From Spirochaetia bacterium (lineage in GTDB: Bacteria > Spirochaetota > Spirochaetia > SP-2023): a DNA stretch of 64,000 nt. The DNA is taken from NCBI GenBank assembly GCA_965263295.1, contig OZ253665.1, positions 544,001-608,000 on the forward strand, read 5' to 3'. How positions within the stretch are numbered: position 1 is the first letter of the stretch; the number at the start of each line of letters is the position of its first letter. Of the stretch, positions 1 to 64,000 are shown one piece after another. Made by a program: the position numbers and the translations under genes. The notes below the pieces were generated by a model, which had not been told where the DNA came from, did no database searches, and worked only from the letters and a program-made list of their open reading frames with translations.

Positions 1-20
1 AATTTTAAAAGGAGAATACA

Positions 21-905
21 ATGAAGAAATTGAAAGTGTCATGTTTTTTGGCAATGGTGTTAATTTTTGCTTCCTGTGGTAAAGGCGGCAGAAAATTGAC
101 CATTGCTTCAAAGAATTTTACCGAGAGCATCGTTCTGAGTTACCTTATCGCCGAAATGGTAAAGGGCAACAGTGATATTGAAGTTGATCTCAAACTCAAT
201 ATGATATCGACATTTGTTGTTTGGCAGGCCCTGAAGTCTGGCGATATTGATCTTTATCCGGAATATACGGGGACCATATATCAAGCCCATTTACAGAATA
301 CGGGCAAGCTCAGTGCCGATGAAACATTGCGCGTTGTGCGCCAACAGATTAAAGATAAGTACAATATGAAGGTGTTTGATCCTCTGGGGCTGAACAATAC
401 TTTCGCCATAGGCATGTTGAGAAGCAGAGCCGAAGAGTTGGGGATCGACAATATCTCCGACTTGCGCCAGCATTTGGATCTGATTGCGGGCTTTGACAAC
501 GAATATATCAGTCGTCCCGGCGATGGCGCGGAGCCCTTGTTCGAGGCTTATGGCTTTCGGCCGCGGCAACCATTGATTCAGTTGGACGTCGGTCTGAAGT
601 ATGAAGCCATCATGGAAGGGCAGGTGGATTATACCGATGTGTATGCCACTGATGCGAAAATTAAGCGTTTTGACATGAAGCTCTTGGAGGATGACCGGGA
701 TTTCTTTCCGCCTTATTACGCTGTACCATTGGCTCGTGGGGATATTTTGGAGCGCTTTCCAGAGCTCGATAGTTTATTGGCCCGATTGGCAAACGCCATC
801 GGCAATGAGGAAATGGTCGCCATGAATTACGATGTCGAGGAGAATCAGGTCGAAGCCCGGACAGTGGCGCTAAACTTCCTTAAGGCAAAAAACCTGATTC
901 AATAA
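21..905 (+). CDS. Glycine betaine/choline (osmoprotectant) ABC transporter substrate-binding lipoprotein, OpuCC/OsmF-like
   Basis: AGGAG RBS; lipobox IFASC; motifs IASKNFTE, DLYPEYTGT, LEDDRDFFPPYYA. Confidence 0.85.
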   Translation: MKKLKVSCFLAMVLIFASCGKGGRKLTIASKNFTESIVLSYLIAEMVKGNSDIEVDLKLNMISTFVVWQALKSGDIDLYPEYTGTIYQAHLQNTGKLSADETLRVVRQQIKDKYNMKVFDPLGLNNTFAIGMLRSRAEELGIDNISDLRQHLDLIAGFDNEYISRPGDGAEPLFEAYGFRPRQPLIQLDVGLKYEAIMEGQVDYTDVYATDAKIKRFDMKLLEDDRDFFPPYYAVPLARGDILERFPELDSLLARLANAIGNEEMVAMNYDVEENQVEARTVALNFLKAKNLIQ

Positions 906-1011
906 TACTTGAAATGAAATACAGGAATTAAAATACTTAAATTGATCAAGTAATTTGAATTTTCTCTGGACAGACGAATTGCCGCACGGGCAAGAGAGAA
1001 GAAGGAGAGAA

Positions 1012-3267
1012 ATGAACAAGACGGGGCGTTACTACGCCCATTCACGGGAAACCGCGGACTACACCACCTGGCAGTTGCTCGATGACCACCTGCAACGGGT
1101 GGGGGAAATGGCCGGCGCGTTCGGCGAAGTGTTCGGCTGTCGGGAACTTGCGAGCGTGCTCGGACGCTTACACGATCTGGGTAAATATTCGGCGGACTTT
1201 GATGATCGATTGCACGGCGGCAAGCGGGTGGATCACGCGACCGCCGGCGCCAAGGTCGCCACGGAAAAATGGGGGCAGGATCCGCATCAGCAGATACTGG
1301 CGAAAATGCTCGCTTTCGCGATCGCCGGCCATCACGCGGGACTTGCCAATGGTATCGACGACGGGGAAAATCGCACGACCCTGAAAGACCGCCTTGCTCT
1401 ACAATTTGAACGAGACATTCCGCGACTGGACGAGGTCTGGCGGCAGGAAATTGCCTTGCCGGACGCTCTGCCTTTTCCGGTGATGAAAAATCAGCAGGAC
1501 GCGCCAGGGTTTTCCGCCGCTTTTCTGATCAGAATGCTCTATTCCTGTCTCGTCGACGCCGATTATCTGGATACCCGGCATTTCTACCAAACGCGGGAAA
1601 GCGCCCCTCCTTCCCCTTCCCTGGAAACTTTGCAGCAAGCCTTTGACGACTACCTGCAACGACTGGGCGAAAAAGCCGCCGAAAACGCGGCACGACCCAT
1701 CGATCGCCTGCGCAATCGCATTCAGAACGAAGTAAAAAGCAAAAGCGATCGGGAGCCAGGCCTTTTTTCCCTTACCGTGCCAACAGGCGGCGGCAAAACG
1801 CTCACCTCCATGGCGTTCGCTCTGCGCCATGCGCGCCGTCACGGCATGCGCCGGATCATTTACGTGATTCCTTACACCAGCATCATCGAACAGAACGCGC
1901 AAGTGTTTCGCGAGGCGTTCGGCGCGCTCGGCGCCGACGCCGTGCTCGAGCATCACAGTGCCTTCGATGACCGCAAACTGCCAGACGAAGTCACGCGGGA
2001 CAAACTGCGCCACGCGGCGGAAAACTGGGACATGCCCGTCGTCGTCACCACCGCCGTGCAGTTTTTCGAGTCTTTGTTCGCCGATCGTTCGTCCAGATGC
2101 CGCAAGCTGCACAACATCGCCGCCAGTGTGGTCATTTTCGATGAAGCGCAGATGATCCCGCTTCCCCTTTTGCGCCCGATTATTGCCGCAATCAACGAAC
2201 TGGCCCTGAATTACCGCTGCTCGATTGTATTGTGCACGGCGACACAGCCGGCGATCAAAGAAACGGACGGCTTTTATCACGGCCTGAAAAATGTCCGCGA
2301 ACTCACGGATGCACCCAATCGCTTATTCGAACAGTTGCGAAGAACGACGGTTTGCGCTGTCGGCAAAAAAACCGACGCGGATCTGCACGCGCTGCTTGCC
2401 GAACACGAACAGATGCTTGTGATCCTCAACAACCGGCGCCACGTCCGAGCCTTGTATGACGACGCAAAGTCCCTGGATGGCGTCTATCCTCTTAGCACCC
2501 TGATGTGTGCCGCGCATCGGCGCAAGGTTCTCGATGAAGTCAAAACCCGCCTCGAACAGGGCAACCCCTGCCGCCTGATCGCGACGTCTTTGGTCGAATG
2601 CGGCGTGGATGTCTCTTTCCCTTTTCTGATGCGCGAGGAAACGGGACTGGATTCCATCGCGCAGGCCGCCGGTCGCTGCAACCGCGAAGGAGAATACGAG
2701 GCGGCACAGAGCGAGGTATGGGTATTCAGTTCGGGAGGCTGGCGAGCGCCACCGGCGCTCGACGCCCTGGCGGCAACGACACGGATGGTGATGCGCCATC
2801 ATGCGGAAATTCTTTCCCCGGAAGCGATGAGCGCTTATTTTCAGCGGGTTCAGCAACAGATGGGCGAAGAATTGGACAAGCATCAAATCTTGCAGAGCCA
2901 CCGGCGGGCGAAGACAACGCTCGACTTTCCGTTCCAGAATATCGCGCGCGACTTCCGCATGATCGACGACAGCTATATGGTCGCGTTGCTCATTCCCTAT
3001 GACGGCGATGCGGAAAGCCTTATCGAGAGGCTTCGTTTTGCCGAGACGATCGACGCGCGGCGGATGCGCGCGTTACAATCCTACCTGGTACAGCTCCCCC
3101 AATCCGCCCTTGACGCGCTCGATCTTGCCGGCAGAGTGGAGTTCATACAAAGAGAACGTTTCGGCGAGCAATTCCCCGTGCTGATCGGCCTCGATCTGTA
3201 TGACGTCGGTGCCGGGCTTTCCTGGGAGGACCCGAATTTTCTGGCAAACGAGAGTTTGCTTTGCTGA
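1012..3267 (+). CDS. cas3: Type I-C CRISPR-associated helicase/HD nuclease Cas3
   Basis: YYAHS and LHDLGK (HD domain), VPTGGGKT (Walker A), DEAQ, QAAGRCNR; start set at ATG 1012 after GAAGGAG. Confidence 0.95.
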   Translation: MNKTGRYYAHSRETADYTTWQLLDDHLQRVGEMAGAFGEVFGCRELASVLGRLHDLGKYSADFDDRLHGGKRVDHATAGAKVATEKWGQDPHQQILAKMLAFAIAGHHAGLANGIDDGENRTTLKDRLALQFERDIPRLDEVWRQEIALPDALPFPVMKNQQDAPGFSAAFLIRMLYSCLVDADYLDTRHFYQTRESAPPSPSLETLQQAFDDYLQRLGEKAAENAARPIDRLRNRIQNEVKSKSDREPGLFSLTVPTGGGKTLTSMAFALRHARRHGMRRIIYVIPYTSIIEQNAQVFREAFGALGADAVLEHHSAFDDRKLPDEVTRDKLRHAAENWDMPVVVTTAVQFFESLFADRSSRCRKLHNIAASVVIFDEAQMIPLPLLRPIIAAINELALNYRCSIVLCTATQPAIKETDGFYHGLKNVRELTDAPNRLFEQLRRTTVCAVGKKTDADLHALLAEHEQMLVILNNRRHVRALYDDAKSLDGVYPLSTLMCAAHRRKVLDEVKTRLEQGNPCRLIATSLVECGVDVSFPFLMREETGLDSIAQAAGRCNREGEYEAAQSEVWVFSSGGWRAPPALDALAATTRMVMRHHAEILSPEAMSAYFQRVQQQMGEELDKHQILQSHRRAKTTLDFPFQNIARDFRMIDDSYMVALLIPYDGDAESLIERLRFAETIDARRMRALQSYLVQLPQSALDALDLAGRVEFIQRERFGEQFPVLIGLDLYDVGAGLSWEDPNFLANESLLC

Positions 3268-3301
3268 GACAAAAAATATTGAATACTTGCCGTTTTGTTA
3301 A

Positions 3302-3331
3302 TTGACAGTAATGCAGACTATGTGATATAAT
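3302..3331 (+). promoter_or_regulatory. Consensus sigma70 promoter upstream of cas5
   Basis: TTGACA (3302-3307), 18 bp, TATAAT (3326-3331), preceded by extended -10 TG. Confidence 0.75.
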
Positions 3332-3392
3332 ATATGTTGTATCTGCTTGTTCCATTCTAAATGGCATCTTGCTTGATGCAAAGGAGAAAACA

Positions 3393-4076
3393 ATGTCTTA
3401 TGGCATTGCATTGCATGTCTGGGGAGATTCCGCCTGCTTTACCCGTCCGGAGATGAAGGTCGAACGGGTGAGCTACGATGTGATGACGCCTTCCGCGGCG
3501 CGCGGAATCGTCTCGGCGATCTATTGGAAGACGGAAATTGCCTGGTCGATTGATCGCATCCATGTTCTGAAGCCGATTCGTTTCGCCTCAATTCGCCGTA
3601 ACGAACTCGGTGGAAAGATTCCACAAAGCAAGGCAAGCGGCGCGATGCGCCGCAAATCAACTGAGGGCCTGCATATTCTTATTGAAGAAGATCGCCAGCA
3701 GCGCGCCGCGACCGTGCTGCGCGAAGTTGCCTATGTCATTGAGGCGCATTTTACCCTGACCGGCGCGCAAACGCCGGAAAATACCCCGGCCAAACACATC
3801 AGCATGTTCAATCGACGCGCGCAAAAAGGGCAGTGCTTCCAGCAGCCCTGTCTAGGTACGCGGGAATTTCCCGCCCATTTCGCCTGGCTTGATCCCGACA
3901 GAACGGAAAGTTTTCCCGCCACCGAACTGAGGGGAGACGAGGCAGATAAGGATCTCGGCTGGATGCTCCACGACATTGATTTCGCCCACGAGCACACGCC
4001 GTGTTTTTTCAGAGCGCAAATGAAGGGGGGCATCATCGCGGTGCCGCCGTTTCACGGCGCGGCGGTGAAATCGTGA
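3393..4076 (+). CDS. cas5: Type I-C Cas5 (Cas5c/Cas5d, crRNA processing)
   Basis: ACFTRPEMKVERVSYDVMTPSAARG and QPCLGTREF motifs; AAGGAG RBS before ATG 3393. Confidence 0.95.
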   Translation: MSYGIALHVWGDSACFTRPEMKVERVSYDVMTPSAARGIVSAIYWKTEIAWSIDRIHVLKPIRFASIRRNELGGKIPQSKASGAMRRKSTEGLHILIEEDRQQRAATVLREVAYVIEAHFTLTGAQTPENTPAKHISMFNRRAQKGQCFQQPCLGTREFPAHFAWLDPDRTESFPATELRGDEADKDLGWMLHDIDFAHEHTPCFFRAQMKGGIIAVPPFHGAAVKS

Positions 4077-5902
4077 TCTTGCAGGCGCTGAACAGTTATT
4101 ACGAACGCCTCGCAGAAGAGCGCGATGGAAGCGGCAACCCCAAAGTGCCGTCATACGGTTTCAGCAAAGAGCAGATCGCTTATATCCTGATTCTTTCTTC
4201 GGAGGGAGAAGCGCTCGATGCGATCGCCCACATGACCCGGGACAAAAAACCGCGCCCCAAACTCATGACCGTCCCAAAACCGGAAAAACGCGCGGGTAAG
4301 CCGTCAGACAAAAATATGAAACCCTCTTTCTTGTGGGATAAAACTTCCTACGCATTGGGCATCGAGTTGGAAAAAGACAAAGCGGCAGTGCGCTCCTGGA
4401 CGGCGACGGAAAAAACCTTCACCGCATTCCGTGATTACCATCTGCGCGTACTCGAAGGAACAGAAGACGCCGGACTGCGGGCCTTAAAGCTTTTCCTGCA
4501 ACGCTGGCAGCCGCAGGACTTTGCCGAATCGCGCCTGCCGGAGGCGATCGCCGGTCAAAATCTCGTCTTCCAACTTGATGGCGATCAGTGCTACCTGCAT
4601 CAGCGGCCGGCGGCCAAGATGCTTTGGCAAAAGCTTTTGCACAGCGATCGGGAAAAGAGAGTTCCGTGTCTCGTCAGTGGAGAAATGGCGCTTCCGGCTC
4701 GTCTGCACCCCGCAATCAAAGGCGTCTGGAACGTTCAATCTTCTGGTGGATCCATCGTCTCTTTCAATCAGGAGTCCTTTGGATCCTATGGAAAAGTGCA
4801 GGGAGACAACGCGCCGGTATCGCAAAAAGCTGCTTTTGCCTACACCACGGCGCTGAACTATCTGCTCAATCGTGCACATCGACAATGTGTGCAAATCGGC
4901 GACGCGAGCACGGTGTTTTGGGCGGTTTCCGATCAAGCAGGGCAGGCCGAGGCGGCGGAAATGTTGTGTGCAACGTTCATCAGCCCGCCCGATGACGCGA
5001 CGGAAAACCATAAATTGTCCGCCCTTCTCACCGACATCGCGAAAGGACGGGCGCTCGCGGAAATCCGCCCCAACCTGGATTCGAGCACCCGTTTTTATGT
5101 GCTCGGATTGGCGCCGAACGCCGCGCGAATTTCCATCCGTTTCTGGCTGCAAAGTACGCTCGGCGAACTGGCAACGCGTTTCGCCGAACATTACGACGAT
5201 TTATCGATTACCCCTTCGCCGTGGCGCAAGGTGCCGGCTATACAGGACTTACTGGAGGCTACAGCGGTTCAGAGCAAGAAAAAAAATATTTCTCCGCTGC
5301 TCGCCGGAGAATTGATGCGCGCGATCCTCGCCGGCACGCCGTACCCGATGAGCCTGCTTGCCCAGTTGCTGCTGAGAGTGCGTACATACGCATATAAGAA
5401 TAAGAAAAATAAAAAAAATAAAAAAGAGAGAGATTTGAATGGCTATCGCATTGCGATGATCAAGGCGATTCTCGCCAGGCGTTACCGCAAGAATTTAATA
5501 CAGGAGGAAGTGCCGATGGCATTGGATAAGGACAATCGGAATGGGGCTTATTTATTGGGTCGGCTGTTTGCCGTGCTCGAACGAATTCAGGGGCAGGCAT
5601 TGGGCGAGCTCAATGCCGGCATCAGCGAGCGTTATTACGGTTCGGCGTCTATGGCGCCGTTTTCCGTTTTCCCCCGCTTGCTGCGCGGTGCGCGGCATCA
5701 CTTGGGTAAACTGCGTAAGGACAGACCAGGAAGCGCAGTCTATCTTGATAAAGCGCTCGGAGAGGTGATCGGGCATCTGCCTGAAAGTTCTTTGCCCCGC
5801 CATCTCAGTATCGACGATCAGGGGCGCTTTGCGATCGGCTATTACCAGCAGAAACAACGTTATTTTGAAAAAAAGTCTGAAACAAGAGAGGAATCGGCAT
5901 GA
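4073..5902 (+). CDS. cas8c: Type I-C large subunit Cas8c/Csd1
   Basis: GTG start overlaps cas5 stop; ILQALNSYYERL, FLWDK, CLVSG, LAPNAARISIRF, AYLLGRLFAVLE. Confidence 0.93.
   Translation: MILQALNSYYERLAEERDGSGNPKVPSYGFSKEQIAYILILSSEGEALDAIAHMTRDKKPRPKLMTVPKPEKRAGKPSDKNMKPSFLWDKTSYALGIELEKDKAAVRSWTATEKTFTAFRDYHLRVLEGTEDAGLRALKLFLQRWQPQDFAESRLPEAIAGQNLVFQLDGDQCYLHQRPAAKMLWQKLLHSDREKRVPCLVSGEMALPARLHPAIKGVWNVQSSGGSIVSFNQESFGSYGKVQGDNAPVSQKAAFAYTTALNYLLNRAHRQCVQIGDASTVFWAVSDQAGQAEAAEMLCATFISPPDDATENHKLSALLTDIAKGRALAEIRPNLDSSTRFYVLGLAPNAARISIRFWLQSTLGELATRFAEHYDDLSITPSPWRKVPAIQDLLEATAVQSKKKNISPLLAGELMRAILAGTPYPMSLLAQLLLRVRTYAYKNKKNKKNKKERDLNGYRIAMIKAILARRYRKNLIQEEVPMALDKDNRNGAYLLGRLFAVLERIQGQALGELNAGISERYYGSASMAPFSVFPRLLRGARHHLGKLRKDRPGSAVYLDKALGEVIGHLPESSLPRHLSIDDQGRFAIGYYQQKQRYFEKKSETREESA
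5516..5902 (+). CDS. cas11: Cas11c small subunit, predicted internal in-frame translation product of cas8c
   Basis: AGGAGG at 5502-5507, then in-frame ATG 8 nt later (MALDKDNRNGAYLLGRLF...). Confidence 0.75.
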   Translation: MALDKDNRNGAYLLGRLFAVLERIQGQALGELNAGISERYYGSASMAPFSVFPRLLRGARHHLGKLRKDRPGSAVYLDKALGEVIGHLPESSLPRHLSIDDQGRFAIGYYQQKQRYFEKKSETREESA

Positions 5903-6780
5903 GTCTCGAAAATCGTTATGAATTTGTCTATCTGTTCGATGTCAAAAACGGCAACCCGAACGGCGATCCGGATGCCGGTAATATGCCGCGTCTCGACCCG
6001 GAATCCAGCAAGGGGCTTGTAAGCGATGTTTGTTTGAAGCGCAAGATCCGCAATTTCATCGAATTGACCGAAGAAAATAACCCCGGCTATGAAATTTACG
6101 TGAAAGAAAAGGCCGTGCTCAATTTACAGAACAAGCGCGCCTATGAGGCGCTCAAGATCACGCCGGAAAAGAAACATTTACCAAAGGATGAGCAACAGGC
6201 CCATGAGATCACCGCCTGGATGTGTAAGAACTTTTTCGATGTGCGTAGCTTCGGTGCGGTGATGAGTACAAAAGTGAACTGTGGGCAGGTACGCGGGCCG
6301 GTTCAATTCGCCTTTGCCCAGTCTCTCGATCCGATTGTGCCGCTTGAAATTTCGATCACCCGCATGGCAGTGACTGATCAAGGTGACAATGATCAGGATG
6401 AAGAAGAACGCAAAGACCGTACCATGGGACGCAAACATATCGTCCCCTACGCCTTGTATCGCGGACACGGCTATATTTCCGCGAAACTCGCGGAAAAAAC
6501 CGGGTTTTCCGCAGAGGATCTGGAAAAGTTCTGGCAGGCGCTCGAGCATATGTTTGAACACGATCATTCTGCCGCCAGAGGCGAAATGTCGGCACGCAAA
6601 CTGATTGTTTTCAAGCATCGCGATGCCCTCGGCAATCTGCCGGCGCACAGGCTCTTCGCGGCGGTGAACGTCGAACGGATCAGCGGTGAAGACAACACCC
6701 CGGCGACGGATTTCTCCGACTACCGTATCGGCATCGATAAAGACGGACTCGACGGCGTCGAGGTGTACGAACGATTTTGA
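5899..6780 (+). CDS. cas7: Type I-C backbone subunit Cas7c/Csd2
   Basis: NGNPNGDPDAGNMPR, DVCLKRKIRN, FFDVRSFGAV, TMGRKH. Confidence 0.95.
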   Translation: MSLENRYEFVYLFDVKNGNPNGDPDAGNMPRLDPESSKGLVSDVCLKRKIRNFIELTEENNPGYEIYVKEKAVLNLQNKRAYEALKITPEKKHLPKDEQQAHEITAWMCKNFFDVRSFGAVMSTKVNCGQVRGPVQFAFAQSLDPIVPLEISITRMAVTDQGDNDQDEEERKDRTMGRKHIVPYALYRGHGYISAKLAEKTGFSAEDLEKFWQALEHMFEHDHSAARGEMSARKLIVFKHRDALGNLPAHRLFAAVNVERISGEDNTPATDFSDYRIGIDKDGLDGVEVYERF

Positions 6781-7400
6781 TGCGGATCCCGCTTTCCGCT
6801 CTCCAACATTATGCTTTCTGCCCGCGTCAGTGCGCGCTGATCCATAACGAACAGATATGGGCGGAAAATGTTCTGACCGCCCGCGGCCGGGCGCTGCATG
6901 AAAGGGTGGACAGCGGCGAAGCGGAAACCCGCAAGGGGATTCGTTACGCCCGCGCGGTGCACGTCGCTTCGGAGAAATTGGGACTTTCCGGCATCGTCGA
7001 TCTCCTTGAAGTACATGGAAAAAGCGGGCAAATGAAACCGGTCGAATATAAAAACGGACGCAGCAAAGCAACGAATGTCGATCGGATTCAACTCTGCGCG
7101 CAGGCCTTGTGTCTCGAAGAAATGCACGGCGAACCGGTGGCGGAAGGCGCTTTGTGGTATGGATGCACGCGCCACCGCGAGGCTGTTATTCTGGATGAGC
7201 CTTTGCGCGCAGAGACTCTGAAAGTGATCGAGCGGACGCGCGCCTTGCTCACAAGCGGGAAAACGCCGCCGCCGATACTCGCCAAGCACTGCAAATCGTG
7301 CTCTTTGGTCGATAACTGTCAGCCGGCACTTTTCGCGAAAGACCGTTCGCCCGCCTACGTGCAAGCCTTGTTCGCCGACACAGTCGCTGAAAGGAACTGA
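6777..7400 (+). CDS. cas4: CRISPR-associated Cas4
   Basis: SALQHYAFCPRQ, PVEYK, QLCAQALCLEEM, C-terminal CxxCxxxxxC. Confidence 0.95.
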   Translation: MMRIPLSALQHYAFCPRQCALIHNEQIWAENVLTARGRALHERVDSGEAETRKGIRYARAVHVASEKLGLSGIVDLLEVHGKSGQMKPVEYKNGRSKATNVDRIQLCAQALCLEEMHGEPVAEGALWYGCTRHREAVILDEPLRAETLKVIERTRALLTSGKTPPPILAKHCKSCSLVDNCQPALFAKDRSPAYVQALFADTVAERN

Positions 7401-7476
7401 CACTTGCCGCGATCGCGTTACGTTGGAAGAATAATGCTCCTGAAAACGGCCGCTTTGCACAAATGCATGGAAAAAA

Positions 7477-8490
7477 ATGCGTAAACTGCAAAATACCTTG
7501 TTCATCACCCGCCAAGGCGCTTATCTGCACAAGGCCCGTGAAACGCTGGTGATCGACTGCGCCGGCGAAAAGCTGATGCAATTGCCGGTGCACGCGGTCG
7601 CCCATATTTTCTGTTTCGGCAATGTGCTGGTTTCGCCGTTTTTACTTGGCTTTTGCGGCGAGAATCGGGTATCGCTGGCGTTTTTTAGCGAATACGGCAA
7701 ATATCTCGGCCGCCTGCAAGGATGCAAGAGCGGTAACGTGCTGCTGAGAAGAGCGCAGTATCGCCTCTCTCAGGAAGCGCCGCTGCCGATCGCGCGCAAT
7801 CTCATTGCCGCGAAAATTCAGGCGTGCAAGCAGGTTTTGCAAAGACGCCTGCGTCATTATGGCGAACAAACAGAGGTGCGGCAGGCAGTGATCGCCTTGA
7901 ACAGCAGCCTGCAAAGGCTTGGAACGGCATTGAGCGTGGATTCCGTTCGTGGTATCGAAGGTGATGCCGCTGCCGTTTACTTCGGCGTATTTACACATTT
8001 GATTCGTGTTTCAAATGGACTAATCTTTGACGGGCGCAATCGTCGTCCGCCGCGAGATCCGGTCAATGCTGCGCTGTCGTTTTTCTACAGCGTCTTGGGG
8101 CATGAAATTGGCGGGGCACTGGAAAGTGTGGGACTCGATCCGCAGGTTGGCTTTCTTCATGCCGATCGTCCGGGCCGCGACAGCCTTGCTCAGGATCTGC
8201 TGGAAGAATTCCGTGCTTGGTGGGTCGATCGGCTGGTACTGAGATTGATCAACCGCGGGCAGATAAAAGAAAACGATTTTTTGGTTGAAGCGAGCGGCGC
8301 GGTTACAATGAAAGATGAAACGAGAAAAACCTTGTTGGCCGCCTATCAGATACGCAAACAGGAAAAGATTCGTCATCCCTATCTCGGCGAAGAAGTCGAA
8401 GTCGGTCTCCTTCCGATCGTTCAGGCAATGTTACTCGCCCGGCATTTACGCGGCGATCTGGCTGAATATCCTCCGTTTTTGATGAGATGA
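7477..8490 (+). CDS. cas1: Type I-C Cas1 integrase
   Basis: MRKLQNTLF, RGIEG, RNRRPPRDPVNAALSF, LDPQVGFLH, DLLEEFR. Confidence 0.96.
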   Translation: MRKLQNTLFITRQGAYLHKARETLVIDCAGEKLMQLPVHAVAHIFCFGNVLVSPFLLGFCGENRVSLAFFSEYGKYLGRLQGCKSGNVLLRRAQYRLSQEAPLPIARNLIAAKIQACKQVLQRRLRHYGEQTEVRQAVIALNSSLQRLGTALSVDSVRGIEGDAAAVYFGVFTHLIRVSNGLIFDGRNRRPPRDPVNAALSFFYSVLGHEIGGALESVGLDPQVGFLHADRPGRDSLAQDLLEEFRAWWVDRLVLRLINRGQIKENDFLVEASGAVTMKDETRKTLLAAYQIRKQEKIRHPYLGEEVEVGLLPIVQAMLLARHLRGDLAEYPPFLMR

Positions 8491-8496
8491 TAAGCT

Positions 8497-8790
8497 ATGA
8501 TGGTGTTGATCGCTTATGATGTTTCTTTCGAGGATCGCCAGGGAGCAAAACGCTTGCGCCGTATCGCTAAACACTGCCAGGATTACGGACAGCGCGTGCA
8601 ATACTCGCTTTTTGAATGTGAAATCTCGCCCGCCCAGTGGACAAAGTTGAAAAATAAATTGTTGAGAGAATACCAACCGGAAATCGACAGTCTGCGTTTT
8701 TACCTGTTGGGAAAAAACTGGCAGAGAAAAATCGAGCATTGGGGGGCCAAGCCTTCTTTGGATTTGTTTCGCGATCCACTCGTCCTATGA
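8497..8790 (+). CDS. cas2: Cas2
   Basis: VLIAYDV, GQRVQYSLFEC, DSLRFY. Confidence 0.95.
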   Translation: MMVLIAYDVSFEDRQGAKRLRRIAKHCQDYGQRVQYSLFECEISPAQWTKLKNKLLREYQPEIDSLRFYLLGKNWQRKIEHWGAKPSLDLFRDPLVL

Positions 8791-8970
8791 TGCGCCAACT
8801 GTTGGTTCTCATAAAAATTTCAGTCGATTGGCGAAAAGAATTTATTCCTTGACAACAAAGCATTAATATTATCTTGAACAATTGGGTATAATAGGGGATT
8901 AGTGTCCATGATAGGAGGTCCGCGAAAATGCCGTGTCATTGCCCATGAATAAGTGCTGAAGAACTCAGCG
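8791..8970 (+). promoter_or_regulatory. CRISPR leader
   Basis: AT-rich non-coding stretch between cas2 and the first repeat. Confidence 0.75.
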
Positions 8971-11900
8971 GTCGCGCCCTTTACGGGCGCGTGAATTGAA
9001 ACTTGTCTTTTAATAAATCGTCATCGTCTTCATCATGTCGCGCCCTTTACGGGCGCGTGAATTGAAACTTCGCAGCGCTCCCGCCAGTATTGTTGCGTGT
9101 AGGTCGCGCCCTTTACGGGCGCGTGAATTGAAACAGGGGCTTGGGAATCCGCCGAGCCATTGCCTGAGTCGCGCCCTTTACGGGCGCGTGAATTGAAACA
9201 ATGATGTTCCGTATTTCGAAGATAAGGTTTTCGTCGCGCCCTTTACGGGCGCGTGAATTGAAACATCGACAAGAGCAATCATATGAGGGCCTCGGTGGGT
9301 CGCGCCCTTTACGGGCGCGTGAATTGAAACGCTCTAAGATGCCATGCATATCCAGGGCCGCCAGGTCGCGCCCTTTACGGGCGCGTGAATTGAAACCCCG
9401 GCAAAGCGAATAGGAGAACTGTCATGACGGGTCGCGCCCTTTACGGGCGCGTGAATTGAAACGCCGGAGATATCAAGGACTCACTGCAAAGTATTGGTCG
9501 CGCCCTTTACGGGCGCGTGAATTGAAACGCCGGAGATATCAAGGACTCACTGCAAAGTATTGGTCGCGCCCTTTACGGGCGCGTGAATTGAAACCGTCTC
9601 CGCCGTTCAGGGGCCGATTGATGGCGCCGTCGCGCCCTTTACGGGCGCGTGAATTGAAACTCACGATTGATTACTAAAATATCATGCTTAGATTGTCGCG
9701 CCCTTTACGGGCGCGTGAATTGAAACGGTATAGTCGGCCTTGGTCCCTAGAGTTATACTTGTCGCGCCCTTTACGGGCGCGTGAATTGAAACATTTGCCG
9801 TCGCATGTCTGGCACGGCAGCGTCATGTCGCGCCCTTTACGGGCGCGTGAATTGAAACGTAGGCTTTGTGCGTATATATATAAGGGGGATGTCGCGCCCT
9901 TTACGGGCGCGTGAATTGAAACCATGCGATTAAAGGCCGCAATGTATTGCTCTTTCGTCGCGCCCTTTACGGGCGCGTGAATTGAAACCACCTCTGAATA
10001 ATCGGGCAGCTGCAGTGCGCTCGTCGCGCCCTTTACGGGCGCGTGAATTGAAACGTAACTACAGTCTGGGTCAAGCCAGAAACTTATGGTCGCGCCCTTT
10101 ACGGGCGCGTGAATTGAAACAATAACCGATACAACATTTTCGCAAAAAGCTTCTTGTCGCGCCCTTTACGGGCGCGTGAATTGAAACACTAATATACATA
10201 ACTTCTGGCAAACTTATATAGGTCGCGCCCTTTACGGGCGCGTGAATTGAAACAAATCTACTGAATCACGCCGCAGCTTTGGCGGATGTCGCGCCCTTTA
10301 CGGGCGCGTGAATTGAAACTGCTGGAAATACCTTACCATGAACAAAAGTTTGTCGTCGCGCCCTTTACGGGCGCGTGAATTGAAACTGCGTAACTTATTG
10401 ACATTTTTACCCCCTTTCAGGTCGCGCCCTTTACGGGCGCGTGAATTGAAACAACCTTGAGGACTTTGGTAAATTAAATGGATATAGTCGCGCCCTTTAC
10501 GGGCGCGTGAATTGAAACCATTTTGTGAGTTTCGCCCGTCTCAAAATCAAAAGTCGCGCCCTTTACGGGCGCGTGAATTGAAACAATAACCGATACAACA
10601 TTTTCGCAAAAAGCTTCTTGTCGCGCCCTTTACGGGCGCGTGAATTGAAACAAAACCACTTTTAAAAGCGTTTTTAAAGACATCGGTCGCGCCCTTTACG
10701 GGCGCGTGAATTGAAACGTACTGGTAGGCCGTGCCGATATCCGTTGCGATGTCGCGCCCTTTACGGGCGCGTGAATTGAAACTTGAGTTCGCCTAGCGAT
10801 ATCGTGATCGCATTCTCGTCGCGCCCTTTACGGGCGCGTGAATTGAAACCACGCATAGAGTGTAATCTTGGATAGCAGTACGGTCGCGCCCTTTACGGGC
10901 GCGTGAATTGAAACAATCTCTTGGCAATTGCTGGCCCGACAAGATAACGTCGCGCCCTTTACGGGCGCGTGAATTGAAACTGCCGCAAGCTGGAGCCTGC
11001 GGAGGAAAGCGGCGTCGCGCCCTTTACGGGCGCGTGAATTGAAACATTCCGGCCATCGCAAGGAATTCCTGCGCCTTGGGTCGCGCCCTTTACGGGCGCG
11101 TGAATTGAAACGCCATATTGGCCGTCTTGGCCATCACATCGGCCACGTCGCGCCCTTTACGGGCGCGTGAATTGAAACATTCCGGCCATCGCAAGGAATT
11201 CCTGCGCCTTGGGTCGCGCCCTTTACGGGCGCGTGAATTGAAACGCCATATTGGCCGTCTTGGCCATCACATCGGCCACGTCGCGCCCTTTACGGGCGCG
11301 TGAATTGAAACCCACTCGGCTTGAAGGTGCTCTCACCTTCTGCCAGTCGCGCCCTTTACGGGCGCGTGAATTGAAACAGCTGGCCTCGGCGGCGGCCAGC
11401 TCTGCTTGTGACGTCGCGCCCTTTACGGGCGCGTGAATTGAAACAGCTGCTCCTTGGACGTGCTCGCCAGTTGATACGTCGCGCCCTTTACGGGCGCGTG
11501 AATTGAAACTGCCGCTCGGCACTGTAGCGGCTCTCCAGCTCGAGTCGCGCCCTTTACGGGCGCGTGAATTGAAACACGTGAACGTCCCTGAAAGCGATTT
11601 AACCGGCATGTCGCGCCCTTTACGGGCGCGTGAATTGAAACCCTGCTGACAGTCACCCAGCGTTGCGGCAATACAAGTCGCGCCCTTTACGGGCGCGTGA
11701 ATTGAAACTTGAGTAGCTGCGCAAGCTCGTTCATGCGCCAGGTCGCGCCCTTTACGGGCGCGTGAATTGAAACGCCGTTAAGCTGTACCTGCTGCTCCAG
11801 CAGTTTCGTCGCGCCCTTTACGGGCGCGTGAATTGAAACGAGCTGGAAGACCTGGATAGACAGGAAGCATAGGGTCGCGCCCTTTACGGGCGCGTGAATT

Positions 11901-13083
11901 GAAACTATACACAAGAAGCATTTATGGCCGTTATGGGTAGTCGCGCCCTTTACGGGCGCGTGAATTGAAACTGGAAAAAGGCCTTAATATTGATAATATT
12001 AAGGGGGTCGCGCCCTTTACGGGCGCGTGAATTGAAACGCCTCGCTTGCGGTGGCCTTGATGCTCAGGTCTGGTCGCGCCCTTTACGGGCGCGTGAATTG
12101 AAACTTGGGGTTGTTGCGCGCGACCACGCGCAGCGCACGTCGCGCCCTTTACGGGCGCGTGAATTGAAACGTACTCAAACTTGGTGCGTAAATCCATTAC
12201 TCGCGTCGCGCCCTTTACGGGCGCGTGAATTGAAACGCGCTCACAGCCGCATCCAGCATTGCCTGGCACTGGTCGCGCCCTTTACGGGCGCGTGAATTGA
12301 AACTGTCGGGGTTCTTGCCTTTCAGCTCGGCGCGTACGTCGCGCCCTTTACGGGCGCGTGAATTGAAACTGAAACAAAGAGAGACCATGTGCCTTTCTCA
12401 TGAGTCGCGCCCTTTACGGGCGCGTGAATTGAAACACATTGTGCAAGGTTTTGCCTGCAAAATCCCCGAGTCGCGCCCTTTACGGGCGCGTGAATTGAAA
12501 CGACAAGTATATAGACATAAAAACCGATGCGGGAAAGTCGCGCCCTTTACGGGCGCGTGAATTGAAACAAGGGTAAGGGTGTGCCTGTCTAGCAATTCGC
12601 TTCGTCGCGCCCTTTACGGGCGCGTGAATTGAAACAAGGGTAAGGGTGTGCCTGTCTAGCAATTCGCTTCGTCGCGCCCTTTACGGGCGCGTGAATTGAA
12701 ACTTCTATTGAAAGATTTATTCATTGATGCGAAGATGTCGCGCCCTTTACGGGCGCGTGAATTGAAACTATAGGGTATACACCATCTGGAATAATCAATC
12801 TGGTCGCGCCCTTTACGGGCGCGTGAATTGAAACTAGGAACTGGCTCGGCGTCTCGCGTTTGAGGCGCGTCGCGCCCTTTACGGGCGCGTGAATTGAAAC
12901 TTCTATTGAAAGATTTATTCATTGATGCGAAGATGTCGCGCCCTTTACGGGCGCGTGAATTGAAACACTTAGTTCACCAGAATTGTTCCCTGTCCCCGTG
13001 GTCGCGCCCTTTACGGGCGCGTGAATTGAAACGGCCTGGCGCAAAATCCCTTTGAGGGCGATGTGCGTCGCGCCCTTTACGGG
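8971..13083 (+). CRISPR. Type I-C CRISPR array: 62 intact repeats GTCGCGCCCTTTACGGGCGCGTGAATTGAAAC, 62 spacers of 32-35 bp, and the 5' half of a 63rd repeat (13067-13083)
   Basis: Invariant 32-bp repeat with hairpin CGCGCCC/GGGCGCG and ATTGAAAC 3' end; repeats counted by hand. Confidence 0.98.
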
Positions 13084-13831
13084 TGTAACTTTCCACGAAG
13101 AATGAAAAAAATTTGCATGAAGAATGAAACGCCAATCTGAACCCGATTTTTGAGCTTACATGTAAAGTTGAATCGGATAATTCGCCGTCAACATCTCAAC
13201 CCTGATCTTGGTTCTGAAATCCGCCTTCTGCCCGCCCAACGGCTGGCGCTGCGCCTGTTATCGCAGCCCGCTAACCACGACAGGGGAACCACGAAAAGGG
13301 AACCACGAAAAGTACGAAAGGTTGCGAAAGGTCACGAAATTTAGGCAGGGGAGCTTTGGGCACCAGGGAAAAGCAGAAAAGGGGCCGGATGGACGACGGG
13401 TACCACGAAGGGCACGAAAAGTAGCGAAAAGGCACGAAATTTAGACGGGGGAGCCGCGGGGAAAACGATGGGGGGCTGCGGGGGGCGTCCAGGCAGCAGG
13501 CGCGGTGTTTTAGAATTTTTCGTGTTGTTCGTACTTTTTTAGTGTTTTTCGTGGTTACTCGGCCAGGGACTGTTAGCGAGTAACCACGAAAGTACACGAA
13601 AGGTTACGAAATCTAGGCAGGGGAAAGCGGAAACCGCACCCGGAAAATCAGTAAAAACGGCTGCAAATTTCTGCAAGTTTTTTACAAATTTCTCCAAGAA
13701 AACAGCAAAAACCTGCAATTTTTTTCAAGCTTTTAAACGCCCTGCAGCCACCCTTTGAAAGCCCTAAATAAAAGGCATCCTGCAACTTTTCTAACTTAAT
13801 TCCTGCTTTTTCATTCTCCATGCCTCACACA
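13084..13831. mobile_element. 748-bp non-autonomous element with TGT...ACA ends and 5-bp TSD (ACGGG), inserted in the terminal CRISPR repeat
   Basis: ACGGG at 13079-13083 and 13832-13836; CAYGAAGAATGAAA at 13094 and 13116, inverted variant TTTCATTCTCCATG at 13809-13822; no transposase ORF. Confidence 0.8.
13273..13630. repeat. Modular CACGAAA-type palindromic repeat cluster, copy 1 (inside the mini-element)
   Basis: Repeated ACCACGAAA..CGAAA..CACGAAA units and their complement; perfect 15-bp inverted repeat 13547-13561/13577-13591. Confidence 0.85.
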
Positions 13832-13851
13832 ACGGGTGCGTGAATTGAAAC
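13832..13851 (+). CRISPR. Displaced 3' half of the terminal CRISPR repeat
   Basis: ACGGG-TGCGTGAATTGAAAC matches repeat positions 13-32 with one C>T change. Confidence 0.9.
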
Positions 13852-13954
13852 ACGTTACCAGCATAGTGGCTTGATGAGGCTCTCTTTGCGTAAAGAAATC
13901 GCCTGCTTTTGCGATAATCTTATCCCGTATTTCATCGTCGATAGGCTTCCGCAT
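13852..13954 (-). pseudogene. 5' fragment of a probable TetR-family regulator, cut off at the CRISPR trailer
   Basis: AAAGGA RBS, then MRKPIDDEIRDKIIAKAGDFFTQREPHQATMLVT, resembling TetR helix 1; the frame runs into the repeat. Confidence 0.5.
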
Positions 13955-14129
13955 TTTTCCTTTACATTATTGTTTGTTTATGATAATCGTACTTGACTAT
14001 ATTGTAATTATATAAGATATTATATTATATCTTTATTTTTAGACAGAGTTTTTTAATATCTCGCCTGCATGGGATAAGGCTGCAGAACTGATTAGAGAAA
14101 ACATCTAGTCTCATTCATAGGAGCAATGT

Positions 14130-14540
14130 ATGATTACTGGTCTTTATGTCGCATTGTTATCATTTCTGTTAATTGCGTTGTCGATCAACGTCATTAAGGG
14201 TAGACTTCAAAAAAAAGTGGCGCTTGGTGATGACAATAATTACGATCTTCAGAAGCGCATTAGAGCACATTCGAATTTCACAGAATATACGCCGATTTTT
14301 CTAATCTTGCTGGGAGTGCTGGAATATCTTGACTTACCCTATTATGGCTTGCATATACTCGGCTTATTATTTTTAGGTGCTCGATTAACACATGCTTACG
14401 GCCTGACAATCGCGGAACGCATTGAAGGAGAGAAATTACTCAACAGTCAGTATCGCGCGTGTGGGATGGCTGGTACGTTCATGGTCATTGGACTTAGTGC
14501 CTTGCTTGTTCTAATACTGCTAATTATTAAACTGGTATAG
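14130..14540 (+). CDS. MAPEG family membrane protein (YecN-like)
   Basis: AGGAG RBS; IRAHSNFTEYTP and RLTHAYG motifs; hydrophobic helices. Confidence 0.85.
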   Translation: MITGLYVALLSFLLIALSINVIKGRLQKKVALGDDNNYDLQKRIRAHSNFTEYTPIFLILLGVLEYLDLPYYGLHILGLLFLGARLTHAYGLTIAERIEGEKLLNSQYRACGMAGTFMVIGLSALLVLILLIIKLV

Positions 14541-14584
14541 GTATTGAACGTTCTATATTGGTTCATGGCATTTTCAGCCATGAG

Positions 14585-15408
14585 CTAGGCTCAGGACTCA
14601 TTAGCTATTAGCTTCAAGAGAGCAAAGTGAAATATCTCTAAAAACGGAGCCTATTTATGAGCAATCTATTTTGGTTGAACGATGAGCAGATCTCGCATCT
14701 TAAACCCTATTTCCCAAAGTCTCGCGGTCGTCTCAGGGTTGATGACAAACGTCTCAGTATTATCTTTATTATCCGCAATGGTTCGCGCTGCTGTGATGCA
14801 CCGCCTGAATACGGCCCCTATAAAACACTTTACAACCGTTTTGTGCGCTGGTCACAAAACGGTGTTTTCAAGAATATCTTCAGAGAGCTGTTCACATCAG
14901 GCGCTGCACAGACGGGCATGCGGATGATTGATGCCTCCCATCTCAAGGTATACCGCACGGCATTGAACCTCAAAAAGGGCGGCGAGCCAAGCTTGATCGG
15001 GCGTATCATTCAATATCTTTGGAGCTATGAATAGCAAATTGCATGTTCTGAGCGATGGTGCAGGGCGCCGTTCTGGCTGCATCTGAGCGAAGGGCAGAAA
15101 AGCGATTTTAAAGGTGCGGATGTTTTGCTTTCTGAGTTGCCGGCGGCGCAAGTGCTGATTGCGGATCGGGCTTACGATAGTTTGAGAGTAAGAAAAATGC
15201 TTGGAGATCAGAATACTGGGAGTTGTATTCCCTGTCGCAGGAACCGTAAGGAGCCAATAGGATATTGTAAAACGAGTTATAAAAAGCGGCATAAAGTTGA
15301 GAATATTTTTGCTAAATTAAAAGACTAACGGCGTATTGCGATTCGATATGATCGTTGCGCGCACACTTTTAAATCGACAATTTACATCGTGACAATCGTT
15401 GAGCCTAG
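14585..15408 (+). mobile_element. Decayed IS5-family element (IS427-like, two-ORF transposase) flanked by CTAG
   Basis: MSNLFWLNDEQ...YGPYKTLYNRF; slippery AAAAAGGG near 14972; ADRAYDS; YKKRHKVENIFAKLKD*RRIAIRYDR with in-frame stop; ends CTAG-GCTCAGG and TGAGC-CTAG. Confidence 0.85.
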
Positions 15409-15620
15409 CTCATAATGTTAATTCAGAAGATGACGTTGATAGGTGATTAACGAGGAACCAGACATAGGCGCGAAGGTTGTGAAAGAGGCACAGAAGGTTT
15501 TCTGGGGTGGATATTCAAGTTATTTTTTTGACTCTGATGCTTATTTCTGGAAAGTGGCTTTCAATCCTTATTCGAAACCAGCAAAAGATGGATTGTTTAA
15601 ATGGGGCAAATGCTTCCCAT
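15409..15620 (+). pseudogene. VOC/glyoxalase-family pseudogene, 3' part, interrupted by the IS5 element
   Basis: Fragments LAHNVNSEDDVD and GAKVVKEAQKVFWGGYSSYFFDSDAYFWKVAFNPY in different frames. Confidence 0.7.
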
Positions 15621-15831
15621 AGACCACCTGATGCGAACCGGTCAATTGCCAGAGCCTTAATTTTCCATGACTAAAAGCGCCATACTTCGCTTATCCAAAT
15701 ATGGTATTTTAGGAGAAAAATTAGAGAAAAATGGGCTGTTTTTATAGAGAGGAAGTCAGCAAAAGCTTAGCTCAATGCCGGGCCTTTGTGGCTATGTTAT
15801 CTCGGGCATATGAAAGTTCGTCTGGTATCAA

Positions 15832-15918
15832 CGGAGAGAGAGGGATTCGAACCCTCGGTAAGCCGAAACCTACAACGGTTTTCGAGACCGCCCCATTCAA
15901 CCACTCTGGCATCTCTCC
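15832..15918 (-). tRNA. tRNA-Ser (CGA)
   Basis: GGAGAGATG...anticodon loop CT-CGA-AA, long variable arm, GGTTCGAATCC. Confidence 0.95.
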
Positions 15919-16028
15919 AAGATATTTTATTAGGGTATTTTAGTTCCGTACAATTTACAACCAGGGAACAAGCAGTACTATAATAAAAACAGCGGAGTGC
16001 GTCCAACGAAAAAACAAAAATATCACAA

Positions 16029-16889
16029 CTACCAACGCGAATTGCGTCTGGACTCGTTATCGGTATTTTCAGGTAGTGGCAAAACTTTGCGAATTAGAGA
16101 GGAACCTAGCTGTGGCGAAAGGCGATGTAAAAAAATGGCAAAAGCTTCTGAACACACCGCGTAGCAAATCAGGCGGCCGCGTTTGAGAGCGGACCAAAAG
16201 GTAACGGCACAACGCTTGGCGCTGATGCCGCGCTCGTGTCCCTTTTCTACAATTCCCAAAGGGCTGCCGTCACCTGTCAGGGCCGACTTGCTGATATCGG
16301 TGTTGATTTTTCCAGGGCAGAGCAGAGTTACGCGCAGACCCCTTCTGTAATATTCGGTTTGAAGGGCCATGAAGTAGCCGTTGAGCGCGTGTTTGCTGGC
16401 GCAATAGGTAGTGCGCAACGGCACACCAAATAGACCCGTGACACTGCTGGTGACCCCGATGTAACAACGCTTTTTCTCCAGCATCCGCGGTAACAGTAGC
16501 TTGGTCAGTTCAACGGCTCCCCAATAATTGACTTGCATTAAGTAGCGTTCTACTTCAATATCAGTACATAGCATTGGAGAACGCTGGGACATGCCGGCAT
16601 TGTGTACCAGGATGTCTAGGCGATCACAGTGCTGCCAGTAAAACTCTACGGCTTTTTTTAGTTCGCAAGTCTTACTAATGTCAAAGCAAAGCTCCAGAAT
16701 TTGTGCAGCCTCGCGACCTCGCTCTTGAGCCAGGTCGCGACAAATTGCCGCGGCCTTATTTAACTTCTCACTATTACTGCCGCAAATTACGATCATTGAT
16801 GCGCCTTGGTGTATGGCCTGTATGGCCATAGCCAGGCCGATGCCTCCAGAACTCCCTGTAATCCAGATGTATTTTCCCGCTAGTTTCAT
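16029..16889 (-). CDS. Short-chain dehydrogenase/reductase (SDR)
   Basis: TGSSGGIG, HNAG, YCASK. Confidence 0.9.
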   Translation of the reverse strand: MKLAGKYIWITGSSGGIGLAMAIQAIHQGASMIVICGSNSEKLNKAAAICRDLAQERGREAAQILELCFDISKTCELKKAVEFYWQHCDRLDILVHNAGMSQRSPMLCTDIEVERYLMQVNYWGAVELTKLLLPRMLEKKRCYIGVTSSVTGLFGVPLRTTYCASKHALNGYFMALQTEYYRRGLRVTLLCPGKINTDISKSALTGDGSPLGIVEKGHERGISAKRCAVTFWSALKRGRLICYAVCSEAFAIFLHRLSPQLGSSLIRKVLPLPENTDNESRRNSRW

Positions 16890-16924
16890 TTTCGAATCTT
16901 CCTTTTATATGTGCCTAATAAATG

Positions 16925-18604
16925 TTAACCTCCGGGCAGCAGGTTTTCCAGGTCTCGGTTGTCAATGTTTTGTTCGCGTTCAAGGCGTATGAGATTCTCG
17001 GAAGTATTCGTTACTTCTTCCACGCGCAGCAGGCTTACCGGATAAAGCAATAAAACTTGGATGTCAGAGTTGTTCTTGACCTTTGGTGTATTGGACTCTG
17101 TGCCGGGTCGCGAAATTTCTGCTTGAACTTCCTCATTCTTGGACTTATCTTCACTGTCGCCCAGCTCAATACGATAGCTGCGACGGTAGTCCTCAAAACT
17201 ATTGATCTCAATTAAATGTAGCTCCAGATAATTTTCCCCTTGCCATGAAAAGAGGCTATAAGCGCCTTTCCAGGTACTACCGTCGGGCTGGCTTAAAGTT
17301 AGTTTTTCAGGTTGAAAACTGTACTGTTTGCCATCAGTTCGTTCAGTAAAGACTCCTTCCAGTTGAAAGTCAGCCACGCCAATATCCGACATGCTCTGGA
17401 GCTCATAATCTTGATATTTTAACGCATTTATTCGTTTATATGTACCTGTGTAACTGCTGCCGTCGGGAGCAAACAGCCGAATGGTGTCAATATCTTCCAA
17501 GGTTACATAAAAAGATTTCTGAATGTTGGAAACATACTTGTTGCGGACTTGAATATTGAGACGATTCCACAGGCTTTTGATCATATTACTAATACTGTAA
17601 ACTTCGATAACTTGATCGTTATTGCGCAAGCCAATGGTGTCGGCATAAATCAGAATTTCATCAGCCTCAGAGTCAAAATAGATAAAGGTTTGACCCTTGT
17701 GTTTTGCATTCGCATTGCTTTGAACGTCTTGGGAATTGACCTCGCCGCTTCCCTGAAGCGGAGAATTTAGATTACTTCTGCTGTCGGTATTGAGCCACAG
17801 ACCATCTGTCGCGTAAAAGAAATCTTTGGCATTTCCCCGGTATATCGCCTTCAGGCTCTCAGAGAGTTTGTCATTATGGTCGATGGTCTCGACTTTGCGC
17901 ACCGTGAAGCTGCGCGATGCGGCGTTCCACTTTAATTCGGTCAATTCCACTTGGTAATTGGCCTGATTCAATAGACGTTGATGCACAATATAATAGCCGC
18001 GATGGTCAAAAGATATTTCGTAAGAACCATTGTCTTTCTGGTAGAATATTTGGCGGATGCCCCGAATATTTTTTTCTGCGCCGCTGACTTGTAATTGAAA
18101 GACATAGACTTGCTGCCGGTTACTTTGGCTGTCTTCTCCTGAGATAAAGATTTCCTGAATACTGCCGTCTCCCGTCAGGTCTTGAGTCTGTAGCGCAAAT
18201 CTTTCGGATGTAATTTTTAATTCTTCTTGGGCTACGATATGATAATCGGAGACTGATCCTTCAATGCTGGAGACAACTTGCGACGAAATTAAGAAAAGCT
18301 CAAGATTTCCGCGCTCAGGCTGACGGGTGATGACAATTTGTTCTTCTGTCGCTCGATCGGTTAGCTGGTGAGTGTAGACCTGGAGAGGCTTACGTCCTCC
18401 CGGCAGACGGACAGAGGGAGCAAGCTGGGCATCAATCGTATGATCCGAGGCTTTGCCATGCTCATCGTTATATTGACCCGTGTAATCCTTGCTGGTGGCG
18501 GTGAGGTCTGGTTCTGTATCGCCCTTGGCACAATTCCAGCTCAGAGTGAGCAGGAGCAGCAGGACACAAAAGTGAGCTGAGAAATACAATATATTAGGCT
18601 TCAT
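16925..18604 (-). CDS. Putative lipoprotein, possibly a spirochaetal pallilysin-related adhesin
   Basis: Signal peptide ending LSWNC; DLTGDG-type loop; family assignment tentative. Confidence 0.5.
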   Translation of the reverse strand: MKPNILYFSAHFCVLLLLLTLSWNCAKGDTEPDLTATSKDYTGQYNDEHGKASDHTIDAQLAPSVRLPGGRKPLQVYTHQLTDRATEEQIVITRQPERGNLELFLISSQVVSSIEGSVSDYHIVAQEELKITSERFALQTQDLTGDGSIQEIFISGEDSQSNRQQVYVFQLQVSGAEKNIRGIRQIFYQKDNGSYEISFDHRGYYIVHQRLLNQANYQVELTELKWNAASRSFTVRKVETIDHNDKLSESLKAIYRGNAKDFFYATDGLWLNTDSRSNLNSPLQGSGEVNSQDVQSNANAKHKGQTFIYFDSEADEILIYADTIGLRNNDQVIEVYSISNMIKSLWNRLNIQVRNKYVSNIQKSFYVTLEDIDTIRLFAPDGSSYTGTYKRINALKYQDYELQSMSDIGVADFQLEGVFTERTDGKQYSFQPEKLTLSQPDGSTWKGAYSLFSWQGENYLELHLIEINSFEDYRRSYRIELGDSEDKSKNEEVQAEISRPGTESNTPKVKNNSDIQVLLLYPVSLLRVEEVTNTSENLIRLEREQNIDNRDLENLLPGG

Positions 18605-18622
18605 TTAAGATCTGATGTATTC

Positions 18623-19381
18623 TTATGGCATTGCCACTGTAAAAACAGAAACTCGCTCACCTTCGGCGTTGACGGCAGTATGGTAGTTGCGGGGATCCAG
18701 GAGCTTGACCCCCCCCACCCAGAAATAGTACTGATAATCTCCAGGCTGCAGGTAGCGGATACGGATATAGTATTTGCCTGGTTCCACTTCTTCTAAAGGG
18801 GAAATAAATGGGCTCCAGTTGTTGAAATTGCTCAGCATATACACATGCTCGCCTGGATCAAAGTAGGCATAAAAGTCATAGTCGTTGCCGACGACAGTGG
18901 GATTGACATCTTTAATAATCGAATATTCTTTATTTTCAAACACTGATATGGCGACCTCATGACTGTCGAGGTAATAGTTGGGATTGGCTGAATCACTTTG
19001 CCATAGGCCATCAATCCAGTAGCGGTAGCCGACGCGACCTTCTCTCGGTAGGGGAATCGCGTAGATAAAGACATCGTGGCCATTGCGTTCCATCATCTTC
19101 AATTCAGCAAATCCTTCGGACTCGAAAGAAATGCCTACCGCCTTGGTTTGTGGGCGGCCTTTATAAGTGAAGAATAAAAGGCTATGACTGAGAAAAGGAG
19201 CTCTGGCTTCCTCTAGATTTTTAAGTCTGATAATTAGGCCAGCATCTTGGGGAAGCTGAAAACTATTATCGTCTTGAGCACTCAATCTCATAGTTCCTAA
19301 AATGGCCAACAACGGCCATAATGACTTCAAGAACTGCGATAATTGTAAGGGCAATGCTGCTATGAATCGCTGCATTAACAT
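18623..19381 (-). CDS. Exported protein with two glycogen-binding (CBM48/AMPK-beta-like) domains
   Basis: YRYWIDGLWQSDSANP and FNNWSP...YQYYFWVGG...DPRN. Confidence 0.75.
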   Translation of the reverse strand: MLMQRFIAALPLQLSQFLKSLWPLLAILGTMRLSAQDDNSFQLPQDAGLIIRLKNLEEARAPFLSHSLLFFTYKGRPQTKAVGISFESEGFAELKMMERNGHDVFIYAIPLPREGRVGYRYWIDGLWQSDSANPNYYLDSHEVAISVFENKEYSIIKDVNPTVVGNDYDFYAYFDPGEHVYMLSNFNNWSPFISPLEEVEPGKYYIRIRYLQPGDYQYYFWVGGVKLLDPRNYHTAVNAEGERVSVFTVAMP

Positions 19382-19455
19382 TGGTTTTGTCTCCTTTTTG
19401 TCTCGACTCTTATGGGGAAAAATTGCTCACTGGGAGTTTAATGTATCTCTTCTGG

Positions 19456-21198
19456 TTAATTCTTGCAAGAAAGGGTGGGACGATGTAATAATTCTAGAGC
19501 TACTTCGCGCTCATCCCAGGGTATCTCGCGCTGCTTGGCCAAGATGATTGATTGCTCGTGTCCTTTACCTAGCAGTAATACCAGGTCGTTAGGTCGCGCC
19601 AGGGAAAACAGCTGAGACATTGCCAGTCGGCGCTCAGGTATTAGAAATAGATTTTTGCCGCAAGTAAAACCGGATTCTGAGGGAATGCCATCCTGAATAT
19701 CTTTGAGAATAGCCATCTCGTCTTCATTGCGCGGGTCTTCATTACACAGGACAATGATGTCGGCATACTGTGCCGCCAGAGCCCCCTGTCGGGGGCGTTT
19801 TTGGCGGTCGCGCTCACCACCTGAGCCGAAGAGCACAAGCATGCGGGCATTAGGTGCGAGCAAATGTCGCATTTCAGGCAATAGACGAGAAAAGGACCCG
19901 GGGCTGTGCGCATAGTCGATAAGTACGGTAAATGAAGTGTTTGCCGGCAACAATTCCATGCGGCCCTTGGGCGCTCGCAATGCCAGTTGAGGGTTGCCAC
20001 TTTTTTGCAGCGCTTTGAGCAAGGCATGGGGGTCACTGTTGGGCAGGGTTGCGCAACACAGTGTTATGGCTCCTAGCGTGTTTTCGACGTAGGCACTGCC
20101 GGGAATGTCAATTTGACAGAGCGAGAGAGCTGATGAAATTTCAGGGGCGAATAGTTCAAACTGTGAATTGGCTACGCCAAATTTTGAATTTTCGGCCCGG
20201 AGTAAACCTTCATAAGGGGGAATGGCCTGATGCGGCAGCGCCAATTTGGGAGATTTTTTATTTGACTTTGCGGTTGGATTGACTTTATAGCCCCAGTAGC
20301 GTAAGTCTTGGCGTGCGCCACTGAAGGCATAAAGCGCCCCAATTGTAGGCTCATCGACTTGCCAGACAGCGGCTCCTCCTGGTTTCAGGAGTTCAAATAT
20401 TCTTGCTTTATCACGAATGTAACATTCCATGCTGCCGTGGAATTCCAGATGTTCAGGGCTCAGGTTGCTAAACAGGGCTCCCGCAAGTTGGACGTGCATG
20501 AGCCGCGCTGTGCGCGGTGAAAGCCCATGGGAGGAACACTCCAACACTGCGTACAGGCAACCATTCGCTTTCATGCGGGCCAAAGCTCGCTGTACAATCA
20601 GGGATTCAGGAGTGGTCTGGTGTACGGGATTGGGCTGTAAGCCCTGGCCGAGATCTACGCCAAAGGTACTGAGTAAGCCGCTGCGAGGGCCATATTGAGC
20701 CTGGAGTATCTGGTAGCTCAGGTAAGCGATGGAAGTTTTGCCATCCGTGCCAGTAATACCGAGTACTGGCAATTGATGGGAAGGTTGGCCAAAACAGTAG
20801 GCGCTTAGAAGAGACAAGGCTTGCCGGCTGTCGCTAACTTGAAAGGCGGCAATATTTTGGTCCGAAAGCTGCGCTAAGAGTTTGGCCGGCAGTGCTCTTT
20901 GGTAGACTACCGACTTGCAGCGCATTTCTAAAACTTGCGGAATAAAGTTGTGTCCGTCGAGATTCTCGCCGATCAAAGCCACAAAAATATGCCAAGGTTG
21001 CAGTAAGCGCGAATCGTAGCACGGACAAAGCCGTTGTCGCCGGCTTACATCTATGACAGCCAGCTGTTCCAAGTTGTTGCTTGTAAGGATTTGTGCCTGA
21101 TGCAGTTGTTCTGTAATTTCGCGCAGCGAACACGGTCGCAGCAGGTCTTCGTCGTCGCCAAAGAGCTGCCGTGTTATTGGGTCCTGTGTGTTGGACAT
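19456..21198 (-). CDS. murE: UDP-MurNAc-L-Ala-D-Glu:diamino acid ligase MurE
   Basis: GITGTDGKT, TTPES, ECSSHG, IDYAHSP, EDPRNE, GKGHE. Confidence 0.9.
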   Translation of the reverse strand: MSNTQDPITRQLFGDDEDLLRPCSLREITEQLHQAQILTSNNLEQLAVIDVSRRQRLCPCYDSRLLQPWHIFVALIGENLDGHNFIPQVLEMRCKSVVYQRALPAKLLAQLSDQNIAAFQVSDSRQALSLLSAYCFGQPSHQLPVLGITGTDGKTSIAYLSYQILQAQYGPRSGLLSTFGVDLGQGLQPNPVHQTTPESLIVQRALARMKANGCLYAVLECSSHGLSPRTARLMHVQLAGALFSNLSPEHLEFHGSMECYIRDKARIFELLKPGGAAVWQVDEPTIGALYAFSGARQDLRYWGYKVNPTAKSNKKSPKLALPHQAIPPYEGLLRAENSKFGVANSQFELFAPEISSALSLCQIDIPGSAYVENTLGAITLCCATLPNSDPHALLKALQKSGNPQLALRAPKGRMELLPANTSFTVLIDYAHSPGSFSRLLPEMRHLLAPNARMLVLFGSGGERDRQKRPRQGALAAQYADIIVLCNEDPRNEDEMAILKDIQDGIPSESGFTCGKNLFLIPERRLAMSQLFSLARPNDLVLLLGKGHEQSIILAKQREIPWDEREVALELLHRPTLSCKN

Positions 21199-22607
21199 GA
21201 CTGCATTTGAAGTGAATTGAGGTCAGTAAAGAAACTGGGAAATGTCACTGCCACATAACTGGAATCGTCCAGTGACAGAGGATATTTGGGGCCCAGCAGG
21301 TTGAGCAAGGACAAAGCCATGATGATGCGGTGATCGCGATAACCCCGTGTCGCGCGCGTTCGCGCTTCGTTCATAAAGCGTGTGATACCTCCAGTCACAC
21401 TCAAGCCGTCCGGGTTTTCCTCGACAGTGAAGCCCAGGTTGTGCAATTCTTTTGCCATGCAGGCGATGCGGTCGGTTTCTTTTTTGCGGGCGTGTGCCAC
21501 GTTATATATGAGGCTCGTACCTGAGGCACAGACACAAGTTACGGCCATTGCGGGCAGGGCATCGGGAGTAGCTCCCAAATCCAGGTCTACTGACTTGAGC
21601 TGCTCCGGACCAGAAAATTCGAGCAAATAATTGCGCAAATTGTTTTTATCTTGGAGATCATTGGTGGCTACGCTACCTGACCGTTCGTCTTCTTGCCAAT
21701 GATAACGACAGCCCATGCTTTGTAATAAATTCAAGATATGTTTGTCTCCCTGACTATCGTGTGGATCCAGTCCGCGCAGCCGAATACTGCTGCCGGTAAT
21801 AGCGGCTGCGCACAAGAAGAATGTCGCTGAAGAAAAATCGGCACAGATAGAGCATTGAAAGGGTCGATATTGTTGACCACCATATAACTGATAGCGATCG
21901 TAACCTTCATTGCGCCACTGGATTCCTTGGCTGTGCAGCCAATCTAGGGTCATGTTTATGTAAGGATGTTCATTGAGCAATTCCATTTCTATTTCAAACT
22001 CACAGCCGCTTTCGCTCAATGGCAGGGCCAGAAGCAAGGCACTGAGGTACTGGCTGGTCGGCGCAGCAAGCCGGGTTGATCCACCGATTATGGGACCTTG
22101 AATGGTATAAGGACAGCAGAAATCCTGACCTTCAGTGCTAACCTTGACCCCAAAATCTTGTAATGCCTGCAATAAATTTTTTGCTGAGCGTCTGCGGATG
22201 GAATGGTCGCCATCAAAGCGCACCGGACGGCGGAACAGGGCTGCAACAGCAGTGCCTAAGTATAGTGTAGTAGCTGAATTACCGACATCAATTTGAATGA
22301 CTTCACTTGATTCCTCAGCGAAACGGGCCGGATCAATAGCACGCACGCGCCACTGGATGGGCATTGTATTGCCGGGGAGCCCAACTTTTTCTTCAATGAT
22401 AATGGCCCCCAGCTGCTCAAACATTCTGCGGGCAGAAATAGTATCTCGCGACAGTAGGGGTGAACGCAAACGACTTTCAGCTGAGTTCTGCTTTTTATGA
22501 GCCAAAGAGGCAATCAACAGGGCACGAATAGTATGCGACTTTGAACCAGGGATAGTCAATTCACCTTGAAGTTGCGTAGTGCGATTGGATATGAGAGCTG
22601 AACGCAT
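21174..22607 (-). CDS. aroA: EPSP synthase
   Basis: PGSKS, GNSATT, SQYLSALL, KETDRI, DHRI. Confidence 0.92.
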   Translation of the reverse strand: MRSALISNRTTQLQGELTIPGSKSHTIRALLIASLAHKKQNSAESRLRSPLLSRDTISARRMFEQLGAIIIEEKVGLPGNTMPIQWRVRAIDPARFAEESSEVIQIDVGNSATTLYLGTAVAALFRRPVRFDGDHSIRRRSAKNLLQALQDFGVKVSTEGQDFCCPYTIQGPIIGGSTRLAAPTSQYLSALLLALPLSESGCEFEIEMELLNEHPYINMTLDWLHSQGIQWRNEGYDRYQLYGGQQYRPFQCSICADFSSATFFLCAAAITGSSIRLRGLDPHDSQGDKHILNLLQSMGCRYHWQEDERSGSVATNDLQDKNNLRNYLLEFSGPEQLKSVDLDLGATPDALPAMAVTCVCASGTSLIYNVAHARKKETDRIACMAKELHNLGFTVEENPDGLSVTGGITRFMNEARTRATRGYRDHRIIMALSLLNLLGPKYPLSLDDSSYVAVTFPSFFTDLNSLQMQSCPTHRTQ

Positions 22608-22741
22608 TAAAGGATTTCCATAGGCTTGTCCAAGACTAATTTTATGGCTAATTTTACGGCCAATTTCCAGTTATATATTTTACACTTATAAATATCGCCT
22701 AAAAGATCAAAGCAGAGTTTAGCTCGCAAGCTGAGCAATGC

Positions 22742-24232
22742 TCAGGCAAAACTCTTGCCACCATTGGCGCCAAGCAGATCAGTTTCGGCCGCTGTGATCT
22801 GATTCAGTTGTAGCTGATTGATATTTCGGGCTTTGTCTTGACTGGTTTGATAGTCTTGCATACTTTTAACCAGTTCCTGGGCTTGTTTTTCAACGATAGC
22901 GCCTTGGGCGAAGAAGTTCTTGGTAACTTTTTCAATCTCGTCAGAGCCGATACTGATGCGGCTGAAACTATTGCGCAGCTTATCCGTATAATTACTGAGT
23001 TCTTCCATTGGCTTCAATAAAGTTTCACGCACAATATTGTTCTCTGCAAAACTTAGACTAATATCTTCAACGCGCTCTTTTAGCTTGCGCTGCATAGAGT
23101 TTATTATTTCTATTGTATTGCTGATATCTCGTGCTGCTGTACTCAATTGTTGCAAATCCGTAATTACATTTTCCATACGATTATTCAGCACGGTACGCAG
23201 GTCGCTGAGTTGAGTTCCCGAGCTTTTGGCGACATTTATAATGGCTTCAATCTGCTCGCGAATTTCTGAAGTCAATGTGCCTGAGTTCGTCGCCAAGTTG
23301 CGAATTTGCAGGGCGACAATGGTAAAGCCACGTCCTGATTCACCGGCGCGAGCGGCTTCGATAGAAGCATTGATTGAAAGGAGATGAGTACTTTCTGCAA
23401 TATCTTCAATTTCTTCAAGGAGTTTTTCAATGCGGGTAAAGCGCTGGGACTGTTCATCAATAGAACGTGTCGATTCCTTGGCAAATTGAATGGTGACACC
23501 GAATAAGTCATTGTTTGTCTCGCTGTGGTCACCGGTCTTGCCGCTGTTTTGATCGCCCAGAGAATGTTTCAGGCTATCCATGCTGCTGAGGAATTCCTGT
23601 GTAAGGTTAGATTGCTTCTGAATGTAGTGGGTGAAGTCTTTGAAGCTATCATTTAAAATGGTCGAATGCTCGGAGACTTGGCCAATATTTTGAGTAAACT
23701 TTTGTAAATTGTCTTTGGCATTATTCATTGCCTGGACCTGATTTTCGCTGATTTGGTCAATGTTGCCTAAGCTGGTAAATACGGCTTGAAGAATATCGCC
23801 AGCGTGCCGTAAGCTAACATTAAAATCAATACCATTCTCACGCATTGTGCTCGCCAGTGTCTTGGTGTTCCCCAACATTAGGTCTAAGCGACCGACAAAG
23901 GCATTGAGCCAAAAGGCCAGCTGCCCAACTTCATCGCTTGATTCAATATCAATTTTGCGAGTCAAGTCTCCTTGACCTTCGGCGATGTCTTTTAATTCGT
24001 ATGCAATTAGCCGAATAATACGTACAACCGTAATTTTGCTGATAAGAAAACACAAAAAGCCCATAATTGTGCCAACGACTACACAACTTAAGAAAAAGAT
24101 AAAAAATTGGAAGTTGGAAGTAAAATGAATGCCAAACAGTTGGACATAGAAAGGAAAAATAATGCCGCAAAAGAAGCCATATAGCAAAAAAATAATGAGA
24201 CTTAAGTGGACAATAGAGTTACTGCGATGCAT
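22742..24232 (-). CDS. Methyl-accepting chemotaxis protein (two TM helices, HAMP)
   Basis: GDLTRKI..DEVGQL HAMP; LLSINASIEAARAGESGRGF signalling hairpin. Confidence 0.9.
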   Translation of the reverse strand: MHRSNSIVHLSLIIFLLYGFFCGIIFPFYVQLFGIHFTSNFQFFIFFLSCVVVGTIMGFLCFLISKITVVRIIRLIAYELKDIAEGQGDLTRKIDIESSDEVGQLAFWLNAFVGRLDLMLGNTKTLASTMRENGIDFNVSLRHAGDILQAVFTSLGNIDQISENQVQAMNNAKDNLQKFTQNIGQVSEHSTILNDSFKDFTHYIQKQSNLTQEFLSSMDSLKHSLGDQNSGKTGDHSETNNDLFGVTIQFAKESTRSIDEQSQRFTRIEKLLEEIEDIAESTHLLSINASIEAARAGESGRGFTIVALQIRNLATNSGTLTSEIREQIEAIINVAKSSGTQLSDLRTVLNNRMENVITDLQQLSTAARDISNTIEIINSMQRKLKERVEDISLSFAENNIVRETLLKPMEELSNYTDKLRNSFSRISIGSDEIEKVTKNFFAQGAIVEKQAQELVKSMQDYQTSQDKARNINQLQLNQITAAETDLLGANGGKSFA

Positions 24233-24236
24233 TTAT

Positions 24237-25922
24237 TTATCTCCTGAGATAGGATAGTTCTTTGGGTAGAGGAACATTGTTGCCCACTTCATCCTCCCCG
24301 TAGCCGTTTTCCGCAAGTATGGCAATATCAGCTAGAACCCTTGAATCCCCTTCAAAGCTTATCGCCAAGCTAAAGACCATGTCAATTTTTCCTGTAGCCA
24401 TTAGATAGGCAACTTCGCGTTTGACGTATTCTAGAAATTCTTCCCCGGCAGATGGTTGCTCCAAAGAATCCATGGACAGCGACTCATAGACTACAATCTT
24501 TCCTTGCTTCTGCAAACTCCGAAACAGCTCTAAAAAATATTTCTGCATCAGGATCTGGTCCTGATGCGGAAGCTTGCGCAGCTGCTTGGTATACTTTTGA
24601 CCATCTTTGCTTTCGGCGATAATTTTGCCGATCTCTCGCCGTTTTCCCACGTTTATGACTTCATTGGCACGAAACAGGTCCAAAGGGATTGCGGCGTTGT
24701 ATGTTGTATCGTTAAGCGTCATGGTGACTTTACTGCCGTAGTGCATAACAATGCGGGCGACCAAGGTCGAAGGGCGCACATGAAAGCCTCGATAACGGGG
24801 AATCGGCAGGTCAATTTTCTTTTGCTCTGAGTATTTTTGTATCAGGCGTTTGGAAATTTTTTCGACTTGCTGGCGAAAACGGTCAATATAATTGATAAAA
24901 AAATCAAATATAATACCCTGAATAATTTCATCGTTAAGTATAAGACTAATATGGTGTTCGACAAAAAATTGATAATGGCGTTCCTGAATGCGCATTAGGA
25001 TGCTAAAACCAGTCAGCAGTTTGTACACCACCTTGACGTGATTGATTAGATCGACAACTTCAGGATCGACAATAATTTGTCTGCGAGAGCACTGTGTGTC
25101 AAAGAAAGTGATAATACTGTGAAAGAGTTCACGCTGTGCATTCAGTGTCTCCTCATGAAGTTCGTTGGCAATAACTTCTTTTCGTTTATTGCTTTTGGTA
25201 TTGATCAGGTGGTTAATGTATTCAATGGTATTGCAATTGTTGAGCAAGGAGCTGACGAGATAAAGGATGGTCTCCTGAGTCTTGAGTGCACGCATATTGC
25301 TGGAAGTCACTTCGGGGTTGGCAACAGAATCGAAGGAAGAACTGGTTTTGAGGCGCAAAAGGGGCTTGATGTCTGGCGAGAAATATTTATTGAAAATGAG
25401 TGGCAATTGACAGCCTTCTTCAAGAACTCCCAGCTGTTTCACTTCTTTTAGAAAGTTTTGTGTGCTCTCCAACAGCATGTTGTAAAAATGGTGGAGGACG
25501 AACTGGGTAGCCATGGCAAAGTTGCCTTCGACAGAATCTGAGAGCTTTTCCGCCATTAGACTAAGGTATTGCAGCTTAGCCGTGATAGAACAGCTATGCT
25601 TGATCAAGGCGACGAGTTTGCGCAAGTAAGCCCATTCATGCTGACGATCAGCGTGTACCCGATCAAGTACGTCTTCACAGCGGGTGCATTCCATCATGAA
25701 ACGGTAGACACCGCCGCTATTCAGCAAGACCTCTGTGGACTGCTCCTGTTGTTTAATCAGCAATTGGTTGCACATGGCACAAAGGTCCAGTACCTCTGTG
25801 CGCAGCAAGACTGCAAACTCTTTATGGTAGACCCGGTAAAAGTCTTCCTCAAGGTTTTTGTATGGCTCACTCTGCCCAGTTTGTGGCGAGTCTGTGGCCA
25901 TTTTTAATGCTGCATCCGACAT
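24237..25922 (-). CDS. Large protein with a C-terminal HPr-like phosphocarrier domain
   Basis: RGFHVRPSTLVARIV resembles the HPr His15 motif. Confidence 0.65.
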   Translation of the reverse strand: MSDAALKMATDSPQTGQSEPYKNLEEDFYRVYHKEFAVLLRTEVLDLCAMCNQLLIKQQEQSTEVLLNSGGVYRFMMECTRCEDVLDRVHADRQHEWAYLRKLVALIKHSCSITAKLQYLSLMAEKLSDSVEGNFAMATQFVLHHFYNMLLESTQNFLKEVKQLGVLEEGCQLPLIFNKYFSPDIKPLLRLKTSSSFDSVANPEVTSSNMRALKTQETILYLVSSLLNNCNTIEYINHLINTKSNKRKEVIANELHEETLNAQRELFHSIITFFDTQCSRRQIIVDPEVVDLINHVKVVYKLLTGFSILMRIQERHYQFFVEHHISLILNDEIIQGIIFDFFINYIDRFRQQVEKISKRLIQKYSEQKKIDLPIPRYRGFHVRPSTLVARIVMHYGSKVTMTLNDTTYNAAIPLDLFRANEVINVGKRREIGKIIAESKDGQKYTKQLRKLPHQDQILMQKYFLELFRSLQKQGKIVVYESLSMDSLEQPSAGEEFLEYVKREVAYLMATGKIDMVFSLAISFEGDSRVLADIAILAENGYGEDEVGNNVPLPKELSYLRR

Positions 25923-25965
25923 AAATTGTTCCCTGAAGCCGCGGAGCGTGCTCAGCGGAGCGTGC

Positions 25966-27606
25966 TTAGATGACTATGCGATCGTGCCTGCCGCCAAACA
26001 TTTGATCGCGCAGCTTTTTAACTTTTTTGTCTTGAATATACTCGTCAAACTTCATATGGCGGTCAATAATGCCGTTAGGCGTAAACTCTACAATCCGATT
26101 GGCAATAGTCTGAATAAACTGATGGTCGTGTGAACTAAACAGCAGTATGCCATTAAAGTCGATTAAACCATTATTTAAGGCAGTAATGGATTCGAGGTCA
26201 AGGTGGGCGATAGGGTCGTCGAGTATCAGCATATTGGCTTCGGCCAACATTAATCTGGCTAGCATACAGCGAATTTTTTCACCGCCGGAAAGCACATTCA
26301 CCGGCTTGAGGGACTCGTCGCCACTGAATAGCATGCGGCCCAGGAAACCCCTGATATAGCTTTGGTCTTCATTGTCTGAATATTGGCGCAGCCAGTCCGT
26401 CATGTTGATATCGCTGGAGAAGAATTCAATGTTATTGCGGGGCAAATACCCAATGCTAATGGTCTGGCCAATTTTGATCTCACCGCAGCTCGGCTCGACT
26501 TCGCCGGCAATCAGCTGCATTAGCGCGGTCTTGCGCTGGTTGTCCGAGCCGACAAAGCCAATTTTGTCACCGTTTTCTACGCGAAATTCCAGGTTCTCGA
26601 AAAGTTTTTCACCTTCGGGCGCAGCATAATTGAGACCGGTTATTTCTATCACGTTGCGTCCAGCTTCGCGTGCGGGTTTAAAGGCGATGTAGGGGAAGCG
26701 TCGCGACGAGGCGGGCAGGGAACTGATGTCGAGCTTGTCCAGTTCCTTGCGGCGTGAAGTCGCCTGCTTGGATCGCGCGGCGTTGGCCGAAAAGCGCTGG
26801 ATGAATTCTTTGAGCTCCGCAGCGCGTTCCTCGTTTTTCTTGCGCTGATCGCGGCGCTGGGCGTTGATGATTTCGGAAGTTTTTTGCCAGAAGTCGTAAT
26901 TGCCCACAAACATCGTCATTTTGCTAAAATCGATGTCGACCATGTGGGTACATACTTGGTTGAGAAAGTGGCGGTCGTGCGATACTAGAATGACGGTATT
27001 TTCAAAATTATAAAGGAAGTTTTCCAGCCAGGTAATGGACTCTAGGTCTAAGTGATTGGTCGGTTCGTCGAGTAGCAAGTTGTCTGGGTTGCCGAACAGG
27101 GACTGGGCCAGCAAGACACGCACCTTGATATTGTCGTCCAGCTCGCGCATGCGTTTTTCGTGCAAGTCGTTTTCTATACCCAGACCGTTCAGCAGAATCG
27201 CTGCTTCATTTTCCGCTTCGTAGCCACCGAGTTCGGCAAACTCTACTTCCAGGTCTGCAACTTTCATCCCGTCTTCTTCATTGAAATCGGCTTTAGAATA
27301 CAGTTCATCTCGTTGCCTGCTGACTTCATAAAGACGCTTATGCCCCATGATCGTCGTCTCTAAAACGCTGTACTGATCATAGACAAAGTGGTCCTGTTCA
27401 AGTAGAGCCAGGCGTTCTGTGCTGGGCATGGCGATATTGCCGTGGTCCGGCTCCTGCCGGCCTGCAATGATATTCAGAAAAGTAGATTTGCCGGCGCCAT
27501 TGGCGCCGATGATACCGTAACAATTGCCCGGCGAAAATTTGAGGTTGACCTGGTCAAATAATAGTCGCTGGCCAAAAGATAAGCGCATGTCGCTGACGGT
27601 AATCAC
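25966..27606 (-). CDS. ABC-F family ATPase (YbiT-like)
   Basis: Two ABC domains, GANGAGKST, LLDEPTNHLD, LSGGE; no TM segment; GTG start at 27606 preferred. Confidence 0.9.
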   Translation of the reverse strand: MITVSDMRLSFGQRLLFDQVNLKFSPGNCYGIIGANGAGKSTFLNIIAGRQEPDHGNIAMPSTERLALLEQDHFVYDQYSVLETTIMGHKRLYEVSRQRDELYSKADFNEEDGMKVADLEVEFAELGGYEAENEAAILLNGLGIENDLHEKRMRELDDNIKVRVLLAQSLFGNPDNLLLDEPTNHLDLESITWLENFLYNFENTVILVSHDRHFLNQVCTHMVDIDFSKMTMFVGNYDFWQKTSEIINAQRRDQRKKNEERAAELKEFIQRFSANAARSKQATSRRKELDKLDISSLPASSRRFPYIAFKPAREAGRNVIEITGLNYAAPEGEKLFENLEFRVENGDKIGFVGSDNQRKTALMQLIAGEVEPSCGEIKIGQTISIGYLPRNNIEFFSSDINMTDWLRQYSDNEDQSYIRGFLGRMLFSGDESLKPVNVLSGGEKIRCMLARLMLAEANMLILDDPIAHLDLESITALNNGLIDFNGILLFSSHDHQFIQTIANRIVEFTPNGIIDRHMKFDEYIQDKKVKKLRDQMFGGRHDRIVI

Positions 27607-27967
27607 TGCTTCATCCCTAAGATATAATTCTTGTAGCTCTGTCTTTATACTTGCACTGCAATTGCGAAAATGCAAAATCCTCAGCTACTTTGAGGACTAG
27701 GTGCGAAAATAGCTAAATTGAACAAAAGAATCTAGCGACCTAAAAAACGGATTGAAATTTTGCCGATAATACCGGGCTTCTCACTTAACTACAAAGCACT
27801 TGCCGCCAAACCATTTGTCATAGTGTCATAGGGCCGCTCAAATCTAAATTAAACCAGAAAGCAAAAATTATACTTTAAAATAATATATTCTCAAGCATGT
27901 AAGAAGCCATAAAAATAATATAGACAAAGATTTTTTGCCAATATTTTTTATATTCTTTGACGGCTGC

Positions 27968-28050
27968 TACCGGCAGTGGGAGTCGAACCCACACACCCAC
28001 AGGGCACCAGATTTTGAGTCTGGCGTGTCTACCAATTCCACCACGCCGGC
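27968..28050 (-). tRNA. tRNA-Leu (CAA)
   Basis: GCCGGCGTGGTGGAATTGGTAGAC...CT-CAA-AA...GGTTCGACTCC; TTGACA-17 bp-TATTTT upstream. Confidence 0.95.
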
Positions 28051-28154
28051 CATCGGGCGATAAAATATTAAAATAAGCCACGTCTGTCAAGCCAATCCGG
28101 TTGTATATTTGTATGCCAAATGACGCAAAAGGCCGGTGCTATAATAAAAGGCCA

Positions 28155-30521
28155 TTATTTGCGCGAGCTTAGCAGCACTAGGTCGAGAAAAATGCTTGAA
28201 GGGGTTTGCCAAAAGTGATATCTAAGTTGTTTGTGATGCAACCAATGGAGCCAAAGGTCAGCTTGAGATATTGCGGATGCTATGGATTCTGTACTGCGCA
28301 AATGTGGTCGTTTGGAGTTTTGCCTATCGCCATCTTTTTTTCTTGCTTTATTGACTTTATTCGAGAGCTTTGTCTTGTCGTTTAGCTGGCTGTCTTGTTG
28401 TGCATCCTGTTTCTCTAGCTGGCTCAACAAGCCAGACACCCGCTTGCGTTGTTCGACATCGTTAAACATGCCTTCGTTTAGCTGTAGTTCTTGTTTTTGT
28501 GCCGCTGACCATTTTCGTTGTTGGGCAAGCCCGGTTAATACATGATTCCAAGTGCTCGCCATGTCTTCTATGAACGAGCAATAATCGTGGTAAAAAATCT
28601 TTTCGATACCAAGCAGGGTGCTGAAGGCCAGGGTGATCTCTTCTTGCATGCGCCGTGATTCCTGCCAGTTTTCAAAACAGTCTAGCAGCAGAGGAATGTC
28701 GACTTCAGGGCAACCGAGCAACTTGATGCTGTTAATTGAATAAATACAAATGCGTTGGTTCTGGTATTCGTTCAGGAGTATATCGCGCACATCTTTGAGG
28801 GAGTCGCGGTGCCCCAGGCGCCCCAAAGCGAGGATCGCTTGCGCCTTAAGGTTGTAGTCCGTGGAATTCAAGGCTTGCTGCAGGACGGGGATAGCTTCAT
28901 AGATGCCGCGTCTTCCCAGGATATTGACCGCATTGGCGCCAGTGGTATAGGGCGATAAGCTGACGTGTTCAATTAATAGTTGCTTGGCTTCTTGGGTTAA
29001 TTCGACTTCAGGGTTGTTCAAGACCTCAAGGGCTTCCAGGCGCAGTAGTAAGTTGGGAGCGCGTATTAGTTGCGGCAGTTCTTGCGATAGAATAGGGGAG
29101 GCAGGCCCCTTCCTGATCGCAGACACTAACTCTTGGTGTTGTTCCGTGGTCACCTGACCCTGGCTGCGCTCTAGCAGCCAGACTCCTTGCCAGGCACGGG
29201 GAGATAGAAAAACGCCGATACTCTGGGATAAAGTCATGGCTGAACCGCGCTTCAAAGATAATAATAGTAAGAGATTGATTGCCAGTAGCACAAGCACGGC
29301 GGCCCAGAATATTCGAAAAATATTGAAATCACTTGCATTGCTAAGAATGGGAAGGCTGTGCAGGGTATCCAGGGCAAACCCGCCCAGGATCACTCCAATT
29401 CCCCCTATCCCGCGGATTATTGTGATCAGCAGACTCTTGTTCAGATCCTTGCGGTCATTCAGATGGTTTAAAAAGTAGGCTTGCAGGCTGTCTTGTAGAA
29501 TTACGGTACTAATCACAATTAAAATATTTAGCAGAAATATCCAGTACGGCTGCCACAGTGAAGTGCGCATGTCGATAAGCATAGCGGTCACACCGAAGCT
29601 TAGGGCAATAGTAGTCAACACAGAAACAGGTTTCGGCCCCATGCGGTTAAGCAAAGGGCGGGCGGCCAATCCAAAGATAATGATGGCTATTGGACCGCCG
29701 AGCGAATAAGTCATGGCCGAACTATCTCCGATACTGTAGGCCTCTTTAAAGTAAACAATTAAGAAGACACTGACTATGGAGGACAAACCGAAACTCAATA
29801 GGGCACTGAGGGCAAATAGGCGAGAATCTTTGTAACTAAAAAAATTTATCAAAGTGAGCAATAAGCTATTCCGCTGTATTTTATTGGGCTGGTCTGTCAA
29901 GTTGTTTACGACTTGTGTCGATTGGGGAATCTCTTCTTGCAGCCCGTATATCATACCAGTGACGATGCCCAAGACAATCCCTACGGCGTAAAAGATGCTG
30001 TACATCCACAGTTGCTCATTGCGCAATAGTATACTACTCGCGGCGATAGCTATTAGGTTGCCGGTATTGGTAACCACTTGTAAATTGATAAAAAAGCTTG
30101 TGCGCTGTTTTTCAATGGTTAATTTGTCAAAAATTGGTATGTTACCGGCAATTCCGATACCGCGGCATATCTGGAAAAATAGCTGAGTTATCAGAAATAT
30201 GGCCACTACCAAGTCGGTCCCCGCGCCCAATAAAATCATAATTGGAGCCATTATCTGGGGGACTAGTAGCAATGCGCGGATAATCCAGATCCAAGAGACA
30301 GTTTGGATAACCCCGTATTGCTGGATCAGACCTTTACCCATGCCTGAAAACAACATGGCAAACCAGGGGAAAGCGGAAATTAGGCCCATCATACTCTTAT
30401 TCGTGCCAATCTGCAGCAAGAATAGTGTGACTAGATTGCCCATCATCAGCGGAAAAGACAAGGAATTGCTAAATGTACCCCAATAATATAATCGGCGGTA
30501 GCGGAATTCGGGGTCAATCAT
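28155..30521 (-). CDS. MFS-type membrane protein with C-terminal HEAT-like repeats
   Basis: About 12 hydrophobic segments, then AVNILGRRG and AILALGRLG repeats. Confidence 0.7.
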   Translation of the reverse strand: MIDPEFRYRRLYYWGTFSNSLSFPLMMGNLVTLFLLQIGTNKSMMGLISAFPWFAMLFSGMGKGLIQQYGVIQTVSWIWIIRALLLVPQIMAPIMILLGAGTDLVVAIFLITQLFFQICRGIGIAGNIPIFDKLTIEKQRTSFFINLQVVTNTGNLIAIAASSILLRNEQLWMYSIFYAVGIVLGIVTGMIYGLQEEIPQSTQVVNNLTDQPNKIQRNSLLLTLINFFSYKDSRLFALSALLSFGLSSIVSVFLIVYFKEAYSIGDSSAMTYSLGGPIAIIIFGLAARPLLNRMGPKPVSVLTTIALSFGVTAMLIDMRTSLWQPYWIFLLNILIVISTVILQDSLQAYFLNHLNDRKDLNKSLLITIIRGIGGIGVILGGFALDTLHSLPILSNASDFNIFRIFWAAVLVLLAINLLLLLSLKRGSAMTLSQSIGVFLSPRAWQGVWLLERSQGQVTTEQHQELVSAIRKGPASPILSQELPQLIRAPNLLLRLEALEVLNNPEVELTQEAKQLLIEHVSLSPYTTGANAVNILGRRGIYEAIPVLQQALNSTDYNLKAQAILALGRLGHRDSLKDVRDILLNEYQNQRICIYSINSIKLLGCPEVDIPLLLDCFENWQESRRMQEEITLAFSTLLGIEKIFYHDYCSFIEDMASTWNHVLTGLAQQRKWSAAQKQELQLNEGMFNDVEQRKRVSGLLSQLEKQDAQQDSQLNDKTKLSNKVNKARKKDGDRQNSKRPHLRSTESIASAISQADLWLHWLHHKQLRYHFWQTPSSIFLDLVLLSSRK

Positions 30522-30741
30522 TATCTCAATTTATATACGCAGAATTTCTGCGAAGCATTACAGCGATTTTATGGGAAAACGAGTAAAAGGCAAGCTTTTC
30601 TAGTCGGGCACGAATACTTGTTTTTGGCTGTGAGCCCAATGTAAATTCAATATAAACTTAATTCAAAGTTCAAACGGCTAGAGGTTGCCGTCATTTAATC
30701 CTGCCAGAGTCTATGAAAAAGAATATGTAGGGGATGTGGGC

Positions 30742-31455
30742 TTAGGGACGCACAAAAGGATTATGTTGCATTTCTTGCCCTATCGTCGTAGGGGCTCCGT
30801 GCCCCGGAAAAACTTGTGTTGTGGGGGCTAGGCGGTAAAGCAGCTGCCGAATGGAGGCACTTAGCATTTCAAAATTGCCGCCAGGGAAATCACTGCGCCC
30901 TACTGAACCTTGGAAAAGTTGATCTCCCGTCATAACACAGGTCGGTTGGGGGAAATAATAGGCCAGTCCCCCCGGCGTGTGGCCGGGCATTGGCATGGCC
31001 GTAATTTTTAGTTCGGGCCATTCCGGTAAGGTGAAATCCAGATTCTGGGCCTGATCGGCACAGATGTCAAAATGGATGTCTAGGCATTCGTCTAATGAAA
31101 TGGCCTGTAGGTCGAAATCTCCGGCAAAAGCACTCATTATATGTGGATTTTCAAATAGCAATTGGTCGGCGGGGCTACCCCATACCGGCAGATTCAAGGT
31201 CGCTTGCAGGGCAGCGGCACCTCCCATGTGGTCCCAATGACCGTGGGTAAGTAGCAGCGCTTTGGGATCCAATTCCTCCTGAATTAAGACGTTGCGTATT
31301 GATTCAAGTGAATTGATCGGTGCATCAATAATAATAGCCTGGCCTTTTTCCTGTTTGTCAGCTTTCTGGTATAGAATGTGGCTGTTGGTTTGGATCGGAC
31401 CTAGAGCCAGGCTGATAACTTGAAAACCATGGTTGAGGCGACAAATTTTTGACAT
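30742..31455 (-). CDS. MBL-fold metallohydrolase (glyoxalase II/YcbL-like)
   Basis: THGHWDH, PGHTPG, GDQLF, PGHG. Confidence 0.9.
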   Translation of the reverse strand: MSKICRLNHGFQVISLALGPIQTNSHILYQKADKQEKGQAIIIDAPINSLESIRNVLIQEELDPKALLLTHGHWDHMGGAAALQATLNLPVWGSPADQLLFENPHIMSAFAGDFDLQAISLDECLDIHFDICADQAQNLDFTLPEWPELKITAMPMPGHTPGGLAYYFPQPTCVMTGDQLFQGSVGRSDFPGGNFEMLSASIRQLLYRLAPTTQVFPGHGAPTTIGQEMQHNPFVRP

Positions 31456-31460
31456 GGGAA

Positions 31461-32204
31461 CTAGTACAGTGAACTGCGGTATCTGCGCCCAATAGCATCA
31501 AATTGATGGGCATAGGCAAAAAACGACAAGAGCGAGACGAGCAGAATAAAAGCCATGATCCAATAGATATTTAATATGACGGCGGCACTGGTCAATATAC
31601 TTAGTAATAAAAACGCCAAAGCAAAATAAAGTAGGCTTCCTGCGCGCGCGCGCGCGCGAATGTCGAACTGAGGGTGCCGAACTAATTGTAAACATTCAAA
31701 TGCGAATACTACGAATTGAGAAAATAAAATGCGTGATAATGGGCTCAGGAACAGATCACGGGAACTGGGTAGAGGGCCCAGAAGTAGAAAGTCGTGAAAA
31801 TTTTCTGCTAAAAAGTAACCGCAGAGCCAGCAAAGTAACTCAGCAGAATGCACTGCGATACATCGGAACGGCAAGCCGCCACGAATATGTGCTTGTCGTT
31901 TGGCCATTTGTTTCGTCATGAGGCGGTAACGACGTAAAATGACAAATAATAAAATTAAGGCTGCGACAATACGAGAGTATGCTTCGCGCGACCGCAGCAA
32001 TTGCTCCTCAAAAATCTGGACAATATCCCAAGGGAAAAAACCAAATTCTGGGATAAGTCGAGACAGAATGTATACCGGAATATAAACAACAATCCCAAAA
32101 GAACAGGCGCGAACTGCACGGGCTAAGCGCGCCCTAGAGCCCAAGGTTCTATAAATTGTCAGGTATAAATAGAAAGGAAAGCTGACAATCAAAAACAAGG
32201 ACAT
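31461..32204 (-). CDS. Hypothetical multi-pass membrane protein
   Basis: Hydrophobic ORF; start moved to ATG 32204 because the longer ORF overlaps tRNA-Val. Confidence 0.65.
   Translation of the reverse strand: MSLFLIVSFPFYLYLTIYRTLGSRARLARAVRACSFGIVVYIPVYILSRLIPEFGFFPWDIVQIFEEQLLRSREAYSRIVAALILLFVILRRYRLMTKQMAKRQAHIRGGLPFRCIAVHSAELLCWLCGYFLAENFHDFLLLGPLPSSRDLFLSPLSRILFSQFVVFAFECLQLVRHPQFDIRARARAGSLLYFALAFLLLSILTSAAVILNIYWIMAFILLVSLLSFFAYAHQFDAIGRRYRSSLY
31642..31658. repeat. (GC)n dinucleotide tract, 17 bp
   Basis: GCGCGCGCGCGCGCGCG inside the coding sequence (RARARA). Confidence 0.9.
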
Positions 32205-32232
32205 ATCGTGTGAACAATGAAAACAAAAACAC

Positions 32233-32306
32233 TGGGCGATATTGGATTCGAACCAATGACCCCCTGCTTGTAAGGCAGGTGCTCTAACCGGCTGAGCTAA
32301 TCGCCC
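32233..32306 (-). tRNA. tRNA-Val (TAC)
   Basis: GGGCGATTAGCTCAG...CT-TAC-AA...GGTTCGAATCC. Confidence 0.95.
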
Positions 32307-32324
32307 TGTAAAAAGTATTTGTCC

Positions 32325-32353
32325 TTTATAGCATATAATTGACAACTTGTCAA
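32325..32353 (-). promoter_or_regulatory. sigma70 promoter of tRNA-Val
   Basis: TTGACA-17 bp-TATAAA on the minus strand. Confidence 0.7.
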
Positions 32354-32605
32354 ATGGCAGATACTTTTTTTATTTTGCAAATTGCATTACAGAATACAAA
32401 GTGGCTTCAATTATACGCAAGAACACCGTTCGAAATTTGGGAACCTGTTATTCAATCAATTTTTACAAGATAGTTGATATAAAAATGACTACTTGTGCCA
32501 TTTGATTCATTATGTTAGTTTAGTTTCGGGATGATGCTTGAATTAGGCATTACCGTAATTGCTAGCAATCGAAAATAATGAATTTGTTAGGTTGAAGGGA
32601 TTCTT

Positions 32606-33532
32606 ATGATCATTGATTTGTTGATTAGCGGGGATAAAAAATTCATTGTGGTAAAAAGAATAGTTAAATTTTTTACCTGTCTACTGGTTTTTTCTCAGAT
32701 ATTAGCGGTGTCGCTATATGCTGAGGATGAGCTCAATTTCCCCAAAGAGCTAAATGTTACCGAGAAAATTTACGGTGAAAGCAAGTTTCTCAACAGAATC
32801 CGCCAACGCGGCAGATTGATTATAGCCATGACTCAAAAGGATCAATATCCGTTCTTTTACACGACAAAAAATAATAGTCTGGTCGGTCTGGACGTGGATA
32901 TAGCTCAAGAGTTGGCAAAAAGCCTGCAGGTGGACTTAGATATTGACCGCTCGGCTAAATCTTTTAATGACTTAATCCCCATGGTGGCGTCGCATCAGGT
33001 AGATATGGCTCTCTCTAAGCTGAGTCGCACTTTGCAGCGCTCACAAGAAGTTTTGTTTAGCAAGCCTTACATCGTGTTCCGCCAAGCCTTGCTCATTAAT
33101 CGTATCCAGCTGGCCCGTGTCAGTGCCAGTGATGAAGAGACGAAAGAAATTGTACGCAACTTTTCTAGCACAATCGGTGTAATTGCCAATTCATCGTATG
33201 AACGTTATGCGAGAACTAATTTCCCACAGGCAGAAATTGTAAGCTTTCCAAGTTGGGAAGCGACTCTGCAGGCTCTATCGGACTCTAAAGTCTTTGCTGT
33301 TTACCGTGATGAAGTGGAGATTGGCAGATACATTCATCGCAACCCTCAAGAAAATTTATATTTCAAGTCCGTATATCTTCAAGACCGTGAGGATCCGATA
33401 GCCGTAGCCTTGCCGGCAGGCGATTATCACTTTTTATTTTATATTAACATGTTCTTAGATACGCTGGATTTTCTGCCCAGGGACGCGAATGATTTGTTGG
33501 CTAAGTTTGGCGAGCATGATGAAGTGCAATAA
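32606..33532 (+). CDS. Amino-acid substrate-binding protein (SBP_bac_3/PBPb)
   Basis: YPFF, GLDVDIAQELA, VDMALS, FSKPY; N-terminal signal. Confidence 0.85.
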   Translation: MIIDLLISGDKKFIVVKRIVKFFTCLLVFSQILAVSLYAEDELNFPKELNVTEKIYGESKFLNRIRQRGRLIIAMTQKDQYPFFYTTKNNSLVGLDVDIAQELAKSLQVDLDIDRSAKSFNDLIPMVASHQVDMALSKLSRTLQRSQEVLFSKPYIVFRQALLINRIQLARVSASDEETKEIVRNFSSTIGVIANSSYERYARTNFPQAEIVSFPSWEATLQALSDSKVFAVYRDEVEIGRYIHRNPQENLYFKSVYLQDREDPIAVALPAGDYHFLFYINMFLDTLDFLPRDANDLLAKFGEHDEVQ

Positions 33533-33559
33533 TTTACGTACAGCAGGGAGCAACATATT

Positions 33560-34852
33560 ATGATAGTTCAATTTTTAAGGCATCCGCTGACAGCATTTCT
33601 AGCGATTATTTTAGGCGTATTGTGCGGAATATATTTTCCAGAATTTGCGCGCAGTTTGTCAGATCTGAGTAATACTTATTTATTGCTGATGCAAATGACG
33701 GTCGTGCCGATACTCGTTTCTGCCATCATTTCCAGCGTAGGCCAGTTTATTCAAAACCCCAGTTTCCCACATATTGCCGCGCGAGCTTTGAAAGTTGTCG
33801 TAATCCTCATGCTATTTGTCGTCTTGCTGGCATTGTTTGTCAGTTTGATATTTAAACCTGGCTCATTGTCACGGGAGGGCACAGACTACCTCTCGCGCTA
33901 TATTGGCAGTCAGACTGACGTTTTGGTTCTGAACCTGGATGAGAAAGAACAAGTTCACGCTCAAGCGGACAGCTTTTTGAATGTTTTTCTAAAATCGCTA
34001 ATTCCTGCTAATATGTTTGCTGCCCTGTCTCAGGGGAAGTCCTTGGCCTTAGCTTTTATTTCTATCATTATTGGCGTTGCGGCTGGGATCTACCAACTGC
34101 GCCACAAGAAGCAGGGTAAGACAAATGCTTTAATTGATTTATGTGACAATATTTTTTCGATTTTTCAATTGATTATTAGCGCCGTATTGGTATTACTGCC
34201 CGTCGCTTTAGTGTTTATTATCGCAAATCTGATAGCCCAAAATGGCTTGGGTATGTTTATTGCGACTATCAGACTCATCACAACTTTTTATGTTCTTGGG
34301 GTGATTCTATTGTTGCTGAATAGTATGTTTTTGGCCATCAGTACCCGCAGAAACTTTTTTCAAGTTTTGCGCGTATCGTTGACACCTTCTTTTCTCGGCT
34401 TTGTTACAAAAAGCAGTGTAGCCACGATTCCTTCTTGCATTGAGAGACTAGAGAAAGGCATGGATATGGATGTCGGCCTTGCCAAGTTATTGGTTCCTTT
34501 ATTTTTGGTGCTATGTCGCTATGGCAATCTGGCTTATTTCGCCGTCATAACCGTTTTTTCGTACCAAATCTACCATATGCAGTTTGGTTTCATAGAGCTT
34601 TTGGTGGTTGTAGTCAGTTTACTTTTTGCCAGTATTGCGACTGCTGGTGCCACTGGTTTCTCAACGTTGGGCATACTTTCTATTGCTTTCTTACCTCTAG
34701 GCATACCTGTAGAAACTATACTAGTTATACTATATGCCATTGATCCCATTATTGATCCTATGCGGACAATGCTAATTGTGCATAATAATTTTGCAGCCAT
34801 TGGTATTATTGGGGGCAAGCGCAAATATGCTGTATTGCAGACGAAACAGTAA
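33560..34852 (+). CDS. Dicarboxylate/amino acid:cation symporter (DAACS/SDF) family protein, atypical
   Basis: LLMQMTVVP, IPAN, TKSSVATIP, DPMRT. Confidence 0.85.
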   Translation: MIVQFLRHPLTAFLAIILGVLCGIYFPEFARSLSDLSNTYLLLMQMTVVPILVSAIISSVGQFIQNPSFPHIAARALKVVVILMLFVVLLALFVSLIFKPGSLSREGTDYLSRYIGSQTDVLVLNLDEKEQVHAQADSFLNVFLKSLIPANMFAALSQGKSLALAFISIIIGVAAGIYQLRHKKQGKTNALIDLCDNIFSIFQLIISAVLVLLPVALVFIIANLIAQNGLGMFIATIRLITTFYVLGVILLLLNSMFLAISTRRNFFQVLRVSLTPSFLGFVTKSSVATIPSCIERLEKGMDMDVGLAKLLVPLFLVLCRYGNLAYFAVITVFSYQIYHMQFGFIELLVVVVSLLFASIATAGATGFSTLGILSIAFLPLGIPVETILVILYAIDPIIDPMRTMLIVHNNFAAIGIIGGKRKYAVLQTKQ

Positions 34853-34929
34853 GATTGAGCGTATTTGCACGGATATTGTGCCACAATGTCTACTAATATT
34901 GTAAAATCCAGTTCTAAAGGTCAAAAAAA

Positions 34930-37296
34930 ATGAGTCCTGCCGATGCGACAAAAGCCGCTGTGCCAGTTTCGGACATAAAAAATAAAGCTGTCCATGTAGC
35001 TGAAACTCCTGCGGCTCTAGAAGGAAATGCGCCGCCTGTCGAGGACTTAGGGCGCCGCCGCACAAGTATTTCCCTGCGCGCCTTTTGGTTGTTTACTAAT
35101 ATTTCCTCTCTGCTGCTGTTCTTCCTTATCGTTTTGTACTTGTTACACCTGCAGAACCAGACCACGACACTGCGTTCCAACTTACAGATTCAGGGCCAAG
35201 TTTCCCACCAGATTGAGCGACAAGTATTGCGCTATTTCGAAAATGCTTCCAAACAGTTAAATATTCTTAATGACTTAATGAGAAAGGATCTTGAACGTTT
35301 GGGCGGACTACAGCAAGATGATTTTTTGAGCCTCGCAGAAACTATTGTCAAAATGGATGGCCATATTAATGCTGTGTATTGTGCTGATGAGCATGGGAAT
35401 TTTTATATGGCGAAGCGTATTCGCAATGGCGTCATCGGCCGTAAAATAGTTACGCCTCGCGGCAGTACAACTATAGAGCGTTGGAATTTTTTAAATGGTC
35501 AAGAGTTCCCGTCTTACCCTGCTCGGCGCGAAGTTCCCAGCTCGCAAGCCTATGATCCTCGTCAGCGCAGCTGGTATAGCGTAGCAAAGTCAAATAAAGA
35601 GTATTGGCATGGTCCGTATATTTTTTATACAGATAAATTTATGGGCATGACTGGGGTCATCGGTTTGGGCTCCTCGCAAGATTATAAAGTAATAGGTATA
35701 GATATTGATATTTCCGATTTAAGCAGCTTTCTGCAGGAGTTAGCATTTAGCAAGGTAGGCTATATCGTCATTAAGGATGCTTCTGATAATCTGGTCGCGG
35801 TCAGCGACAAAGAACGGCCAGATTATAGTATTAATCAGATAAAATTTTACGTTCAAGATAACCGACAAGAATTTGCTATACAGAAGGTTGCCGAGTTGGA
35901 TAGCAGCTCAGTCATGAGCTTTTTTGCCAAGCGAATTTTGTCCTTAAACACAAAGCAGTTGCAGCAAAGTTCGGTTTGGGAAGAGAATACAAATTTGCTT
36001 GAACAGTTGCTGACAATGTTTTTCCCAAGGCGCGCGAAGAGTTCCAATGTGCGCAATATATTAATCAAAGGCATTGACTATGGCACTATTGAGCGAAATG
36101 AGCAGGGCGAAAAACGCAACTACCTGTTTACCCACAATGCCTTTCATCCTTTTGAAGGTATATCTTGGGAAGTCTATACATTCACAGATGTAATGGATAT
36201 TAGCAATTCTCTAGACTACCTGAGCAAAATTATAACCTGGATTTTTTTGGGTTTCATTTTATTGTTTATATTCATTTTACAATATGTATCAAAGCTAGTT
36301 TCCCAACCTTTGAGTGAACTTTCGCGTATGATGGAAAATTTTCGCCAACACTTGGCTTTGGAGCAGAACTTTGTGGACCACAGTCGCTTGAAGGTCAAGG
36401 AAATCGAAAACATTGGTAATGTATACAACAACCTGCAGAACGGTTTCCGCTCATTTAAAAAATTTGTGCCCGATGTAATTGTGCGACGCTCAATGAACAG
36501 TTCATTTTTAGGCAAAAATCAGCTAAATTCACAAATGCATAAGCGTCAAGTCTCAATCTTATTTTCCGATATTGAAGGCTTTACCTCTATTGCGGAACGC
36601 TTGCAACCTGAAGTTTTATGCCGGTGTCTGGAAGTCTACTTTTCGCTGATGAGCCAGGAAATCGGTAACAATCAGGGCATCGTCGATAAATTCATTGGAG
36701 ATGCTATTATGGCCTTGTTTGGTGCTTTCCATGATGCGGAGGACGAGGCGCAGACAGCACGCCAGGCCGTCCAGGCGGCACTAAGTATGCAAAAGAAATC
36801 TGAAGCGGTGCAACGCGCAGTCCAGAAGATTGACCCTTCCGTGTCTTTGCGCACGCGCATTGGCATTAGCACCGGGCAGGCCATGGTGGGAATTTTCGGC
36901 TCGCGCCAGCGTCTTAACTTTACGGCCATGGGTGATCGGGTCAACTTGGCTAGTCGCTTGGAAGCTGTCAACAAAAAATATAAAACTCCCGTAATCGTTT
37001 CGGAACGAACGAGGGAGCTCGCCGCAGATACTTTTATATTTCGCTACCTGGGCCGTATTCAGGTCAGAGGGAAGGAGCAAACAGAAAAGATTTACCAACC
37101 CATTGGTCCAATCAATCAAGTGAGTGACTATTATAAAAGTTACTATAAAAATTTTGGACAGCTGCAGTCAATATTGGAAAAAGGCGACTGGAACTTGTCG
37201 CAAAATGCTGTGCGCAAGATGCACCAGCACTTTCCCGGCATTGTCGACCCCTTGTTTGAACAAATGCGTCAGCAGTATAAATCCAAGGAAGTTTAG
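34930..37296 (+). CDS. Membrane-bound class III adenylate cyclase with Cache-like sensor and HAMP
   Basis: YDPRQRSWY..WHGPY..VIGIDI; ILFSDIEGFT, DKFIGD, FTAMGDRVNLASRLE. Confidence 0.88.
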   Translation: MSPADATKAAVPVSDIKNKAVHVAETPAALEGNAPPVEDLGRRRTSISLRAFWLFTNISSLLLFFLIVLYLLHLQNQTTTLRSNLQIQGQVSHQIERQVLRYFENASKQLNILNDLMRKDLERLGGLQQDDFLSLAETIVKMDGHINAVYCADEHGNFYMAKRIRNGVIGRKIVTPRGSTTIERWNFLNGQEFPSYPARREVPSSQAYDPRQRSWYSVAKSNKEYWHGPYIFYTDKFMGMTGVIGLGSSQDYKVIGIDIDISDLSSFLQELAFSKVGYIVIKDASDNLVAVSDKERPDYSINQIKFYVQDNRQEFAIQKVAELDSSSVMSFFAKRILSLNTKQLQQSSVWEENTNLLEQLLTMFFPRRAKSSNVRNILIKGIDYGTIERNEQGEKRNYLFTHNAFHPFEGISWEVYTFTDVMDISNSLDYLSKIITWIFLGFILLFIFILQYVSKLVSQPLSELSRMMENFRQHLALEQNFVDHSRLKVKEIENIGNVYNNLQNGFRSFKKFVPDVIVRRSMNSSFLGKNQLNSQMHKRQVSILFSDIEGFTSIAERLQPEVLCRCLEVYFSLMSQEIGNNQGIVDKFIGDAIMALFGAFHDAEDEAQTARQAVQAALSMQKKSEAVQRAVQKIDPSVSLRTRIGISTGQAMVGIFGSRQRLNFTAMGDRVNLASRLEAVNKKYKTPVIVSERTRELAADTFIFRYLGRIQVRGKEQTEKIYQPIGPINQVSDYYKSYYKNFGQLQSILEKGDWNLSQNAVRKMHQHFPGIVDPLFEQMRQQYKSKEV

Positions 37297-37299
37297 TCC

Positions 37300-38082
37300 A
37301 TGTATGCAAATACGGCAAAGATAATCGGCATCGTCGGTGGCGTCGGACCCCAGGCGGGAGTCGACCTGCATCAAAAGCTTGTGGTGTATACCTCAGAGCT
37401 AATTCATCCGCGCTGTGATCAAGAGCACTTATCGGTCATTCATATGGCCCTGCCATCTCAGATTGCGGACCGCAGCGCTTATTTGGCGACTCCTGGAAAT
37501 TGTCTCCACCCTGGGTTTGCCATCTATGAGGTAATTCAACGCTTATATCAAAACGGTGCGCGGGTCATTGGCATACCTTGCAATACTTGTCATGCCAAAG
37601 CGATTTTTTCCCAGATTCAAGGGCTTGTTGACACGGAGTTGGGCGCAGACATTGAATTGCTGCACATGATTCGCGAGGTTTGTCGCAAAGTGCGGGCCAT
37701 GGGCTTCAAGCGAGTAGGCTTATTGGCGACAATGGGGACTTACAGCTCTCAATTGTATTTTGATATATTTGCAGAGCAAGGGATTGAAATTCTGCAGCCA
37801 CAGGACGAGATGAGTCAGCAGCAAGTCCACAACGCGATCTACGATCCAGATTTCGGTATTAAGGCGAATGCTGATTTAACCGAAAACAAATTTGCCCGCC
37901 GGATTCTGCTGGAAGAAGCACGTAAAATGCAGCGGCGCAGAGCTCAGGCAATCATTATGGGCTGCACGGAGATCCCCCTGGTCCTGCGAGCTCAAGACTT
38001 GGCACTGCCTTTGCTGGATGCCACGGCTGTTCTGGCTCGTGCGTTGGTTCACCGCGCTTTCGGCTTTAATAAACAGGACTGA
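37300..38082 (+). CDS. Aspartate/glutamate racemase family protein (RacX-like)
   Basis: GIVGGVGP, IPCNTCH and MGCTEIP (two catalytic Cys). Confidence 0.9.
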   Translation: MYANTAKIIGIVGGVGPQAGVDLHQKLVVYTSELIHPRCDQEHLSVIHMALPSQIADRSAYLATPGNCLHPGFAIYEVIQRLYQNGARVIGIPCNTCHAKAIFSQIQGLVDTELGADIELLHMIREVCRKVRAMGFKRVGLLATMGTYSSQLYFDIFAEQGIEILQPQDEMSQQQVHNAIYDPDFGIKANADLTENKFARRILLEEARKMQRRRAQAIIMGCTEIPLVLRAQDLALPLLDATAVLARALVHRAFGFNKQD

Positions 38083-38120
38083 ATCCTTTTCTCCCCGCCG
38101 TGTTTCTCGTCCCTCTCTTG

Positions 38121-38460
38121 GCCCCCCCGTCTAGATTTCGTGAACTTTCGCCACCTTTCGTGCCCTTTCGTGGTCCCCGGGCCAAGTAACCACGAAAAAC
38201 ACTAAAAAAAATACGAACAACACGAAAAATTCTAAAATACCGCCCCTGCTGCCTGAACGCCTCTAGCAGCTCCCGTCATCCATCCAGCCCCTATTTTAAC
38301 TTTTCCCGGTCACCCAAAGCTCCCCATGTGCCACCCGCGGCTCCCCAGCCTAACTTTCGTGACTTTTCGCCAACTTTCGTGCAATTCGTGGTTCCTTTCC
38401 AGAGTCTCTGGCCAAGTAACCACGAAAAACACTAAAAAAATACGAACAACACGAAAAAGA
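38121..38460. repeat. Modular CACGAAA-type palindromic repeat cluster, copy 2
   Basis: About 49-bp direct repeat at 38180-38229 and 38410-38458, each preceded by TTTCGTG runs; reverse complement of blocks in 13273-13630. Confidence 0.88.
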
Positions 38461-38593
38461 CACCGGCCCACTGTTTTCCGACAGCGGCAGGCCGCGCAAG
38501 TTATATCCAGCTTTAATCCATGAGGCTGTAACGGCGGATAATTATCGCTATCATGCTCCCGAATGAACCGCTTCGGTGAGCGGGGAAATCGCA

Positions 38594-41500
38594 ATGCCTT
38601 TGACGAGGCCAAATGCCGCGCTAACGCGCCAACAGGGGGAAATTTTGCTTTCTGATTTCCAGAATTGCCGGACCAGCCAAAGAGATCAAAACCAGGGGCA
38701 GCAAATTCATCGGCGATTCGAAAATGAGCTGGCGGCCCTCGGCGCAGCCCATTCTTTTCGCTTGGAATACAGCGAATCCTTGACCTTGCCCGAATGTCCA
38801 GAAGAGGGCGCTCTGGCGGCTTCTCTGTGCCACCGCAGCGGAGTGCGAATTTACCTCGTGGCTTGCGAATCACAAGAGTCCGCCTTTAGTTATTGCTTCG
38901 CCACGCCGCCGCAAAATGACAAGGGTTTGGCCCACATCATCGAGCATACGGTGTTCTGTGGTTCGCGCAACTATCCGCTAAAGGAACCTTTTGCCAACTT
39001 GCAGAAGACCAGTGTCTGCAGTTTTTTGAATGCCATGACGTATCCAGAGCAGACGCTCTATCCGGCGGCGAGCTCTTTTGCGCCGGACTTCTTGCAGTTG
39101 TTTAAAGTTTACGGCGATGCCGTGTTTTTTCCTTTGCTTGAGGATCAGGCCTTCGCGCAAGAAGGTCTGCGGCAGGCGGCGCAAGGCCTTGAAGGTATTG
39201 TCTTTAATGAAATGCGCGGGTATTACGGCGATTTCGATGCCTATGTGGCGGACTCCAGCTTGCGCGGCTTGTTCCCTCCTGGCCATCCCAATAGTTTTGA
39301 CGCCGGTGGCGATCCGCGCGCCATTGCCCAGATTGACTGCCGCGATTACCAAGAATTGCGTGAATTCCATCGGAGCCACTACCGCCCACAGAATTGCCGC
39401 ATCGTGATGTATGGCTCAATACCGCGGCGGCATTTGACGGAAATTCTAAAATATCTAGACGGCGAACTGCTGAGTTCCTTCGGTGACTCCGCTGCCGACA
39501 TAATCCAGGAATGTCCGAATTGGGAACTGCCACGGCGGCAGAAACTTTATCAGGCCGTGCCGGTAGAGGCCGCCGGCGAGCGCCGGCGCAGCGTTGTGCT
39601 GAGCTGGCTGTTGCCGCCACAATGTTGTGCTCGCAGCAGTGTGGAATACCGTTTGCTGGAGGAACTACTATTAGGCAATTCGGGGGCCGTGTGGGAATTG
39701 CCAATCATGCGTAGCGGCTGGGGCGCCGAGCTGAGCCTGGGCAGTGGCCTGGAATTCGATTTGCACGACGCGGTGTTGCGCGTCGGCCTGAGTGCGTATC
39801 AGCCGCGGGACGCCCGAGATTTTCACAATTTAGTCCTCAATGCCTTGCACGAATTTTGCGATCGGGCCGAACAACTTAAAAAAAGACTTGGCAAACGGCC
39901 GGGAGAACAGCCTGGAGTCTCCAGCATCCCAATAAATTCCGATGAAAATTCCCACGTAAATTCCGACGTAAATTCTAAAGGGGTGGAAGCAAGTGGAATT
40001 AAAGTGGAATTAAAATTGCTGTGGGAAGGGGCCCTCAACAGCTTGGAATACGAAGATTATTCGTTGGGCGAATCCGGCGGTGAGGATGGCATTTGCGCGT
40101 TGGAGCGTTGCCTGCAGCTAGCCAGAGCCAGTCTTTTTTACGTCCGCGGTGCCGCTAGCCGCTCTCGCCCGTCTGCTGCTTCTGTGTGCGCTCAAACTGC
40201 GCGGCTGCGCGAAGTCTTTGCTGCATTGCAACCTTCTGCTGTCGTTGCATCCTTGCGCCGCGAAGGTCTGGCGGCTTTTGCCGCCAAGGTGCGCGGCTGG
40301 ACGTTGGATAACCCTCACTGGACATTGCAGCTGTTTGAAGGCGTGACAGCTGCGGATGGCGAGGAGGAGATCGCCGTGCCGTTAGACTTGCAGCTGGATG
40401 CCGGGCGCTTGGCCCAGCGCCAAAAAGCCTTTACAGCGTATCAGCGACGTCGCGACACTTTGGAGCAGTCGGCCCGAATTGTGGCCATGGGGCGCGATGA
40501 GTTTGACGAGTCGCCGCCCTTGGTCGAAGCTGAACATTATCTCGACGGCGATGTCGAGTTTTTTTGCAGCCGGCAAAATGCAAAGGCCAGTCTGATTATT
40601 TTGGATTTTTACTGGGAAATTAGTGACTGGAAGGAAGAAAGATTGCGGCTGTTGCCGCTTTTGCTGGACCTGCTCGACGATATGGGCTTGCCTGGCATTG
40701 GCTATGCTGAAGTGGCCAAGCAAAAATCCCTGACTATAGGGAGTTGTGAAATGGGTATTAGCTTGCAGCGGTTGTTCCGCGCTGAAGCTCCTCCCGTCGG
40801 TCATGCCGATTCCGAACCTGATGTGGCTCCTCTGCGCAGCTTTGTGCATGTTCAGCTCAGCTTTTTGCCGACTGAGTGGCGCCGTGGCCTCGCCCTGTTC
40901 TGGCGGCTGCTGAGTTCCTGTGACTGGGGAGACCACAGGCGCTTGCGGGAATTGCTACAGAGTTTGTATTATGACCGTACTCAGGAGCTTTGCTCTAATC
41001 CGCTGGAATATTGTGCTCGCCGTAGTTTTTATCGGTTGAGTCGCAACTCAGCTGTCCCCTTGACGCAGAGCGCCCGTCTGCAGGCCCAGCTGGATGAGTA
41101 TTTTTATGGTTTGGAACAGGTAGAACTGTTGGTCCAAATTTGCCGGCAGCAGGACGCTTTGCCGGCAAATTTTACCGGCTTGCAACAAGCCTTGTTGCAA
41201 GCCCCTTTGTCTTGCGCAATAAGTGCGCCTGTGTGTGAGCAGGGAGCTCTGCGTTCGTCGATTTGTGAAGCTCTGGCTGCCGCCCGCGCTGTGGTGCCAC
41301 CCAATTCACAGCCACACCGGGATTTGCCGGCAGGTTTCGCCTTGTCGCCGCCTGTCGATTTGAATGCCGCTGACTTAGAGTTGTGGCAGGGTGGCATAGC
41401 GTTGGAACACTTGTGCATCGCTTTGCCAGCCCCGTACTGGAATTATACGGGTGCGAGTCCAAAAGTGAGCGCCACTAATCCAGCTCTGGAGCTGCTGGTG

Positions 41501-42004
41501 AAACTGCTGCAAAGCGGGAGCGCCTGGGAAAAGATTCGCTTGCAACAGGGGGCATATGGGGTGCGGGTAAGGCAACAGAGCGGTTTTCTTTCATTGAGCA
41601 GTAGCCAAGATCCCGACGCTCTGCATAGTATGGAATTATTCCGCCAGGCCATCGTCGGGCTGCGCGAGCAGGCTGCGGAGCCTTCGGAAGAGTTTGGCCG
41701 AGAATTTGAGGCGGCCCTAGTGCAAGCTCTGGCAGCCAGACTTAAAGTACCATTGATCAGCCAGCATGCCCGCATTGCGCTGATTCAGGCAAAGACGGGA
41801 CTGGGACATGAGGACTCACGCAAATGGTTACAGCGGCTGCGTGAATTGCAGCCATTAGACCTTGTGCCGATCGCCGATTTTCTACTTGAGCAGTGGCCAC
41901 AGCGCAGCAACTGTATTTTTGCGGCCGGTGGCCGCATCGATACCAAGCGCTGTGGTGAATATGGCTTGAACCTTCAAGCTCGGCAACTAACGCGCTATAA
42001 GTAA
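38594..42004 (+). CDS. M16C (insulinase/PreP-like) metallopeptidase
   Basis: HIIEHTVFCGS..YPLKEPF, FLNAMT, GIVFNEM, IRLQQGAYG; start could be 38576. Confidence 0.85.
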   Translation: MPLTRPNAALTRQQGEILLSDFQNCRTSQRDQNQGQQIHRRFENELAALGAAHSFRLEYSESLTLPECPEEGALAASLCHRSGVRIYLVACESQESAFSYCFATPPQNDKGLAHIIEHTVFCGSRNYPLKEPFANLQKTSVCSFLNAMTYPEQTLYPAASSFAPDFLQLFKVYGDAVFFPLLEDQAFAQEGLRQAAQGLEGIVFNEMRGYYGDFDAYVADSSLRGLFPPGHPNSFDAGGDPRAIAQIDCRDYQELREFHRSHYRPQNCRIVMYGSIPRRHLTEILKYLDGELLSSFGDSAADIIQECPNWELPRRQKLYQAVPVEAAGERRRSVVLSWLLPPQCCARSSVEYRLLEELLLGNSGAVWELPIMRSGWGAELSLGSGLEFDLHDAVLRVGLSAYQPRDARDFHNLVLNALHEFCDRAEQLKKRLGKRPGEQPGVSSIPINSDENSHVNSDVNSKGVEASGIKVELKLLWEGALNSLEYEDYSLGESGGEDGICALERCLQLARASLFYVRGAASRSRPSAASVCAQTARLREVFAALQPSAVVASLRREGLAAFAAKVRGWTLDNPHWTLQLFEGVTAADGEEEIAVPLDLQLDAGRLAQRQKAFTAYQRRRDTLEQSARIVAMGRDEFDESPPLVEAEHYLDGDVEFFCSRQNAKASLIILDFYWEISDWKEERLRLLPLLLDLLDDMGLPGIGYAEVAKQKSLTIGSCEMGISLQRLFRAEAPPVGHADSEPDVAPLRSFVHVQLSFLPTEWRRGLALFWRLLSSCDWGDHRRLRELLQSLYYDRTQELCSNPLEYCARRSFYRLSRNSAVPLTQSARLQAQLDEYFYGLEQVELLVQICRQQDALPANFTGLQQALLQAPLSCAISAPVCEQGALRSSICEALAAARAVVPPNSQPHRDLPAGFALSPPVDLNAADLELWQGGIALEHLCIALPAPYWNYTGASPKVSATNPALELLVKLLQSGSAWEKIRLQQGAYGVRVRQQSGFLSLSSSQDPDALHSMELFRQAIVGLREQAAEPSEEFGREFEAALVQALAARLKVPLISQHARIALIQAKTGLGHEDSRKWLQRLRELQPLDLVPIADFLLEQWPQRSNCIFAAGGRIDTKRCGEYGLNLQARQLTRYK

Positions 42005-42040
42005 TATATTTTCAGTAGGATTAGAAAACGGTCGGCCATT

Positions 42041-42065
42041 GCTCTGAATATATCACATTCAGAGC
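42041..42065 (+). terminator. Stem-loop after the M16 peptidase (terminator or operator)
   Basis: GCTCTGAAT-7 nt-ATTCAGAGC; no clear U tract. Confidence 0.4.
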
Positions 42066-42260
42066 GGGGAGCTCAGGGTTTAAAATGGAACGGCTCACAA
42101 TTTTGCCAGAAACTCTATCCAAGTTTGCCGATTTTATTATAATCCCGGCTTTTTCTACTATGGATATAAAAAATTAAGCTGTCGGGTCCCCGGCTTTATT
42201 TTATTCATATCTATTTTATTTATAGTATTTTAAAACGGAATATAACGATGGGGAAATATT

Positions 42261-42914
42261 GTGTTTCAAAATCTGACGTATTATAGTTGCAAATTTTTTG
42301 CAACTATAAATTTTTACCGCAGCAATTGGGCTCACTCACTAGCTATCGGTTTTGGCTTTTTGCTTGGCACTATTCCGAGAGAAAGTGGTCTTTTAATATG
42401 GTTGCTGTTGGCTCTCGCGTGCTGGATTCCCATGAACCATTTAACAATGTTGCTTGTCGCTTTGTTCTGCAGTGTAGTCAAACCTGTTATTTTGCCTTTG
42501 CAAGTTGAAATCGGTAGTTGGCTCCTCGAAAATATGTTGTTTTACAATTTGTTTCGCCTGTTTGACAATTTGCCGCTACTGCCGTGGCTGCACTTAAACC
42601 GTGCCGACATTCTTGGGTCGCTGTGTCTCGGTCTGTCGCTGGGTTCACTTTTGGTACTGCTGAGCTTTAGTGTCTTTTCACCTATTGTCCGGCATGGAAG
42701 GCAGTCAATTCTAAAGGTTCACTGGCAGAAAATAATGCAGACTATTTCTCGTCATTTAGCCGGGCATTTGCCTCGGCTTCCAAACCTGCTGCAAAGCAAA
42801 AAGTTTCAGGAATTGCGTCACGAATACGTACAGGCAAGGAAGGCTTTGCTACTAGCTGAAACTGCCGAGGACTTGAATCTCGGCGAGAGCAACGGTAGCC
42901 CCGACTTCTTTTGA
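42261..42914 (+). CDS. Membrane protein, TIGR03546/DUF2062-like
   Basis: LAIGFGFLLGTIP...IGSWLL...LPLLPWLHLN..LGS pattern; paired with the next gene. Confidence 0.6.
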   Translation: MFQNLTYYSCKFFATINFYRSNWAHSLAIGFGFLLGTIPRESGLLIWLLLALACWIPMNHLTMLLVALFCSVVKPVILPLQVEIGSWLLENMLFYNLFRLFDNLPLLPWLHLNRADILGSLCLGLSLGSLLVLLSFSVFSPIVRHGRQSILKVHWQKIMQTISRHLAGHLPRLPNLLQSKKFQELRHEYVQARKALLLAETAEDLNLGESNGSPDFF

Positions 42915-45166
42915 CAGGTAGAAGATTAATGAAAAAATTGGGGGACAGACTCTGGAATGGCGAGAATCGCCTGCGTAAAGCACATCGCGGATTACGCCGA
43001 TTGCGAGAAGGCCTAAATACCCGTGAGCTTGAAAAACAGTACCTGCGTTATTTGGATGCTGAAGATCAGCGCGGTGAGCTTTCTTCGTTTATGATGCCTG
43101 AAGGGCAGCTGGTTTTGCGACAGCGATTGCAAAAACGGGAATACCAGCACCTGCTGTATTTACTTAAAATTGTGCGGCGCAATCGTCAGCAAGTACATCA
43201 GGTATTGTTTTTCGTTGTGAGTACTGTTGCCGCCATCCTGGTTGTGGGGTTTGTCCTGTTGAAGAGTCCACTTTTGGCTGAGTTTCTAGAGAACCGTCTG
43301 GGGGAGGTTTTCGCTACTTCTGTGACGATCTATTCTCCTAGTTTGCATTGGAATGGTAAATTGGAATATGCGGGGATCAGTATTGCTCGACCTGAATTCT
43401 TTTCTCGTACTGCCGCAGAAGATGATAAGCTGTCCAATTTGCGCGAGACTACGGCCAACAGTATTATTGAGTTGGGTCCGGGTTCGTTAAAAATTTCGTT
43501 GTGGGCGCTTTTGCAAAATAAAATATTGTTAAATGATTTTTTAAGCCAATCTATTCAGTTGAAACCTTGGGTCAGTGAGCGGCAGAACGAATGGTCGGAT
43601 GTAGGTGAGCCACTTGGTGAAGTGAATGAATCAGAGAAAACACTGCCGGTAAATTTAGAAATAGATGGAATAATTCTTGATGCCAAGGAGAATTTTGCCA
43701 GTTATCAAAATGTCCAGCGTTTGGCCCGTGAATTTTCTGCGGGCAAGAACTGGAAGGGGCAGATCGTTCAAAATCAGCAACTAATCTCAGAAAACTATGG
43801 TCTGCTGAGTCAGGTGAATGTCAGCCGGGTAACTTTACAAAACGGTGAGAGTTTATTGCAGCAAGCCCGCGATTTATATGCCAGACTGCAGCAGCAGGTA
43901 AGTGATGTCAACGCTCAGCTGGGCGAGATGAATACTCAGTTGGGGAATGGCAATTATGTACTGAATTCTCTCAGCAGTACTTTTGAAAGTGATTTTAAGG
44001 CTTTGCAGAACGGCATCTTGAATGGCGATATTTTGCGGGCTCCGGTGGATTATTTGGCATGTTCTTACTTGCATAGGCATTTGCGGAATTTTGGTGAGAT
44101 CAGCTTATGGCTGGCGGCCGTGCTGCGTAATTTGCAACAGTATCGACGCGATGAGTTAATAGGTAATGCATATATTGGCCAGCGCAAGAAACTGAGTCCG
44201 GCATTCGTTCATTTTAATAATAACGTGATAACGCCCGAATATGAATTTTCGGCCATGCTATATCCAAAGTTTGCGGTAGAATATTTTGAAGCTGGGTTTG
44301 CAACTTTAAATGGTAGTGTCGGGGGGAATCTGAAGATTTCGACGCTGAGCAGTGATGGTGATGTCTGGCAGAGCCCTGTTGTGGCTGTGTATGACAGCCT
44401 TCAAGAAAATGAACACAATCAGCTGCAGTTGTTGTTTGAAAATCGCCAGCTGCCGGTCAGCCAGCTGCCACGTCACCCGCATGATTGCGATGTATTTGGA
44501 TTGGATATCTGTGCCGATAACAAGTTGTCTAAGGCTCATTTGCTGCGCAGTCAAAAAGAATTCATGGTGCCAGAGAGCTATTTTCATACCGCCAACCTCG
44601 GTTTTATTCACAGCTATAGAGCTACACTCAATTTAGAAGTGAATGTCAAATATGCCGCAGAGGCGGATATAAAAGAGGGCAAAAAGGAAGGGACCAGCCT
44701 TGAGGTGGAACTTGTGGCTGAGCTCCGGGATGCGATGCCCTATACCGATAGTGAGCTGAATGCTTTGCAGCAGGCTCTGGTGGCGATACTTTCGCAATAC
44801 CCTCTGCGAATTACGGCTCATTTCTTCCTGGACGAAGAAAAGCCAGAGTGGCTGCGGGATTTTAAAGTTGACAGTAACATTCAGGATATTTTAGTTTCGA
44901 CTCTGGGGGACAGGGAAGGAACAACGGGAGCTTGGCAAAATGCTATTTCCCAATTACGGCAGCGCCTGAATGGCGACTTAAGGGCCATAATGCAGCCTTT
45001 GCAGCAGAAGATTTCTGCACTCTATGATTACCGTTACCGCTTGCAACAGCAATCATACACACTGGCTCAGCAACAGAATAATGCTGAAGTGGCCCCAAGT
45101 TACATTGAGGGAGAGATGGAGCGACAACGTATATATTACCAGAGCCAGAATGCGCCCAACCCTTAA
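42911..45166 (+). CDS. Single-TM protein, TIGR03545-like
   Basis: One TM helix, AsmA-like segment and coiled coils; overlaps the upstream partner. Confidence 0.5.
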   Translation: MTGRRLMKKLGDRLWNGENRLRKAHRGLRRLREGLNTRELEKQYLRYLDAEDQRGELSSFMMPEGQLVLRQRLQKREYQHLLYLLKIVRRNRQQVHQVLFFVVSTVAAILVVGFVLLKSPLLAEFLENRLGEVFATSVTIYSPSLHWNGKLEYAGISIARPEFFSRTAAEDDKLSNLRETTANSIIELGPGSLKISLWALLQNKILLNDFLSQSIQLKPWVSERQNEWSDVGEPLGEVNESEKTLPVNLEIDGIILDAKENFASYQNVQRLAREFSAGKNWKGQIVQNQQLISENYGLLSQVNVSRVTLQNGESLLQQARDLYARLQQQVSDVNAQLGEMNTQLGNGNYVLNSLSSTFESDFKALQNGILNGDILRAPVDYLACSYLHRHLRNFGEISLWLAAVLRNLQQYRRDELIGNAYIGQRKKLSPAFVHFNNNVITPEYEFSAMLYPKFAVEYFEAGFATLNGSVGGNLKISTLSSDGDVWQSPVVAVYDSLQENEHNQLQLLFENRQLPVSQLPRHPHDCDVFGLDICADNKLSKAHLLRSQKEFMVPESYFHTANLGFIHSYRATLNLEVNVKYAAEADIKEGKKEGTSLEVELVAELRDAMPYTDSELNALQQALVAILSQYPLRITAHFFLDEEKPEWLRDFKVDSNIQDILVSTLGDREGTTGAWQNAISQLRQRLNGDLRAIMQPLQQKISALYDYRYRLQQQSYTLAQQQNNAEVAPSYIEGEMERQRIYYQSQNAPNP

Positions 45167-45237
45167 TTTTCCCTTTGAATACGTTGCAGATTACAGCCAT
45201 AGTTCCATGCAGAATGAAGCGCGAGTAGGAGCCTAAT

Positions 45238-46665
45238 ATGTCAGAGTTACAAACCCAAGACAATCGCAGAGTGGTGAACCGGTTTTTAAAAGAACAACAC
45301 CTGAGTTGTGGCCAGTTGGATTCCGAGAGCTTGCTTGTAGATTATTTGGCGGAAATGGAAAAAGGCTTGAAGTGTCCGCGCACATCTTCTTTAAAGATGA
45401 TACCAGCCTATGTCTCTGCAGATCGGACTTTGCGCCGTAATCAGCCCGCCCTAGTACTGGATGCGGGCGGAACGAACTTACGTTGTGCTTTGATTACGTT
45501 GCCCGATTCGGGTGAAACTTTGATAGAGCACTTCTCTAAACGTGAAATGCCGGCGTTGAGGCGCGAATTCAGTGCAGCGGAATTTTATGCGGAAATAGTC
45601 GAATTTATCGCAACGGCTTTGGAAAGTTACGCTCAGCGGTATCGCGGCCGCGGACCGCAATGTCTAGGCTTTTGTTTTTCTTATCCCACAAAGATTGTCA
45701 TGGCGGAGAACGGAGACCTGGACGGTAAGCTGCTGCAGTGGAGCAAAGAAATCAAGGTTCCGGAACTCGTGGGTCAATATGTCGGTCGGGGATTGCTGGC
45801 GTGCCTGCGCCAGCGCTTTGGCATTCTGGCTCCAGAGCATGTATATATTATTAACGATACGGTGGCTACTTTGCTCGCGGGACAGTCTGTGGCAGACGAT
45901 GCCGATTATTCCGATTTTATCGGTTACATCTTGGGCACCGGTATCAACAGTTGCTATGCCGAAGTTCGAGAGCAAATTGCGACGCTGGACGGCCGTTACG
46001 TCGATGCCCGTTCCATAATCAATGTAGAATCGGGTAATTACAGTCGTTTCCCACAGAGCCCGGTCGACCGTGAGTACGATGCCCTGACTCAGGCTCCGGG
46101 GGCTTATTTGCAGGAGAAAGCTTGCTCTGGGCGATATTGGGGTGAATTAGTGACTTGTGCTCTGCGCGCGGCCGCGCGTCATGGCATTCTGCCGGAAGCT
46201 TTAATTCATTTGCCTCTGCAGAGCAGTACCACGATGAATTCATTTCTGCATCATCCCGGCAAGCCTAGAGCCCGGCGCGTAACGACTTTCAGTCCGCTAG
46301 AAGCCTGGCTGGAAGAACATCGCGTGGACATAAATGCTCGTGAACGCATTTATTTTATTACAAAATCTATACTTGAGCGAAGTGCTTTGTTTACGGCTAC
46401 AAATATGGCAGCCTGTATTTTGCGTTCGGGCGGGGGGCTTTCCCCGCTGCGACCTATTTGCCTGACGGTGGATGGAGCAACTTTCTATGCTTTGCATCAT
46501 TTTGAGCGCCAGGTGGCTTACTGGTTGGATCAGATATTATCTGAAAGTAAGCACCGCAAGCGTTATTACCGCATTAAGCGGGTTGAAAATGCCCCCTTGT
46601 TGGGCGCCGCGATAGCGGCCTTGGGTTTTGCGCCGGGTTTTGCATCGGATTTCGCCCCACAGTAG
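45238..46665 (+). CDS. Hexokinase (eukaryote-like family)
   Basis: LKMIP, LDAGGTNLR, LGFCFSYP, WSK, INDTVATL, ILGTGINSCY. Confidence 0.9.
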   Translation: MSELQTQDNRRVVNRFLKEQHLSCGQLDSESLLVDYLAEMEKGLKCPRTSSLKMIPAYVSADRTLRRNQPALVLDAGGTNLRCALITLPDSGETLIEHFSKREMPALRREFSAAEFYAEIVEFIATALESYAQRYRGRGPQCLGFCFSYPTKIVMAENGDLDGKLLQWSKEIKVPELVGQYVGRGLLACLRQRFGILAPEHVYIINDTVATLLAGQSVADDADYSDFIGYILGTGINSCYAEVREQIATLDGRYVDARSIINVESGNYSRFPQSPVDREYDALTQAPGAYLQEKACSGRYWGELVTCALRAAARHGILPEALIHLPLQSSTTMNSFLHHPGKPRARRVTTFSPLEAWLEEHRVDINARERIYFITKSILERSALFTATNMAACILRSGGGLSPLRPICLTVDGATFYALHHFERQVAYWLDQILSESKHRKRYYRIKRVENAPLLGAAIAALGFAPGFASDFAPQ

Positions 46666-46772
46666 GTTTTTACAAAAAAATAAATTTTTGTGAAATCACT
46701 GTACGGACTGGCAGGCTTTGCACTATAGTAAGCTGTTACAAACAGATAAATATTAAACTAAATGGTAATACA

Positions 46773-48080
46773 ATGTTAGACCTGAAATTTGTGGTACAGA
46801 ATGCCGAAGCGGTGCAGCGCAATGTTGATAACCGTTTTTTGACTCACCCGCCGGCGATTGACGAAATAGTCCGGCTTCATCAAGAGCACCGTCATTTAAA
46901 GTTGGAACTTGAGGAACTGCGTCAGCGGCGCAATGAAAATGCGGCGGCGGCCAAAAATCTGGGCAAGATGAGCCCCGCGCAGCGTGAGCTTGCCCGGCAG
47001 GGCATAACTGAACAAGGTAAGGAAATTAAAGGGATTTTAGCGGAGAAAGAGCTACGTTTCCAAAAACTGGACGAAAGCTTGCGGCAACAGGCCCGCATGC
47101 TGCCGAATATGACTCACCCGGATGTTCCTGTGGGCAAAGGAGATACCGGTAACAGGGAGCTTTATATTGTTGGCGAGCGCCCTGAGTTTGGCTTTAGTCC
47201 CAAGGGCCACCTTGAGCTAATGCAGGAAAATGATTGGATAGATTTTGAGAGCGCGGCACGAGTCACGGGGGCTAAATACTACTACTTAAAAAATGACGCC
47301 GTTTTTCTGGAAATGTCTCTGACCCGTTTTGCTGCGGATGTTTTGAAAAAACATGGTTTTTCCATGTGCATAACACCGGATCTAGCTCGCGAAGAGATTC
47401 TGAGCGGGATCGGGTTCCAGCCGCGCGGCGCGGAATCCAACACTTATATGTTGCAAGACGATAATTTATGCTTGATTGGTACGGCTGAAATAACCTTGGG
47501 GGGGATGTACAGTGGTCAAATTGTCGACGTTGCCGACAAAGCGATCATGCTAGGTGGGTTCTCGCATTGCTTCCGCAAGGAGTCCGGGGCTTCGGGCCAG
47601 TATTCTAAGGGCTTGTATCGCGTCCATCAGTTCAGCAAGGTGGAAATGTTTATTTTTTGCAGGCCAGATGAATCGGAGGCCATGCATCAGAAATTATTAG
47701 CTATTGAAGAAGAAATATTTCAGGCCCTGGAAATTCCCTATCGTGTGCTGGATATCTGTAGCGGAGATCTGGGAGCGCCGGCCTACCGCAAGTACGACCT
47801 GGAAGCCTGGATGCCGGGACGCGGGCGCGGTGGAGAATGGGGTGAAATTACTTCAGCTTCTAACTGTACTGACTATCAAGCCCGGCGTCTTGGGATCCGC
47901 TACCGCGACGAAGAAGGCCAAAATGTTTTGGTCCATACTTTAAATGGAACGGCTGTCGCCCTCTCACGCGCGGTGATTGCCATTGTCGAAAATCATCAGC
48001 AAGCAGATGCTTCGGTTTGTATTCCCGCTGCGTTACAGCCGTATATGGGTTGTGGTCGGATTGGGCCCCATAATAAATAG
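46773..48080 (+). CDS. serS: Serine--tRNA ligase
   Basis: GTAE, FRKE, LYRVHQFSKVE, SNCTDYQARRL, HTLNGT. Confidence 0.96.
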   Translation: MLDLKFVVQNAEAVQRNVDNRFLTHPPAIDEIVRLHQEHRHLKLELEELRQRRNENAAAAKNLGKMSPAQRELARQGITEQGKEIKGILAEKELRFQKLDESLRQQARMLPNMTHPDVPVGKGDTGNRELYIVGERPEFGFSPKGHLELMQENDWIDFESAARVTGAKYYYLKNDAVFLEMSLTRFAADVLKKHGFSMCITPDLAREEILSGIGFQPRGAESNTYMLQDDNLCLIGTAEITLGGMYSGQIVDVADKAIMLGGFSHCFRKESGASGQYSKGLYRVHQFSKVEMFIFCRPDESEAMHQKLLAIEEEIFQALEIPYRVLDICSGDLGAPAYRKYDLEAWMPGRGRGGEWGEITSASNCTDYQARRLGIRYRDEEGQNVLVHTLNGTAVALSRAVIAIVENHQQADASVCIPAALQPYMGCGRIGPHNK

Positions 48081-48127
48081 GTGTTTCAGAGGTAAGTGCA
48101 GCGGATAATTGTGGATTGCAATTTGAT

Positions 48128-48811
48128 ATGGGAGAAAAGGACAAGGATCGGAAGCTAAACATTGAGTCGGCTAGTCCAGATGATGTCGCCATGACATCTT
48201 GCTCGCAAACGGCGCCAGGCGGCTCCAATTTCGATATGGCTGTCGCATTAAAAATGTATCCTCCTGGTTTGCAAGGTCGGTCTGCAGGCATAAAGTATAC
48301 GGAGTGCCCTGGCCGGCAAAAGCAGCGGCGCGTAAAGCCAAGTAATTCCCAATTACGCCAGATAGAAGCTCCTTTTGGTGCTAGCGAGCGTGAAAATTAT
48401 GCCCATATCCTGCGGCATTACTCTCCCAGTGCCGAAGACCTTAAAGCAAAAGGCATGGTAACGGAGCATGCTGTGTGTGCGGGCAGGAGCAAAGGCCATC
48501 GCCGTCGCCAAGAGCTTAGGCGACGTAATATTGATGACGTGATAGATTTGCATGGTCTGTATCGGCAAGAAGCCCAAAAACGGCTGGAATCCTTCTTGCG
48601 AGATGCCCGGACCAGAGGCCTGCGTAAGGTTTGCATTGTACATGGCAAGGGACATCATTCCGCTAAAGGACGGGGAGTCCTACAAAGGCTAGTCTGCGAC
48701 TTTCTACATGAATACAAGGCTGCAGGCAAGGTTTTAGAATTTCATCATCCCCCCGAACGAGATGGCGGGAACGGTGCGACGATCGCCGTATTAGGGCGCA
48801 ATGTTAAGTGA
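48128..48811 (+). CDS. Smr/MutS2 domain protein
   Basis: IDLHG, IVHGKGHHS, GGNGAT. Confidence 0.85.
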   Translation: MGEKDKDRKLNIESASPDDVAMTSCSQTAPGGSNFDMAVALKMYPPGLQGRSAGIKYTECPGRQKQRRVKPSNSQLRQIEAPFGASERENYAHILRHYSPSAEDLKAKGMVTEHAVCAGRSKGHRRRQELRRRNIDDVIDLHGLYRQEAQKRLESFLRDARTRGLRKVCIVHGKGHHSAKGRGVLQRLVCDFLHEYKAAGKVLEFHHPPERDGGNGATIAVLGRNVK

Positions 48812-48979
48812 TTTTCAATTAAATCTTTTTTATGTAACATTATAACTTATTTTTAGGCGGAAAGCATTGATATAAAAGGCTCTTTGTTCTAAAAAAATAT
48901 GTTTTTCGATAAAATTTGTTGCTTAGCTCCGAGCTTCCCCACTATACTTGCTTCATAACAAAAACAAAGGAGTTTCCTT

Positions 48980-49252
48980 ATGAATAAAAAAGAACTTATT
49001 GAAGACATGGCGAAAAAATCCGGTCTTTCTCGCGGGAACTGCGAAAAAGCTTTGGCGGCTTTTCAGGATTCCGTGATCGGAGCTTTGAAAAAAAATAGCA
49101 GCGTTACACTGGTCGGCTTTGGAACTTTTAAAGTCGTTTCACGTGCTTCTCGTCAGGGACGTAACCCTTCTACTGGCGAAACCCTGACAATTACAGCTCG
49201 CAAAGTTGCCAAGTTTGTCGTCGGTAAAACTCTCAAAGACATCATTAAATAA
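48980..49252 (+). CDS. hup: HU DNA-binding protein
   Basis: MNKKELI, LVGFGTF, GRNPSTG; AAGGAG RBS; TTGCTT-18 bp-TATACT upstream. Confidence 0.95.
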   Translation: MNKKELIEDMAKKSGLSRGNCEKALAAFQDSVIGALKKNSSVTLVGFGTFKVVSRASRQGRNPSTGETLTITARKVAKFVVGKTLKDIIK

Positions 49253-49358
49253 ATTTCTGTTTTACTCCAGTCTCTGTTCTGGCAATTTTTACGGCAGCTT
49301 GAGCTGGAGACATTACAGTGTGGAGAGGGAGGACATCATTTAAGGTATTTATTTGTCA

Positions 49359-50348
49359 ATGAAAGATGAATGGTCTAATGTCCTGCCTGTGTATGGTCTG
49401 CGTTATCATGTGGCTTGGCTGTTTGTTTGTATCATTTCATTTACTTTTATCGTGCTGTTATTTAGCTATCAAATTATCGAGTATTGGATTTATCGCAATG
49501 ACAAGTTGACGACAGCTCAGCAAGATGACCTGACCGATCTTATCCGTCCTCTAGGCTCTTTTCGTTTGGATGGCCCCTTTCTGCGTTGGCAGCAGAAGTT
49601 TCGCAGCTCTGCTTGGCTGTGGCGGCAATATCACGATAAAACAGAAGATCACCCGGTTAAAAGGCTCTACAAAGAAGGTTCTGAGCCTTTATTTTATTAT
49701 TCCGAGCGAAATCCCCTGCAAATCTTGCTGGTAGGTGATTCGTTGGCCGAATCGATACAATTAAGTTTAAGTCCTCTATTGAGCCGTATTCCTAGTGTCA
49801 GTTTAAAGTCTAATGCCATAGTTTCATCAACTCTGACAAACAAGCATTTTGTCGATTGGCCTAAAACTTTGCGGCAGCTGCTTGGTCAGCGGCACTATGA
49901 TCTTGTCCTGGTGTTCATAGGAGCTAACAGCTGTCAGGCTGTTCGCAATGATGATGGAACGATTGTAGGATATGGTTCTAAAGCCTGGGAAAAGGCTTAT
50001 GGCGACAGGATTCGTGACTTCATTCAGCTGATTAAAGGAGAAGGGGCTGCGACCTGGTGGTTGATTAATCCGCAGATGTTAAAGCCAGATTATCAAAGAT
50101 GTATGGCCTCGATTAGTAAAGTTCAGCGTCAGGTTGGCCAGGAGTTGGCGGATGAAATCATTGAAACGGCACCAATTGTGGGGGCAGACGATGGTGGTTA
50201 TGCACAAAGTAAGGTTATTGACGGCAAGGTCTATTCATTGCGAAGTAGAGATGGAGTTCATTTTACTATTGAAGGTAGTCGCCTAGTAAGCGAAGAGATT
50301 CTACTGCGTATATATCAGCGTTATAAAATTCGTTCAAGTATGAATTGA
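49359..50348 (+). CDS. Membrane-anchored SGNH hydrolase (DUF459-like)
   Basis: VGDSL, IGAN, RSRDGVHFT. Confidence 0.8.
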   Translation: MKDEWSNVLPVYGLRYHVAWLFVCIISFTFIVLLFSYQIIEYWIYRNDKLTTAQQDDLTDLIRPLGSFRLDGPFLRWQQKFRSSAWLWRQYHDKTEDHPVKRLYKEGSEPLFYYSERNPLQILLVGDSLAESIQLSLSPLLSRIPSVSLKSNAIVSSTLTNKHFVDWPKTLRQLLGQRHYDLVLVFIGANSCQAVRNDDGTIVGYGSKAWEKAYGDRIRDFIQLIKGEGAATWWLINPQMLKPDYQRCMASISKVQRQVGQELADEIIETAPIVGADDGGYAQSKVIDGKVYSLRSRDGVHFTIEGSRLVSEEILLRIYQRYKIRSSMN

Positions 50349-50555
50349 AATGTTCTAATGGTATCAAAGGGTATTGTCTCCTAATATAAGAGGCAGTTTT
50401 GTGCGTGAAGTTTATGAGGATAAAGCTGGTCATTAAGTTTTATTTAAGCGTCATTTTATCGCTTTGGCAAACAAGGAGATTTATTTCTTGAATAATAAAG
50501 ATTATTGTCTTATTAAATGTGCCTATTTTAACTGTAAAGAATTTGTAGATTCCTG

Positions 50556-51425
50556 ATGTTTTTGAATGACCTGAATGACCTGGATGCCTATATGAAGCAT
50601 GTCCAGCGCTTCGACTTGTTGACGCGAGAAGAGGAATACGAGTTGGCTGTACGTGCTCGTGAAGAAGGGGATAAGTCTGCAATAGAGCGGCTTATTAACT
50701 GCAACCTTCGCTTGGTCATTAAAATTGCGCACCAGTATTCTTCTAAGCGTGACGGGATTCAAGACCTGGTCCAAGAAGGGAATATAGGCCTGATTACCGC
50801 AGTTAATAAGTTTGATCCTTACCGCAATGTCAAATTGCATGTATATGCAACCTGGTGGATTCGACAAGCCGTTAATACTTATGTGTTGAACAACAAACTC
50901 ATCCGCCTTCCTGTACGCAAAGAGATGTTACTGCGTCGTATTAGTCGTTATATTGATGAATATACTTTAAATAATGGCTTTCCCCCCGGTTTAGAGGACA
51001 TCAGTAAAAGATGCATGATACCCATGCCCCAACTGCTAGACATTTGGGCGATACATGATCCTGTAAGCTCGCTTGATAAAAGTTCTTTGGAGACAAAAGA
51101 CATTTTCGACTTGGTGGGGAATAATAAGTATAATCCGGCTTTTAAGGTTCGTCGTTTAATCTTGCAAAATCATTTAAAACATGTACTTTCCACTTTGACG
51201 GAACGCGAGAATTATGTTGTCCGACGTCGTTTCGCTTTGGGCTGTCCTGAGCCTGAAACATTTAGGATAATTGCTGCAAAGCTTTGTATTACCTCAGAAG
51301 CTGTGCGTTTGATTGAGTTGAAGGCTTTAAATAAATTGCGAGAACACCGGAAAGAGCTGGCGCCCTTATTGGAAGAGCTACAAGAGTTGTCCAATGATGT
51401 ATACAATTCAGTTTACAAAAATTGA
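50556..51425 (+). CDS. Group 2-like sigma70 factor lacking region 1.1 (RpoS-like)
   Basis: NLRLVIKIA, DLVQEGNIGL..AVNKFDP, YATWWIRQ, region 4 EAVRLIE.KAL.KLR. Confidence 0.85.
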   Translation: MFLNDLNDLDAYMKHVQRFDLLTREEEYELAVRAREEGDKSAIERLINCNLRLVIKIAHQYSSKRDGIQDLVQEGNIGLITAVNKFDPYRNVKLHVYATWWIRQAVNTYVLNNKLIRLPVRKEMLLRRISRYIDEYTLNNGFPPGLEDISKRCMIPMPQLLDIWAIHDPVSSLDKSSLETKDIFDLVGNNKYNPAFKVRRLILQNHLKHVLSTLTERENYVVRRRFALGCPEPETFRIIAAKLCITSEAVRLIELKALNKLREHRKELAPLLEELQELSNDVYNSVYKN

Positions 51426-51458
51426 CGGATTCACATCCTTTAGATTGGATGCTTAAAT

Positions 51459-52892
51459 ATGAAAGCCCTATTATTTACATCGTTCGCTTATGTTATTTTA
51501 CCTCTAGCCACATTGTACTCGTGTTTTGCCAGCATATATTTACTGGATTTTCATGACCCCGAATTCCTGCCTTATCTTGTGCAGTGGGTGCCTGGGGTCT
51601 TTTTATATTATGTCTATGTCAGTCAACTGATTATTGGACAGCGTTTGCCGTTTCTAGATCGAATTTGGGGCTTCCCAAATCAAGTGCGCCGGCATCGGGG
51701 TCTGTTAGTTGATATAATGTTATTTAATCTGGTCTTACACATTGTAGTTCACTTGCGCGATGGTCTCGAAAAGCTAGTTCTGCGGCCGGACAGTGGTATG
51801 TTAGCGGTTTACATCGCTGTTGTATTCAGCATTCTTTTAATCTGGGTGGCCAATAAAGTCTGGCTGAGGCCGCCGGCGGATAAGTCGAGTAAAAATCAAA
51901 AAACTGTCAGCTATGCCAAAATGCATCTTTTGCACCAGCTGTTTTACTTTATTGCCATTGCCGTTTGGTATCACGTGTTTACTGCCGGAGCTTTTCGGGG
52001 CAATTTGTTAGGTCAGATATTGGTATCTGGGTATCTGATTTTCGCTTTGTTGTGCAAGGTATTCATGGTGCTATTACAAGTGACGGCTCCCGTGTACAGA
52101 TTGGAAAGCATGGAAACTCTACATGAGGATTTTGTGCGTCTGCGATTGCGAACAACAAGAGCTGCCCCCATTGGAACTAAGGCCCAATTAGGGGCAGCCC
52201 GCCGCGTGCGACTTTTGCACTATCATCAACCGGGTCAATATGCGTATTTTTCTTTTGCCATGCAGGATAAGAATGGAAAGACGTATTGGGAGCAACATCC
52301 GTTTTCTTTTGCTGGTTATGCGCCTCAGGATTCGGCTGAAGACAATTCATTATTGACCGTAATAGTCAAAAAGCGCGGGGATTTTACAAATCGACTGCAT
52401 GAATTAGCTACAGGAGAAACAGGGACTAGAGTCCGGGTATTGGGCCCTTATGGAAATTTCTGCCTTAACTCAGTCCACAGTCCTGACGGTGCGCAGTTAG
52501 TGGCTGCGGGAATCGGTATTACGCCATTTTTATCCATTCTGGAGCAACGAGCCTTCGCCGCTGCGACAGCATCGCCAGAGGAGGGGGGGCGACTTGAGCC
52601 ACTCAAGGAGCCCCCTCTAACCTTGCATTGGTTTGTAACGGAAGAAAGCGAACTGGTTTTTAGTGATCGCTTTCGCTACTTTAAGAAGCAATTACCCCAT
52701 TTAAATATAAAAACGTATGTCGGTCAAAGTTTAACGCACGATATATTGCTTCAAACTTTAAGAGCTTCAGCTGAGGGCCGTCCATGTGTGTTGTACTGCG
52801 GACCAGGTCCTGTAGTGCCTATATTGCGTAACGTAATGGCGAATATGCATATACCTCGGCGTTACTTCCACTCTGAGTTGTTTGCTATGTAG
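51459..52892 (+). CDS. Ferric reductase-like transmembrane FAD/NAD oxidoreductase
   Basis: TM histidines; PGQY, HPFS, GDFT, GPYG, AAGIGITP, YCGP, ELF. Confidence 0.85.
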   Translation: MKALLFTSFAYVILPLATLYSCFASIYLLDFHDPEFLPYLVQWVPGVFLYYVYVSQLIIGQRLPFLDRIWGFPNQVRRHRGLLVDIMLFNLVLHIVVHLRDGLEKLVLRPDSGMLAVYIAVVFSILLIWVANKVWLRPPADKSSKNQKTVSYAKMHLLHQLFYFIAIAVWYHVFTAGAFRGNLLGQILVSGYLIFALLCKVFMVLLQVTAPVYRLESMETLHEDFVRLRLRTTRAAPIGTKAQLGAARRVRLLHYHQPGQYAYFSFAMQDKNGKTYWEQHPFSFAGYAPQDSAEDNSLLTVIVKKRGDFTNRLHELATGETGTRVRVLGPYGNFCLNSVHSPDGAQLVAAGIGITPFLSILEQRAFAAATASPEEGGRLEPLKEPPLTLHWFVTEESELVFSDRFRYFKKQLPHLNIKTYVGQSLTHDILLQTLRASAEGRPCVLYCGPGPVVPILRNVMANMHIPRRYFHSELFAM

Positions 52893-53085
52893 CCGCCTCG
52901 TCAAATATGGAGACTGGGCAGATTGAGGAATGGAAGGCTTGACTTTTTTTGTAAATCTTCATTATATTTTCTGCGCAGTGAGGCCCACGGATTTCATTTT
53001 TACTTTTTATTCATTTTGAAGCTTGTTGTATGTCCGGCACCTGCATCAGGCGCTAGTTCAGGTCAGTATGTTGCCGAGTTCAAGT

Positions 53086-53116
53086 AAGCACCTCTCGATG
53101 GAGGTGCTTTTGGTTT
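53086..53116 (+). terminator. Intrinsic terminator-like hairpin in the cysD leader
   Basis: AAGCACCTC-tcgatg-GAGGTGCTT followed by TTGGTTT. Confidence 0.65.
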
Positions 53117-53248
53117 ATCGGGATTCCTTGGCGATTGAGTAATCGGTTGGCAATCGGTTTAAGGGTTTTTGGCGCCCAGGGCCAGACTTCTTGTCATAAA
53201 TTGGCCTGTTCAAATTGAGATAGGTCATATCAGGAGGAAATAAAGGGC

Positions 53249-54127
53249 ATGGATCAACTTACCCGGCTGGAATCTCAGTCCGTATACATACTGCGTGAAG
53301 CCTATTGCAAGTTCGCCAATCTGGCTATGTTGTGGTCAATTGGTAAAGATTCCACCGTGCTGTTGTGGCTGGCTCGGAAAGCTTTCTTTGGCCATGTGCC
53401 GATTCCCTTGGTGCACATTGATACGTCGTATAAAATTCCAGAGATGATTGAATATCGGGATCGTCTGGCACGGGAGTGGAACTTGAATATGGTTTACGGC
53501 CAGAACCGCGAAGCTTTGGCCGCCAAACAGACTTATCCTGACGGTGCGGTATCGCGGACTGATTGCTGCAAGGCATTGAAATCAGAAGCTTTGAAGCATA
53601 CTCTTTCTGGGGAATGGACGCGCTTTCGGCTCGACCACGGTCTGGGCAGGTATGTCGAGGACAAAAATACAGAACCTTATACCGGCATTATTGTCGGCGT
53701 GCGTGCCGACGAGGAAGGTAGTCGTTCGAAAGAGCGCTATTTTTCACCGCGTGATCAGCACAATGACTGGAATGTCGACGATCAACCGCCGGAACTGTGG
53801 GATCAGTTCAAGACGGACTTTGCGCCGGGCACACACCTGCGTATTCACCCTTTGCTGGACTGGACAGAGCTGAACATTTGGGAATACATTGAACGCGAAA
53901 AAATACCCACAGTTAGCCTCTACTACAACCGAGGGGATGGCAAACGTTACCGTTCTCTCGGTTGTTATCCCTGCACGAAACCAGTCGATTCGGAGGCCCG
54001 CAATTCGCGGGAGATCATCGACGAATTGAGAACGGGTAAATTTGCCCATATTGCTGAGCGTTCCGGCCGCGCCCAGGACGAGGAGGGCGGAGGCTTGGAA
54101 ATTTTGCGCAGAGACGGATATATGTGA
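53249..54127 (+). CDS. cysD: Sulfate adenylyltransferase subunit 2
   Basis: [27 protein letters not shown], terminal GYM; AGGAGG upstream. Confidence 0.93.
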
Positions 54128-56028
54128 GGCCGAAAAATAAAAATATGAAACCAGAGCGACTTAGAGAACAGTTTAGTATCGTTGTCGTCGGCCATGTGGA
54201 CCACGGTAAGAGTACCGTAATCGGGCGCCTTTTGGCCGATACTGGTGCTTTGCCGGCAAATAAATTGGAACAGGTGCGCACTATGTGCGAGCGCAATGCC
54301 AAACCGTTTGAGTACGCTTTTTTGCTCGATGCTTTAAAGAACGAACAAAGTCAGGGCATTACCATTGACAGTGCGCGCTGTTTTTTTAAGTCGGCCAAGC
54401 GCGATTATATTATTATTGATGCGCCCGGCCACATTGAATTCTTGAAGAATATGGTGACTGGCGCCGCGCGGGCCGAAGCGGCTATTTTGGTCATCGACGC
54501 GAAAGAAGGAGTGCGGGAAAACTCGCGGCGTCACGGTTATATGCTCAGTATGCTGGGTGTGGAACAAGTTGTCGTACTGGTCAATAAGATGGACCTCATT
54601 GGTTATGATCAGCGGCGTTTCGAGGCCATCCGTGATGAATATCGCGCCTTCTTGCAACAGATTGACGTACAGCCACATACATTTTTGCCCGTCTCGGCCT
54701 TTTGGGGTCAGAATTTATGCCAGCCGTCCAGTGAAATCCCTTGGTTTGATGGTGGCGACCTACTGAGTGTCATGGACAGCTTTGAACCGGAGCAGTCTCG
54801 CGCCGCCAGGCCGTTACGCTTTCCGGTGCAGGATATCTATAAGTTTACAGAAGAAGGTGATAATCGCCGTATTTGCGCCGGTCGGGTCGAAACCGGGCAG
54901 CTTTGCAAGGGAGACGAGCTCATATTTTTGCCTTCGGGTAAACGCGCCAAGCTTGCGAGCATTGAAGGGTTCAATGTCGCTGAGCAATGCAGTGCCGAGG
55001 CTGGGCGTTCTATTGGTTTTACTCTGGAGCCTGAGATTTACATTAAGCGAGGGGAGCTGATGGCCCACGCTGATGAGGCCGAACTGAAACCTCAGGTCGG
55101 CAAGGAACTGCGCGTCAACTTGTTCTGGATGGGGCGGCGACCAATGGTGACGGGTAAAAAATATAAGTTAAAAATTGCCACCGCAGAACATTCGATAAGT
55201 TTAAAAAAAGTATACCATGTTCTGGATGCTTCTGAACTTAGCTCGGTGCAAGGCAAGCAGCAGATTGATTTGAATGATGTCGCCGACTGTGTATTGGAGT
55301 CGTTGAGCTCTGTGGCTTTTGATCCCGTGCGGGAGGTCCCCCAAACCGGGCGCTTCGTTATTGTCGACGAATACGATATTGCTGGCGGGGGCATCGTTCT
55401 GGGTTCCACGCAAGAGGGCGAGAGCCTCTTGCAGCGGCATATCCGCGAACGCGAAGCATTTTGGCAGCGCAGTAATTTGACGCCAAAGTTGCGCGCCAGA
55501 CACTACAATCAAAAAGCGATTCTGCTTATTGTCAGCTGTGAAAATGCAGAGTTGGGTGCTAACTATGCCGCTGCCCTGGAGGAAAAACTCTTTAGCCAAG
55601 GGCGCTATGTTTATTATATGGCGCCGCGCAATGTAAGCATTGCCCAGCAGGGCAAAGGCTTTATGAAGACTGGGTTCCAACATTTACAGCGGCAGCAGAG
55701 GAGTGCGGCGAAGGTACCCAGGCCACATTCGCTCACACCGAGCCACACCGAGCACAGCGAAAGCCTACAGCGTCTGGGAGAAATAGCCCATATGTTTTGT
55801 GATTCAGGGGCTATTTTGGTTACCGCGCTCAGCCGTCTGGACAGCGATGAGTTGAAACTGTTGGCGGCCCTGAATTCTCCCTATGAGCATTGGGTAGTGC
55901 AAGTTGGCGAGGGGGACTTGCCTGACGATGTCGTGCAGTTAAAATTGAGCGCCGCACTGGAATTGCCTGAAGGTGTTGAGCGCTTGGTCCATATCTTGGC
56001 GACTCGCAATATTTTGTTGGATTATTAA
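54124..56028 (+). CDS. cysN: Sulfate adenylyltransferase GTPase subunit with degenerate APS-kinase-like C-terminus
   Basis: [28 protein letters not shown]. Confidence 0.9.
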
Positions 56029-56206
56029 GCTTAGGGGGAAGCTTTGGCCGACTTCAATAAAGTCTTGGCTTATTTTTGATTTCCGATACAAGAGGAAAAA
56101 AACTTATATCCCGTTTCTGAGAGCTTGTATTGTCGATTTTATTGTTTTATTTATAATAGCGCATTCTTGGGAGCTTTTGCCACCAATATGTAAAAAAGGA
56201 GTGACT

Positions 56207-56686
56207 ATGGAAGCTATTGCCAGTTTTGAAGTAGACCACATCCGCATGTCGCGGGGAATTTTTGTCTCGCGCAAGGATTGTGTCGGCGACAATGTTATTA
56301 CTACTTTTGATATTCGCATGAAGGAGCCCAATCGGGAGCCGGTAATGGATGTGCCGGCCTTGCATAGTATTGAACATTTGGCTGCTACCATTTTGCGCAA
56401 CGATAAAGACTGGGCAGATCGTGTTGTGTACTTTGGTCCGATGGGTTGCCGCACTGGCTATTATTTGCTGTTGCAGGGGGACTTGGATTCAAAAGAGGTC
56501 CTGCCTTTAGTTCGCAGTCTGTTTCAGAATATTGTTGCCTGGAAAGATGAAATCCCTGGAGCTAGCGCGGCCTGCTGTGGCAATTGGTGCGATCACAATC
56601 TGAATATGGCGCACTGGGAAGCTCATAAATTTCAAACCGAAGTGCTGGATAATCCCCAAGATGGGAACCTGAAATATCCAGAATAG
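56207..56686 (+). CDS. luxS: S-ribosylhomocysteine lyase
   Basis: IASFEVDH, HSIEH, GPMGCRTG, CGN; AAGGAG RBS. Confidence 0.95.
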   Translation: MEAIASFEVDHIRMSRGIFVSRKDCVGDNVITTFDIRMKEPNREPVMDVPALHSIEHLAATILRNDKDWADRVVYFGPMGCRTGYYLLLQGDLDSKEVLPLVRSLFQNIVAWKDEIPGASAACCGNWCDHNLNMAHWEAHKFQTEVLDNPQDGNLKYPE

Positions 56687-56746
56687 ACATATATTTATAT
56701 TTGCTAAATTCTACAATGCAGAAAGTATTGGTCATCAGGTGTCCTG

Positions 56747-58189
56747 TTGCATGTCGTATATCAGGCCCTTGTGTCGGGCGGAAGGGAAACGGATCGTTAC
56801 GTGGATAAAGTGAGTGAAGATAACTTGGGTCGGGTAACCCCGCAGGGCTACAAGCAGCGCGTTGAGCGCGCTTTGGAGGAAATCAAGAAAGGTCGCTACG
56901 TGATTGTTTGCGACGATGAATCGCGTGAAAATGAAGGAGACTTGATCGCTGCGGCCGAGCTATGCACAGCGGAATTGGTTAATTTTGCCATTACTGAGGC
57001 ACGCGGCCTCCTGTGTCAGGCCATTGACGAGAAGACAGCCAGCTACCTGGCCCTGCCGATGATGAGCCGCTCAAATAGCTCTATATTCTCAACGGCTTTT
57101 ACGGTCAGTGTCGATCATTGCCGTGCCGGCACGGGAATCTCGGCTGCAGCTCGTTCCTTGACGATTCAGTCAATTGGCGAAGCCGCCGGGGAAGCGACGA
57201 CGTTTCCGCACGCTTTTCTGCGCAATACAGCTTCTGTTCCGACGGAGTCTCAGTTGCACAAGCGGGGAGATTTGCGCAAGGTTTTGGTGAAACCGGGGCA
57301 TATTTTCCCCTTGGTCGCCATGCCTGGCGGGGTTTTACAGCGTGGCGGGCAGACGGAGGCCACTGTCGATTTAATGACGATGGCGGGATTTAAACCCAGT
57401 GGTATGCTCTGTGAAATAGTCGCATCCAACGGTGAGATGTCACGCGGAAAAGAGTTGGCCGACTTTGCCGTTCGCCACGGATTGTGCCAATTGACGATAG
57501 CCGATATTGCCACTTATCGCCGGGAAGTTTTGGGGCACCGTTGGGGAGAAGAGGAACGGCGAAAACATCGCAACAAGGCAATTTTTCTCTCACCTAGCAC
57601 TGAAATAGAACTGCCCAGTCACTTGGGCAATTTTCGTTCTTGCATGATTGAAGATATGCGCGATATTGGGGCCGAGAATTTACTGATTTGGAAGGGCGCA
57701 CTTTCTGACTTGGCTAACTTTTCTCGGACGGATCAGGCGCCACTTTTACGCATACATTCTCAATGTTTTACGGGCGAGGTCTTGTCTTCTCAGCGCTGTG
57801 ATTGCCAGGCTCAGCTAAACTATGCCCTGCAGAGTATAGAGTCTGAAGGTCGCGGCCTAATTGTCTATCTGCGGCAGGAAGGCCGCGGGATTGGCCTGCA
57901 CAATAAATTTCAAGCCTATCAACTTCAGCAGCAACAAAACCTGGATACCGTGGAAGCTAATGAGGCCATGGGCTTCGCCGATGATCTGCGCGAATATTCG
58001 GTGGCTATCGGAGTTTTGCGCTACTTGGGCGTGCATAAAGTTCGCTTGTTGTCGAACAATCCCCACAAGATTGCTGCCTTGGAAGCTGAAGGAATTGTAG
58101 TCGAACGCGTCCCCATACATGTTGGCAAAACGCCACATAATCGACACTATTTGCAGACTAAGAAGAATAAGAGTGGGCACTTGCTCTAG
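56747..58189 (+). CDS. ribBA: Bifunctional DHBP synthase/GTP cyclohydrolase II
   Basis: [42 protein letters not shown]; start uncertain (GTG 56801 or 56810 possible). Confidence 0.93.
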
Positions 58190-58211
58190 ATATCTATTTT
58201 GTGAGGAAAAT

Positions 58212-58703
58212 ATGGATCCGACATATAAACTGATTGAGGGAACTTTCCGGGCTGAAAATATGTGTTGTGCCATCGTTTGTTCCCGTTTCAATGAATTGAT
58301 TGTGAGCAAATTGCTCAGCGGGGCTATTGATTGTCTGGTGCGCCATGGAGCAAATGTGGCCAAGCAGCTTGTATGTTGGGTTCCGGGCGCCATGGAGCTG
58401 CCCGCAGTAGCTCGGCAATTGGCGCATGACTCCCCATATGACGCCGTGATCTGTTTGGGTGCCGTGATTCGTGGTGGTACGCCACACTTTGATATGGTGG
58501 CAAATGAGGCGACTAAAGGCATAGCTCAAGTAGCGCTCAACGCTTCCAGGCCCGTAATATTCGGTGTTTTGACGACCGACAACATTGAGCAAGCGATTGA
58601 GCGCGCGGGAACCAAAATGGGGAATAAGGGTTGGGAGGCCGCCCTGAGTGCCATCGAAATGTACAATTTGTATGCTTGCCTGAAGACAGATTTGTTAAAT
58701 TGA
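58212..58703 (+). CDS. ribH: 6,7-dimethyl-8-ribityllumazine synthase
   Basis: [33 protein letters not shown]. Confidence 0.95.
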
Positions 58704-58745
58704 TTGAGTATAAATTTTATTGTGAAGCAGGTGGAATAGACGCGT

Positions 58746-59324
58746 ATGGCTGACATGAAGACAGAAGAAGAAATGCTATCGTACGGCCTGAGCTTGGATA
58801 CGGGTGGCCCCGCGCTGCCGTGCCGCATTGTTTTGTATACTGATGGTGGTTGTCGAGGGAACCCCGGCCCGGGCGCTTGGGCCGCTGTCAGCTTCCTTGA
58901 ATATATGGAACAGTCTGCGGCAAATGCAGTAAATATTTGCGAAATAGCGGGTTCAGCTCCTAGAACCACGAACAATCAAATGGAATTACAGGCCGTGATT
59001 GAGGGTTTTAAAGCATTGGAAGGTCATTACCCTGGCGTTCTCGCTGCCGGGCGACGCATTGCCAATCTAGAGCTTGCGGTATATACGGATTCACAATACG
59101 TCAAAAATGGCATTAGCATCTGGATTCACAACTGGAAGAAAAATTCCTGGCGCACTAGTGCCAAGCAGCCAGTCAAAAATAAGGAGCTGTGGCAAGGGTT
59201 GGATCGACAAGTGAGCATTTTGAGTGAGAGTTGCCGCCTGCAATGGCATTGGGTCAAGGGACACGCCGGCAACTCTTACAACGAGCGTTGTGATGCATTG
59301 GTGCGGGAGAACTTTCCGAACTGA
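58746..59324 (+). CDS. rnhA: Ribonuclease HI
   Basis: YTDGGCRGNPGPG, TTNNQMEL, DSQY, WVKGHAG..NERCD. Confidence 0.93.
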   Translation: MADMKTEEEMLSYGLSLDTGGPALPCRIVLYTDGGCRGNPGPGAWAAVSFLEYMEQSAANAVNICEIAGSAPRTTNNQMELQAVIEGFKALEGHYPGVLAAGRRIANLELAVYTDSQYVKNGISIWIHNWKKNSWRTSAKQPVKNKELWQGLDRQVSILSESCRLQWHWVKGHAGNSYNERCDALVRENFPN

Positions 59325-59354
59325 ATTGATATAAAACACCGCCAAAATCAGGTA

Positions 59355-60629
59355 TTACAGCAGTGTGCTGCGTTCCAACAATAGTCGCTGCTCTTGGTAG
59401 AAAACAGGAAGGGCGATACGCAGCATTGTCCCACAACCTTCTTCACTTTGAATTTGCAGATCTCCGTTGTGGTTCTGTAGTATGCGCAGAACCATTGTCA
59501 TGCCGAGGCCGGATCCCTTAGCTCGTGTGGTAAAAAATGGTTCAAAAATTTTTTTCTGGGTTTCTTTATTCATACCGCAACCATTGTCCTGGATTTCCAG
59601 ATAAACTTTGTCATTTTTTAAGTAACTGTTTAAAGTCAGCTTCCCTTGATATATTTCACATAACTGGCTCTGTAAGCTTTCAGCTTTTTCTTCAATGGCG
59701 AGAAGAGAATTCTGCATCAGATTTAATAGCAGGCGTTTAAACATTGATTCATCTAAAGCTACGTCGGGCAATTCTTTGGCCAACTGTAGATCTAAAGAAA
59801 TGCCTTTATTTATAAGTTCTGGTTGCAATAGTTCTAGGCAAGCTAGGAGGACTTTGTGTATATTTTGTTTTACCAGTTCAAGTTCGAGGGGCCGTACCGT
59901 CAAGAGAAAGTCGGTGACAAAAATGTTCAAACGCTCAATTTCCTCTTGAACAATGCCACAGTATTCAATTAGTTGCTCATGTAAAAAAGCGCCGTCTGCT
60001 TCGGGATTACTTTTCTTCAACAGGCGTTGCATCAGCTGTATATGTAGGCTCATCGCAGCCAATGGGTTTTTGATCTCGTGGGCGACCCCGGCTGTCACTG
60101 TCGAAAGCGATGCCAGTATGTCCAGCTGTTGTACTCGCCGTTCTTGTCTGCGCAGTTCGCTGACATCGCTGATTAAAATGATCCAACCCTCAATGGTGCC
60201 GTTCCGCACTTGCGAGGATATCTCCACACGCGTTACCCGCAGTTCGTTGTTACTGTCAAAAAATTGAAATTCGCGCGGCTGAATGACGCCGTTGCCTTGA
60301 AGTTCCGTCGCCAGCCAATGGGCGAGCTCATCGTGATCTAGAGCGTGCCAGATCGGGCTATTATTTTGTTGTGATGTGCCTTGCCGGGCGAAGAACAGCG
60401 GGCAGCGCTGCACCGCTCGATTCATTAGCTGCAGATGAAAATCACGGTTTAAAAGAATAATCCCAATCGGCAGGGATTGCAGTAAAGTTTCGCCCTGTTG
60501 CAAGTCGTCGGAGAGCTCTTTGACCCAGTGTTGTAGCTGCTCTTTACCTAAATTCCCCAGGCGTTTGCTGCGCCTCAGACGTTCGCTATTGCTGTTAAAG
60601 ATGCTGTTGCGGCCGCTGAAAAATGCCAT
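59355..60629 (-). CDS. Cytoplasmic PAS-domain histidine kinase (NtrB/Hk2-like)
   Basis: [31 protein letters not shown]. Confidence 0.92.
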
Positions 60630-60655
60630 AGTCGAAACTCCTAAAATTTCAGTAT

Positions 60656-61915
60656 TTAGCTTCCGTGAAGCAATTCCAGGTAAAGGTTGTGCAGCAACAG
60701 GGCCACTGGTTCATGATATATTTTATGGCGTTCGACAGCCTTGCTGCCGAGCTGCAAAAAGCGTTGATACCAAGGAAAGTTATGTTCGGCGAGCAAATGA
60801 TTGGAGTCGCGGTGCTGCGAAATGCACTCCCGTTGCAGGGCAGCGCCCAAGTTCTGGAGAAAGGCCTCAATATCAATTTTATCAAAGCTAGATCGCAGCG
60901 TAAAAAATGGGCGCTGTTCACGCAAAGAGCGCAGGAATAAATCGCATTCGGCCTGAATGGCGCTAGAGTCTTGTTCGCCCGTCAAGAAAAGTTCTTTCAA
61001 CGTTTCGGTATTTGAGCTGCGAAATACTTTTTTTACAATGACTCGTTCTTCATTTGTACCGCGCTCGCGCAGGGCGACTAAGCGCAGGCGAGAGAGAACT
61101 GTAGGTAGCAAGGTGTGCTTGCGCCTACTTGTCAAAATAAAATAACAGTTGCGAGGAGGTTCTTCCAGTAATTTGAGCATGGCGTTAGCGGCTGAAATGC
61201 TCATTGTATCGACATTCTCCAGAATCGCAACTTTTGCGGTCTCACTGGTTTGGTAGCTCCATTGCTGTAGCTGACGAACCTGTTGAACCGGGATGCTTTG
61301 GGGGATGGCGGCAACCAATAAAGCCGCGAGTTCTTGGCAGCGGTCCATATCCTTGCTCAGGGATTTTTTATCCTGAAAGATGTTTTCTGGTCCCGAACTT
61401 GAATCTGTTGGAGGGGAAAAAATATCTTTGGGGTGCAACTTGGCTAGGAGTTCGACAAATTCCTCCTGGGCTTTCTGGGCCTTGCGTTCTTTGTCGGTTC
61501 TACTTTTTCCATCCTTCCACAGGGTTTTGTCAAAACGCTTGAGGATCTTGTTCAGGCTGCGCAGCCAGACCAACAGCAGTATGCGCAGTTGCTTTATCTC
61601 AAGCTGTCTCTCCCAGGCCTGCTCAAAAAAGTGCCGACAGATTTTGGTCTCATTGGCAAAACCGGAGTTCCCCAGTACAAGGACTTGAGGCTGTGACAGC
61701 TCTCTTTGCTGCCGGCAAGACCAGCAGCGGCAGGTCCATTTGCCCGGTTCAGTCCGGTTTTGACAGGTCAGAACTCGGGCTAGTTCAAGGGCCAGTGTCG
61801 TCTTGCCACACAGAGGCCCACCATATATAAGGATAGATGGAGGGAGGCTGCGGTCATTTAAATCTGTTGCCAGTTCTGCACAAGCGGTTTTTTGAAAGAG
61901 AATATTGTCGAACAC
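60656..61915 (-). CDS. holB: DNA polymerase III delta' (HolB)-like protein
   Basis: GPLCGKT, C..C.C..C, ANAMLKLLEEPP, LPTVLSR. Confidence 0.8.
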   Translation of the reverse strand: MFDNILFQKTACAELATDLNDRSLPPSILIYGGPLCGKTTLALELARVLTCQNRTEPGKWTCRCWSCRQQRELSQPQVLVLGNSGFANETKICRHFFEQAWERQLEIKQLRILLLVWLRSLNKILKRFDKTLWKDGKSRTDKERKAQKAQEEFVELLAKLHPKDIFSPPTDSSSGPENIFQDKKSLSKDMDRCQELAALLVAAIPQSIPVQQVRQLQQWSYQTSETAKVAILENVDTMSISAANAMLKLLEEPPRNCYFILTSRRKHTLLPTVLSRLRLVALRERGTNEERVIVKKVFRSSNTETLKELFLTGEQDSSAIQAECDLFLRSLREQRPFFTLRSSFDKIDIEAFLQNLGAALQRECISQHRDSNHLLAEHNFPWYQRFLQLGSKAVERHKIYHEPVALLLHNLYLELLHGS

Positions 61916-62280
61916 GTTGTATCCCTCTAATCATAAGCTGTGGATAGCTTAGACTGGCCGATAATTTCTATCTTTGTAATGTGACAGTCTAGCTTGCAGA
62001 AAGCTGCCAGTTAAGCCAATATAGCCATTTCACTTCGCAGGTGGAAGTCGATTCTCAATGTGAATTGACAAATAACTTTGATCCTGTTATCTTGGCCGCC
62101 ATATTTAATTAATATCTTTATCAAAAAAAGTGTGAAAAAAATCTAAAAACTGCCGAAAAAATAAAAAAATATTGTATAATCAAAAGAATTTTTAACCTAA
62201 GTTTGGGTCTTGGATAAAGTTCCCAATAACGCTCCCTCATGGAAGAGAGTATTATATTATCTGTTAGGAGTTGTGTAGTT

Positions 62281-63180
62281 ATGATTATTAATCACAACCT
62301 CAGTGCCTTGAATACCCAGCGTCTTCAGGGTCTCAATGATGCGGCCGCAAGTAAGGGTATCGCACACCTTTCTTCGGGTTCACGCATTAACCGTGCAGCC
62401 GACGATGCTGCGGGACTGGCCATCTCGGAGAAAATGCGCGCGTATGTCTCTGGTCTGAACCGGGCCAGTCGTAACATTCAGGATGGGGTTTCCTTTATTC
62501 AGGCTACCGAAGGCTACCTGAGTGAAACAACCAGCATTATTCAGCGCTTGCGTGTCCTGGCTGTGCAAGCTGCTAACGGTATTTATCAGCAGGAAGATCG
62601 CAACCAGATCACGGTTGAAGTCAGTCAGCTGGTCGCCGAGGTAAATCGCATTGCCAGTCAGGGGCAGTTTAATGGTATAAACATGCTGGATGGTTCTTTT
62701 TCTGGCGGCACCCAGCAGCAGCCTGCTGTCGCCGCTGCTGCTGCTAGCGGTCAGGTAGCCGCCCCGGTTGTTCAGACTGGGGGAAATGGCGGTTTGGTCG
62801 TTCATATGGGGGCGAATGCTGACCAGCTCCTTAGTATTGCGATTGGCGATATGGGTGCGAGCAGCTTGGGTATTGACACGGTTGATTTGTCTAGTTCTGA
62901 TGGCGCTAACACGGCATTGGGGCAGTTGGATAATGCCCTTCAGATTGTCAACAAGCAGCGGGCTGATCTCGGTGCTTATCAGAACCGTCTCGCTCAGGCT
63001 CGAGAAGGTGTCGATGTCGCTGCAGAAAATCTACAGTCTGCGGAGTCGCGTATTCGTGATGCAGATATGTCATCGCAGGTTGTCAATTTTACTCGCGAGC
63101 AAATTAAATCTCAAGCGGCTACCGCTATGCTGGCTCAGGCCAACCAGCGCCCGCAGCAGATTCTACAGCTTTTACGCTAG
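62281..63180 (+). CDS. flaB: Flagellin (FlaB-type filament core protein)
   Basis: [60 protein letters not shown]. Confidence 0.93.
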
Positions 63181-63204
63181 GCTTTTAGTAAAGGATGCTC
63201 TCAA

Positions 63205-63235
63205 AGCAGCGCATTCTGCGCTGCTCTTTGTGTTT
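63205..63235 (+). terminator. Intrinsic terminator after flagellin
   Basis: AGCAGCGCA-ttc-TGCGCTGCT followed by CTTTGTGTTT. Confidence 0.7.
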
Positions 63236-63517
63236 ATTAGGTAGGAAGTAATAGCGTGGGATAGCTTTAACGGGAAGTTATATTGTCATTTTTGATAAGA
63301 CTGGAAAGCTAATTGTATTGGTCAATTATACAATAGAAAAAAACTTGATAGTTCTTGTTATATAAATTGATTATATATAAAGTGGGAGACAAAAATTTTT
63401 GTGGGTAGTATAAATATTTGTTTAAATATTTATACTGATTTGTTGAAATATATAGCAATTAATTGTTAGATTATTGTTATTGTTTTTGATGTCTAGAGTT
63501 TCTGAGTAGGCCTTCCT

Positions 63518-64000
63518 GTGGAAAAAATCAATATTCCGATTGGTTTTAAACTGATAACTATCACTTCGTTGATTCTTCTAATTAGTTTAATTGGAACGAA
63601 CTATATTGCGGGCATTTTTTTTGAACGTGATACAATTGCCCGTATCCAGGAAGTTACGGCAGATAAGTCTCGTTTGTTATCATTTAAAGTGCAAGCGGAT
63701 TTAACCTATTTACTGCGTCAGGTCTACGTGGTTGCAAGCAGCTTGCTCAGTCAATATGAAGCAGGTAATTATGATGATGGCCTAGAAGAGCAGCGCCGAC
63801 TGGAAGAGCTGGCAAGTTTTGATAAGTTGTTTTACATCGCTGTTTACAGTCAAGAAAAAGACTTAGTTCTAGATCAGATCAATTTACAGAATATTGATGG
63901 AATTACTGATCCAGAAATGTTTCGCGACCTTACGGCACGCACTGACTTTTTAGGGGGAGTGTCGCGGGATCTTTTACTATATAACGTTAGTTCCATGGCC
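63518..64000 (+). CDS. Partial membrane sensor-type protein, runs off the window
   Basis: Open frame from GTG 63518 to the end: IPIGFKLITITSLILLISLIG (TM), then an extracellular region; not in the ORF track. Confidence 0.6.
   Translation, partial: MEKINIPIGFKLITITSLILLISLIGTNYIAGIFFERDTIARIQEVTADKSRLLSFKVQADLTYLLRQVYVVASSLLSQYEAGNYDDGLEEQRRLEELASFDKLFYIAVYSQEKDLVLDQINLQNIDGITDPEMFRDLTARTDFLGGVSRDLLLYNVSSMA

What the first reader, a model, noticed from the sequence alone, without database searches (positions are those of the whole stretch)
13067..13851. Non-coding Mu/Tn7-like mini-element has split the terminal CRISPR repeat
Seen: the last repeat stops after GTCGCGCCCTTTACGGG (13083) and resumes as ACGGG-TGCGTGAATTGAAAC at 13832, so ACGGG is duplicated around a 748-bp insert that begins TGT and ends ACA. 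The left end has two copies of CAYGAAGAATGAAA 22 bp apart; the right end has one inverted variant about 10 bp from the terminus. There is no transposase ORF. Known: TG(T)...(A)CA ends, a 5-bp TSD and arrays of ~22-bp transposase sites characterise phage Mu and Tn7-type DDE elements; IS21 and IS481 ends are similar. Inference: this is a collapsed transposable prophage/transposon or a trans-mobilised MITE that landed in the repeat hairpin. If other copies also sit in repeats, it would be a CRISPR-array-targeting element. The last spacer's crRNA also loses its normal 3' hairpin.
Basis: partly seen in the sequence, partly recalled or inferred. Interest (0 to 1): 0.82.

Follow-up and report, generated by a model that had tools for sequence, protein, structure and literature searches.

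The report
Dead Mu-type transposon in last CRISPR repeat
A 748-base, gene-less leftover of a jumping (Mu-type) phage element sits inside the last repeat of a spirochaete's CRISPR array; it is a real insertion scar but an ordinary, now immobile one that does not aim at CRISPR.

Summary
A type I-C array has 62 identical repeats (8971-13032). Its 63rd repeat is split at 13083/13084 by a 748-bp insert (13084-13831) that begins TGTAAC, ends CACA and is flanked by a duplicated ACGGG. Removing the insert and one ACGGG restores a 32-nt repeat with one C>T change.

The insert is non-coding and composite:
- a left end with two CAYGAAGAATGAAA sites;
- a 50-nt piece of a phage Mu gp30 (F)-like gene;
- about 345 bp of a host-specific dispersed repeat;
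- a right-end module of about 210 bp.

That right end has six more copies in this genome, each with a different outer flank. None lies in a CRISPR repeat, and none has a partner left end. Some of these copies, and copies in a related species, follow Mu-type head and baseplate genes. Left and right ends recur in two of three congeners, and their terminal 14-mer co-varies between species. The genome has no rve-type transposase.

Best reading: a dead, internally deleted derivative of a Mu-type transposable phage lineage, inserted by 5-bp staggered transposition. The CRISPR-targeting idea is not supported. The last crRNA keeps a weakened hairpin. Elements inside CRISPR repeats are already known. 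Interest is low.

The parts
955..8790 (+). Type I-C cas operon (cas3, cas5c, cas8c, cas7, cas4, cas1, cas2). It sets the array's direction.
   Evidence: NCBIfam matches over cut-off for Cas5c, Cas8c/Csd1, Cas7/Csd2, Cas4, Cas1c and Cas2
8971..13032 (+). CRISPR array: 62 identical 32-nt repeats. Counting the last spacer at 13033-13066 there are 62 spacers, 56 of them unique.
   Evidence: Script count; pattern count of 62 forward matches
13067..13083 (+). Left 17 nt of the split 63rd (trailer-end) repeat. Its last 5 nt, ACGGG (13079-13083), are the left copy of the target duplication.
   Evidence: Sequence
13084..13831 (+). The 748-bp insert: a two-ended, non-coding, defective transposable element (TGTAAC...CACA).
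   Evidence: Of the 7 right ends in the genome, only this one has a matching left end plus duplication.
13084..13129 (+). Left terminus TGTAAC followed by two direct 14-nt sites (13094-13107 and 13116-13129), presumed transposase-binding sites.
   Evidence: The same layout, TGTAAC-N4-CACGAA..ATG.AA-N8-CAYG.A.AATGAAA, is found in G003 and G002 with other flanks.
13156..13215 (-). 3' remnant of a leftward ORF (...TKIRVEMLTANYPIQLYM*). It is conserved next to the left end of G003 (...TKIEVLTANYLILF*) and at G000:C1:20.1 kb.
   Evidence: Six-frame translations; DNA matches
13227..13276 (+). 50-nt fragment of a phage Mu gp30 (F)-like minor head protein gene; it reads ...CPPNGWRCACYRSPL...
   Evidence: 49 of 50 nt identical to G000:C1:1914706-1914755, which overlaps the Pfam Phage_Mu_F match at 1914724-1914951; translation
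13277..13621 (.). About 1.5 units of a host-specific dispersed palindromic repeat: runs of CACGAAA spaced 10-11 bp, a G+C-rich core, then runs of TTTCGTG.
   Evidence: 144 places in the genome match the whole insert and 111 match one unit. None of the 5 other genomes of the order has it.
13622..13831 (+). Right-end module (about 210 bp). It holds four CTGCAA words (13661, 13671, 13713, 13780), an inverted 14-nt site at 13809-13822, and the terminus ...CACA.
   Evidence: Alignment of 7 right ends. CTGCAA: 4 observed against 0.11 expected. Right ends of congeners share this layout.
13832..13851 (+). Right part of the split repeat: the second ACGGG copy (13832-13836), then TGCGTGAATTGAAAC with T in place of the consensus C at 13837.
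   Evidence: Sequence

Best explanation
The insert is a dead, internally deleted derivative of a Mu-type transposable phage lineage that was once active in this spirochaete genus. A DDE transposase cut the target strands 5 bp apart inside the trailer-end CRISPR repeat and joined the element's TG...CA ends to it, which gave the ACGGG duplication. This step is inferred from the scar.

What remains is two ends, a 50-nt scrap of the gp30-like head gene, and host repeat DNA. No transposase gene survives in the element or anywhere in the genome, so it cannot move now.

Whether a full-length prophage inserted and then collapsed in place, or an already defective element was moved by a helper, is open. 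I put this near even. The junction 'host repeat | right-end module' shared with two other copies leans towards an element that was already defective.

The effect on immunity is minimal. All 62 other repeat-spacer units are intact. Only the oldest crRNA has an altered 3' end.
For: 1. Scar. A 5-bp duplication and TGT...ACA termini, and excision restores the 32-nt repeat.

2. Real element boundaries. The right end recurs 6 more times in the genome (5 conserved over about 200 bp, 1 divergent), plus one partial copy. Each has a different outer flank immediately after ...CACA.

3. Conserved left ends. TGTAAC... left ends with other flanks occur in G003 and G002.

4. Co-variation. The terminal 14-mer sits 9-10 nt from the tip at both ends and changes together between species. 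G000 has CAYGRAGAATGAAA at left and right. G003 has CAYGRAAAATGGAA at left and right.

5. Phage link.
- Insert positions 144-193 are a piece of the type-1 F gene.
- That gene runs into the right end in G000 (the 1913 kb copy) and in both G003 copies. Those two copies share about 5 kb and also carry GP46 and Baseplate_J genes, plus a Mu Gp48-like gene that scores below Pfam's cut-off.
- A tape-measure gene lies beside the 723 kb copy.
- The F protein's best full-length phage matches are Mu, D108, SfMu and other transposable phages: 96% coverage, 24% identity, E 1e-16.

6. Immobility. No rve domain is found in the genome, and the control search rang in 6 of 14 genomes.

7. Definition. Transposable phages are defined by TG-CA ends and a 5- or 6-bp duplication (passages read in PMC8705779).
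Against: - No transposase is tied to these ends anywhere.
- The MuA-like prophages found in G001, G002 and G003 (phrog_310 and phrog_296) show no BLAST similarity to these ends within the 20-kb windows I fetched.
- G001 has such prophages but neither the ends nor the F-like gene.
- No complete two-ended phage-sized copy was found in 6 genomes of the order, or in 3 viral, 2 metagenome and 1 genome-collection scans.
- The gp30-like gene lies next to the right end, which is not Mu's gene order.
- Some phage genes beside right ends read away from the end.
- The 5-bp duplication rests on this single two-ended copy.
- The terminal sequences are unrelated to Mu's own. That comparison is recalled, not tested.
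Confidence: 0.7

Rival explanations
1. A non-autonomous derivative of a non-phage transposon with multi-site ends (Tn7-like, Tn5053/Tn402-like, IS21- or IS481-like). Under this reading the phage genes beside sibling right ends are neighbours or targets, not part of the element.
For: - TGT...ACA tips, a 5-bp duplication and several subterminal repeats fit Tn7- and Tn402-type ends as well as Mu's (family features recalled).
- Right-end tips read TGTGGG.../TGTGTG... on the complement.
- The congeners' Mu-like prophages do not carry these ends.
Against: - No rve gene exists in this genome.
- The only rve hits in the three congeners are ORFs of 585-613 aa. Of these, the G002 one matches the phage transposase family phrog_310 and is followed by a MuB-like gene. 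The G001 and G003 ones are its homologues at 34-54% identity.
- The order F gene then right end is kept in two species whose F proteins are only 65% identical. Independent insertions next to the same gene are an unlikely cause.
- The insert itself holds a piece of that F gene.
Confidence: 0.15
2. An element that aims at CRISPR repeats, or at hairpin-forming repeats in general, as a counter-defence.
For: - This copy sits in the 3' arm of the repeat hairpin.
- Two G000 right ends and both kinds of G003 end abut species-specific tandem repeat families.
- 3 of 6 independent G000 right flanks contain CGGG.
Against: - None of the 6 other right ends in this genome is in a CRISPR repeat. The repeat exists only in this array.
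- The hit is in the last of 63 repeats, where it disables almost nothing.
- The other flanks are ordinary intergenic or gene-end DNA, for example miaA and a tRNA neighbourhood.
- Only 4 of 13 flanks fit Mu's recalled NYSRN target rule, against about 1.6 expected.
Confidence: 0.04
3. Not a transposition: a misassembly, or a recombination product between dispersed repeats, that happens to mimic a duplication.
For: - The interior is made of a repeat present at more than 100 places, which invites assembly errors.
- The left junction is covered only by short unitigs in one run.
Against: - The right junction is bridged exactly in 3 runs.
- The left-junction unitigs are exact.
- The flanks rebuild a whole repeat, 31 of 32 nt to the consensus.
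- The left end is a conserved element terminus in two other species.
Confidence: 0.03

Closest known systems
Bacteriophage Mu, mini-Mu-type defective derivatives and Mu-like transposable prophages (for example those catalogued in Leptospira, PMC8705779)
   Same: - TG...CA termini and a 5-bp target duplication.
- Repeated sites near both tips, unequal between left and right.
- A gene reading outward next to the left end.
- Sibling ends next to gp30-, gp46- and gp47-like genes, a weaker gp48-like match, and a tape-measure gene.
   Different: - 748 bp with no genes.
- No A or B genes anywhere in the genome.
- The gp30 homologue lies beside the right end rather than mid-genome.
- The end sequences are unrelated to those of known phages.
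- The interior was replaced by host repeat DNA.
- No intact relative was found.
Insertion sequences inside CRISPR repeats: the IS21-family element in a repeat of Xanthomonas citri pv. citri (PMC6889575, passages read), which itself cites IS6110 in the M. tuberculosis direct-repeat locus; and the statement that prophages and ISs integrate into arrays (PMC10359306, introduction read)
   Same: A transposable element lands within a repeat of an otherwise intact array and becomes a strain marker.
   Different: Here the element is a gene-less phage-type remnant, and it sits in the terminal repeat.
Tn7-like elements, including CRISPR-associated transposons
   Same: TGT...ACA tips, a 5-bp duplication, and several binding-site-like repeats in asymmetric ends.
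   Different: - No tnsA/B/C-type genes in this genome or, by the rve search, in its congeners.
- No attachment-site or guide-RNA logic.
- Sibling ends are tied to phage structural genes.
MITEs (miniature inverted-repeat transposable elements)
   Same: Small, non-coding, flanked by a target duplication, and dependent on a helper.
   Different: - Only one two-ended copy.
- The ends are not true inverted repeats beyond a 14-mer.
- The composite interior carries a gene scrap.

Membership tests
Mu-type transposable phage (or its defective derivative) | 5'-TG...CA-3' termini | tested here: met
   TGTAAC...CACA. The same tips occur in 6 other right ends and in the ends of congeners.
Mu-type transposable phage (or its defective derivative) | 5-bp (Mu) or 6-bp (B3) target duplication | tested here: met
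   ACGGG on both sides, in this single two-ended copy only.
Mu-type transposable phage (or its defective derivative) | DDE (rve) transposase plus ATPase activator within the element or supplied by a helper | tested here: not met
   No rve domain in the genome, with a working control. The congeners' MuA-like prophages show no similarity to these ends.
Mu-type transposable phage (or its defective derivative) | Several transposase-binding repeats in each end | tested here: inconclusive
   Two 14-mers at the left and one at the right, co-varying between species, plus 4 CTGCAA words at the right. Binding was not tested.
Mu-type transposable phage (or its defective derivative) | Phage structural genes of the Mu type between the ends; length about 36-39 kb | tested here: inconclusive
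   The insert holds only a 50-nt gp30-like scrap. Sibling right ends adjoin gp30-, gp46- and gp47-like genes, a gp48-like match below Pfam's cut-off, and tape-measure genes. No full-length copy was found.
Tn7-like transposon | tnsA/tnsB/tnsC genes (TnsB carries an rve domain) | tested here: not met
   No rve in G000. The rve hits in G001-G003 are ORFs of 585-613 aa. The G002 one is of the phage transposase family. The others are its homologues.
Tn7-like transposon | Insertion at a fixed attachment site or a guide-RNA-defined site | tested here: not met
   Seven right ends with seven different flanks.
MITE | Many near-identical short copies with terminal inverted repeats and duplications | tested here: not met
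   Only 1 of the 7 right ends has a left end and a duplication. The left end is unique in the genome.
IS21 / IS481 derivative | istA/istB genes or an IS481-type rve transposase between the same ends | tested here: not met
   No rve in the genome. Ends compared with the fetched rve loci of congeners gave no match.

The most novel reading that the evidence does not exclude
The ends belong to a transposable-phage lineage that prefers structured, G+C-rich repeat DNA as its target. Candidate targets are the CRISPR repeat hairpin, this host's CACGAAA palindromic family and G003's 67-bp tandem family. On this reading the host's dispersed CACGAAA arrays, whose core resembles the terminal CACGAA sites, are decoy or fossil binding-site arrays for its transposase. 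The phage and the genome's repeat landscape would then have shaped each other.
Probability: 0.07. Interest if true: 0.6.

Novelty: new member of a known kind. Interest (0 to 1): 0.22.

Why it matters
It matters little for CRISPR biology. The hit is in the trailer repeat, and 62 of 63 units are untouched.

Its use is as a dated scar. It shows that a Mu-type transposable element was active in a poorly known Spirochaetia lineage with only six species genomes in its order. It gives the exact tips and candidate binding sites of that element. It is also a strain marker for the array.

If an intact helper phage were found, these ends would be a starting point for a transposon tool in spirochaetes of this group.

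Tried and rejected
- Pfam DDE_2 and Mu-transpos_C searches of the genome gave nothing, but their controls also rang nowhere. They are uninformative.
- Pattern scans for both ends gave 0 stretches in viral contigs and 0 in metagenome contigs.
- An F-protein profile scan of viral contigs matched 92 stretches by pattern, none confirmed.
- The genome-collection scan gave 20 stretches. Four lie in the two congeneric Spirochaetia records already known. The other 16 are in unrelated taxa; I did not examine them and take them for chance.
- I tried to find the ends of the congeners' Mu-like prophages and compare them. Homology between the two G003 copies stops inside a terminase-like gene. No inverted termini turned up for G002. 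No BLAST link to our ends was found.
- I looked for an empty site. The trailer and the repeat are absent from all 5 other genomes of the order.
- I searched for left ends of the 6 other right ends by their 5-nt flank plus TG within 60 kb. Only chance strings appeared.
- G000:C1:16-36 kb, which holds two left-end-like fragments, is not a prophage.
- The promoter and terminator scan of 12900-14200 was at chance level. Rfam gave nothing in the insert.
- Spacers against the genome gave no off-array match beyond 18 nt.
- Mu's recalled NYSRN target rule fits 4 of 13 flanks, against about 1.6 expected. I do not use it as evidence.
- Public-run contigs: in X2 and X3 the left-junction bin has no cover, and X4 covers only repeat-family parts. 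Neither says anything about the junction.

Full report
**What is there**

The window is G000:C1:544001-608000 of a 2.41-Mb single-contig genome with 49.4% G+C. A FlaA gene and the record titles of its congeners place it in Spirochaetia. Its order holds only 6 species genomes.

A complete type I-C operon (cas3, cas5c, cas8c, cas7, cas4, cas1, cas2; 955-8790, + strand) is followed by 62 identical 32-nt repeats at 8971-13032. The 63rd repeat is split:
- GTCGCGCCCTTTACGGG ends at 13083.
- A 748-bp insert runs 13084-13831 (TGTAAC...CACACA).
- ACGGG-TGCGTGAATTGAAAC follows at 13832-13851.

ACGGG is present twice. Removing the insert and one copy restores the repeat with one change, C>T at 13837.

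The motif CAYGRAGAATGAAA lies at 13094 and 13116 (direct, 22 bp apart) and inverted at 13809-13822. That is 3 matches in the window, with none in 100 shuffles. ORFs in the insert are 64, 78 and 108 aa. The two I scanned hit no family. Rfam finds nothing there.

**Assembly**

Contigs of three public runs bridge the right junction exactly: records 7, 15 and 22. These runs come from two samples of one study, which may be the source.

The left junction is covered only by two exact short unitigs in one run (13006-13096 and 13067-13256). Both fall short of the tool's 31-letter rule. I see no sign of misassembly, but the left junction deserves long reads.

**Is it a mobile element?**

The last ~200 bp of the insert recur at 723144, 991699, 1882785, 1913147 and 2083200 at 92-94% identity. 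The 991 kb copy carries an internal deletion. A divergent copy lies at 1811299 and a partial one at 1882441. Similarity stops sharply after ...CACA, and each outer flank is different. These are true element boundaries.

The left end is unique in this genome. Two of three congeners carry the same layout with other flanks:
- G003: ...ACACC|TGTAACCGCGCACGAAAAATGGAAAAAATTTGCACGCAAAATGAAA
- G002: ...TTACT|TGTAACCGAGCACGAAAGATGAAATAAATTTGCATGAAAAATGAAA

This fixes the left tip at TGTAAC, and so fixes the duplication at 5 bp.

Right ends of congeners end ...CATGCCCCGTGACA (two G003 copies with different flanks) and ...CATGCCCCCTTACA (G002).

The terminal 14-mer starts 10-11 nt from the tip at both ends and changes in step between species. 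In G000 it is GAATGAAA at left and right. In G003 it is AAATGGAA at left and right. That is what a shared, co-evolving transposase site would show.

The right-end module also carries four CTGCAA words where 0.11 are expected. Similar CTGCAA-T-rich repeats are visible in the congeners' right ends.

**What the insert is made of**

1. Positions 1-143: the left-end region. It includes the 3' remnant of a leftward ORF whose C-terminal peptide is conserved beside the G003 left end.
2. Positions 144-193: 49 of 50 nt identical to G000:1914706-1914755. That stretch overlaps a Pfam Phage_Mu_F match.
3. About 345 bp of a dispersed palindromic repeat family.
4. The ~210-bp right-end module.

So this is a patchwork left by deletions, not a designed miniature element.

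**Link to a transposable phage**

In the 1913 kb copy the same F gene, followed by three small ORFs, reads into the right end.

In G003 two copies share about 5 kb inward from the right end. They hold an F gene 65% identical in protein to the G000 one. They also hold GP46 and Baseplate_J genes and a Mu Gp48-like gene. The Gp48 match is below Pfam's cut-off, at 25.8 against 37.4 bits.

A tape-measure gene lies beside the 723 kb end.

Against 50,697 phage records the F protein matches 386. The fullest matches are Mu, D108, SfMu and other Mu-like phages, at 96% coverage, 24% identity and E 1e-16.

TG-CA tips with a 5- or 6-bp duplication are the accepted scar of transposable phages (passages read in PMC8705779).

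**What argues against a simple story**

- The genome has no rve-type transposase, and the control search worked. All seven ends are therefore fossils.
- Only our copy has both ends and a duplication.
- MuA-like genes exist in G001, G002 and G003. In G002 the gene is followed by a MuB-like gene, a protease, a major head gene, a sheath gene and baseplate genes.
- Those prophage loci share nothing with our ends in the windows I fetched.
- G001 has such prophages yet lacks both the ends and the F gene.
- No intact two-ended phage-sized element turned up in the order's 6 genomes or in any collection scan.
- The F gene next to the right end is not Mu's gene order.

The phage family call therefore rests on the scar, the co-varying ends and the neighbouring genes. 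It does not rest on a transposase.

**Timing**

In three copies (ours, 2083 kb and 991 kb) the right-end module is joined to a host repeat unit at the same base...TAGGCAGGGGA|AAGCGGAAACCGCACCC. In three others it follows phage ORFs.

The host repeat is specific to this species, absent from all 5 other genomes of the order. The joint therefore arose in this lineage and was then copied.

That favours an already defective element moved by a helper. The alternative is later gene conversion, rather than simple decay in place. I cannot decide between them.

**CRISPR-related claims**

None of the 6 other right ends lies in a CRISPR repeat. The repeat occurs only in this array, apart from one orphan right half at G000:925697. 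The targeting idea is not supported.

No relative has this repeat or this trailer, so no empty site could be compared.

The intact repeat folds into a 7-bp hairpin at -14.6 kcal/mol. The left junction still folds at -10.2 kcal/mol with two G-U pairs. The hairpin is weakened, not lost. The 3' flank, where Cas5c-type enzymes cut (recalled), is foreign sequence.

Insertions of ISs into CRISPR repeats are already in print:
- An IS21-family element sits in a repeat of Xanthomonas citri. That paper also cites IS6110 in the M. tuberculosis direct-repeat locus (PMC6889575, passages read).
- PMC10359306 states in its introduction that prophages and ISs integrate into arrays.
- PMC7708916 I saw only as a search listing.
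- Two earlier notes of this scan describe small elements inside CRISPR repeats of other genomes; I did not check them.

**Verdict**

This is a real insertion scar of a defective Mu-type transposable element in the trailer repeat. It is immobile and nearly harmless. It is a new member of a known kind, and interest is low.

Noticed in passing
window 13277-13621 and 38124-38458; G000:C1:1,900,000-1,913,100 (L069, L032): A species-specific dispersed repeat family. Units are about 200 bp: four CACGAAA words spaced 10-11 bp, a G+C-rich core, then three or four inverted TTTCGTG words. They are often in tandem and lie between genes.
- 111 places match one unit. I count about 62 cores in 35 clusters, including roughly 13 kb of near-continuous array next to the 1913 kb right end.
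- It is absent from the 5 other genomes of the order.
- Its CACGAA core resembles the element's terminal sites.
   Followed up: partly
window 13033-13066 (last spacer) against L068:8658-8674 (G001): The oldest spacer matches 17 of 17 nt (23 of 34 overall, in frame) the start of the gene that follows the MuA-like transposase gene in a G001 prophage. This is a possible old protospacer from a Mu-like phage. E is 9e-4 per query, so it is weak after 62 queries.
   Followed up: partly
window 9460-9595, 10119-10188/10583-10652, 11046-11278, 12570-12703, 12704-12736/12902-12935: Six spacers occur twice in the array (56 unique of 62). Several are duplicated blocks of one or two repeat-spacer units.
   Followed up: no
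window 14657-15031 (+): An N-terminal fragment of an IS5-family transposase lies 800 bp downstream of the array. About 20 related fragments are scattered in the genome, one beside the left-end-like fragment at G000:C1:20.1-21.1 kb.
   Followed up: no
G000:C1:925,640-925,711 (outside the window): An orphan stretch that resembles the array's leader, followed by one degenerate repeat (...GTCGCGCTCATGGGCGCGTGAATTGAAAC). Perhaps the stump of a second array.
   Followed up: no
L080:17303-19190, L064:898-2370 and L064:4886-19049 (G002): Small and large terminase genes and a second-type F gene end at a right-end-like tip (...TTTCATGCCCACA). This lies 2.5 kb upstream of the repressor of a complete-looking Mu-like prophage. 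Among the ORFs I scanned, that prophage shows no terminase or F gene between its B-like gene and its protease. It may be a rearranged or tandem prophage.
   Followed up: partly
L102:200-330, L103:14300-14430 and L039 (G003): G003 has its own tandem repeat family of about 67 bp. Units of it abut both a right end and a left end of the element family. In G000, two right ends abut the CACGAAA family.
   Followed up: no
L102:9050-15027 (G003 contig C2): A Calvin-cycle gene cluster on an 81.5-kb contig of a Spirochaetia genome: phosphoribulokinase, fructose bisphosphatase, a CbbX-like AAA protein, and RuBisCO large and small subunits. This is either unusual metabolism or a binning error.
   Followed up: no
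L033:8763-13091 and L035:7055-9046 (G000): Paralogous genes of 552-672 aa, one with a weak PKD match. They are 87-96% identical in DNA, framed by the CACGAAA repeats, and lie just inside two right ends.
   Followed up: no
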